Part shown: piece after piece, positions 1 through 45,427 of the stretch
Numbering within the stretch: position 1 is the stretch's first letter
Layout: every line of letters begins with the position of its first letter
Assembly (NCBI GenBank): GCA_948329525.1
Contig: CAOJBM010000003.1
Location: forward strand, 1 to 45,427
Origin: an uncultured Mycoplasmatota bacterium
Lineage (GTDB): Bacteria; Bacillota_I; Bacilli_A; RF39; UBA660
Length of the DNA: 45,427 bases
Direction of reading: 5' to 3'
Position numbers and translations under genes: made by a program
The notes under the pieces: model-generated
Told to the model about the DNA's origin: nothing
What the model saw: the letters and a program-made list of their open reading frames with translations, nothing else
Databases searched by the model: none

Positions 1-3000
1 TAACTTGCTTATATGTTCTTATACCATCTAAATTATAACTATATGTTACTTTAGTGCTTCCATCTTTATATTCTCTTAATGATCTTCCATCTATCCAAGA
101 CAATGTTTTACTTCCTATTGTTATTGGATTTCCGATTTCATCATATGTGATTTCTTCATCATTGAATTTAGTTAATAAATCTTGCCAGTTACTATCTCCA
201 TATGTATATGTATCTTCTTTTGTTAAAGTTTCTGTATTATAAGTGTATTGTTTCTTAGATAAAATATTTCCATAGTTATCATATGTATATTTAGTTGTAA
301 TATTAGTTATTAAGTTATCATCTTGAATTAATTGGGATTGCTCATCATAGGTATATTTATTAACTATAGTATTTCCTTTATATACTTCTGTAATATTACC
401 TAACTTATCATAAGTATACTTATAAATTGTTCCATTATCATCTACTTCTCTTACTATATTTGATGTCTTATATCCATGTGATAGATACTTATACTTTGTT
501 TTATAGGAACCATTTATATTGTTTTCTTTTATTCTTCCTAGTTCATCATAAATATAATTAAAGTTTTTATTATTAACACTTATTTTTGTTATTACTGATT
601 CTGTATTATATTCATAATTATAAACATATTTAAGTTCATTATTATAACTCTCTTCTTTCATAGTTACATTATTATCTTTGTTGTAATCAAACTTTAAATT
701 ATACCATCTATAATTATAACTACTTAATCTATCAGCAAAATCATATTCATATAGATAATAACTATAAGGAATTTCTATTTTTGATAATCTTCCTAAGTTA
801 TCATAATATAAATTATATGTCCCATATTTTTTCTTAACTGTACTTAGCCTATCTAAATCATCATAACTATAAGATATTTCGTTATTATTACCATAAGTTA
901 CTTTTGACAAGTTACCATTATGTTCTAAATATGTATTAGTTACTAAAGTATTATCATTTATTTTTATATCTGATATTCTATTAAATTCATTATAGTTAAA
1001 TAAATAATTATCTGTTCCATAGATTATTTTAGATAAATTATTATTATCATACTCATAATTTACTTCTTGTTGCCCTTTTGTAATTTTCTTAACTCTTAGT
1101 TTTTCATCATAAGTATAGTTTGTAGATACATCATCTGGATTAGTTAAAATATTAATTAAACCATTAGTTGTATTAATATCATATGTTGTTTTATTATCTA
1201 CACTATCGGTAACTGATTTAATAAATCTACCATCTTGAGTATACTCAGCGCTTGATTCAATAACTTCTTTAAAATTTGCTTGTTCAAAAACAAATTGTTG
1301 ATTTACGTTATTTTCTTCATATGGTGATAAAACAATATTATTACTATCATTTATAGTTATAGCATTATTGCCATATTTAATTGTATAACTATTATTATCA
1401 TTTCTTTCTATAGCAAATAAATTATCATTATCACCATATTCTAAAGTAATATTATTATCTCTTGCTTTAAGATAATAATTATTTAATATAGTATTTTGAA
1501 TCTTAACATTATTTCCTGATAATAGTAAGTTAAATTTTTCTATAGAACAATCACAGTCTTTTACTTTAAGTGATTTATCATCATTTATATATAAATACTT
1601 ATTAGTACCTATTGCTCTTATAAAGTATGGAATATTATACTCTAATGCACTATTAGTTTTTCTATTACTTATGATTGTCTTAATAGGATTGTTTAAAGAG
1701 TCATAAACAATTCGATTATTTATTCCTGTAGGAGAAGTTGAATTAATTACTCTATCTATTATCTTTTTATCATATTCAAATGAGTAATTAGATCCCATTG
1801 GTGTCATAGCATCTAGTAATTGATTGTTTTTATTATACTTCATTGTTGATTTAGCTTTATTTAAGTCTATTGTTGAAATAAGATTACCATTTTCATCATA
1901 AGAGAAGGAATATGCTTCAATATCTTTAAATAAAGAGAAATTTGTTATCCAACAATCATTAGCATTACCAAAACTATTGATACGAAGTCCTATTTTATTA
2001 TAATTTGTTTGTGCAGAAAAGTTAGCTGAAAAGAATTGCCAATTATCATTTCCAACATTAAAGTATGTTATAGGGACACAAGTACCATCAATAAATTCAT
2101 CATCATAATAGAAAAATACAGTTGCCCAAATAATACCTTTCATCATACTCATTCCAATACCTGTAGCATCTATCCCATTATTCTTATACCAGAAAGATAA
2201 GTTATATGTATCTCCTTCTTTTCCACTAGTTTCAATTATTTTTTCTACAGATACATCGGCACTTGGAGCAGAATGGATTTTTAGAGCTTTTTTCTTAGAA
2301 GATATATTATCTACGGAATAACTTCCATTTTCGCCAGATACAGTTATATCCCAACTATTAGTACCATTTATAAAACTACTATTGTCTACTAAATTATAAT
2401 AATTTGCTACAGCACCATATTCAAGTTGTATATCATCAACAATAAATTCACTACCTGTAAAATTATCAAAAAATATTAATATAGAATTATTATCTATTGT
2501 ATTATTAACTGTTACTTGAAATCTTTGATAAGTATTAGTTAAAGTATAGGTATGATAACTTGTAATATAGTCTCCTGATGCCATTATTCTAAATTTCCCA
2601 TTTCCTTTAGCATAAAAACTAAAAGTTGCTTTGCGATTTACTTTTTCTAATTTATGTTTATAACTTATCTCACATTGTTCAAAAACATCAAATTTTATCG
2701 CATATTTTCCAGTTCTAGCATCTGTAGTAAAAGTTGTGTTTATTCCCCCTGAGTTAAATGGGTTTGTTCGATTTTCAAAAGAAGAATCACTTATTAAATT
2801 ATCAACATATTTAACTAATGCTTTATCTGTAGTCATTTTATTAACGTCATTTTGATTTTCCCCAAAAATGTAAGTTTTTCCATAAGCATTAGTTAAATCT
2901 TGAGTTTCATCTAAATTAGTTGTTCCTACAACATTACCATTATTATTAAACATGTATGTGTTAATAACTCCTAATCTATCCACAACTTTAGTATCACTAA

Positions 3001-5029
3001 CATTATACTTAAAAGTTAAATAATTACCAACAGTTCCTGTTGTTGATATTTCTTCTACTCTTGACACTTTACTTTCTTTATCACTAGTATAGTAATATTT
3101 AATTGCTATACCATTTGGATTTTTAATACTTTCTATCAAATTATTAGTTGTATAAGTTATTTCTTCAGTATTAGAAAGACTTGTAATACTAGTTATTAGG
3201 TTATTTGTTAAGTTTACTTCTGTAGTTTTATATGGACTTGTAAAAGTTATTTTACTAGTGTCATAAGTAATAGTTATTTCTTTATTTGAAGCATCTATTA
3301 CTTTAGATATTCTATTACTTGAATCATATTCTACTTTTATAGCACTTCCATTAGTTTCTTTTACTTCTATTAAATAATATGAGTTATTACGAGCTACAAA
3401 TTTAGAAGTATTACCATCTTTATCTGTTAGAATATAATTACTATCTACAAGGCACAATTTAAGTCCTAGACCATCTTCATCTTTATATACTTTTTCTTCT
3501 TCATCATAATAGAAATAATGCACTGTCCCTGTATCATTAGTGTATGACAAAGGAAAGTTTTCTAAGCCTGTATTGTTTATAAATTGCATTAAATTAGGTT
3601 TAATACCTAGTCCACATCCATAATCATGATCTAACGAAATATCATAAGTATTATAAACTAAACTAAGACTTGCTGGGAATATCCCTCCAACTGTATTAGC
3701 TACATCAAATATTGTTGTTAAATTACCAGTATAATTGGCTATACTTGATGTTCCAAAAAAGTGTTGTTGGGTTGAATAAGAAAAATAATCTGTTACTCCA
3801 TTATAATTTTTATATGTAATTACAAGTGCAGGTTTAGCATCATTATTAGAATATTTATTCGATGCAAATTGGATAGGAGGAAAATTAGTTATTTCTCTTT
3901 CTATCTCTTGCTTTAACATAATTCCATAATTATTACTAGGATTATTATACCAATCTTTTAAAGCACTCGTAATATTTGCAGTATTTTCTTCTATATAGTT
4001 ATCTCCAATATGTCTAGCTGCTTCAAAATAATCTACTAAATCACTATTATATTTATCATTCATATTATTCCATTTAGCAGTTGCTTCTGTCCAATCAGTA
4101 TTAATGCGATGAACTGATATTTTTGGTATATCCTCATTAGAACCACTTGTTACTGGAAATGCAAATAAATTTAAAGTAGCATTAACAAGTTTATAACTAG
4201 CAGGTATTATGGGTAAGTTAAATTTTAATAAACTTCGATAAATTGTACTACCACTAACTCCAACATTTAAATAATTTAAATTATAAGTAGTAGTATTTTC
4301 ATCGCCATTAAAGATGAATGTATTTATTAAGTTTTTAACGTTATCTTCAACATTGATAGTTGGGTCGATAATTACTGGAAATTTTCTTGCTTTCGCATTA
4401 GCCCATTTTTTGTCAAAAGTAATTGTTAATTCATAATGCTTAGTTAATTTTTTTAAAGAATATTTAACATTTTCACTTATTTCATTATTAGCATCAAACA
4501 TATAAGGTTTGGTAATTTTATATACTTCTTTTTTATTTTCAATAATACTTATTGTATTATCTTTATTTAATTTTAATTTTAATTCCGTATTAATAATAAA
4601 GGTTATATTATCAATATTTACTTTTTTGTTAATTATTATAGATTCTTTTAATTTATTGGGATGAATTTCATAATCTAAATCAATATTAGAAAGTACTTTT
4701 TGAAAATTAATATTTTCAATATTCTTTGCTTTCTTTACTCTACTTATTTTATAATCTGTCATCAAAGGATTAGAATCCTTTAATGACATCTTTAATTTAT
4801 TAGATATATTTATACAATTGTCTATTGTATTAAATTCTACTAGAAAGTTATTAGCTTTATTTTTATAACCTTTTTTTGTTTTAATTAATGAATTATCTAT
4901 TTCTTTATATTCATTATTTTCTAGATAATGTATATTTTCTTTATATACTTGAACTTTAATAGTTTTATCTTCTTGTAAGAAATGTTTACTATTTAAAGTT
5001 CTAAATTCTTTTAGTTCTATTCCTTCCAT
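1..5029 (-). CDS. Rhs/YD-repeat polymorphic-toxin-type protein, first 1676 codons; the 3' end runs off the left edge
   Basis: Absent from the ORF track because no stop codon lies in the window. ATG at 5029-5027 with GAGGT 6 nt upstream. The frame reads open down to position 2, and no stop-delimited fragment is listed on the track. Translation starts MEGIELKEFRTLNSKHF. It contains FPVIIDPTINVED...SLLKFNLPIIP...ISVHRINTDWTEATAKWNN (DNRLRE-type domain, about 3900-4380), two beta-sandwich CBM-like segments (about 1930-2790) and a ricin-B-like segment ending QQFVFEQ (about 1270-1640). There are many YD repeats: YTYDKLGNITE, YTYDNYGNILS, ITYDEIGNPITIG, YSYNLDGIRTYKQV. Confidence 0.9.
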   Translation of the reverse strand, partial: MEGIELKEFRTLNSKHFLQEDKTIKVQVYKENIHYLENNEYKEIDNSLIKTKKGYKNKANNFLVEFNTIDNCINISNKLKMSLKDSNPLMTDYKISRVKKAKNIENINFQKVLSNIDLDYEIHPNKLKESIIINKKVNIDNITFIINTELKLKLNKDNTISIIENKKEVYKITKPYMFDANNEISENVKYSLKKLTKHYELTITFDKKWANAKARKFPVIIDPTINVEDNVKNLINTFIFNGDENTTTYNLNYLNVGVSGSTIYRSLLKFNLPIIPASYKLVNATLNLFAFPVTSGSNEDIPKISVHRINTDWTEATAKWNNMNDKYNSDLVDYFEAARHIGDNYIEENTANITSALKDWYNNPSNNYGIMLKQEIEREITNFPPIQFASNKYSNNDAKPALVITYKNYNGVTDYFSYSTQQHFFGTSSIANYTGNLTTIFDVANTVGGIFPASLSLVYNTYDISLDHDYGCGLGIKPNLMQFINNTGLENFPLSYTNDTGTVHYFYYDEEEKVYKDEDGLGLKLCLVDSNYILTDKDGNTSKFVARNNSYYLIEVKETNGSAIKVEYDSSNRISKVIDASNKEITITYDTSKITFTSPYKTTEVNLTNNLITSITSLSNTEEITYTTNNLIESIKNPNGIAIKYYYTSDKESKVSRVEEISTTGTVGNYLTFKYNVSDTKVVDRLGVINTYMFNNNGNVVGTTNLDETQDLTNAYGKTYIFGENQNDVNKMTTDKALVKYVDNLISDSSFENRTNPFNSGGINTTFTTDARTGKYAIKFDVFEQCEISYKHKLEKVNRKATFSFYAKGNGKFRIMASGDYITSYHTYTLTNTYQRFQVTVNNTIDNNSILIFFDNFTGSEFIVDDIQLEYGAVANYYNLVDNSSFINGTNSWDITVSGENGSYSVDNISSKKKALKIHSAPSADVSVEKIIETSGKEGDTYNLSFWYKNNGIDATGIGMSMMKGIIWATVFFYYDDEFIDGTCVPITYFNVGNDNWQFFSANFSAQTNYNKIGLRINSFGNANDCWITNFSLFKDIEAYSFSYDENGNLISTIDLNKAKSTMKYNKNNQLLDAMTPMGSNYSFEYDKKIIDRVINSTSPTGINNRIVYDSLNNPIKTIISNRKTNSALEYNIPYFIRAIGTNKYLYINDDKSLKVKDCDCSIEKFNLLLSGNNVKIQNTILNNYYLKARDNNITLEYGDNDNLFAIERNDNNSYTIKYGNNAITINDSNNIVLSPYEENNVNQQFVFEQANFKEVIESSAEYTQDGRFIKSVTDSVDNKTTYDINTTNGLINILTNPDDVSTNYTYDEKLRVKKITKGQQEVNYEYDNNNLSKIIYGTDNYLFNYNEFNRISDIKINDNTLVTNTYLEHNGNLSKVTYGNNNEISYSYDDLDRLSTVKKKYGTYNLYYDNLGRLSKIEIPYSYYLYEYDFADRLSSYNYRWYNLKFDYNKDNNVTMKEESYNNELKYVYNYEYNTESVITKISVNNKNFNYIYDELGRIKENNINGSYKTKYKYLSHGYKTSNIVREVDDNGTIYKYTYDKLGNITEVYKGNTIVNKYTYDEQSQLIQDDNLITNITTKYTYDNYGNILSKKQYTYNTETLTKEDTYTYGDSNWQDLLTKFNDEEITYDEIGNPITIGSKTLSWIDGRSLREYKDGSTKVTYSYNLDGIRTYKQV

Positions 5030-5044
5030 GATACTACCTCATTT

Positions 5045-5767
5045 TTAACTGATTCTTTGCCAAATATAAACTGCAAAATATGGAGGTAAGACAGATGTTA
5101 CACCTGAAGTTAGCTGTCCACATTCTCCAGTATTAACATTAGAGGTCATTCCATAAGTTGTTCCTCCTAGAGCTGTTCCATATGATTCCCAATTATTTCT
5201 TGCTGTTTGACCACCTGAAACTGCTTTTGAATTATTAGAGAGAAAACTAGCACTAATTTCTCTTGTTATAAATGAAGCATTGCCATAAAATAAATCTGCC
5301 CAAGCCGAATCACCTAAAGAATGGGTATGGTTTCCTTCTGGATGAACATGCGATGGAACAGTATGACTATGAGTTGTCGTACCACCACTAGTATTAACTG
5401 GATAAGATGAACTTGCTCCGATTAAAAATTTATCTGTTATTTGTATCCAACTACCACCAAATAAAGTTTCTGGATTTACATTACTTACACTTAAATAGAT
5501 TGCACCAACTGGATATATTTGATTGAAATCTATATTTCCTCCAGGATTAGATGAACCATTATTAGTAGTAATAGTATTACAACTAATATTTCCATTATCA
5601 TCAATACTAAATTTATTGTTTTTTGAAGTTATACAATTTACATTTATATTATTTGCTTCAATATCTAGTCCTTCACTAGTTTCTGTAAAATATTTATCAT
5701 AATTTGAACTATTATTAGTTCCTTCTTGTACTACACTTGGAAGTTCTTTTTCATCAATATTTGCCAT
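5045..5767 (-). CDS. phage tail-fibre-tip / tail-collar-like protein (240 aa), probably co-transcribed with the Rhs gene
   Basis: ORF track. AAGGAG lies 8 nt before the ATG. The stop is 15 nt upstream of the Rhs ATG. The motif IYPVGAIYLSVSNVNPETLFGGSWIQITDKFL and the C-terminal PPYFAVYIWQR resemble, from memory, Firmicute phage baseplate/fibre proteins. Three HxH motifs are present (HSHTVPSHVHPEGNHTH). No signal peptide. Confidence 0.6.
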   Translation of the reverse strand: MANIDEKELPSVVQEGTNNSSNYDKYFTETSEGLDIEANNINVNCITSKNNKFSIDDNGNISCNTITTNNGSSNPGGNIDFNQIYPVGAIYLSVSNVNPETLFGGSWIQITDKFLIGASSSYPVNTSGGTTTHSHTVPSHVHPEGNHTHSLGDSAWADLFYGNASFITREISASFLSNNSKAVSGGQTARNNWESYGTALGGTTYGMTSNVNTGECGQLTSGVTSVLPPYFAVYIWQRIS

Positions 5768-5963
5768 TTTTTTTACTCCTTACTTCTTTTTTATTTTTTT
5801 ATTTAATAAAATTTACATAGTTACTACTTTTTTACATCACTTGTCCTTTCTTGAAAAAACTATATAACATTTTTAAAAAAATGTTTATAACTTTTTCGGT
5901 TAGGGCATTTTTTATTTTAAATAGGGACTTTAAATGTTATAACTCAACTTTTCGGTCACATGA

Positions 5964-5989
5964 AAAAGATAATCATTAATGATTATCTT
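5964..5989. repeat. perfect 26-bp AT-rich palindrome AAAGATAATCATTAATGATTATCTTT in the Rhs-operon upstream region
   Basis: Read directly; the 13-nt arms are exact reverse complements. It contains GATAAT/ATTATC hexamers reminiscent of Fur-type operators but with even symmetry. Confidence 0.6.
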
Positions 5990-6153
5990 TCAGTTATTAA
6001 CAATTAGTATTCTTATTATATTAGAATATCTTCATAATTTCTATTGCTATTAAAATATACAACCTTCTTATTAATAAAGTTTTTTTACATTATAATTAAT
6101 ATTCTCATAATCATCAGTTATAGGAATGTAACTTAATTAACTTTTAAAACTAT

Positions 6154-6178
6154 TTAAAAACAGGTGTTTTAACCTGTT
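6154..6178 (-). terminator. intrinsic terminator after the secreted-protein gene
   Basis: Minus strand reads AACAGGT-taaaac-ACCTGTT followed by TTTTTAAA, immediately after the stop at 6186. Confidence 0.7.
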
Positions 6179-6185
6179 AATAATA

Positions 6186-6962
6186 TTACCAATTACATTT
6201 TATACTAGTAGATACAGATGGTGTAGTATCAAAATATGAACTTGTACCTTGATGAGTAAGTCCTGATATACCTATAGTATACTTATTAGCATCAGTAGAT
6301 GATATTTTTTTAATAGCATGAGCATAATCTGCCACAGCTAGTTGTTCTATTATAGTAGCATCTGATACATTTTTAGCTATATCTAAAGTAAGAGTATTTT
6401 TTATTGAACTTACATTAGAAGCTGAAGGTAATTGAAATACTGCTCCTGCTCCTGTAGATGTGTTTTTTCTAACAAAATCTTTAAGAGTAGAGCAAACACC
6501 TGTAGTTAAACAATAATCAGTTTGATAATTAACATTTACTGCTTTAACTGATTGATAAAATCCTATAGTAATAATATCACTGCTTCTTACAGAAGGAATG
6601 TTTTTCCAATTTAATACTGCTCTATATCTATAAGCAGAACCATTTTCTAATATGCTAACTGTCAATTTTTTATAATTTGTTTCAACAATATTACTAGAAC
6701 CATATGGTTGTATTTCATCTTTATTTTCTACACTATTATATTCTTCTTTAGTTATTTCTGTTGTATAAGAAAGAATAATTTTGTTGTCATTAATTTCATT
6801 GTTAAAAGTACTAACATTCGATATAACATTTGTAGTCTTAAAATATTTCTCATTTGATGAGATTAACTTATATTCTTCTTCATTTAAAGATTCATTATTA
6901 GATGCGTTAGCAATAAATGGACATATTAAGAATAATATCAAAACTAACATTTTTCTTTTCAT
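6186..6962 (-). CDS. secreted hypothetical protein (258 aa)
   Basis: ORF track. N-terminal Sec-type signal MKRKMLVLILFLICPFIANA. AAAGGAGG RBS and a TGATATAAT extended -10 lie upstream. No domain recognised. Confidence 0.7.
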   Translation of the reverse strand: MKRKMLVLILFLICPFIANASNNESLNEEEYKLISSNEKYFKTTNVISNVSTFNNEINDNKIILSYTTEITKEEYNSVENKDEIQPYGSSNIVETNYKKLTVSILENGSAYRYRAVLNWKNIPSVRSSDIITIGFYQSVKAVNVNYQTDYCLTTGVCSTLKDFVRKNTSTGAGAVFQLPSASNVSSIKNTLTLDIAKNVSDATIIEQLAVADYAHAIKKISSTDANKYTIGISGLTHQGTSSYFDTTPSVSTSIKCNW

Positions 6963-7017
6963 AAATTTTTTCCTCCTTTCTCGAAAAAAATTATATCAAA
7001 AAAACAAATATTTTTTT

Positions 7018-7054
7018 CTAACCAAAAAAGTTAGTTACTAACTTTTTTGGTTAG
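7018..7054. repeat. 18-bp-arm perfect inverted repeat CTAACCAAAAAAGTTAGT / ACTAACTTTTTTGGTTAG overlapping the XRE gene stop
   Basis: Read directly. TTAGTTACTAAC also occurs as a direct repeat at 7031-7042 and 7051-7062. No U-tract follows on the minus strand, so it is not a textbook terminator. Confidence 0.6.
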
Positions 7055-7878
7055 TTACTAACAAATTTATTGTTACTAAACACTTTTTCAAAATTCAAAT
7101 TAATTTTTATTGTTTGATATTCATTATTACTATCTACGTAAATTATCTCTATAATAAAATTGTCTAAATCAGCCTCACAAATTTTATAATCATCTTTAGA
7201 CTGAGATGATATATCAATTTTTATTTTATCTAAATAGCCATTTAATCTTGAAGTTTCACTAATAGTAAAATGAGATAAATCGCCTGTCGAAAAAATAATT
7301 GTTTTATCTATTAATAATTTAAATTCCATTGCTTTTACTTTAATTTCTTTATCAGTTCCTGTATATATGTCATTATAACTTAAATCATTTATCGTAATTA
7401 TACTATTATCAGGATTAAATATAATTCTTCCATTTAAGTCAAATCTTTCATCTGTACTAAAAATATTATAAATTTTTATTTGGTTATAATATGTAATATA
7501 ATATAATGATAATAATATTCCTATAATACTTATAAAAATAATTGAAATAGTAAGTAAAATTTTTTTAAATTTATTTTTAGCTTTCTTCTCATAATATTTA
7601 ATTCCATTAAATATTACTTGACTTTTTTCTTTAATAATTTCAGAAGAATTACTATCATTATTTTTCTTAGTTTTTTCTCCGAGTAATAATTCATCTGTTG
7701 TAATACCTAAAACTTTGCATAAATCTATCATTATCGAAACATTTGGCATATTAACACCTCGTTCCCATTTAGAAACAGTTTGAGAAGAGACGTTAATCAT
7801 TTTTCCTAATTGTTCTTGCGTTAACTTTTTTTCATTTCTTAATTCTGCAATAAACCTTCCTATTTTTACTAAATCCAT
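7051..7878 (-). CDS. membrane-anchored XRE-family HTH regulator (275 aa)
   Basis: N-terminal Cro/C1 HTH (LTQEQLGKMINVSSQTVSKWERG), then one TM segment (ILLTISIIFISIIGILLSLYYITYY) and a roughly 150-aa extracytoplasmic part. AAAGGAG RBS. Confidence 0.85.
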   Translation of the reverse strand: MDLVKIGRFIAELRNEKKLTQEQLGKMINVSSQTVSKWERGVNMPNVSIMIDLCKVLGITTDELLLGEKTKKNNDSNSSEIIKEKSQVIFNGIKYYEKKAKNKFKKILLTISIIFISIIGILLSLYYITYYNQIKIYNIFSTDERFDLNGRIIFNPDNSIITINDLSYNDIYTGTDKEIKVKAMEFKLLIDKTIIFSTGDLSHFTISETSRLNGYLDKIKIDISSQSKDDYKICEADLDNFIIEIIYVDSNNEYQTIKINLNFEKVFSNNKFVSN

Positions 7879-7968
7879 ACTACATACTCCTTTAGCATAA
7901 ATATAATAACATATTTTTTATTTAACCAAACTTTTTCTTTAAAGCATAATGACAATTAATAGTAAAGA

Positions 7969-9222
7969 TTAATTTCCAAACATTTGAGCATAGTAAGTTT
8001 TAGTACCTAATTTATAATAACCGACACCTAATTTTGTAAAATTAGTACTAATCATATTAGCATAGTGACCTGGAGAATTTCTCCATCCCTCTGTAACTTT
8101 TTGTGGTTTATAATAAGAATAATTATATCCATAAGCAATATTTTCCCCTAAAGCATAATAACTATTAATTCCAAGCTCTTTTAAAACAGTAAAACAATCA
8201 CTACCATTTGGTCTCGTATGAGAAAATTTATCAGCATAAGCCATTTCAATTGCTCTAATAGTAGCTGCTAAACTAAGGTTATTGTCTAAAGAAAGTGGTG
8301 GAGCTCCAACTTCCATACGGTAATTATTAGTATACATTAATACTTCATTATAAATATTTGCATTAGTACCTAATAAAGAAGAAGCTTCTCCTTTCATACT
8401 ATTCGTATCGCCATTAAAATCCTTATAATCATATTCGTATTTACTGCGGCCATTAGAATAAGTCGTTTTAGTTACTTTTGTTCCATATACAAAACTTTCT
8501 TCAACTTTTGGGGGTTCTTCTTGTGAGGTTTCTGTAGTTTCTTTTTGTGCTTCAGTATTCGGCTTTTGATTAGTTTGATTATTTTTATTGGAATCAGTCT
8601 TATTATTTGTATTTTTATTAGTACTTGTATTCTTTTTAGGTTCCTCTTTCTTTTGAATAATTAGTTTCGTACTTTGTTCTTCACTATTTCCACTATTATC
8701 TTTTGCTACAATTACAATGTCATAGGTTCCTTCTTTAACTTGAATAGTCATTTCTTCTTCTTTAAAAGATAAAACACATTCCTCTTTGCTATTATCAATA
8801 CAACTTTCGACAAAGTCTTTTACTTCGTAAGTTTCAGTTTCATTTATAGTAACTTCTTTAAGTTTCAACTCAGGTTTAACTTCATCTTTTATTTCTAAAG
8901 TACATACTTCTTCTCCATCAATTAATACTTTATATGTACCTATTTTTAATTCTGTTAATTCTACTTCTTCATCATTATCATTTTTATATGTTAATTCACC
9001 TGTTATTTTTCCTGTAATTATATAATCTTCAATACTTGGCAAGCCATCTTCTAAACTGATAGTTAGTTTATCTTTATACTCTATTTTTGAACTATTTTGT
9101 TCTTCTTTATTATCATCTATTTTTTTATTATTTCTAGTAACTCCAAAAGCAAGACCTACTCCTAAAAAAATTACTACTATAGAAATAGCAATTAAACCAA
9201 TAATTTTTTTCTTTTCACTCAT
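7969..9222 (-). CDS. membrane-anchored CAP/SCP (YkwD-like) domain protein with an Ig-like middle region
   Basis: TM anchor IIGLIAISIVVIFLGVGLAFGV. C-terminal CAP motifs (GENIAYGY...WRNSPGHYANM). The track start at 9231 is a GTG inside the AGGTGAG RBS, so the start was moved to the ATG at 9222. Confidence 0.8.
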   Translation of the reverse strand: MSEKKKIIGLIAISIVVIFLGVGLAFGVTRNNKKIDDNKEEQNSSKIEYKDKLTISLEDGLPSIEDYIITGKITGELTYKNDNDEEVELTELKIGTYKVLIDGEEVCTLEIKDEVKPELKLKEVTINETETYEVKDFVESCIDNSKEECVLSFKEEEMTIQVKEGTYDIVIVAKDNSGNSEEQSTKLIIQKKEEPKKNTSTNKNTNNKTDSNKNNQTNQKPNTEAQKETTETSQEEPPKVEESFVYGTKVTKTTYSNGRSKYEYDYKDFNGDTNSMKGEASSLLGTNANIYNEVLMYTNNYRMEVGAPPLSLDNNLSLAATIRAIEMAYADKFSHTRPNGSDCFTVLKELGINSYYALGENIAYGYNYSYYKPQKVTEGWRNSPGHYANMISTNFTKLGVGYYKLGTKTYYAQMFGN

Positions 9223-9283
9223 AATTCTCACCTTTTACCTTTACTAAATTATATTACAAAGAAATAAAGAGAACAACATTTTA

Positions 9284-10072
9284 TTAATTTTTATTTAACT
9301 CATTTGTTAAATCTATAAAGAAAGAAAGGGGTAATTCTTCAGCTCTATTTTGCAAAGTACAATTATATTTATTTAAGATCGCTTCTACTATTTTTAAATC
9401 ATAACTTTTTAAATTATTTCGAATATTTTTTCTTTTCATGGCAAAACTATCTTTTACTAATTTTATAAATTTTTCTCTATTTAAAACTTTATTATTTCTA
9501 TTTATTTTACTCATCTTAATAACAGCACTATCTACTTTTGGCATTGGTTTAAACGATTCTTTATTAACTGTAAATAAATATTCTATATTGTAATCATAAG
9601 TAAGTAATACTGTTAAAGCTCCATATTCTTTAGTTCGAGGTAGAGCTGAAAGTCTTTCTGCTACCTCTTTTTGAACTAAAAAGACCATATCTTGAACATT
9701 TAAATTACTACTTGTTATTTTTTCGATTATTGGGGTAGTTATGTAATAAGGTATATTAGCTATAAAGTAGATATTATCATAAGTATTACTTTCTATTTCA
9801 TCTAAATTAGCTTGTAAAAAATCTTGATAAATTACTTTACAATCATCATTTTCTAAAAGATTTAAATACTTTGTTAATCTTTCATCTACTTCATAACAAA
9901 TTACTATTCCTTTTTTTTTCTTTAAATACTTAGTTAAAGCTCCCTCTCCAGGACCAATCTCAATAATTAAATCATTTTCATTTGTTTCTATAGAACTAGC
10001 AATTTTCTTTAAAACTTGTTCATCTTGCAAAAAATTCTGTCCTAAACTTTTTTTATGTTTAAACTTTTCCAT
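9284..10072 (-). CDS. rsmA: 16S rRNA (adenine1518/1519-N6)-dimethyltransferase
   Basis: SLGQNFL, EIGPGEGALT and NIPYYITTPI motifs. Synteny with the yabE-like and tatD genes. The track start GTG lies within the AGGTGA RBS, so the ATG at 10072 was used. Confidence 0.92.
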   Translation of the reverse strand: MEKFKHKKSLGQNFLQDEQVLKKIASSIETNENDLIIEIGPGEGALTKYLKKKKGIVICYEVDERLTKYLNLLENDDCKVIYQDFLQANLDEIESNTYDNIYFIANIPYYITTPIIEKITSSNLNVQDMVFLVQKEVAERLSALPRTKEYGALTVLLTYDYNIEYLFTVNKESFKPMPKVDSAVIKMSKINRNNKVLNREKFIKLVKDSFAMKRKNIRNNLKSYDLKIVEAILNKYNCTLQNRAEELPLSFFIDLTNELNKN

Positions 10073-10097
10073 ATCAATCACCTAAAAAAATGAGAAA

Positions 10098-10643
10098 TTA
10101 TCTTTCCCATCCAAATCTTAATACATCATAAGATATACTACTTCGACCTACTGATACTAAAGCATCATGTTCTGATGGCATTAAAAGGTCTAAGTCTTTT
10201 CCTAAAACTCCACGGTCTAGAACGATAGCTAATTGTTCATCTTCTTTAACCCTATTGGAATTTAGTCTTACAATTGTTCCACAAGCTAAGTTTTTTGAAG
10301 ATGCTACTATTCTTACTTTGCCATACAATGAATCTGTATAATTAACATTACCATGTAAGACATCCAAAGATGGCATACAAGATAACTTACCAGTACATAA
10401 TGGGCAATCAGCTCCATATCCCGTTAAATCTCCTATAAATGTATCTTTAGCACTATATAAATCATTATAAATATCTTCTTGAACTTTTTTAGACATAGCA
10501 GTTAAATCCAAAGTTTTATTTAAATTTTCATTTTCTTGTTTAATTTCTTTCACATTAGACTTAGTTTGAACGAACATAACAACTAATACTAAGACTGTTA
10601 TTCTAATGAAGTAATTTACATATTTAGTAAAGTTATTTTTCAT
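10098..10643 (-). CDS. YabE-like 3D/DPBB-domain cell-wall protein with an N-terminal TM anchor
   Basis: TM segment ITVLVLVVMFV. C-terminal segment IVASSKNLACGTIVRL...AIVLDRGVLGKDLDLLMP resembles a 3D/RlpA-like fold. It sits between tatD and rsmA, as yabE does in B. subtilis. Confidence 0.55.
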   Translation of the reverse strand: MKNNFTKYVNYFIRITVLVLVVMFVQTKSNVKEIKQENENLNKTLDLTAMSKKVQEDIYNDLYSAKDTFIGDLTGYGADCPLCTGKLSCMPSLDVLHGNVNYTDSLYGKVRIVASSKNLACGTIVRLNSNRVKEDEQLAIVLDRGVLGKDLDLLMPSEHDALVSVGRSSISYDVLRFGWER

Positions 10644-10688
10644 AGTTTCACCTCTAAATATCTACAATTAATTCTATCATACTGGTAC

Positions 10689-11438
10689 TTAAATGTCAAA
10701 AATACGAGCTATATTTTCGTTTGTAACTTCACTTAAATAAGAAATACTAACCCCATATAAAGTAGATAAAAACTCAGCTATAACTAGAATATTAGCTGGC
10801 TCATTTTTCTTTCCTCGATATGGTACTGGTGCTAAATATGGACTATCAGTTTCTAATACAATATTATGCAAAGGAATTCTTTCATATACCTCTTTTATAT
10901 TAGCATTTTTAAAAGTTATAACACCATTTACCCCTAACAAAAAGCCCATTTTAGTATAAATACAAGCTGTTTCGTAACTACCACTAAAAGAGTGAATAAC
11001 ACCTTTTACTTTGTATTTTTTTAACGTATCAATTGTATCTTTTGTTGCTTCTCTACTATGAACTATGACAGGTTTATTATATTTTTCGGCTAGTTTTAAC
11101 TGTAATTCAAAAAGTTCTATTTGTTTTACTTTATTATCTTTTGTATAGTGATAATCAAGCCCTATTTCTCCAATAGCAACAATTTTTTTATTAGTTAAAT
11201 TTTTTTCAATAAAATCTAAATCTTCTTTGGTATAGTTATCGACATGTTCTGGATGAATACCGATTGCTCCATACATCATATGATGTTTATAAATAAGTTC
11301 TAGCACTTCCTTACTAGTTTTAATATTATCAGCATTATTAATATATCTATTAACCTTATTTTCTTTAGCTTTATCTAAAACAAAAGAAATATCATCAAAA
11401 TATTCTTTAAAAAGATGACAATGTGTATCTGTAAACAT
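10689..11438 (-). CDS. tatD: TatD-family metal-dependent DNase/hydrolase
   Basis: DTHCHL start motif and conserved His/Asp pattern. The start overlaps the metG stop (TAATG). Confidence 0.9.
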   Translation of the reverse strand: MFTDTHCHLFKEYFDDISFVLDKAKENKVNRYINNADNIKTSKEVLELIYKHHMMYGAIGIHPEHVDNYTKEDLDFIEKNLTNKKIVAIGEIGLDYHYTKDNKVKQIELFELQLKLAEKYNKPVIVHSREATKDTIDTLKKYKVKGVIHSFSGSYETACIYTKMGFLLGVNGVITFKNANIKEVYERIPLHNIVLETDSPYLAPVPYRGKKNEPANILVIAEFLSTLYGVSISYLSEVTNENIARIFDI

Positions 11439-12973
11439 TAATTGTTCTCAGTCCTTGCAAATAAATGCTCTGGTTCATTAGTTGTAATTCCACTCTCTAG
11501 TTCGCCAAAAGTTTTTACTGATTCATAATCTCTTGCCTTAGTATTTAAGTTATCTAATATTTTCTTACTTGTACTAGGTATGAAAGAACTTAAGTGTATT
11601 GCACATATCCTAATACTTTCTAATAAGTTATAAAGTACAGTTCCAAGTCTTTCTTTACTATTTTCATCTTTAGCTAAAACCCATGGAGTAGTATTATCAA
11701 TATATTTATTACACTTACGTAATACTTCTATTATTTCTTCTAAAGCTTCTCCTACTTTTAATTCATCCATCTTTCTATCGATTTTAGAGTCAAGACTTAA
11801 AACTTCTTTAATTAAAGTTTCATCTAATTCTTCTTGGCAAGTACCTTTTTGGATAACACAATCAAAATATTTCTTATTCATACTAATTGTACGATTAACT
11901 AGATTTCCTAAAATATTAACTAAATCACTATTAATTCTTGAGATAAGCAAATCTTCTGTAAATACACCATCTTGAGCAAATGGAATCTCGTGTAAGAAAT
12001 AATATCTTACAGCATCTACTCCATACTTATTAACTAAATCATCGGCATAAACAACATTACCAGCACTTTTACTCATTTTTCCATCACTCATAATTAGCCA
12101 AGGATGTCCAAATACTTGCTTAGGCAAAGGTAGGTCTAAACTAAATAAGAAACAAGGCCAATAAATAGTATGAAATCTAATAATATCCTTTCCAATTAAA
12201 TGCAAATCAGCTGGCCATTTATAAGTAAACTCTTCACTACTATTATCTATATCAAAACCAATATTAGTTATATAGTTAGTTAAAGCATCTAACCAAACAT
12301 AAACGATATGTCCTTCATCAAATGTAACAGGAATACCCCATTTAAAAGAAGTTCTTGAAACACATAAATCTTGTAATCCTGGTTTAATAAAGTTATTAAT
12401 CATTTCATTTTTTCTAGATTCTGGCTCTATAAAATCTGGATGGTTTTCGATATAATTCATTAACTTATCTTGATATTTTGATAATTTAAAGAAATATGCT
12501 TCTTCGCATTTTTCTTCTACATTTCTTCCACAATCAGGACATTTACCATCAATAAGTTGTGATTCTGTCCAAAAAGATTCACAAGGAGTACAATAAAGTC
12601 CTTTATATTCCCCTTTATAGATATCTCCTTTATCATACATTTTCTTAAAGATATTTTGGACTACTCTTTCATGATTTTTATCTGTTGTTCTAACAAATTT
12701 ATCGTAACTAGTATCCATAATATCCCAAATATTTTTTATTTCATTTGCTACATTATCAACATATTCTTGAGGTTCAAGTCCTACTTCTTTGGCTTTTATC
12801 TCAATTTTTTCCCCATGTTCATCAGTTCCTGTTTGAAAATAAACATTACACCCCTTTAATCTTTTGTATCTTGCAATTGCATCAGCTAAAACTATTTCAT
12901 AAGTATTTCCAATATGTGGTTTACTTGATGTATAAGCAATTGCTGTTGTTATATAATATTTTTCTTTATTCAT
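11438..12973 (-). CDS. metG: methionine--tRNA ligase (short form, 511 aa)
   Basis: HIGN (HIGH-type) and KMSKS motifs; CPDC zinc knuckle. Confidence 0.95.
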   Translation of the reverse strand: MNKEKYYITTAIAYTSSKPHIGNTYEIVLADAIARYKRLKGCNVYFQTGTDEHGEKIEIKAKEVGLEPQEYVDNVANEIKNIWDIMDTSYDKFVRTTDKNHERVVQNIFKKMYDKGDIYKGEYKGLYCTPCESFWTESQLIDGKCPDCGRNVEEKCEEAYFFKLSKYQDKLMNYIENHPDFIEPESRKNEMINNFIKPGLQDLCVSRTSFKWGIPVTFDEGHIVYVWLDALTNYITNIGFDIDNSSEEFTYKWPADLHLIGKDIIRFHTIYWPCFLFSLDLPLPKQVFGHPWLIMSDGKMSKSAGNVVYADDLVNKYGVDAVRYYFLHEIPFAQDGVFTEDLLISRINSDLVNILGNLVNRTISMNKKYFDCVIQKGTCQEELDETLIKEVLSLDSKIDRKMDELKVGEALEEIIEVLRKCNKYIDNTTPWVLAKDENSKERLGTVLYNLLESIRICAIHLSSFIPSTSKKILDNLNTKARDYESVKTFGELESGITTNEPEHLFARTENN

Positions 12974-12976
12974 TTT

Positions 12977-13579
12977 TCATTCTCCTCGTATTTTTAATCT
13001 CATAATCTTTTGGTCATTTTGATAATTTAGTCTCTCTAAATATTCTTGAATTGTCATTTGATAATATTCATCTTTTACAAGTGCTTCTAAACTTCTAATT
13101 AAATTAATAATTCGTATTTTAGCATCATAACAATCTATCTTACTTCTTACATCAGGTCCATAATTTTTAATAAATGCTCTATATCTTTCATGATGATAGT
13201 CGTTCATTTCATTATAAACATAATTATGAAAAACTAATTTAATAGAATATTCTTCTTTTTTTATCTCTAAATATTTGTTTTTAAACCCAGCTGTTTCATC
13301 ATCCTCAATAATAAAATCAGTATCTTCTCCTAAAAAATGAAAGAAACAAGAATAAAATGGGTCATTAATACCAAAGACTAATTCTAATTTTTCTTCTTCA
13401 TTTCCAGTTGTATTTCCCATAAAAGAAATATCTCCATTAAGGGAAATATGGATATTCTTAACTATGTTATTTATCAAAAATGCTCTAACTATATGGATAG
13501 ATGCTTCACACCCTAGTTGAGAAAGATAAAAAGAATATCGAATATTCCCACCATCTTTTAGATTTATTTTCTTTTCCAT
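12977..13579 (-). CDS. hypothetical protein (200 aa), translationally packed between dut and metG
   Basis: ORF track. AGGTGA RBS. 10-nt gap to the dut stop and 3-nt gap to the metG start. No recognisable domain. Confidence 0.7.
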   Translation of the reverse strand: MEKKINLKDGGNIRYSFYLSQLGCEASIHIVRAFLINNIVKNIHISLNGDISFMGNTTGNEEEKLELVFGINDPFYSCFFHFLGEDTDFIIEDDETAGFKNKYLEIKKEEYSIKLVFHNYVYNEMNDYHHERYRAFIKNYGPDVRSKIDCYDAKIRIINLIRSLEALVKDEYYQMTIQEYLERLNYQNDQKIMRLKIRGE

Positions 13580-13589
13580 AAACTATCAC

Positions 13590-14066
13590 CTATTTATTTG
13601 TACTACCGATTCCACCCGTTCTAACTACATTTATCTCTTCTTCATCTTCGACAGTTAAAAATGTTGTAAATATTCCTTGAGCAATTCTATCTCCTACTTT
13701 AACAACAAAGTCTTTAATTCCATGATTTTGTAGCATTAGAAAGGCATGTCCTTCGTTAGATTCATTATTATAATAATCTTTTTCAAAAATGCCTATTTGA
13801 TTACACATTCGAACATTCCACTTAATACCCATGCTAGAACGAACAACAAGCATTAACATTTCTCCTTCGTTCATAGCTATTTTTACTCCTGTGGGAATTT
13901 TTATTGTTTCCCCTGGTTTAAGAATAAAATCAATTGGACTTCGAAAGTCATATCCAGCACTATATTTAGTTTCTCTTCTTGGTAGTTCGTGCTTTTCATA
14001 AATTTCCTTATTATTACCAATATCATGCTGCCATTGTTCCCAACTAATCTTCTCAAACTTTCTCAT
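13590..14066 (-). CDS. dut: dUTP diphosphatase (trimeric dUTPase family)
   Basis: SAGYDFRSP and C-terminal RTGGIGST motifs. The track start at 14096 lies inside the T-box terminator. The ATG at 14066 (MRKFEK) has a GAGGTG RBS. Confidence 0.85.
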   Translation of the reverse strand: MRKFEKISWEQWQHDIGNNKEIYEKHELPRRETKYSAGYDFRSPIDFILKPGETIKIPTGVKIAMNEGEMLMLVVRSSMGIKWNVRMCNQIGIFEKDYYNNESNEGHAFLMLQNHGIKDFVVKVGDRIAQGIFTTFLTVEDEEEINVVRTGGIGSTNK

Positions 14067-14080
14067 TTTTTTCACCTCGC

Positions 14081-14283
14081 AAAATAAAAAAGTCATAATA
14101 TAAGGACGAGAAATTCCCGCGGTACCACCTTATTTTATGACTTATCATACACTTTAATTCTTAACGCGAATTATTCGTTTTAGCTCCAGAACCATCTTCT
14201 ATATCAAATTATACTTTTTTTCACCAACCAAAAGCTCTCTATCAATAATATCAATATATACTCTTTCTTTCATTACCAATTAC
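14081..14283 (-). promoter_or_regulatory. T-box leader (tRNA-sensing riboswitch) with terminator/antiterminator, upstream of dut-orf-metG-tatD
   Basis: Minus strand carries AGGTGGTACCGCG (T-box sequence, plus-strand 14118-14130). It is followed by the terminator AGTCATAAAATAAGG...CCTTATATTATGACT plus TTTTTTATTTT. Stem I elements AGAGUA and AGAGAGC...GGUUGGUGAAA are present. The specifier-loop 3' side reads GAAGAUGG (AUG at 14195-14193). A TTGCTA-17-TAAGAT promoter lies at 14290-14318. Confidence 0.85.
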
Positions 14284-14359
14284 AAAATTATCTTAACATA
14301 AAAAGATTTAACTAGCAAGAAATTTTAAAAAAAGACTTGCTTAGCAAATCATTTTTATT

Positions 14360-15007
14360 TTATAAAGTGTTTTTTAATCCTACAACATCTTTATTAATAT
14401 AACCATATTCTTCTAAAAAAGATATTGTATCTTCTTCATTTAATAGAGTTGTTTTACTAATTATGGTACCGCTTACTATTCCGCCATATGGAGCACAATA
14501 AATTGTTAATTTTTTGCCTGTTCCATCTATTAATTCTTCCTTAATAGCTTGATATTTTTCTTCTATTTCAACTTTATATGCCATATCATCAATAAATACA
14601 TAATCATTTAAAGAATAGTTTCCTTCTATATCATTAAAATCTTCATTAAGACTATTAGTACTTTTTAACCAATCATATATTTCTTTAACAGATTTATCTG
14701 ACTGTGAACTTTCATTAACAATAATAACAGCTCTTCTATAAATTGGATTATTAGACAAATCGATAGAAGTCACTTTTGCTTTATATTCTAATAAATTAAC
14801 ATAATTTATAGCCAAATCTTCGCTATAAACTTCTTCTGTAGATAACTCAATTATATCTTCTTGCACTTCTTGTTCATCATTTATTTCTTCTTCAATAACA
14901 TCACTTTTTGAATTGTCTGCTAAAGTTTTTTCACTAGCACATCCTCATAAAGTATTTATTGCTATCAATCCTGCTAACATAGTTGTTAACATTTTACTTT
15001 TTTCCAC
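14360..15007 (-). pseudogene. lipoprotein gene interrupted by an in-frame TGA at lipobox position -2 (14947-14945); a pseudogene, a recoding event or a base-call error
   Basis: GTG at 15007 lies 9 nt after AAGGGGGA. The frame reads MEKSKMLTTMLAGLIAINTL-TGA-GCASEKTLADNSK and continues in frame into the 168-aa track ORF 14360..14866, whose listed start is merely the first GTG after the TGA. Confidence 0.6.
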
Positions 15008-15035
15008 AACAAAGTTCCCCCTTTTTGTTGATAAA

Positions 15036-15064
15036 ATCATATCATATTATGTCTTAAATGTCAA
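15036..15064 (-). promoter_or_regulatory. sigma-A-type promoter of the lipoprotein gene
   Basis: Minus strand reads TTGACA, a 17-nt spacer, then TATGAT. Confidence 0.7.
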
Positions 15065-15076
15065 ACAGATATACAT

Positions 15077-15604
15077 CTAGCAAGAAATATCAATCGTTTT
15101 AGCAATATATTTACTGATAAACTTGATAACATTTTGTAAAGATGGTTCTATAATATCTTTTGAATAAATTATTATCGAACCAATTGAAGAAATAGACGTA
15201 ATAATCGGATAAATATAGAAATATCCCTCTAAAGACGTATCCCCAAAAGTATATTTTTTCTTTTCCGCTGTAAAACTATATTCTCTTTCTCCAATAATCT
15301 TTCTTATATTTTCATCTAAAATCGTACTAGTAAACACTAAATTAGATAAAATTATATTATCTCTATCTGTAAATATTATGTCCATTGGATATATTTCAAT
15401 AAATGCTTCATATATTTTTTTGATATTCCCAAGTTCTATTGTTGTTTCCGAATATTTTACTAACTCTATTCTATCTCCTTGGGCTGCTATTTTTAAAACA
15501 TCACCATTATGAATTTTTAAATTTTTTCGTATATCTTTCGGAATAACTATTCTACCTAATTCATCAATCTTTTTAACAACACCATTTTCCAAAATATCAC
15601 CCAT
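15077..15604 (-). CDS. spoVT: SpoVT-like regulator (AbrB-type swapped-hairpin N-domain plus GAF-like C-domain)
   Basis: VVKKIDELGRIVIPKDIRKNLKIHNGDVLKI matches the AbrB/SpoVT N-domain. 175 aa total. It lies directly downstream of mfd, as in B. subtilis. Confidence 0.75.
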   Translation of the reverse strand: MGDILENGVVKKIDELGRIVIPKDIRKNLKIHNGDVLKIAAQGDRIELVKYSETTIELGNIKKIYEAFIEIYPMDIIFTDRDNIILSNLVFTSTILDENIRKIIGEREYSFTAEKKKYTFGDTSLEGYFYIYPIITSISSIGSIIIYSKDIIEPSLQNVIKFISKYIAKTIDISC

Positions 15605-15642
15605 TCTAAATAATAGTATTATTAAAAATTTTTAAATTATAC

Positions 15643-18600
15643 TTAATTGTTTTCTTTTACTTGCTCGATTATTTCTTCTAACAAAGGAATTATATAAAGT
15701 AAGAAATGTTTTTCTAAATTTTTTATATTTAAGGAAATGCTAAGACGATTAGCAAAAGTTTTAAATGCAAACCTTGAACAAATATCATAAGACTTTAAAA
15801 ACAATTTATCTCCTTTAATTTTCGAAGTTACTTCATTATCTAATTCAATAGTAATATTGTAATCTGTTTGAGTAACTTTAGTAATATTAAGTTGTTTAGC
15901 TAATTTTTCAAACCATTCTTCATACATATATATTTCTAATTCTTTGGATACTTTACCAAATCTATCTTCTAATTCTTCTTTAACACTCACTAATTTGTTA
16001 TATGAATCAATTTCATTAATTTTTTGATGAATTTCTATTTTTAAAGCCTCTTCACTAACATATTCCGAAGAAATATGAGTATCAACATCGATTAAAGAAG
16101 TATTACTTACATCTTCCTCTTCTACTTCTTCTCCATTAAGTTTCTTTATCTCATCTTCAATCATTTTCATATAAAGTTCAATACCAACAGAGTCAACAAA
16201 ACCTGCTTGTTCGCTACCTAATATGTCTCCAGCACCACGGATAGATAAATCTCGCATAGCAATTCGATAACCACTGCCAAGTTCGGTAAAATCTTTAATA
16301 GCTTGTAACCTTTTAACAGCAACATCTGATAAAACTTTTGCTTTATTATACATTAAATAAGCATAACCAATCCGATTACTTCTTCCAACTCTTCCTCTTA
16401 ACTGATATAATTGACTAAGTCCAAATCTGTCAGCGTCCATTACAATTAAAGTATTAGCGTTTTGAATATCAATACCTGTTTCAATAATTGTAGTACAAAT
16501 TAAAATATCATACTCATAATCAATAAATGCTTGCATAACATTTTCAAGTTCTGTTTTATTCATTTTACCATGAGCATAAGTAATTCTAGCCTCAGGAACT
16601 AACAGACTAATTCTATTAACAATATCTAAAATTGTCTCAACTTTATTATAAAGAATAAACACTTGACCTTTCCTTGATAGTTCTTTATAAATAGCATCCT
16701 TAATAAGTAAATCTTGTTCTTCAATTACATAAGTCTGTACTGGATAACGATTAACTGGTGGGGTATCAATAATAGATAAATCTCTTAAACCACTCAAGGC
16801 CATTTTCAAAGTTCTTGGAATAGGTGTCGCAGACAAAGTAAGGACATTAACATCTTTCTTATATTTCTTAATTTTTTCTTTATGAGTAACTCCAAATCGC
16901 TGTTCTTCATCAACAACTAAAAGACCTAAATTTTTAAATTTAACATCATCACTTAAAAGTCGATGAGTTCCAAAAACAATATCAATAAAACCACTAGCTA
17001 ATCCTTTTATAATTCGTTCAACTTCTTTTTTAGGAGTAAATCTATTTAAAAGCGCGATTTCTAAAGGAAAATCTTGAAACCTAATTTTAGCGTTCTCATA
17101 TTGTTGTTTCGATAAAATAGTAGTTGGACACAAATAAAATACTTGTTTTCCATTATAAACAGCTTTAAACATTCCACGAAATGCCACTTCTGTTTTACCA
17201 AAACCAACATCACCACATAAAAGTCTATCCATAGGGATATTTGCTTCTAAATCACTATTAATATCTTCAATAGCTTTTAACTGGTCAGTAGTTTCTTCAT
17301 ATGGAAAACCTAATTCAAATAATTTTTCTTCTTCTTTCTTAGAATAAGGCTCAACCTTAATTTTCTTTCTTTCGGCATATAATTTAATTAATTCTTCTGA
17401 TATATCTTTTATTTTCTTTGTTAACTGTCTCTTAGTTTTTGCCCATGCTGTACTATTTAATTTATTAATTCGGGGTTTTAAGCCATCTTTTCCTGTATAT
17501 TTAAAAATGGTACTAATCTTTTCAACAGGAATATAAATTTTATCATTTCCTTCATAATTTATTTGTAAATAATCTTTTTGAATACCATTTTTAGTTAAAG
17601 TTATTAGACCGTTATAAATTCCAATTCCATGAAGTGTATGAACAACATAATCTCCTAACTCTAATTGCTCAAAATTTTTGATTTTCTTTCCTATTTTTAA
17701 ATTATTCTTATAGTTAATGACTGTCTTTTTAACTTTGGAAATATCATTTTCAGAAATAATCACATATTCATCAAAAATAAAGCCGTTTTTAATCTTCTTG
17801 TTGACAATATTTATCCCTTTAATAACAATATTTTCTTCTTTACAAATATTAGGATTATCAAATAAGTTGCTAATTGTTCTAATTTGACTATCTAAAGATA
17901 AATAAAAAATAATTGTTTTTTTACCTTTATATAAATTAACAAATTTTTTTAGAGATTCAAAATCATCATTAAAATTATCAATTAAATTACTTTGATATTC
18001 TATAGTTTTTCTTGTACTTTTATTAGAAATATTTGTTAAATACATAACATTATATTCTTTTAATTCATCTAAATCATACATGAACTTTTGATTTTTATCT
18101 ATTTCATTAGCTATCTTGTAATTAAAAATTTCTTCTTGTAAAGAGTTATAAGAATTTTCTAATTGTTCATTATCAATTTTAAAAATATATGGTTCTTCTA
18201 AATAATCAATTAAAGAACTATTCGTTTTAGATAATATTTCAACATAAGGTTTTAAAATGATTTCATCAACTATACAAAGTGATTTTTGATTTGACTCATC
18301 AAATTTTCTTATGGAATCTAAATCTTCTCCAAAAAATTCTAATCTAGTTGGGTGTTCATCATCAAGTAAAAATATATCTATGATATATCCTCTTACAGCA
18401 TATTCTCCTGTAGTAGTTACAATGGTTGTCTTTGTATATCCATATTTTTCTATTGTTGATACAATCTCTTTATAAGTTATTTTATTTTTTAATGATACTT
18501 TAAAAGTTGTAATTTCTTTAGAATTAGGCAAATACTTTAAATAACCCATTAAATTCGTAACTATTATTGATTTAGTGTTATTTCTAATATTTTCTAACGT

Positions 18601-18867
18601 TTCTAATCTCTTATTTTTTAAATCAGGAGAAATAGCTATTGCAACACTAGTTAAGAAATCATCCATTGGAAATAGATAAGTATTATCTTCAAGCAATTTA
18701 ATTGAGTCATATATCATATTAGCTTCATATAAACTATTTGTTACAACAATAATATTTTTATTATTTTTTTGAAATATTTCTGTAATGCAAAAAGAGTTTA
18801 ACTCGCTTGTTAAACCGACAATTTCATAATTATTTTTAAATTCAAAATATTTACTTAGCACTCCCAT
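15643..18867 (-). CDS. mfd: transcription-repair coupling factor
   Basis: GDVGFGKTEVA (Walker A), DEEQRFGV, a CarD-like segment and superfamily-2 helicase motifs; 1074 aa. Confidence 0.95.
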   Translation of the reverse strand: MGVLSKYFEFKNNYEIVGLTSELNSFCITEIFQKNNKNIIVVTNSLYEANMIYDSIKLLEDNTYLFPMDDFLTSVAIAISPDLKNKRLETLENIRNNTKSIIVTNLMGYLKYLPNSKEITTFKVSLKNKITYKEIVSTIEKYGYTKTTIVTTTGEYAVRGYIIDIFLLDDEHPTRLEFFGEDLDSIRKFDESNQKSLCIVDEIILKPYVEILSKTNSSLIDYLEEPYIFKIDNEQLENSYNSLQEEIFNYKIANEIDKNQKFMYDLDELKEYNVMYLTNISNKSTRKTIEYQSNLIDNFNDDFESLKKFVNLYKGKKTIIFYLSLDSQIRTISNLFDNPNICKEENIVIKGINIVNKKIKNGFIFDEYVIISENDISKVKKTVINYKNNLKIGKKIKNFEQLELGDYVVHTLHGIGIYNGLITLTKNGIQKDYLQINYEGNDKIYIPVEKISTIFKYTGKDGLKPRINKLNSTAWAKTKRQLTKKIKDISEELIKLYAERKKIKVEPYSKKEEEKLFELGFPYEETTDQLKAIEDINSDLEANIPMDRLLCGDVGFGKTEVAFRGMFKAVYNGKQVFYLCPTTILSKQQYENAKIRFQDFPLEIALLNRFTPKKEVERIIKGLASGFIDIVFGTHRLLSDDVKFKNLGLLVVDEEQRFGVTHKEKIKKYKKDVNVLTLSATPIPRTLKMALSGLRDLSIIDTPPVNRYPVQTYVIEEQDLLIKDAIYKELSRKGQVFILYNKVETILDIVNRISLLVPEARITYAHGKMNKTELENVMQAFIDYEYDILICTTIIETGIDIQNANTLIVMDADRFGLSQLYQLRGRVGRSNRIGYAYLMYNKAKVLSDVAVKRLQAIKDFTELGSGYRIAMRDLSIRGAGDILGSEQAGFVDSVGIELYMKMIEDEIKKLNGEEVEEEDVSNTSLIDVDTHISSEYVSEEALKIEIHQKINEIDSYNKLVSVKEELEDRFGKVSKELEIYMYEEWFEKLAKQLNITKVTQTDYNITIELDNEVTSKIKGDKLFLKSYDICSRFAFKTFANRLSISLNIKNLEKHFLLYIIPLLEEIIEQVKENN

Positions 18868-18875
18868 TGTATCAC

Positions 18876-19427
18876 TTAATTTCCATTATAATCGTTCATT
18901 GTTTTTTCAATTCCATTTAGAATGAAAGAGTTAATTATATTATTATAAAGTTCTTTATTATCTTTAATATACTGTTGTTCTTCCTTACTAAATTTAGATA
19001 AGACATAATCTTTCGTTGAACTACCTTGTTTTCTAGAAATACCAAATTTAAAACGACAGAATAAGTCTGTATTTAAACAATTTATAATTGATTTTATACC
19101 ATTATGTCCGCCTGAACTAGATATTTTTTTTAATCTAATTTTACCAAATTCCAAATCTAAATCATCGTGAATAACTAAAATATCTTGAGAATTTATTTTA
19201 AAAAATTTAGCACATTCTAAAACAGAATTCCCTGATAAATTCATAAAAGTTTGTGGTTTTAGAAAAATTACTTTTTCTTCATTAATAATACATTCATGAT
19301 AGAGTCCTAAAAATTTTTCTTTCCAAAAGACATTAGATAAATAATTATCTAATATTATAAAACCGATATTATGTCTTGTTAAGTTATATTCTTTACCTGG
19401 ATTTCCAAGTCCTACTATTAGCTTCAT
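18876..19427 (-). CDS. pth: peptidyl-tRNA hydrolase
   Basis: MKLIVGLGNPGKEY...TRHNIGF signature. Confidence 0.93.
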   Translation of the reverse strand: MKLIVGLGNPGKEYNLTRHNIGFIILDNYLSNVFWKEKFLGLYHECIINEEKVIFLKPQTFMNLSGNSVLECAKFFKINSQDILVIHDDLDLEFGKIRLKKISSSGGHNGIKSIINCLNTDLFCRFKFGISRKQGSSTKDYVLSKFSKEEQQYIKDNKELYNNIINSFILNGIEKTMNDYNGN

Positions 19428-19430
19428 TAT

Positions 19431-20144
19431 TTAGTTCCTTTCAAAAATATTTTTATAACTCTTATATTGTAAAATATTGAGAGGCGGCAATATTTTCATT
19501 CCAATCGCTCCATTTTTCACAGCTTTAATTAAAACCATTATGGATTCTTTTTCAAAACTTGTATAGATAAATTGTATTTTTTTAATCGCAAAATTGTATT
19601 TATTAAAAAGACTCATTATTTCTTGTAAACGAACAGGTCGGTGCACTAAATATAATGTTCCCTTATTTTTTAAAATATATTTACTAGAAATCATTAAATC
19701 TTCTAAAGACATTTCGATTTCATGTCTTGCGATGGCCTTTTCTTGTTCTTTATTAATTATGGAATTTTCACTACATTTAAAATAAGGAGGATTACAAGTT
19801 ACAATATCAACACTTTCTGGTAAGATATATTCAAAAGTATCCTTTAAATTAGCATTAACTATTTTTATTTGCTTATGCAACTTATTTTCTCTTACAGAGG
19901 AAGAAGCTAAATCATAAATACTTTTTTGAACTTCAAAACAATATATTTTAGCTTTTGTTTTAGTTGATAAAATAATAGGAATAGGAGCATTTCCTGTGCA
20001 TAAATCAACAATTAACTTTGTTGTAGTTTTAAGTTCAACAAATTCGGCTAAAAGAATCGAATCAAGTGAAAACTTAAATCCTTCATCATATTGAAATATT
20101 TTTAAATTTTCATAATCAAATAAATCATTTAATACCTTTTTCAC
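19431..20144 (-). CDS. trmN6: SAM-dependent N6-adenine methyltransferase, tRNA m6A37 TrmN6/YabB-like
   Basis: DLCTGNA SAM-binding loop and NPPYF catalytic motif. Confidence 0.7.
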   Translation of the reverse strand: MKKVLNDLFDYENLKIFQYDEGFKFSLDSILLAEFVELKTTTKLIVDLCTGNAPIPIILSTKTKAKIYCFEVQKSIYDLASSSVRENKLHKQIKIVNANLKDTFEYILPESVDIVTCNPPYFKCSENSIINKEQEKAIARHEIEMSLEDLMISSKYILKNKGTLYLVHRPVRLQEIMSLFNKYNFAIKKIQFIYTSFEKESIMVLIKAVKNGAIGMKILPPLNILQYKSYKNIFERN

Positions 20145-20919
20145 TATCTTTCAACTCGATTTCCTTGATATCATTATCTATTTCAACTTTGTATTTGCTA
20201 TTTAAAATATCTACTGAAATTACTTTTCCTGTTCCATATTCTGTTTTAATAGTACTTCCCACAAAAGGTAAATGTTTTTGACACTTTATATATTCTTCAT
20301 TTTCATAAGATAAACAACATAAAAGTCTTCCACAAACACCATTTATTTTATTAGGATTAAGAGCAATATTTTGATTTTTAGCCATTGTCATTGTCACGGA
20401 ATCAATATGATTTAAGAAACTAGAACAACATAATTCTTTACCACATATACCAATACCTGATACTTGTCTTGCTTTATCTCGTGCTCCAATTTGCCTTAAT
20501 TCAATTCTTGTATGATAAATATTAGCTAATTTTTTAACTAGATCCCTGAAATCAACTCTTTCATCAGCATAAAAATTTATTAATAATTGTTTCTTATCAA
20601 AAGTAAATGAGGCATCAATAACTGTCATTTCCAAAGCTAATTCTTTAACTAACTGTTTACATTTGTTAAATGCTTCATGGGCTTTCTTTTTATTATCTAA
20701 AAATTTTTGTTCATCTTCTTCAGTTGCTTTTCGCAAAATATCTTTTATATCACTTAGATTTATCTCACTACTATTTTTAAATTCAACTATTTTCCCATAT
20801 TGTTCCCCTTTTTCGGTCACAACAATAACGTAATCTTTTAAGTTTACTTCTAAATTATTTTTAGAAAAATAATATATTTTACCATCATTTTTAAAAGTAA
20901 TTCCACAAATATCACTCAT
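20125..20919 (-). CDS. ricT: PSP1-domain protein RicT/YaaT
   Basis: PSP1 C-terminal region with a Cys cluster (GICGKELCCSSFL...GVCGRLLCCLSYE). Follows holB, as in B. subtilis. Confidence 0.85.
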   Translation of the reverse strand: MSDICGITFKNDGKIYYFSKNNLEVNLKDYVIVVTEKGEQYGKIVEFKNSSEINLSDIKDILRKATEEDEQKFLDNKKKAHEAFNKCKQLVKELALEMTVIDASFTFDKKQLLINFYADERVDFRDLVKKLANIYHTRIELRQIGARDKARQVSGIGICGKELCCSSFLNHIDSVTMTMAKNQNIALNPNKINGVCGRLLCCLSYENEEYIKCQKHLPFVGSTIKTEYGTGKVISVDILNSKYKVEIDNDIKEIELKDSEKGIK

Positions 20920-21745
20920 AATAATTCCTCAATTCCCTAGAAAATAACATTAGACATAATTCAATATTTACATTTGCTTCAATGTCTATAATTGCTTGTT
21001 TAATTAACTCCATAATTTTAATATTATTTTCTATATTAAATTCATTAACTATATCATTTTGGCATTTATTATATAACTTTAATTCAAATAATTGTAGTAA
21101 ATGTTTTAACATTTTAGCATAGTCTTTTCTTTCAAAGTTCGTTTCTAAAAAAACATCATTATATACAAAAGTTATATTATGGTTTTCTTTTACATATTGT
21201 AAATATTTTGTTATTATTGGTTCTAAATCTTCACTATTATTAACTGTATTTTCATATAAAACATTAAAAATTTCACATCTACTTCGAATAGTTGGAAGAA
21301 TTTTTTCAAGATTCTCCGTTAAATAAAAACCTAAAATTTTATCTTCTGGTTCTTCTAAAAATTTTAATAAAGTAGTAGCGCTTTTAAAATTTAACATTTC
21401 ACAATAATTAATAATGTATATATTATAATCTAAATATAGAGGTTTTGCCAAAAATTTTTCTTTTAAATTAAGTATTTGTTGTCTATCAATTGTCATCTTA
21501 AAAGGATAGATATCACAAATACTCGGAATTAAATTGTTTTCTAACTGATAACAAATATTACACTCCTTATCACATTTATCCTGATATAAATTAGGACAAG
21601 AAATCTTTTTAATTAATAAATTCAAATCATTTCGTGCTTTTTCCATACAATTTGTATTAACCAATATGGCATGAGGCATTCTTTTATTTTGAAATTTACT
21701 ATATATAATATTAAACTTATCGTTTTCAAACACTGCAATCACCAC
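20912..21745 (-). CDS. holB: DNA polymerase III delta-prime subunit
   Basis: LLKFLEEP and TIRSRC clamp-loader motifs with a degenerate Walker A. Confidence 0.75.
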   Translation of the reverse strand: MVIAVFENDKFNIIYSKFQNKRMPHAILVNTNCMEKARNDLNLLIKKISCPNLYQDKCDKECNICYQLENNLIPSICDIYPFKMTIDRQQILNLKEKFLAKPLYLDYNIYIINYCEMLNFKSATTLLKFLEEPEDKILGFYLTENLEKILPTIRSRCEIFNVLYENTVNNSEDLEPIITKYLQYVKENHNITFVYNDVFLETNFERKDYAKMLKHLLQLFELKLYNKCQNDIVNEFNIENNIKIMELIKQAIIDIEANVNIELCLMLFSRELRNYYE

Positions 21746-21767
21746 TTCTTAAATTATAACAGATATT

Positions 21768-21950
21768 TTAAATAATGAAATAAATAACTAATAAAGAAAT
21801 TAATCCTGGTAATCCCAAAAGAGATAAAATCCCTACAGAGGCATAATTTATAGGAATTACAACTGAAGATGTATAAATTATAAGGTTAACACAATATAAG
21901 ATTATTATTGATAAAACTATTCTTCTTACAATACTATAAACTTTTTTCAT
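21768..21950 (-). CDS. small two-TM membrane protein, BofA-like by position and hydrophobicity
   Basis: 60 aa counted from the ATG at 21950 (AGGTGA RBS). Two hydrophobic helices and a GLPGL motif. Located after recR, where yaaL and bofA lie in B. subtilis. Confidence 0.45.
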   Translation of the reverse strand: MKKVYSIVRRIVLSIIILYCVNLIIYTSSVVIPINYASVGILSLLGLPGLISLLVIYFII

Positions 21951-21991
21951 ACGTTCACCTACCAACATATATGAAAAAAAGAAAAATAATA

Positions 21992-22594
21992 TTACTCAGA
22001 AATTATTTTTCTATCTTCTAAAGCTCTATCAAGAGTTATTTCATCTAAATAATCGATTTCGGCATTCATTGGGATTCCATAAGACAATCTTGATATTTCA
22101 ACTTTTTTCTTCTCAAAAATTTTTTTTATGTATAAAGTAGTTGTTTGCCCTTCCAAGCTAGACTTTAAGGCAATTATTATTTCGGGATTTTCTAGCTTTT
22201 CAACTCTTTCTACTAAACCTTTTATATTAATATTTTCTGGTCCAATATCATCAAGAGGAGAAATTAATCCTCCTAAAATATGATAAACTCCATTAAAATG
22301 TCCTACATTTTCGAAAGCAAACAAACTTTTTTTATCTTCTAAAACACAAATTAAATTTTTATTTCTTGTCGAAGATGAACAAATTGAGCAAATATCTTCT
22401 TCGGATAAATTACCACAAATTGTACATTCTTTTAATTTAGTTTTTACTTCTTTAATAGAAGTAGCAAAATCCTCAATTTCTTCTAAAGACATATTTAAAA
22501 GATGAAGAGCAAGTCGCTCAGCACTTTTGCCACCAATTCCGGGAAACTTTTCAAAGTAATTTTTAGCTTTATTTAAACTAGTAGGATAAACCAT
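21992..22594 (-). CDS. recR: recombination protein RecR
   Basis: C4 zinc finger CTICGNLSEEDICSIC plus a Toprim domain. Confidence 0.93.
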   Translation of the reverse strand: MVYPTSLNKAKNYFEKFPGIGGKSAERLALHLLNMSLEEIEDFATSIKEVKTKLKECTICGNLSEEDICSICSSSTRNKNLICVLEDKKSLFAFENVGHFNGVYHILGGLISPLDDIGPENINIKGLVERVEKLENPEIIIALKSSLEGQTTTLYIKKIFEKKKVEISRLSYGIPMNAEIDYLDEITLDRALEDRKIISE

Positions 22595-22893
22595 TATATC
22601 AACCCATTAAGTTGATTGCCATAAGCACCTAATTTTTTAGATACTTCATCATCTATTTGCTTTAAAGCATCATTTACTGCTATTTTTATCATATCTTCTA
22701 AAACTTCAATATCATCTTGTTCTAAAGAAGTATCTTTATTTATTTTTATAGAAACCATTTCTTTTTTACCATTAAAAACTACTTCTACTAATTCTGATTT
22801 TCCTGTAAATAGTTGTTTGTTTATTTCTTCCTTTTTTGTCATTAAATCTTTTTGCATTTTTTGAGCTTGAGCCATTAATGCTTGCATATTCAT
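22594..22893 (-). CDS. ybaB: nucleoid-associated protein YbaB/EbfC
   Basis: MNMQALMAQAQKMQKDL start; 99 aa; lies between dnaX and recR. Confidence 0.9.
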   Translation of the reverse strand: MNMQALMAQAQKMQKDLMTKKEEINKQLFTGKSELVEVVFNGKKEMVSIKINKDTSLEQDDIEVLEDMIKIAVNDALKQIDDEVSKKLGAYGNQLNGLI

Positions 22894-22907
22894 ATTATTC
22901 CTCTTTT

Positions 22908-24545
22908 CTATTCATAAGTGATTACATCTTCGCTAAATATTTCATTAGCTAGTTTTTCCACTTCTGTTTGTTCTACTTTTGGCACATCTGATATTTCATC
23001 TCTGTACTCATATATAATACCATTTTTTTTGTTATTTTTAAATAGTTCTATTTGTTCTTCCCATTTTTCTTCTGATAGACAAACAAATTTATATTCTTTA
23101 TTCATAAATTCTAAGAATATATCTTCAATTTTGGCTAATTCTTTATTTATCAACCTTGCTGTGGAATTGTTTTTTACTTTAATTACGGCATATTTTGGAG
23201 AAGCTAAAACTATTTCTGAATCAATAGTTAAAGAATAAATGTTTTTAAAATTTTCTTGCATATATTCTATTGTTTCAAGCCAATCTTTTGCAATATCTAT
23301 TTTATAATCTTTTGTTGCTTCAACAAAGCAATTATTTACTCTTATATTTTCTACATTATCAATAAATTCTTCATTTATATCTTCTGTTTTTTCTAATATC
23401 TCTTTTTTTTCTTTTATTTCAGGTATTTCTTCAATTTTTTCTTCTGATTTTATTTCCCGGGAAATAATTTTTTCACTTTCCAATGAGTTGTTTTTTATTT
23501 CCCGGGAAATATTTTTTTCATTTTTATTATTTGATAAATATTTTAAAATTGTCATTTCTATCAATATATAAGGATTGACATTAATATTAACAACATTTAA
23601 ACAATTATTTAAATCAAAAATTAAATTATATATTTTATTGAATTGTTCTATATCATAATTATTTTTAAATTCTATAGCTATATTTTCTAATTTTTTGATA
23701 AATTTTTCAATAAATATACTATAACTTGTTCCACTATTATTAAATTCATTTAGTAAATTTAATACACCTTGAACATTATTATTTATAAAGCACTCATATA
23801 ATTCCTCTATCTTTTTAGTAGAAACTATTCCAAAGTTTCTATAGATGTCCTCAATATCTATAGCTTTGTTTTCACCCGATAATTGGTCTAAGACACTTAA
23901 GGCATCTCTTAATCCACCATTAGATATTATTGCTATTTCTTTTAATGCCTCATCACTTGCATTAATTTGTTCTTGTTCGCAAACGTATTTTAGCCTTTCA
24001 AATATTTTATCTGTTGTTATTGGTTTAAAATCTAGTCTTTGACATCTTGATAGTATTGTTATAGGAACATTTTGAATATCTGTTGTAGCTAAAATAAATA
24101 CAACGTGTCCTGGTGGCTCCTCTAAAGTTAGCAATAAAGCATTATAAGCTTGTTTAGATAACATATGTACTTCGTCAATAATATACACTTTATATTTGGA
24201 ATAAGTTGGTGTTACTTTAACATTATTGATAATTTCTCTTATTTCATCCACACCATTATTTGAAGCAGCATCAATCTCAATTATATCAGGATTATCATTA
24301 GTATTAAGACAATTAGAGCATTTTCCACAAGGCTCACCATTATTTGAATCTAGGCAATTAATTGCTTTCGAAAATATTTTTGCTGTACTTGTTTTTCCTG
24401 TTCCTCTTGGACCTGTAAAAATATAAGCATGCGAAATTTTATTATTTTTAATAGAATTTTTTAGAATTTCCACTGTATATTCTTGTCCATAAATACTCTC
24501 AAAATTATTTGGGCGATATTTTCTATATAAAACTTTATACTCCAT
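22908..24545 (-). CDS. dnaX: DNA polymerase III subunit tau/gamma
   Basis: GPRGTGKTS Walker A, CGKCSNC zinc module, SRC motif. TGGTATAAT extended -10 upstream. Confidence 0.93.
   Translation of the reverse strand: MEYKVLYRKYRPNNFESIYGQEYTVEILKNSIKNNKISHAYIFTGPRGTGKTSTAKIFSKAINCLDSNNGEPCGKCSNCLNTNDNPDIIEIDAASNNGVDEIREIINNVKVTPTYSKYKVYIIDEVHMLSKQAYNALLLTLEEPPGHVVFILATTDIQNVPITILSRCQRLDFKPITTDKIFERLKYVCEQEQINASDEALKEIAIISNGGLRDALSVLDQLSGENKAIDIEDIYRNFGIVSTKKIEELYECFINNNVQGVLNLLNEFNNSGTSYSIFIEKFIKKLENIAIEFKNNYDIEQFNKIYNLIFDLNNCLNVVNINVNPYILIEMTILKYLSNNKNEKNISREIKNNSLESEKIISREIKSEEKIEEIPEIKEKKEILEKTEDINEEFIDNVENIRVNNCFVEATKDYKIDIAKDWLETIEYMQENFKNIYSLTIDSEIVLASPKYAVIKVKNNSTARLINKELAKIEDIFLEFMNKEYKFVCLSEEKWEEQIELFKNNKKNGIIYEYRDEISDVPKVEQTEVEKLANEIFSEDVITYE
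23452..23465. promoter_or_regulatory. perfect Noc-binding site (NBS) ATTTCCCGGGAAAT inside dnaX
   Basis: Exact match to the B. subtilis NBS consensus; the 16-mer TATTTCCCGGGAAATA is also perfect. Encodes ISREI in the dnaX frame. Confidence 0.75.
23497..23510. promoter_or_regulatory. perfect Noc-binding site (NBS) ATTTCCCGGGAAAT inside dnaX, second copy 45 bp from the first
   Basis: The same 16-mer palindrome, in the same reading frame (ISREI again). Confidence 0.75.
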
Positions 24546-24594
24546 AAAAAAAGCTCCATTTCTTATATAATTATACCATAAATAAAGGAGTTTT

Positions 24595-25005
24595 CTATCT
24601 TTTATCTACAAAAAATCTTTGTAATGTAGATTTATATTCTTTTTCATATTTTCTATTTTTTATTTTTTCCATATTATTTAAAATAATAGTATTTTTAGGA
24701 TTATTTAATAGATAATATACTTCTTTTATTCTAGCTTCTTTTATTATTTGTTGGCACAATTCACAAGGACATAAACTAACTATCATTGTACAAGAATCTA
24801 AACGCCAATCTTTCAATTTTTTTTCTGCTTTTAAAATAGCGTTTACTTCTGCATGACCTAAAACATTATATTTGTTTTGTCTATTATTAATTTTTTTGCT
24901 AATTATTTTTCCGTTTTTATCCAAAATTATACAAGCAACAGGTACTTCCTGTTTTTTTTCTGCTTTTTTTATTAATTTAATTAGTATTTCTAAATATCTT
25001 TCCAT
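24595..25005 (-). CDS. tadA: tRNA-specific adenosine deaminase
   Basis: HAEVNAI and CPCELC zinc-binding motifs. Adjacent to the SRP RNA and dnaX, as in B. subtilis. Confidence 0.88.
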   Translation of the reverse strand: MERYLEILIKLIKKAEKKQEVPVACIILDKNGKIISKKINNRQNKYNVLGHAEVNAILKAEKKLKDWRLDSCTMIVSLCPCELCQQIIKEARIKEVYYLLNNPKNTIILNNMEKIKNRKYEKEYKSTLQRFFVDKR

Positions 25006-25026
25006 ATAGTTTTACTCCTAAAAAAA

Positions 25027-25098
25027 GTGCACACAAACAGAGACTATTAAAGCTGCTACCTTCCGGTTCTGACTTGGTTCTAGTATATTTGTTGCACG
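25027..25098 (-). ncRNA. ffs: signal recognition particle RNA, short (4.5S-like) form
   Basis: Minus strand reads GUGCAACAAA...CCAAGUCAGAACCGGAAGGUAGCAGC...UUUGUGUGCAC. This contains the conserved domain IV motif with a GGAA tetraloop, the ends pair with each other, and a U6 tract follows. Confidence 0.8.
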
Positions 25099-25104
25099 TT
25101 TAAA

Positions 25105-25133
25105 ATATTATCACTTTTTTTCATAATAAGCAA
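25105..25133 (-). promoter_or_regulatory. sigma-A-type promoter of the SRP RNA
   Basis: Minus strand reads TTGCTT, a 17-nt spacer, then TAATAT, ending 7 nt before the RNA 5' end. Confidence 0.6.
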
Positions 25134-25142
25134 ATCGATTAA

Positions 25143-25158
25143 TGTTTCACGTGAAACA
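25143..25158. promoter_or_regulatory. perfect parS centromere site TGTTTCACGTGAAACA
   Basis: Exact match to the palindromic ParB/Spo0J parS consensus. Embedded in a 28-bp perfect palindrome (25137-25164). Confidence 0.8.
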
Positions 25159-25602
25159 TTAATCAACTATTTTCGAAAAGTAAATTAATTATCTATTATT
25201 TGTGAAAAATATGTTTTTATCTTGATTTAAAAATAAAAGTTCAGCTACTATCATATTTTAGAGATATAATTGTAACGTCATGATAAAATATATGAATAGC
25301 ACCTCAGTGGGAAAAACCATTAACTTTTATTAAATAAAGCATATGATAAATTTTTTATCTTTTTAATAATATCTTATTTTTATTATCTATTAACTTTTTT
25401 GTTATAAAATTATTATGTAGAAATTTTATAACCTTACTTTATAATTTTATTCTTTCATAAATATATATTATGGAAACAGAAAATCTTTTAATATAACGTC
25501 TATTTCTAATTTTACTTAGGGATATTAAGCCAATGGCTTTTATAGAGTAAATAATCTTCTTTCTGAGATTAATATAATAGAAATTCTTAAATAATTTATT
25601 TT

Positions 25603-25616
25603 ATTTCCCGGGAAAT
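25603..25616. promoter_or_regulatory. perfect Noc-binding site (NBS) ATTTCCCGGGAAAT, intergenic
   Basis: Exact consensus. It shares 26 identical nt (ATTTTATTTCCCGGGAAATAATTTTT) with the dnaX copy at 23452. Lies 22 bp from the parS at 25639. Confidence 0.75.
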
Positions 25617-25625
25617 AATTTTTGT

Positions 25626-25659
25626 AAAAAATAAACAATGTTTCACGTGAAACATTGTT
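25626..25659 (-). terminator. gyrA intrinsic terminator; its hairpin is the parS palindrome
   Basis: A 13-bp-arm hairpin begins 25 nt after the gyrA stop and is followed on the minus strand by UAUUUUUU. Confidence 0.7.
25639..25654. promoter_or_regulatory. perfect parS centromere site TGTTTCACGTGAAACA
   Basis: Exact parS consensus. Embedded in a 26-bp perfect palindrome (25634-25659). Confidence 0.8.
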
Positions 25660-25683
25660 AACAACTATTCTTGATTACTAGAA

Positions 25684-28149
25684 TTATTTTTTTTCTACAA
25701 CTGTATTAGAATTTTCTTCTGTTGGTTCTTCATTATTCTCTTCATCGTTTTTATTAACTAAACTAATAGTCGAAACTTTTTGATTTTCTTTTAAATGAAT
25801 TAATCTAACACCTTGCGTAATTCTACCTAAAGTTGATATTTGTTCTAAAGGCATTCTTATTACCATTCCTGAATCAGTGATAATAATAACATCTTGATTT
25901 TCATTTACTACTTTAAATGACGCAATAGTTCCATTCTTATCTGTTAAGTTAAGAGCCTTAACACCTTTACTACCTCTCTTAGTTTGTCTAAAATCACGAA
26001 CATTTGTTTTTTTGCCATAACCCTTTTCTGTTACAATGATTATAGTATCATCATCTGTAGCAATTTCAGCCCCAATACAAATACTATCTCCGAGTTCAAT
26101 TCCCTTTACACCACTTGCTGTACGACCTAAATTTCTTGTATCATTTTCATTAAACTTAACCATACGTCCTAAACTAGAACCTAACAATACAGAATCATTT
26201 CCTGTCGTTTTAATAACTGTAATAAGTTCATCGTTTTCTTTTAAAGTTATGGCTATTTTTCCATTATTTCTAATATTTTCAAATTCTTCTAAGGCCGTTT
26301 TCTTTATCAAACCATTTTTAGTAACAAACATCAAATTTTTTGTGTCTTCTTCTTTAGATATTCCAATTATAGATTTTACCATCTCATCTTTTTCAATTTG
26401 TAATAAATTAATTATTGGTAATCCTTTTGCTGCTTTACCATACTCAGGAATTTCATATCCTTTTAAGCGATATACTTTACCCTTATTTGTAAAGAATAAA
26501 ATATAGTCATGAGTCGATAGATTAATCATATGTTCCACATAATCTTCTTCATTTGTCGACATTCCTTTAACTCCAACTCCACCACGGTTTTGAGCTTTAA
26601 CAACAGAAGAAGTAAATCTTTTTATATAACCATTATGAGTTAAAGCAACCATAATATTTTCTTCTGGAATTAAGGACTCATCTTCAATATATTCAATAGC
26701 TGTCATATCGATTGTTGTCTTTCTTTCATCACCAAATCTATTCTTAATTTCAAGCATTTCTTCCTTGATAATATTATAAACTTTTTCATCACTAGCTAAT
26801 ATTGCCCTTAATTCATCAATTTCTTTCAATAATTCGGCAAGTTCTGCTTCTATTTTATCTCTTTCTAATCCCGTTAATCTTCTTAATCTCATATCAAGTA
26901 TAGCTTGAGATTGAATATCATCTAGCCCAAATCTCTCGATTAAGCCAGTTTTTGCTTCTTGGTCACTCTTTGAAGCTCTAATTAATTTAACAACTTCATC
27001 AATATTATCTAAAGCAATTTTTAAACCTTCTAAAATATGAGCTCTATCTTCAGCTTTTTGTAGATTAAATCTCGTTCTTCTGATAATAATTTCTCTTTGA
27101 TAGTCCACATATTTAGAAATAATATCTTTTAATCCTAAAGTTTTAGGAGTGCCTTGATCTAACATTAATAAAATAATACCAAAGTTTACTTGGAAATCTG
27201 TATGTTTATAAAGTTTATTTAATATTACTTGTGGATTAGCATCTTTCTTTAAAGTAATAGTAATCTTAATACCATTTTTTAAATCTGTATGGTAATCAGA
27301 TATACCATCTAAAACTTTATTATGAACAAGTTCAGCCACTTTATTTTTCAGTTCTAAAGTATTAACTCCATATGGTACTTCCTCAACAACAATGTAATGT
27401 CTGCCATTTTTTTCTTCAATAGTTGCTTTACTTCGAATTGTAATTGAACCTCTTCCTGTTTCATAAGCCTTTCTTATTCCTGAATTACCAAGAATTATAC
27501 CTCCAGTTGGAAAATCAGGGCCTTTAATAATTCTCATTAATTCTTCTAAAGTTATATCGCGATTATCAATATAAGCTATACAGCCATCAATAACTTCTGA
27601 TAAATTATGTGGTGGAATGTTAGTAGCCATACCAACAGCAATTCCCATTGTTCCATTAACTAAAATATTTGGAAATCTTGAAGGTAATATTGCTGGTTCT
27701 TTTTCACTTTCATCAAAGTTTGGTACCATATCAACAGTATCTTTATTGATATCACGAAGTAACTCTAAAGATACTTTGGATAATCTTGATTCGGTATAAC
27801 GATAAGCTGCTGCTCCATCACCTTCAATATTACCGAAGTTTCCATGACCATCAACTAACATATAACGATAGCTGAAATCTTGAGCCATTCTAACCATTGC
27901 TTCATAAATACTTGAATCGCCATGTGGATGATATTTTCCCATTACATCCCCGACAATTCTTGCACTTTTCTTGTGTGGTTTGTCAGGAGTATAGCCAGAT
28001 TCATACATCGAATATAGTATTCTTCTATGTACTGGTTTTAAACCATCTCTTAAATCTGGTATTGCCCGAGATATAATAACACTCATTGAATAATCTATAA
28101 AAGACTTTTTTACTTCCGTAACTATATTATTTTGTTCTATTCTATCCAT
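25684..28149 (-). CDS. gyrA: DNA gyrase subunit A
   Basis: AAAYRYTE active-site Tyr region, GyrA box and C-terminal beta-pinwheel repeats; 821 aa. Confidence 0.97.
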
Positions 28150-28163
28150 TTATATCACCTCTT

Positions 28164-31168
<3,005 letters not shown>

Positions 31169-31196
31169 TTTTTAGCCTCTTCTAAGTTCATATAGT

Positions 31197-31232
31197 AAAA
31201 ATATAGGTATATTAATACTCCTATACCTATAT
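31197..31232 (-). terminator. hairpin plus U-run after the comK-like gene
   Basis: ATATAGGTATA / TATACCTATAT 11-bp arms with a 10-nt loop, then UUUU on the minus strand, 29 nt before the recF ATG. Confidence 0.55.
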
Positions 31233-31273
31233 TGATTATATCACAAATATGACATTTATTTAAGCTTTTTTTA

Positions 31274-31711
31274 TTAATTTCGATTAATTAAGACAGATTC
31301 TAAACGACAAGCACGCATTAATTGATTATTTATTGTGGCAAAAGAACAGTTTATAACAATTTCTTTATAATTTTTAAAAATTATCTTTGTTTTATTTTCA
31401 TACTTTTCAATATTCTTAATATTCTTTAATGCCAACCAAACACATCGATTTAATCTTGGTGAAGATGTTGGAAAAAAAATTATTCTTTTACTTTCTTCGA
31501 TAATAACTGGCAATTTATGGGTCATCCCTGTAAGTCTTATCGTACCAATTCTTCTACCTTCATAAGTACTACCAAAATATTCACAACTATTATAAATTAT
31601 TTCATTAGCTTCATTATTGATAAATATTTGCTTATTTGCTTCATAAACCATTGTCCCCTTATCATATGGTACTAATGCTAATGTATCTTCACTAATTTCA
31701 TAGTTTTGCAT
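31274..31711 (-). CDS. comK: ComK-family competence transcription factor-like protein (145 aa, short)
   Basis: CEYFGSTYEGRRIGT...THKLPVII...IIFFPTSSPRLNRCVWL aligns, from memory, with B. subtilis ComK CRFFGSSYAGRKAGT...SHKPPIMV...FLFPTLS. Strong AAGGAAGGGGG RBS. Confidence 0.65.
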   Translation of the reverse strand: MQNYEISEDTLALVPYDKGTMVYEANKQIFINNEANEIIYNSCEYFGSTYEGRRIGTIRLTGMTHKLPVIIEESKRIIFFPTSSPRLNRCVWLALKNIKNIEKYENKTKIIFKNYKEIVINCSFATINNQLMRACRLESVLINRN

Positions 31712-31750
31712 ATTATCCCCCTTCCTTGAAATACTTATATCAAATAATTT

Positions 31751-31790
31751 TGTCGAAGTTTGTCATATTTTGTCGGAATTTGTAGAAAAC
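31751..31790. repeat. four tandem 10-bp units TGTCGAAGTT TGTCATATTT TGTCGGAATT TGTAGAAAAC upstream of comK-like
   Basis: Read directly. Exact 10-bp phasing. The first unit contains the Spo0A 0A-box heptamer TGTCGAA. The array covers the -35 region of the comK-like promoter. Confidence 0.6.
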
Positions 31791-31792
31791 GT

Positions 31793-31816
31793 TAAAAAAA
31801 TACCATTTTTTGGTAT
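31793..31816 (-). terminator. dnaN intrinsic terminator
   Basis: Minus strand reads ATACCA-aaaaa-TGGTAT followed by TTTTTTT, directly after the dnaN stop. Confidence 0.75.
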
Positions 31817-31817
31817 C

Positions 31818-32936
31818 TTAATAAGTTTTTATAGGTAGTATTAATTGTATTAATGATTCATCTGTAACAGATTTAACTACTATTGGTTTTATCTCACCAT
31901 TTAATAAAATTAATATATCTTCTTCTTTAATTGTTTTTAAAGCATCTAACATATATTTAGCACTATAAGATATATCTATTTGCGAATCTGGACTCGTTTC
32001 AATATTTAACTTTTCTTCAACTTTTCCTATTTCTGAAGCATAAGAATTGATTATCATTATGCCATTTTTTATTTTCATTTTGACAATGTTTTTATCTTTT
32101 CCTTGAGTAAGTAATGCTGCTCTATCAATAGAGGAAGCAAAATCTTTAGCTTTTGCTGTTGCAATAATGGAAAATTCATTTGGTATTAAATTTGATGTAT
32201 TAGGATAAGTTCCACTAAGTAAATTAGTTTGAAAAATTATATTTTTATATTTAAACAAGACTTTATTATTAAAGATATGAATTTCTAAGTCATCATCTTC
32301 AGTAATTATTTTATCAAGTTCAATAATATTCTTTCCAGGAATAACGATATTTATATCTTCTTCATATGCTTTTTCTAGTTTTATATTTTTTTTGGCTAAA
32401 CGATAAGAATCTGTAGCAATACATTCTAGAGTATCCCCTATTACTTTAAAATTAATTCCTGTTAAAAGTGGTCTTAATTCTTGAGTAGATATTGCAAAAG
32501 AAGTTTGATTGATAATTGTTTTAAATAATCCGCTATTTATTACTAAAGGATTTTTTGTTTCCTCTAATTTTAAATTTGGATACTCTTTTGCATCAAGACA
32601 ATTTAAATCATATTGACTACCATCTGTATATATTCTTATTTTAAGTCCTTCTATTAGTTCAAAATTAACTATATCACTAGGCATTTTTCTTATTATATCT
32701 AGAATATATTTACTTTGAATAATAATTGTTCCTTCACTTTCTACATTTGTAATATTCTTTCTTTGAATAAAAGTTTTAATTGTTAATTCAGAATCACTTG
32801 CTGTTAAAAATAGTCCATCACTATTTAATTCAAATTTTATACCATTTAAGATTGGTATAATATTTTTTGGAGATATAGCTTTAGCTACATTGTTTAGATT
32901 TTCTAATAATAGAGTTTTTTCTATTGAAAATTTCAT
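31818..32936 (-). CDS. dnaN: DNA polymerase III beta sliding clamp
   Basis: 372 aa with a three-domain clamp pattern; lies downstream of dnaA. Confidence 0.93.
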   Translation of the reverse strand: MKFSIEKTLLLENLNNVAKAISPKNIIPILNGIKFELNSDGLFLTASDSELTIKTFIQRKNITNVESEGTIIIQSKYILDIIRKMPSDIVNFELIEGLKIRIYTDGSQYDLNCLDAKEYPNLKLEETKNPLVINSGLFKTIINQTSFAISTQELRPLLTGINFKVIGDTLECIATDSYRLAKKNIKLEKAYEEDINIVIPGKNIIELDKIITEDDDLEIHIFNNKVLFKYKNIIFQTNLLSGTYPNTSNLIPNEFSIIATAKAKDFASSIDRAALLTQGKDKNIVKMKIKNGIMIINSYASEIGKVEEKLNIETSPDSQIDISYSAKYMLDALKTIKEEDILILLNGEIKPIVVKSVTDESLIQLILPIKTY

Positions 32937-33079
32937 TTTCTTTCCTTCTTTCTTATTATTTTATATTTATTATGATTATTATAGAGTTGATATTGTTAAT
33001 AACTTCTTATTTATCCCTATATATAGGAGAAAAGTTATTAAATTTTAGATGTTAATAACTAAATATTTATTAACAAGTA
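32937..33079. other. dnaA-dnaN intergenic part of a probable bipartite oriC (weak DnaA boxes plus an AT-rich stretch)
   Basis: TGTTAATAA (reverse complement TTATTAACA, one mismatch to TTATNCACA) at 32994 and 33050. TTATCCCTA at 33009. Near-pure A/T run at 32950-32988. Confidence 0.5.
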
Positions 33080-34462
33080 TTATAATTTTGTTTTAATTTC
33101 ATTGATAATTTCTTTTAATTGATTATTATCTTTTAATTCATCTGCAATTTTTTCGTAAGCATACATAACTGTTGTATGATCTTTACCTCCAAATTCTAAT
33201 CCAATATTAGGAAATGATTCATCTGTTAATATCCTAGATAAGTACATAGCTACTTGTCTTGCAAAAGCGACATTTTTACTTCTATTCTTTCCTTTTAAGA
33301 CTTCCACTGTAATACTATAGTATTCAGCAACTGCCCGTTGTATATTAGATATATCATTCATCATATAGATATTAGAATTTATATAATCTTTTAAAGCTTC
33401 TACTGTAAATTCTAAATTTATTTTTTCAGGTACACACATTACTGTATAAGCTTGAAGTCGATTAATTGCCCCTTCTAGACTTCGAACATTATTGTCAAAA
33501 TTATTGGCAATATATTCAATAGCTTCTTTAGTCATTTTACTACCAATATTAAGGCGATTAACTTTATCTTCAACTATTTTACATCGAAGTTCATAATCAG
33601 GTGGAAAAATATCCACAGGAAGTCCCATTGCAAATCTACTTCTTAGTCTTTCTTCTATTTTCTTTAAATCTTCTGGAGAACTATCAGAACTAATGATAAT
33701 TTGTTTTCCTTTTCTTTGAAGAATATTGAATGTATTAAAGAATTCATCTTGAGTTTTTTCAGAACCAACAAGTAATTGAATATCATCGATAATCAAGACA
33801 TCAATGTTACGATACTTATTTTGAAAGTATGTTGCGTAATCAAAAGAAGCTTTTTTATCAGGTGCTATCGAAATATTAACAAAGTCCGTTCTAAAATCTT
33901 CAGTAGTTGTATATAAAACTTTTAAAGTATTATCTTTATTACTAACTATGTAATTTCCAATAGCATGCATCAAATGAGTCTTTCCTATGCCACTTTTCCC
34001 ATAGATAAATAAAGGATTATATAATTTTCCTGGATTTTCTGCTACGGCAAGTGCTGCAGATTTGGCAAATCTATTAGTTTCTCCTACTACAAAGTTTTCA
34101 AAGTTTAAAGTCGAAATTAACTGTGTTTCAAACTCATTGTTAATAAGTTCTTTGTTATTCACAACTTGATTTTGTAGTTGTTCTAAACTATCACTTTCTT
34201 TTTTTATTTCATCTTCTAAAACAAATTCTATATTATAATTAACTCCTGTTAATTTAAAGAATGTTTCTTCTATCATTTCATAGTAAAAATTGCTCAAGGT
34301 AGTTTTATGAATAAATAAAGGAACGAGGATAGTTATTTCATTAGCTGTCATTTTATGAATACTAATAGTTTTAAACCATGTGTTAAAAGATACTGGATTA
34401 ACTTGTTCTTTTATTATATCAAGAAAGTTATCCCAAATATCTTTGGTATTCAATATCCTCAC
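33080..34462 (-). CDS. dnaA: chromosomal replication initiator DnaA
   Basis: GKSGIGKTHLMHAIGN Walker A, AAA+ sensor motifs and a C-terminal DHTTV DNA-binding signature. The track start is GTG; a TTG three codons later is an alternative. Confidence 0.95.
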   Translation of the reverse strand: MRILNTKDIWDNFLDIIKEQVNPVSFNTWFKTISIHKMTANEITILVPLFIHKTTLSNFYYEMIEETFFKLTGVNYNIEFVLEDEIKKESDSLEQLQNQVVNNKELINNEFETQLISTLNFENFVVGETNRFAKSAALAVAENPGKLYNPLFIYGKSGIGKTHLMHAIGNYIVSNKDNTLKVLYTTTEDFRTDFVNISIAPDKKASFDYATYFQNKYRNIDVLIIDDIQLLVGSEKTQDEFFNTFNILQRKGKQIIISSDSSPEDLKKIEERLRSRFAMGLPVDIFPPDYELRCKIVEDKVNRLNIGSKMTKEAIEYIANNFDNNVRSLEGAINRLQAYTVMCVPEKINLEFTVEALKDYINSNIYMMNDISNIQRAVAEYYSITVEVLKGKNRSKNVAFARQVAMYLSRILTDESFPNIGLEFGGKDHTTVMYAYEKIADELKDNNQLKEIINEIKTKL

Positions 34463-34690
34463 CCCACAATCCTACCAATAACCTAAATTCATTTTAGCTC
34501 ATAATTAAAATTTTTGAAAGTACTTATTTGTAAATTTGATTAATTCACAATTTATAAACAAAGTTACTAACAAATATAATCGTTATAATAACTTATTTTT
34601 AGCAACTTATCAACATTATCCACAAATTTTTTATTAATATGTTAATAACTTTATCCACAATTAACAGGGAAAGTGGGGATAAATTCTAAA
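34463..34690. other. oriC / dnaA control region with a DnaA-box cluster
   Basis: Perfect TTATCCACA at 34616-34624 and 34651-34659. TGGGGATAA (TTATCCCCA) at 34674-34682. TGTTAATAA at 34640-34648. The gene-strand switch occurs here. Confidence 0.8.
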
Positions 34691-34695
34691 ATTAT

Positions 34696-34723
34696 TTGAC
34701 TTAATCAAAAAAAAAGTTATAAT
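34696..34723 (+). promoter_or_regulatory. near-consensus sigma-A promoter driving the radical-SAM gene
   Basis: TTGACT, a 16-nt spacer, then TATAAT; starts 14 bp after the last DnaA box. Confidence 0.65.
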
Positions 34724-34747
34724 AATTCGAAAAAAAGGGGAATGCTT

Positions 34748-36130
34748 ATGTATAAATTAACAATATCTGAAAAAGAAAAAATGATGCAAGATTTAGATTA
34801 TAAAACTCATCAAGAATATAAATATAAAATATGTGCTGAACCACTACAGCGAAATACTTTTCAAGATTGTTATCGTGAACAATTAGTATCATTTTTTCAA
34901 ATGGCACCCTTAATAAATAAAACTGTTCCTTTAGAAGAGGCAGACTATATATTATATTCAAATCCTTATGCCAGAGTACAAGATTTTAGTGATTCAGTAT
35001 TAAAAGAATTAGATGATATTAATGCAAGAAGAAAATCTACAGCAGAAATTATTATTTGTGGTAAAGCCACAAATATAAAACATATTTTAAAAGATAAATA
35101 TGAAAATATTACTTATGTACCTAGTCATTTTGCAGAATATGTTGGGAAGAGATTTGAATTAGATTTTAAAGAAGAGTATGTTGTTTATGATGATAGAAAT
35201 GGATTTTTAAATATCTGGCCCGTAGATGGTTGTTTAAATAAGTGTGGTTTTTGTAGGAGAACTTTCATGGATATTCCTTTTGAAAGTCAACCAATTGAAT
35301 TTTTAAAAGAAAAACTTGATTGGTATAAAGAAAATTATCCTGAACAAATGAAATATGTATCATTAAGAGCAGAAAATTTAAATCAGTATGGTTTAGATAT
35401 AGATGGGGAAAATACAACATATAAAGTAATTGATTTACTTAATAGTTATGATGAAATTAAATATATTAGTATAGGAATAGGATATTCTGTAGGGGAAACA
35501 AATGAAAAATTAAAAGAGTCATTAGCTAAATGTAATAAAATAGGAGATATAGTATTATATCCTGAAACAGGGTCCGATAGGTTATTAAAATTAATAGGAA
35601 AGAAACATACTTGTGCAATGGTTAAAGAATTTATTAAATTTTTAAGAACATATCACCCTAATATTGTAATTTGGGTAGCTGTTATGATAGGATTACCAAC
35701 GGAAAGCTTAAGTGATATTGAAGAACTTGGAAATTTATTAATGTCGTGTGATATTGATTTAGCTCACTGTAATTATTATGGTTATGTTGATAAACATCCT
35801 TTAGCAGTTTATCCGCAAATTAGTCAAAATTTAAAAGAATATCATTTAAAATATTTAATAAATTATATTAAAAAACATTATAATAAAGAGAAAATATTAA
35901 CACTTCGTCATGAAACTTTCTATGATTCTTCAAAAAGAAGTGTTGTAAGAGAATTAGAACAAATAAAAAAAGAACAAAAATATACTAAAGGAAGAATTTT
36001 ATATGGGGAAACTTATGAGTATTTTTGTGGAGACGATATAGTGGTTAAATCTCATCAAGAAATTACGTCTCAAGATAAATTAGAAGAAGAATATGATAAA
36101 GTTGTTACGAAAAAATTATTAACAAAATAG
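34748..36130 (+). CDS. radical SAM enzyme with an N-terminal flavodoxin-like domain (MiaB/RimO-like layout, divergent)
   Basis: CLNKCGFC is a CxxxCxxC motif in the context VDGCLNKCGFCRR. ENLNQYGLD resembles the methylthiotransferase core. The second ATG (34748) has better spacing to the GGGGA RBS than the track start at 34742. Confidence 0.75.
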   Translation: MYKLTISEKEKMMQDLDYKTHQEYKYKICAEPLQRNTFQDCYREQLVSFFQMAPLINKTVPLEEADYILYSNPYARVQDFSDSVLKELDDINARRKSTAEIIICGKATNIKHILKDKYENITYVPSHFAEYVGKRFELDFKEEYVVYDDRNGFLNIWPVDGCLNKCGFCRRTFMDIPFESQPIEFLKEKLDWYKENYPEQMKYVSLRAENLNQYGLDIDGENTTYKVIDLLNSYDEIKYISIGIGYSVGETNEKLKESLAKCNKIGDIVLYPETGSDRLLKLIGKKHTCAMVKEFIKFLRTYHPNIVIWVAVMIGLPTESLSDIEELGNLLMSCDIDLAHCNYYGYVDKHPLAVYPQISQNLKEYHLKYLINYIKKHYNKEKILTLRHETFYDSSKRSVVRELEQIKKEQKYTKGRILYGETYEYFCGDDIVVKSHQEITSQDKLEEEYDKVVTKKLLTK

Positions 36131-36147
36131 TTTTTTGACTTCAAACC

Positions 36148-36177
36148 TTGACATTTCTTCTTATTTATTATTATAAT
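36148..36177 (+). promoter_or_regulatory. sigma-A promoter of rpmH-rnpA
   Basis: TTGACA, an 18-nt spacer, then TATAAT. Confidence 0.6.
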
Positions 36178-36209
36178 AAGGGAGCTTAAGAGATGTGGAG
36201 GTGTTTATA

Positions 36210-36332
36210 ATGAAAAGAACTTATCAACCAAATAATCGAAAAAAAGCAAAAAAACATGGATTTTTTGCAAGAAAAGAAACTAATATTTTAAAATCTAGAA
36301 GAAAAAAAGGTCGTAAACAATTATGCAAATAA
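36210..36332 (+). CDS. rpmH: 50S ribosomal protein L34 (40 aa)
   Basis: Below the track length cutoff. GGAGGTG RBS. Translation is [40 protein letters not shown]. Confidence 0.9.
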
Positions 36333-36352
36333 ACCACAGTTAGTGGTTTTTT
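36332..36352 (+). terminator. hairpin plus T-run between rpmH and rnpA
   Basis: AACCAC-agtta-GTGGTT followed by TTTT. Confidence 0.55.
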
Positions 36353-36375
36353 AGTCTTTATAAAGGAGAATATTT

Positions 36376-36705
36376 ATGCAAAAAAGAGAGGTTGTTAAAG
36401 ATAATCAAGAATTTAATAATATAATCAAAACTAGTAAATGGGTAAAAAATAATTATTTTGTCATTTATTATAAAGAAAGTAATTATGGAGTTCCTAAGTT
36501 TGGAATTGCTGTTGGAACTAAAATAGGTAAAGCTCATATACGAAATAAATTTAAAAGACAAATAAGAAATATTATTACAAATAACAAGTTTTTATTCTCA
36601 AATAAGTATGAATATATTATAATAATGAAGAAGGCGTGTAGTGAGTTAAAATATGCTAATATGGAAGAAGAAATAAAAAGGTTAATAGAAAAGGTGTCAA
36701 AATGA
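36376..36705 (+). CDS. rnpA: RNase P protein component
   Basis: KAHIRNKFKRQIRN (RNR motif); the TGA stop overlaps the yidC ATG (ATGA). Confidence 0.9.
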   Translation: MQKREVVKDNQEFNNIIKTSKWVKNNYFVIYYKESNYGVPKFGIAVGTKIGKAHIRNKFKRQIRNIITNNKFLFSNKYEYIIIMKKACSELKYANMEEEIKRLIEKVSK

Positions 36706-37643
36706 AAAAAAAATTAAAAGTAATATTAATAGTTTTATTATTAATATTAAGTACAGGTTGTACAAAATATGTTAAAGATGGCAAACAAAATGTAACTTAT
36801 GAAAAAACAGGTCAAACTTTAACAGCAAATATATTATGTAAACCACAAGAAGAAGATTTATATAAAATTTATGAAGAAAATAATGATGAATTAGCAGTGA
36901 AACTTGAAGAGCTACCAAGTTGTGATGATTTTAAACCAAATTCTTTAAAATATGTTAGTCTTTGGGAATCACTAATTGTTAAACCTCTAGCTTGGATAAT
37001 TTTACAGTTTGGTTCTATTGTCAAAAATATGGGTGTTTCAGTAATGTTAATTGGTCTTATAATTAGAATTTTATTATTACCAGTTTCTTATAAAACAGTA
37101 ATTCAATCAGAGAATATGAAAAAAGCTCAACCAGAAATTAATAAATTAGAAAAGAAATATAAAAATAAAACTGATAATGAATCTTTAATGATGAAAAGTC
37201 AGGAAACAATGTTAATTTATAAAAAATATAAAATTAATCCTATATCAGGTTGTTTACTTTCATTTATTCAACTTCCTTTATTTTTAGGATTTTTAGAAGC
37301 AATAAATAGAGTTCCTGCAATCTTTGAAGATTCATTCTTAACAATGAATTTAGGAATGACTCCTTTAACAGGAATTATGAATAAGCAATATATTTATGTT
37401 ATCTTAATAGTATTAATTATTTTAAGTACGTACTTTTCTTTCAAAATGTCAATGAAATCTCAAAGTGCTGGTGGAGCTAATGTGGAGCAACAAATGCAGT
37501 ATATGTTCTTATTCATGATTGTAATGATTTCTATAGCGTCATTTAGTTTACCAACAGCAATCGCATTATATTGGATTATTACTAATGGTTTTGCAGTTAT
37601 TCAGACCTTAGTAATAAAAAAATTAAATGAAAAGAGGAAGTAG
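36702..37643 (+). CDS. yidC: membrane protein insertase YidC (lipoprotein type)
   Basis: Lipobox LLILSTGC and the five-TM YidC core. Confidence 0.9.
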   Translation: MKKKLKVILIVLLLILSTGCTKYVKDGKQNVTYEKTGQTLTANILCKPQEEDLYKIYEENNDELAVKLEELPSCDDFKPNSLKYVSLWESLIVKPLAWIILQFGSIVKNMGVSVMLIGLIIRILLLPVSYKTVIQSENMKKAQPEINKLEKKYKNKTDNESLMMKSQETMLIYKKYKINPISGCLLSFIQLPLFLGFLEAINRVPAIFEDSFLTMNLGMTPLTGIMNKQYIYVILIVLIILSTYFSFKMSMKSQSAGGANVEQQMQYMFLFMIVMISIASFSLPTAIALYWIITNGFAVIQTLVIKKLNEKRK

Positions 37644-37645
37644 AA

Positions 37646-38251
37646 ATGAATATTAAAGAGTTTGTTGGAAAAACAAAAGAGGAAGCTATAAATAAAGCTT
37701 TAGAAGAATTAGGAGTTGAAGAAGAAAATCTTCTTTACAAGATAGAAGAAGTTAAAGGAAAACTATTTAAAGCTGCTACAGTTAAAGTAAAAGCAGTTAC
37801 TATTAATGATGTTAGTGAATATTTAAAGAGTTATTTAAATGAATTATTAACTAATATGAATATTGAAGCCAACTACGAAGTAAATGTTCGTGAAGGAAGA
37901 ATTAGTATTAAAATGTTTTCTTCCCAAAACTCAATACTTATTGGTAAAAATGGTCAAACACTTAAAGCACTTACAAATATCTTAAAGCAAGTAGTGTATA
38001 AAGATATGGAAGTATATCCTTATATAATCTTAGATGTTGAAGATTATAAAGAAAAACAAGAAAAAAGATTAGAAAGATTAGCAAAGAATATTGCTCGCGA
38101 AGTAAGAACAACAGGGGTTGAAGTAGCTATGGATAATATGAACTCTTATGAAAGAAGAATAGTTCATAATGTTTTAGCAAAATACGAAGACTTATCAACA
38201 AATAGTGAGGGAGAAGAACCTAATAGACATATAGTTGTTAAATTAAAATAG
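37646..38251 (+). CDS. jag: Jag/KhpB RNA-binding protein (Jag_N, KH, R3H)
   Basis: The N-terminal Jag_N region, GKNGQTLKAL (KH) and ERRIVHNVL (R3H) are present. Confidence 0.88.
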   Translation: MNIKEFVGKTKEEAINKALEELGVEEENLLYKIEEVKGKLFKAATVKVKAVTINDVSEYLKSYLNELLTNMNIEANYEVNVREGRISIKMFSSQNSILIGKNGQTLKALTNILKQVVYKDMEVYPYIILDVEDYKEKQEKRLERLAKNIAREVRTTGVEVAMDNMNSYERRIVHNVLAKYEDLSTNSEGEEPNRHIVVKLK

Positions 38252-38254
38252 AAG

Positions 38255-38281
38255 CAATTTCGATTATTGAGATTGTTTTTT
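38255..38281 (+). terminator. hairpin plus T-run after jag
   Basis: CAATTTC-gattatt-GAGATTG (one G-U pair) followed by TTTTTT. Confidence 0.5.
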
Positions 38282-38335
38282 CTTTTATAAAATTTAATTT
38301 TATGATAAACTATCTTTAATTAGGGAGGTTTTGTT

Positions 38336-39298
38336 ATGGCAGATGTAAATACTATAAGAAAAAAAATTGAAAATAATGAAAATATTAAAGAACCAATAAA
38401 TGAAATTTTAAGAAAAATAGCTAAAAGTAATGACAATGTATTAGTATTAAAAGGTGCTCGAGGTAGTGGAAGAACAACAGTTTTGCTAGAACTAGAAAAA
38501 AGTCCAATAGGGCCAGATACTGGAATTTATCATCATTTTGACCATACTGGTTTAGGTGTTACTAGTAAAGCCGTTGGCCTAGATTTTATTAAACATCGTT
38601 ATGAATTAGAAATGGCTTCTGTTTTAGTACAATTTTTAATGTCTCGTAGAGGTTGTGCGAAACGTACAGAAATAATAAAAGAAGAATTAAAAGAATTACG
38701 AAGCTTATTCATTTATGATATAAATAGTTTAGGAATAAATGATTCCTTTAAGTCAACAATTGTATCTTTTGGGCATTATACTGAAGATTTAATAAAAGAA
38801 ATAAGAAATGTATATAGCCCTAGAAAACTTTTATTTTTAGTCGACCGTTTTGATTGGATGTTTAATTTTAGTCCTGAAGCTCAAAGATGTATTCAAGAAT
38901 ATTTTAAGTTATTTGACCAAGTAATACTCACAACAGATGATATAAATTATTCTTCTAAATATCCGACAATTGATGTAAATTATGGAGAAAGAAAAGAAGT
39001 TATAAAAGAGATTATAAAGAAATATATTGAAATAAAAAATATTGATAAAAGGAAAGAAGAAAAGATAGATTTTAGCTTTATTACAGAAGAAACATTTGAC
39101 TATATTGTAGATATATCAAATGGAGATATCGAAGTAATGTTAAGAGCAATTAATAAGTTATGTAATTATTTTGATAGTTCACCAGAAGAAGAATTGAATA
39201 ATTCTTTGAAAAATGAATTAGACGTTCAAGTCTTAAGAAGAATAGAACTTAAAAAAATAAATATCCAAAGTAATACTTCACCAAGATTTTATATATAA
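38336..39298 (+). CDS. orphan P-loop NTPase-like protein with Arg in place of the Walker A Lys (320 aa)
   Basis: AGGGAGG RBS. KGARGSGRTT is encoded by aaa ggt gct cga ggt agt gga aga aca aca. LLFLVDRFDW is Walker-B-like. Flanked by terminators. Confidence 0.6.
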   Translation: MADVNTIRKKIENNENIKEPINEILRKIAKSNDNVLVLKGARGSGRTTVLLELEKSPIGPDTGIYHHFDHTGLGVTSKAVGLDFIKHRYELEMASVLVQFLMSRRGCAKRTEIIKEELKELRSLFIYDINSLGINDSFKSTIVSFGHYTEDLIKEIRNVYSPRKLLFLVDRFDWMFNFSPEAQRCIQEYFKLFDQVILTTDDINYSSKYPTIDVNYGERKEVIKEIIKKYIEIKNIDKRKEEKIDFSFITEETFDYIVDISNGDIEVMLRAINKLCNYFDSSPEEELNNSLKNELDVQVLRRIELKKINIQSNTSPRFYI

Positions 39299-39303
39299 TT
39301 AAG

Positions 39304-39347
39304 GTGCTGTCTAAAGTTAATTATTTAACTTTCAACAGCCTTTTTTT
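39304..39347 (+). terminator. strong intrinsic terminator after the P-loop orphan
   Basis: GCTGT..AAAGTTAA-ttat-TTAACTTT..ACAGC followed by C and then TTTTTTT. Confidence 0.75.
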
Positions 39348-39405
39348 GACTTTATATTGAGTTAATTCTCTTTCTTGTGCTATAATACCGGCGGGAAGTG
39401 AGTTT

Positions 39406-40767
39406 ATGGAAGATACAATATGTGCTATAGCAACATCTAGTGGTATTGGAGCAATATCTATAATTAGGATAAGCGGCGAAGATGCTATTCCTATAGCAAA
39501 TAAAATATTTAAAGGTAAAGATTTAACAAAAGTTCCTACTCATACTATAAATTATGGTCATATTGTTGAAAATGATAAAGTTATCGACGAAGTGTTAGTA
39601 TCTGTAATGAAATCACCTGCCTCTTTTACGACAGAAGATGTTGTTGAAGTAAATTGTCACGGCGGAATTGCTACTACTAATAAAGTTTTAGAATTATTAT
39701 TAACTAATGGTTGTAGATTAGCAGAAAGAGGAGAATTTACAAAAAGGGCTTACTTAAATAATAGAATAGATTCCCTAGAAGCAGAATCAGTAATGGATTT
39801 AATAAATGCTAATACTGAAATTCAAAGAAAGATGGCTATCAATGGTTTGGAAGGAAAAGTATCTAATTTAATTAATAGTCTCCGTGCTGATATGGTTGAA
39901 GTTATATCTAATATTAATGTTAATATAGATTATCCAGAATATGATGATGTTTTAGAAATAACTAATGGTGTTTTAAGTCCTAAAATAAAGAAAGTAAAAG
40001 AAAAAATAGAAGAAATACTAAAGGAAAGTGAAAATGGTAAAATCATTAAAAATGGTATAAATATAGCTATAATAGGCAAACCAAATGTTGGTAAAAGTAG
40101 TTTGTTAAATGCCTTAATCGAGGAAGATAAAGCGATTGTAACAGATATTGCTGGGACGACAAGAGATATAGTTGAAGGAGTAACTTCTATTAAAGGAATT
40201 CCTCTAAATATTATTGATACTGCTGGAATTAGAAAATCTAATGATGTAATTGAAGAAATCGGAATTAAGAAAAGTTTAGAAGCAATTGATAAAGCTGACT
40301 TAATTTTATTTATGCTTAATAATAATGAAGAAATAACAAATGAAATAATTGAATTATTTAAAAAAGTAAAAGAAAAAAAATATATTGTTATTATAAATAA
40401 GACTGATTTGCCTACTGAAATAGAATTAAGTAATTTAGAATTAGAAGAAAATGAAGTTATTAAAATGAGTATTAAAGAGAATGTTGGAATAAAAGAACTA
40501 AAAGAAAAGATTATCGAATTATATGATTTAGAAGAAATAGAAAATAAAGACTTAGTTTATTTAACGAATGCTAGAAGTATTAGTATTTTAAAAGAATGTT
40601 TAAATAAAATAAGCGAAGTAGAAAGTGGTATTGAAAATAATCTTCCTATTGATATTCTTGAACTTGATATTAAAGCTATTTGGGAAGAATTAGGGAAAAT
40701 TAATGGTACTACTTATGAAGAAGAATTATTAGATGAAATGTTTAAAAGATTTTGTTTAGGAAAATAG
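39406..40767 (+). CDS. mnmE: tRNA modification GTPase MnmE
   Basis: GKPNVGKSSLLNAL G1 motif, DTAGIR and the C-terminal FCLGK motif. Confidence 0.95.
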   Translation: MEDTICAIATSSGIGAISIIRISGEDAIPIANKIFKGKDLTKVPTHTINYGHIVENDKVIDEVLVSVMKSPASFTTEDVVEVNCHGGIATTNKVLELLLTNGCRLAERGEFTKRAYLNNRIDSLEAESVMDLINANTEIQRKMAINGLEGKVSNLINSLRADMVEVISNINVNIDYPEYDDVLEITNGVLSPKIKKVKEKIEEILKESENGKIIKNGINIAIIGKPNVGKSSLLNALIEEDKAIVTDIAGTTRDIVEGVTSIKGIPLNIIDTAGIRKSNDVIEEIGIKKSLEAIDKADLILFMLNNNEEITNEIIELFKKVKEKKYIVIINKTDLPTEIELSNLELEENEVIKMSIKENVGIKELKEKIIELYDLEEIENKDLVYLTNARSISILKECLNKISEVESGIENNLPIDILELDIKAIWEELGKINGTTYEEELLDEMFKRFCLGK

Positions 40768-40777
40768 GGTGATAAAA

Positions 40778-41281
40778 ATGATAATATTAGCACGAATGGA
40801 AGATTTAGAAGAAATTTTAGAAACTACTGAAGAAATAAAAAAGGAATTATTAGCTATGAATAATTTGCAATGGGGTTCAACTGAAGAAAGTTATCCTAAT
40901 AGAACGCAATTTGAGCATGACATAAAAAATAAGAGTTTATATGCTTATAAAGAAGATAATACAATTAAAGGTTTTATTTCTGTAGCAGAAGATGATAACT
41001 CCTATGACGACTTATTAGAAAATAGTAAAGAAACTTCTTATATTCTTCATCGTTTAGCAATAAAAAAAGAATATAGAAATCAAGATATTGCTAATAAACT
41101 ATTACAGTTTTGTGAAGAATTAGCTATCAAAAATAATATAAAAGTTTTAAAAGCTGATACAGAAGAAAAAAATTTAAAAATGAATAGATTATTTTTAAAA
41201 TTAAATTATAAAAAAATAGGTGAATTTGAGTATGATGATTATCCAGGCCATTATATTTATTATGAAAAAGAAGTAAGGTGA
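40778..41281 (+). CDS. GNAT-family N-acetyltransferase
   Basis: The RLAIKKEYRNQDIANKLL acetyl-CoA-binding segment is present. The start was moved to the ATG at 40778, which follows an AGGGTGA RBS. Confidence 0.75.
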   Translation: MIILARMEDLEEILETTEEIKKELLAMNNLQWGSTEESYPNRTQFEHDIKNKSLYAYKEDNTIKGFISVAEDDNSYDDLLENSKETSYILHRLAIKKEYRNQDIANKLLQFCEELAIKNNIKVLKADTEEKNLKMNRLFLKLNYKKIGEFEYDDYPGHYIYYEKEVR

Positions 41282-41285
41282 AGAT

Positions 41286-43154
41286 ATGTATGATGTAATA
41301 GTTGTCGGTGGCGGGCATGCTGGTTGTGAAGCAGCTTATGCCTGTGCCAAAAAGAATCATAATACTCTTTTAATTACTAGTAATCTAAAAAATATTGCTG
41401 ATATGCCTTGTAATCCTCATATTGGTGGAAGTGCTAAAGGTATTGTTGTAAGAGAAATAGATGCATTAGGTGGAATAATGGGTAAAGTTGCTGATAAAAC
41501 TCATTTACAAATAAAAATGCTCAACTATGCTAAAGGACCAGCAGTAAGAGCACTAAGAGCTCAAGGAGATAAAGTAACTTATCCAAAAGAAATGTTAAAT
41601 ATTCTTAATAGTTTAAAATCACTAGAAATTAAAGAAGGTATGGTTGAAGATTTAATTATTGAAGATAAAAAAGTAAAAGGAATAATTTTAAGTGATGGAA
41701 CTAAAATTGAAGCTAAGATAGTTATTTTAACAACTGGCACATACTTAAAAGCTGATATTTTAGTTGGTAATACAAGAACAAGAAAAGGTCCCCATGGAGA
41801 ACAACCTTCTAATTATTTAAGTGATAATTTAAAAAAATATGGTTTTAAAATTATAAGATTAAAAACAGGTACTCCACAAAGAATAGATAAAAATACTATA
41901 GATTACTCGAAATTAAAAATGGAACCTGGAGATAGTGTTTATCATACTTTCAGTTTTGATTTAGAACCATCATATAAAATAGAAGATCAATTACCTTGTT
42001 ACTTAACTTATACAACAGAAGAAACTCATAAAATAATTAGAGATAACTTAAATAAATCAAGTATGTATGGAGCTTTAGATGATATCGAAGGCATTGGACC
42101 AAGATATTGTCCATCTATCGAAGATAAAATAGTTCGCTTTGCGGATAAAGAAAAACATCAATTATTTGTCGAACCAGAAAGTAAATATTATGATGATATT
42201 TATTTACAAGGTTTTTCCACTTCGATGCCTCATGAAGTACAAGAAAAAATGGTTCATAGCTTACCAGGGTTTAAAAATGCTAAAATATTAAAATATGGTT
42301 ACGCTATAGAATATGATGCGATAAACCCAACACAGTTACAAGCCAGTTTGGAGACAAAAATAATCGAAAACTTATTTACAGCTGGACAAATAAATGGAAC
42401 AAGTGGTTATGAAGAAGCTGCTTGTCAAGGGTTAATAGCTGGAATTAATGCGACTTTAAAATTAGAAGGAAAGGAACCATTAATTCTAAAAAGAAGTGAT
42501 GCTTATATCGGAGTTTTAATTGATGATTTAATAACAAAAGGTATCCGTGACCCTTATCGTTTACTTACATCACGTGCAGAATTTCGTCTTCTTTTAAGAC
42601 ATGATAATGCTGATTTAAGACTTCGAAAATATGGTTATGAAGTAGGATTAATTGATGATGAAAGATATAAAAAGTTAATTAAGAAAGAAAAAGAAATTCA
42701 GGAATTAAAAGAGTATATGGCTACTACTCACCTTAAAATAGATGAAGAAACAAAAAAGAAATTTGAGGAAAATAATATATCTTTACCTGTAGGAAGTTTA
42801 ACTTTAGGTAATTTAATAAAAAGACCAGAAATTAATATGAAATTTATGTGTTCTTTAATAGATATTCCTTTTATGGAAAATATCCAAAATCAAGTAGAAA
42901 TTGAGTTAAAATATGAAGGATATATTGAAAAAGCCAAAAAAGAAGCTGAAAAGATGTTAAAACTAGAAAAAAAACAAATACCTGAAGATATTGATTATGA
43001 CAAAATAAAAAATATTGCTTCCGAAGCAAGGCAGAAACTTAAAGAAGTCAAACCACGAACTATTGCGCAAGCTATTAGAATAAGTGGAGTTAATCCTTCC
43101 GATATCTCTGTTTTAAGTATTTATTTAAAGAAAGAATATGGTAAAGATGAATAA
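41286..43154 (+). CDS. mnmG: tRNA uridine 5-carboxymethylaminomethyl modification enzyme MnmG
   Basis: VVGGGHAGCEAA FAD-binding motif; 622 aa. Confidence 0.96.
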   Translation: MYDVIVVGGGHAGCEAAYACAKKNHNTLLITSNLKNIADMPCNPHIGGSAKGIVVREIDALGGIMGKVADKTHLQIKMLNYAKGPAVRALRAQGDKVTYPKEMLNILNSLKSLEIKEGMVEDLIIEDKKVKGIILSDGTKIEAKIVILTTGTYLKADILVGNTRTRKGPHGEQPSNYLSDNLKKYGFKIIRLKTGTPQRIDKNTIDYSKLKMEPGDSVYHTFSFDLEPSYKIEDQLPCYLTYTTEETHKIIRDNLNKSSMYGALDDIEGIGPRYCPSIEDKIVRFADKEKHQLFVEPESKYYDDIYLQGFSTSMPHEVQEKMVHSLPGFKNAKILKYGYAIEYDAINPTQLQASLETKIIENLFTAGQINGTSGYEEAACQGLIAGINATLKLEGKEPLILKRSDAYIGVLIDDLITKGIRDPYRLLTSRAEFRLLLRHDNADLRLRKYGYEVGLIDDERYKKLIKKEKEIQELKEYMATTHLKIDEETKKKFEENNISLPVGSLTLGNLIKRPEINMKFMCSLIDIPFMENIQNQVEIELKYEGYIEKAKKEAEKMLKLEKKQIPEDIDYDKIKNIASEARQKLKEVKPRTIAQAIRISGVNPSDISVLSIYLKKEYGKDE

Positions 43155-43866
43155 AGAAGAGTTTATTAGTGAGGTAGAAAAATTAGGAATTAAATTAAGC
43201 GAAGAGCAATTAAACCAATTTCAAATATATTGTGACTTTCTACTTGAAAAGAATAAAGTTGTTAATTTAACAGCTATTAAAGATGAAGAGAGTGTTTATT
43301 TAAAACATTTTTATGATTGTATAACTATCTTTAAATCAGGTGTAATTAAACCTAATTCTAAAGTATTAGATATTGGAAGTGGGGCAGGTTTTCCAGGAAT
43401 TGTAATAAAAATAATTGAACCTAGTATTAATTTAACTGTGCTTGACTCTAGTATGAAAAGAATCAATTTTATAGCTGAATTAACAAACAAACTAAATATT
43501 AAAAGAATTGATTTTGTTGATAAAAGAAGCGAAGACTATTTTCCTTTAGTTCATGATGAGTTTGATATTGTAACAGCACGAGCAGTAGCTAACTTAAATA
43601 CTATATCTGAACTTGCTATTCCTTTTGTAAAATTAAATGGTTACTTTTTAGCAATGAAAGGAAAATATAAAAAAGAATTAGAAGAAGCAAAAGAAGCAAT
43701 TTCTATTTTAGGTGGGAAAATAGAAGAAATAATTGAGTTTAAATTACCTAAAGAAGCAAGTGATAGAGCTATTCTTAAAATAAAGAAGATAGCTAAGACA
43801 CCTAGTAATTATCCGCGACGTTACGACAAAATAATCAAATATCCATTGAAAAAAAATATAAAATAA
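43138..43866 (+). CDS. rsmG: 16S rRNA m7G527 methyltransferase RsmG
   Basis: DIGSGAGFPG SAM-binding motif. Overlaps the mnmG 3' end; an alternative ATG lies at 43147. Confidence 0.92.
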   Translation: MVKMNKEEFISEVEKLGIKLSEEQLNQFQIYCDFLLEKNKVVNLTAIKDEESVYLKHFYDCITIFKSGVIKPNSKVLDIGSGAGFPGIVIKIIEPSINLTVLDSSMKRINFIAELTNKLNIKRIDFVDKRSEDYFPLVHDEFDIVTARAVANLNTISELAIPFVKLNGYFLAMKGKYKKELEEAKEAISILGGKIEEIIEFKLPKEASDRAILKIKKIAKTPSNYPRRYDKIIKYPLKKNIK

Positions 43867-43905
43867 GGTATTATTATAACAGAATAGGAAAAAGGGGCTG
43901 ATAAT

Positions 43906-45237
43906 ATGAACATGGATAATGAAGTATTACAGGTTAATTTGGACGATATTATTCCAAATAGATTTCAGCCAAGAATTGCATTTGATGAACAAGGTTTAAA
44001 GGAATTATCGGATTCAATTAAAGAACATGGTATTATTCAGCCACTTGTTTTGCGAAAACTTGGTAATAAATATGAAATAATAGCAGGAGAACGAAGATAC
44101 AAAGCTGCCACAATGGCAGGACTTACAACAGTACCAGCTGTAATTTCGAATATTGATGATAATAAAAGTGCGGAAGTAGCTTTAGTAGAAAATATTCAAA
44201 GAAGAGACTTAACACCAATCGAAGAAGCAAAGTCTTATAAGAATTTACTAGATAAAGGTTATCTAACACAAGAACAACTAGCTACTAAAATGGGACTTTC
44301 CCAACCTGCAGTAGCCAATAAACTACGTCTTTTAAATTTAGATGAAGAAGTGCAGCAAGCTTTATTACAAGAAAAAATTTCCGAAAGACATGCTAGGTCA
44401 CTACTTCAATTAGAGTCATTAGATGACCAAAGAAAATGGTTAAATAGAATTATTAATGAACGATTAACTGTAAGACAATTAGACCAAGAAATTAAGAAAT
44501 ATTTAGATGAAGAAGACGAAGAAGATGTGCCAACTGTTAATTTAACACCAAATATTGAAGATATTAAAGCAAATGCCCAAGATATTAACCCAGACAAAGT
44601 AGAAAAAGACATAAAGAGTATGATGGTACCTGATAGTATGATGACTGAGTATAGTAGTTCTCTACCTTCTAATCTGGGAATTAACCCAATAGTTATGGAA
44701 AAAGAAAGTAAACCAGATTTAATGTTTTCGCCTAATTCTCAACCACTTCGAGAAAATAATAATCGTTTCTTTAATTTTACTGATGATGAACCAGCTAATA
44801 TGGAAATGGGTGAAATAAAAGCGACGAATGTATTCAAGAATAATGAATTAGATATAATTGATGATAATAGTTTAAATGCTGATAAAATTTCAAATGATGT
44901 AGAAAAAAGTGAGCAACCAGAAATGCAAGAAAAAATAGATTCTTCTTTTAATGCTAACCCTAATAATCGTTTTTTTACCCCGATGCTTGATGAAATAAAA
45001 GAAAATCCAATAACGGCTCCTAAAGAAGAAGTAGTAATTGACCCAATGAGTAGAATAGATAATTTAGATGCAAAAGCAAATGAGACTTTAGTAGAAACGG
45101 AACAAATGGAACTAGTAGATGCTATAAAAGAGACAAGAAATTCTATAAATAATTTAAAAAACAAGGGATTTAATGTTATTATTGATGAAATTGATTTAGA
45201 AGATGAATATCAAATTACAGTAAAAATTAAAAAATAA
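43906..45237 (+). CDS. noc: ParB-family protein, Noc (nucleoid occlusion)-type, with a roughly 200-aa acidic/Asn-rich insertion
   Basis: Lies after rsmG, as noc does in B. subtilis. IIPNRFQPRIAF, GERRYKAA (CTP-binding motif), VANKLRLLNL and ISERHARSLL are present. The C-terminal GFNVIIDEIDLEDEYQITVKIKK resembles the B. subtilis Noc C-terminus more than Spo0J (from memory). Perfect NBS sites occur in the window. Confidence 0.8.
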   Translation: MNMDNEVLQVNLDDIIPNRFQPRIAFDEQGLKELSDSIKEHGIIQPLVLRKLGNKYEIIAGERRYKAATMAGLTTVPAVISNIDDNKSAEVALVENIQRRDLTPIEEAKSYKNLLDKGYLTQEQLATKMGLSQPAVANKLRLLNLDEEVQQALLQEKISERHARSLLQLESLDDQRKWLNRIINERLTVRQLDQEIKKYLDEEDEEDVPTVNLTPNIEDIKANAQDINPDKVEKDIKSMMVPDSMMTEYSSSLPSNLGINPIVMEKESKPDLMFSPNSQPLRENNNRFFNFTDDEPANMEMGEIKATNVFKNNELDIIDDNSLNADKISNDVEKSEQPEMQEKIDSSFNANPNNRFFTPMLDEIKENPITAPKEEVVIDPMSRIDNLDAKANETLVETEQMELVDAIKETRNSINNLKNKGFNVIIDEIDLEDEYQITVKIKK

Positions 45238-45427
45238 GCAATCATTATTGATTACTTATTTTTTTTAAAACATTTTAAGTGTCTATTAATTGTCAAATAA
45301 TATGCTTTATATTTTAAAGAATATATTTTTTATGTATACTAAAGGTAGCATATATTATTTTATAAGGTAGGTGAATAGAGTTGTTCGGAAACTAGTTAAG
45401 CTCTATCAAAATTATAAAATCCACATA

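Follow-up and report, generated by a model that had tools for sequence, protein, structure and literature searches.

Which cells a Gram-positive Rhs toxin selects, and how it reaches them, is largely an open question: in the known cases the toxin relies either on Sec export and wall anchoring or on a type VII secretion system. The stretch of DNA analyzed here (the window, 45,427 nucleotides from an uncultured Mycoplasmatota bacterium) raises this question in a particular form. It carries a gene for a phage-fibre-tip-like protein directly ahead of an Rhs/YD polymorphic toxin gene, and it must be asked whether the fibre is a partner of the toxin, as a first-pass annotation had suggested, or stands there for some other reason. 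The fibre gene (5045..5767, minus strand, stop codon included), taken from the ORF list and its translation, starts with ATG and encodes 240 amino acids. The Rhs gene (1..5029, minus strand) was recognized in translation by its RHS_repeat and YD repeats; its ATG lies at 5029-5027, and the frame is open for 1676 codons until the left edge of the window truncates the gene, so that the 5′ part is present. Since the minus strand carries both genes, upstream in gene direction lies to the right. The spacer between them (5030..5044, minus strand) is exactly 15 nt, as first reported, and reads AAATGAGGTAGTATC on the minus strand; its GAGGT ribosome-binding site lies 6 nt ahead of the Rhs ATG. In relatives the median spacer is 31 nt. 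A terminator scan of 4700-7100 found no terminator-like hairpin, again in line with the initial reading. The intergenic region upstream of the fibre gene (5768..6185, minus strand) is the presumed promoter region and contains an imperfect palindrome at 5855-5896. A promoter scan returned 20 sites against 19.6 expected, and is uninformative in such AT-rich DNA (25% GC), and Rfam gave no match on positions 1-10,000. The base composition of the fibre-Rhs pair does not set it apart from its flanks, for which reason a recent foreign origin as an island was no longer considered.

The motifs for which the fibre had been noticed were all found in the 240-aa protein: IYPVGAIYLSVSNVNPETLFGGSWIQI at residues 84-110, the HxH motifs HSH, HVH, and HTH at residues 133, 140, and 147, and the ending PPYFAVYIWQR at residues 228-238. 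Residues 81-239 (5051..5527, minus strand) matched positions 2-139 of the 139 of the Pfam family Gp10_C (PF21939) with 62.1 bits (cut-off 27) and an E-value of 1.5e-16. The first-pass annotation had suggested Collar (PF07484) as the family, but this gave no match at E <= 0.01, and Gp10_C was the sole family found on the fibre. A profile of the fibre family matched the C-terminal domain of T4 gp10 in the PDB (2FKK, E 3.5e-10), as well as 7Z47 (E 7e-11) and gp10 in 5HX2/5IV5 (E 7e-9); the family profile was needed, since a phmmer search of PDB sequences with the single protein returned nothing. The tip is also 36% identical to the C-terminal 141 aa of the antireceptor of Lactobacillus delbrueckii phage LL-Ku, and the PHROG matches of the fibre are tail proteins. 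The suspected likeness to fibre tips was thus borne out at the level of sequence profiles. A word-indexed search recovered 135 homologs, and the family profile was matched by 30,289 representative proteins. Against the orthologue in the related, syntenic locus L001, dN/dS in the structured parts of the fibre was 0.14-0.22. The fibre ORF is real, far beyond chance, and is under functional constraint. Two AlphaFold2 runs on the monomer gave models with pLDDT of 52 and 64 and a low-confidence tip, which is what would be expected of an intertwined trimer. The only meaningful Foldseek matches obtained with these low-confidence models were gp10 chains, with TM-scores of only 0.26-0.38; because of these poor models and scores, the fold of the fibre is backed by sequence and not by structure.

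The Rhs protein is predicted to be a polymorphic toxin. Its orthologues have about 1990-2100 aa (1994 aa in L001). The part encoded in the window begins with a DUF7948 domain (residues 17-224; 4358..4981, minus strand; Pfam, 33.9 bits, cut-off 27), followed by a CBM96/DNRLRE domain (residues 235-406; 3812..4327, minus strand; Pfam CBM96, E 4.8e-9; NCBIfam DNRLRE_dom, 82.6 bits). A carbohydrate-binding-module-like mosaic region lies at about residues 690-890 (2360..2962, minus strand); it was delimited by a drop in identity between L001 and the related locus L005, to 62-73% where the surrounding segment is 98-100% identical, and residues 798-875 gave a weak GTA_spike_fiber match. The repeats matched RHS_repeat (E 6.5e-18) and the TIGR01643 YD repeat, and in relatives TEN_YD-shell. 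The window stops before the C-terminus; among complete relatives the boundary motif Y..NNP[IV]...D..G is present in 36 of 47, and the toxin domains of relatives, which are 142-217 aa long, make up at least 21 groups. Orphan toxin fragments were found 3′ of the Rhs gene in L001 and in other loci. A profile search of the PDB with the Rhs N-terminus found nothing, and a homolog search with residues 1-230 recovered just 3 fragments.

Judged by the hydropathy of the N-termini, none of the 67 fibres or of the Rhs proteins paired with them carries a signal peptide. The highest 15-residue Kyte-Doolittle average within the first 70 aa of the window Rhs was -0.4, with no signal peptide ahead of DUF7948; in the 67 relatives it was at most 0.89, whereas the signal peptide of a neighboring secreted protein reached 2.64. 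The window Rhs had no Pfam match to LysM, LXG and WXG domains were absent from its N-terminus (which consists only of DUF7948 and CBM96), and no recurrent cluster of FtsK/EssC-type ATPases was found among the neighbors of the pair.

Conservation of the pairing was surveyed from both sides. Fibre matches in GTDB numbered more than 522, the best 80 of which were examined, and paired loci were counted where at least 1.5 kb of sequence was available downstream of the fibre (n=74). Among these loci from the best 80, an Rhs N-terminus followed the fibre in 66 of 74, at no more than 100 nt in 48, and was absent in 8. In the reverse survey, seeded with the Rhs N-terminus in metagenomes, the fibre was upstream in 37 of 44 loci and missing in 7. 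Independent gene calls upheld the pairing. Reciprocal adjacency is kept in more than 100 loci of uncultured gut bacteria, at 30-50% protein identity. The pairing of fibre and Rhs genes is therefore conserved and reciprocal, and the proposal that relatives share it held.

Alignment of the family divided the fibre into parts with different histories. Residues 23-80 (YDKYFTETSEGLDIEANNINVNCITSKNNKFSIDDNGNISCNTITTN...; 5528..5701, minus strand) form a conserved N segment, a candidate docking or trimerization segment, while residues 131-225 (5093..5377, minus strand) form a hypervariable tip insert, defined by pairwise identity and by cassette exchange, that holds the three HxH motifs. Mean pairwise identity in this insert was 0.17, against 0.42-0.65 in the other fibre segments. 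Within it, HVH (140-142) is the HxH motif conserved across the family, with H140 and H142 at least 90% conserved. The N-segment motif was found in 70 of 88 genome loci, against 1 of 80 IMG/VR viral loci; the single viral case among the best 80, L089, has a DNRLRE-type neighbor. The other IMG/VR N-segment matches, which started at query residue 34-41, were discarded as BLAST extensions into an unrelated shaft. Matches including the N segment were accompanied by Rhs in 66 cases and lacked it in 4, whereas the tip-only matches had none with and 4 without. The N segment is thus a signature of Rhs-linked fibres, which ordinary phage fibres lack. Its pairwise identity correlates with that of every Rhs segment (rho 0.40-0.64), best with the mosaic region, while collar, tip, and C-end gave values of about 0-0.2; co-inheritance alone could be a sufficient cause of this correlated divergence.

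The tip behaves differently. L001 and L005 are 98-100% identical over ~5 kb, and their tips just 38-48%: otherwise near-identical strains have exchanged the tip as a cassette. Tandem fibre paralogues have near-identical N segments and different tips. At L024, the tip of the short fibre is 68% identical to that of the 649-aa fibre of the adjacent prophage, which has no N segment. Compared with L001, dS was 0.32 in the N segment and 0.8-1.2 in the tip domain. These patterns show modular evolution of the fibre, with a constant N segment and a variable tip.

Two further genes upstream of the pair recur in relatives. One encodes a secreted 258-aa protein (cluster c4; 6186..6962, minus strand) with a signal-peptide-like N-terminus and no family match in Pfam or NCBIfam; the other, in cluster c2 (7051..7878, minus strand; HTH_3, E 3.8e-17), encodes a candidate regulator that combines an Xre-type HTH with a membrane segment, a transmembrane stretch being present in the cluster representative. 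The HTH protein occurs in 17 of 67 paired loci and the secreted protein in 14 of 67, always adjoining it. PADLOC returned no match for the fibre, the Rhs protein, or the secreted protein, and only generic HTH matches for the regulator. Phage structural genes were found neither in the window, as far as it is annotated, nor within 10 kb on either side of the pair in L001, as expected from the report that no other phage gene lies nearby. In L001, the 4 kb past the Rhs stop are free of any tail module and contain small membrane ORFs, ORFs of immunity type, and an orphan fragment of an Rhs C-terminus; a prophage tail to the left of the window had been considered a possibility.

Lysis genes accompany the pair in many relatives. 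A same-strand endolysin gene is present in 27 of 67 paired loci, mostly at 5-530 nt when it lies upstream of the pair and at 0.7-2.7 kb when downstream, and in about 40% of relatives the pair has an endolysin or holin gene as its neighbor. The annotations are PHROG endolysins, the TIGR01593 toxin-secretion holin (97.8 bits; 7 of 67 paired loci), and Phage_holin_4_1. A small sigma-70-like protein near the pair in relatives scored 39 bits, just under the family cut-off of 42.9, and some loci have an ImmA-like/HTH regulator. No holin, endolysin, or sigma-like gene was found within 10 kb in the window lineage. At L024, L028, and L046 the pair begins 5-6 nt past a prophage endolysin gene; the description of the fibre as lying outside any prophage thus applies to the window lineage and fails for some relatives. 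In these prophage-linked loci the pair follows the lysis cassette, where cargo genes sit, outside the tail module.

On balance, we favor the reading that the 240-aa fibre and the Rhs protein belong together as the two subunits of a single antibacterial toxin module, in which the fibre would be a phage-derived targeting subunit and would probably set which cells the Rhs toxin binds. We infer the physical complex, receptor binding, the release route, and killing from comparative genomics. The Rhs protein (~2000 aa) would be the payload container, built in the order DUF7948, CBM96/DNRLRE, carbohydrate-binding-module-like modules, YD shell, and polymorphic C-terminal toxin. The N segment of the fibre would be the constant part that stays with Rhs and probably docks or trimerizes on it, and the Gp10_C tip (residues 81-240) the exchangeable part, binding a cell-surface glycopolymer or protein and so determining the target cells. 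Specificity would be re-programmed by swaps of tip cassettes, also with the tail fibres of resident phages, and by tandem alternative fibre genes. In relatives where a holin/endolysin cassette adjoins the pair, in some cases together with a sigma-like factor or regulator of its own, the complex would probably leave by holin-dependent export or lysis. Against this reading stand the lack of lysis genes near the pair in the window lineage, the loci in which one partner is missing, and the carbohydrate-binding modules of Rhs, which could provide targeting without the fibre. The first-pass annotation had spoken of a contact-dependent delivery or target-recognition module; comparative genomics suggests the targeting part, and contact dependence is not favored over a soluble toxin. 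The reading predicts that the docking segment is residues 23-80 of the fibre and the specificity segment residues 131-225, and that natural tip-swap pairs such as L001/L005 should differ in target range. More tentatively, and with somewhat less than even confidence, we propose a widespread, previously unreported class of protein bacteriocins in uncultured low-GC gut Bacilli, with an Rhs capsule, a detachable phage-derived trimeric tip, docking by the N segment, cassette exchange, and release by lysis cassettes. Uncultured gut Bacilli with small genomes and little other known weaponry commonly carry the module, so it may influence how strains compete with one another in animal guts.

The fibre might instead serve the producer's own surface. 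It could grip the producer's wall glycopolymers and hold the signal-less Rhs there, giving contact-dependent inhibition; it would then substitute for the LysM/wall-binding repeats of WapA, and tip diversity would follow the surface type of the producer. The known Gram-positive Rhs/WapA proteins are wall-anchored (PMC12704120), the Rhs protein here has DNRLRE/CBM96 and neither LysM nor a signal peptide, and the likeness of the L024 tip to the fibre of its resident prophage implies that the receptor is present on the producer's lineage. Such own-type binding, however, fits the killing of close kin equally well, tandem alternative tips before one Rhs gene fit a broader target range better, and the adjacent lysis cassettes suggest release rather than display. 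Close kin are the usual targets of polymorphic toxins. We regard both the display and the wall-repeat substitution as unlikely.

Still less probable is that the fibre acts in Rhs assembly, stabilization, or export, as a chaperone or adaptor of the Eag/DUF1795 type, with no role in target recognition. The tight coupling across a 15-nt spacer, the co-inheritance of the N segment with Rhs, and one genome in which two different Rhs genes each follow the same fibre would all suit such a factor; it would not be expected to have a cassette-swapped, hypervariable domain of the receptor-binding kind that phage tail fibres also have, nor to occur in tandem alternative copies. We consider it very improbable that the pair belongs to a phage particle, as a structural component or as cargo, with Rhs on the virion and the fibre as a normal tail fibre, and that the window copy is a prophage remnant. 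The tip domain is indeed common in phage fibres, and three pairs directly follow a prophage endolysin gene, but these occupy the cargo position described above. Among the best 80 IMG/VR viral loci, moreover, Rhs lay beside the tip protein in none, one partial case apart; the window lineage has no phage genes within 10 kb, and both genes are intact and under purifying selection in many lineages. That a stray phage gene is by mere chance the neighbor of an unrelated Rhs gene, for which nothing speaks beyond the mobility of both families, is already refuted by the reciprocal conservation of the pair.

Several known systems share parts with this locus. Holin-dependent release loci, such as C. difficile TcdE/TcdR and C. 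perfringens UviA/UviB-BCN5, likewise combine a large signal-less toxin gene with a holin, and many relatives of the pair have the TIGR01593 holin, an endolysin, and the sigma-70-like protein; in contrast, the window lineage lacks those genes within 10 kb, and the toxin is an Rhs protein rather than a glucosyltransferase. In Tc (ABC) toxins the Rhs shell forms the toxin capsule (TcB/TcC), whereas here there is no TcA-like injector and no SpvB or beta-propeller N-terminus. R- and F-type pyocins and diffocins are bacteriocins aimed by phage receptor-binding fibres; they differ from the present loci, whose neighborhoods lack sheath, tube, and baseplate genes. The fibre itself is homologous over residues 81-240 to T4 gp10 and to the LL-H/LL-Ku antireceptor (Gp71), sharing the start IYPVGxIY..NPxTLFGGxW, the central HxH, the variable insert, and the ending PPYxxVYxWxR. 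Here, however, the domain is free-standing (about 200-240 aa), the N segment replaces the long shaft and baseplate-attachment region, and the gene is encoded with an Rhs toxin outside a tail module. In phage LL-H, the homologous Gp71 determines adsorption to lipoteichoic acid (PMC3870949).

WapA and the other Sec-dependent Rhs proteins of B. subtilis and S. suis resemble the Rhs protein in the YD shell, the DNRLRE/CBM96 domain near the N-terminus, and the C-terminal toxin, which is polymorphic and accompanied by immunity and orphan modules (PMC12704120). The present protein differs in having no signal peptide, no LysM or wall-anchor repeats, and no SecF-like or sortase partner, and in having a fibre-tip partner gene. 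No account of an Rhs toxin with a separately encoded fibre-tip partner turned up in a non-exhaustive literature search, and Zhang et al. (2012) listed tail-fibre repeats only as parts within toxin polypeptides. The likeness to the Streptomyces umbrella toxins (UmbA/UmbB/UmbC) is one of concept only: a polymorphic toxin scaffold with separate binders. The diversified binders of umbrella toxins recognize cell-surface glycopolymers and confer a narrow target range (PMC11062931, PMC13274773). The two systems appear to have no homologous parts, since Pfam gave only the Rhs-type architecture (DUF7948, CBM96, RHS repeats) and Gp10_C for the present one, which has an Rhs shell instead of ALF repeats and a phage Gp10_C tip instead of a lectin on the trypsin-like UmbA; its hosts are low-GC gut Bacilli, and its complex is a putative one. 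If the favored reading is true, an Rhs toxin would gain its specificity in a new way, from a separately encoded phage receptor-binding tip that can be swapped, and its targeting would be directly linked to the arms race that phages and hosts wage over surface glycopolymers. The module would then stand beside umbrella toxins and tailocins as their Gram-positive counterpart, a ready-made modular retargeting system and a handle for narrow-spectrum antibacterials in which changing the tip would change the target.

The fibre gene lies on the minus strand and codes for 240 aa (5045-5767), according to the ORF list and its translation, and its product contains all the motifs quoted in the first-pass annotation: IYPVGAIYLSVSNVNPETLFGGSWIQI at residues 84-110, HSH, HVH, and HTH at 133, 140, and 147, and PPYFAVYIWQR at 228-238. 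Its TAA stop codon (5047-5045) is followed on the same strand by a spacer of 15 nt (5030-5044; AAATGAGGTAGTATC in minus-strand reading), which carries a GAGGT ribosome-binding site, and directly afterwards by the ATG of the Rhs frame, open over 1676 codons as far as the left window edge. The length claimed for this gap was thus verified, and so was the claim that no terminator separates both genes, since a hairpin scan of 4700-7100 revealed no terminator-like hairpin. The GC content of the window is 25%, and the base composition of the pair does not deviate from that of its flanks. At ~34,000 the GC skew changes sign, and there the ORFs, so far on the minus strand, turn to the plus strand; the chromosomal replication origin thus appears to lie inside the window, with the pair ~29 kb from this putative origin and co-oriented with replication.

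Fibre residues 81-239 matched Pfam PF21939 (Gp10_C) with 62.1 bits (cut-off 27), and further matches were obtained to PHROG tail-protein families. A profile built from 32 family members matched two solved structures, the C-terminal domain of T4 gp10 (2FKK; E 3.5e-10) and the phage structural protein 7Z47 (E 7e-11). In isolated phages, the best matches were to the C-terminal 141 residues of the "antireceptor" carried by Lactobacillus delbrueckii phages, LL-Ku among them (36% identity); the homolog of this protein in LL-H, Gp71, sets adsorption to lipoteichoic acid (PMC3870949). These profile matches substantiated the likeness to a fibre tip proposed in the first-pass annotation; the Collar family (PF07484), also proposed there, gave no match to the fibre. 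Two AlphaFold monomer models of the fibre were poor (pLDDT 52 and 64), and Foldseek recovered with them gp10 chains only, at TM-scores of 0.26-0.38, so the Gp10_C assignment rests on the sequence profiles. With 30,289 representative proteins matching at E <= 1e-3, the tip superfamily is very large. Two giant proteins, P0128 (2002 aa) and P0232 (4832 aa), contain four and 12 stretches matching the tip profile, respectively, and appear to be multi-tip proteins.

In order of genes, close relatives (58-85% identity) are syntenic with the window: HTH regulator, secreted 259-aa protein, fibre, Rhs protein of 1994 aa, immunity-like ORF, and orphan Rhs C-terminal fragments, with no phage genes within 10 kb of the pair. 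When one genome per GTDB species was scanned with the fibre, more than 522 relatives were found, of which the best 80 loci were examined; nearly all of these 80 came from metagenome-assembled uncultured gut Bacilli or "Tenericutes". A homolog of the Rhs N-terminus followed the fibre gene in 66 of the 74 loci among them with at least 1.5 kb of downstream sequence, and the gap was shorter than 100 nt in 48 of these 66 (median 31 nt). Conversely, when an alignment of the Rhs N-terminal domain was used as query, giving 50 independent metagenome loci, a fibre homolog lay directly upstream in 37 of the 44 loci with at least 700 nt of upstream sequence. The pairing is therefore conserved in relatives in both directions. 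Independent gene calls gave the same arrangement, and one genome has the identical fibre in front of two different Rhs genes. In 9-11 loci (L018, L025, L042, L050, L053, L072, L074, L081, and L088) an ORF of ~110-135 aa (cluster c8) stands between fibre and Rhs; by eye it resembles a coiled coil whose end is helix-turn-helix-like, it had no Pfam or PHROG match, and it probably also occupies gaps of 320-780 nt in some metagenome loci. Contigs of loci L009, L012, L021, L038, L039, and L052 are of low GC and Bacilli-like but bear the titles "uncultured Muribaculaceae" or "Bacteroides helcogenes", which probably reflects mislabelled or contaminated metagenome bins.

Mean pairwise identity among Rhs-linked fibres was 0.42 in the N segment (residues 23-80), 0.53 at the start of the tip domain (81-130), 0.17 in the tip insert (131-225), and 0.65 at the C-terminal end (226-240); of the three HxH motifs, HVH (140-142) alone is kept across the family. 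Matches including the N segment had an Rhs neighbor in 66 of 70 loci, against none of the four tip-only matches. A strict N-segment motif occurred in 70 of the 88 genome loci and in 34 of the 50 Rhs-seeded ones, but in a single one of the 80 IMG/VR viral loci, which has a DNRLRE-type neighbor; ordinary phage fibres have the tip and lack the N segment. At the sequence level, the N segment is a marker of an Rhs-linked fibre subfamily. Some fibres form a second size class (350-420 aa) and bear an N-terminal extension of ~160-185 aa without family match; immediately before tandem fibre arrays, a related domain is also encoded on its own, in an ORF of 105-125 aa (L038, 9428-11580; L018, 9449-10591; upstream ORFs of L057, L058, L068, and L071).

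The Rhs frame codes for an Rhs/YD protein in which domain searches identified an N-terminal DUF7948 (residues 17-224) and CBM96/DNRLRE (235-406). No signal peptide was found at its N-terminus; it differs from WapA, a Gram-positive Rhs protein (PMC12704120), in lacking signal peptide and LysM, and from T7SS-type Gram-positive Rhs proteins in lacking an LXG domain and T7SS neighbors. Complete relatives have about 1940-2170 aa (median 2060), and 36 of 47 contain the boundary motif Y..NNP[IV]...D..G, past which the C-terminal toxin region extends for 142-217 aa; these regions fall into at least 21 similarity groups. Membrane-like hydrophobic stretches, located directly past the boundary motif or at the extreme end of the toxin region, were present in 20 of 36 such regions (the syntenic relative L001 and 35 relatives), which suggests toxins acting on membranes or a helix for membrane insertion. 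Downstream of the Rhs gene lie orphan toxin fragments and small ORFs. By this architecture, the Rhs relatives are predicted to be typical polymorphic toxins.

Pairwise identity of the N segment correlated with that of all Rhs parts (Spearman 0.40-0.64), whereas for the remaining fibre values were ~0-0.2. The best correlation (rho 0.64) was with a carbohydrate-binding-module-like mosaic patch of Rhs (2360-2962; residues ~690-890), where the two strains L001 and L005 share 62-73% and the window and L005 85-93% identity; this patch could be a second specificity module or docking site. L001 and L005 are 98-100% identical in DNA over regulator, secreted protein, first half of the fibre, and ~2 kb of Rhs, but identity falls to 38-48% exactly at the tip (window 5480-5060); judged from the sequences, this is a clean cassette swap. 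In L024, the pair begins 6 nt past the endolysin gene of a siphovirus-type prophage, and the tip of its short fibre is 68% identical to that of this prophage's 649-aa tail fibre, which has no N segment. In several genomes two to four tandem fibre genes with near-identical N segments and different tips precede a single Rhs gene, which looks like an orphan-cassette store for tips, paralleling the orphan Rhs toxin fragments. Such tandem loci are L057, L065, L068, L071, L038, L076, and L081; the second fibre copy of L081 is broken, with N-segment fragment and tip in separate frames. Relative to L001, dN/dS of the fibre was 0.14-0.22 in structured parts, indicating that the gene is under constraint, and dS was 0.32 in the N segment and 0.8-1.2 in the tip domain, a contrast that fits separate histories.

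No signal peptide was found in fibre or Rhs in the 67 pairs examined. A same-strand endolysin gene was present in 27 of the 67 paired loci, mostly 5-530 nt before the fibre when upstream and otherwise 0.7-2.7 kb past Rhs. Other recurrent neighbors were the TIGR01593 "toxin secretion/phage lysis" holin (seven loci), small phage-type membrane proteins (20 loci), a sigma-70-like protein of ~160 aa (19 loci; 39 bits, just below cut-off), and a regulator in which an ImmA-like protease motif (HExxH) is fused to an Xre-type HTH domain (seven loci; family assigned by eye, no NCBIfam match). In many lineages, these neighbors point to release that depends on a holin or on lysis; in the window lineage, endolysin, holin, phage-type membrane, sigma-like, and fused-regulator genes are absent within 10 kb. 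The only recurrent neighbors there are an HTH-membrane protein (Xre-HTH plus membrane segment; 7051-7878) and the secreted 258-aa protein (6186-6962; no family match), which accompany the module in 17 and 14 of the 67 paired loci, respectively, and may form a sensing or regulatory pair for it. They always occur together, upstream or downstream of the module in distant loci. Located ~90-130 nt ahead of the fibre start codon, an imperfect palindrome (AAAAACTATATAACATTTTT / AAAAATGTTTATAACTTTTT; 5855-5896) may serve the neighboring HTH protein as operator, or may be due to chance at 25% GC. An ABC exporter-like gene (580-700 aa) occurs in eight of 67 loci, in several of them (L032, L053, L059, and L068) directly upstream of the fibre or a few genes off, and may represent coincidental synteny or an alternative export route.

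The best-supported reading is that fibre and Rhs constitute a two-part toxin. The Rhs capsule would carry the polymorphic toxin, a phage-derived trimeric tip protein would accompany it through its constant N segment, and the exchangeable tip would bind a surface receptor and so set the target. As the main rival reading, the tip would hold Rhs on the producer's own wall; both readings fit, because a tip shared with a resident prophage would recognize the producer's surface type, which is also that of its closest competitors. A role of the fibre as a chaperone only fits poorly, since its receptor-binding domain is swapped and hypervariable, and so does the pair as virion cargo, being absent, apart from one partial case, from the 80 best IMG/VR viral loci. 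Chance adjacency is excluded.

Every part of the module belongs to a known family, and we found no published description of the pairing, the Rhs-specific N segment, the tip exchange with phages, or the link to lysis cassettes. Complex formation, binding, release, and killing stand as predictions. In concept, the module comes closest to the umbrella toxin particles of Streptomyces, with which it shares no homologous components; there, a polymorphic toxin is directed by diversified lectins that are encoded separately (PMC11062931, PMC13274773).
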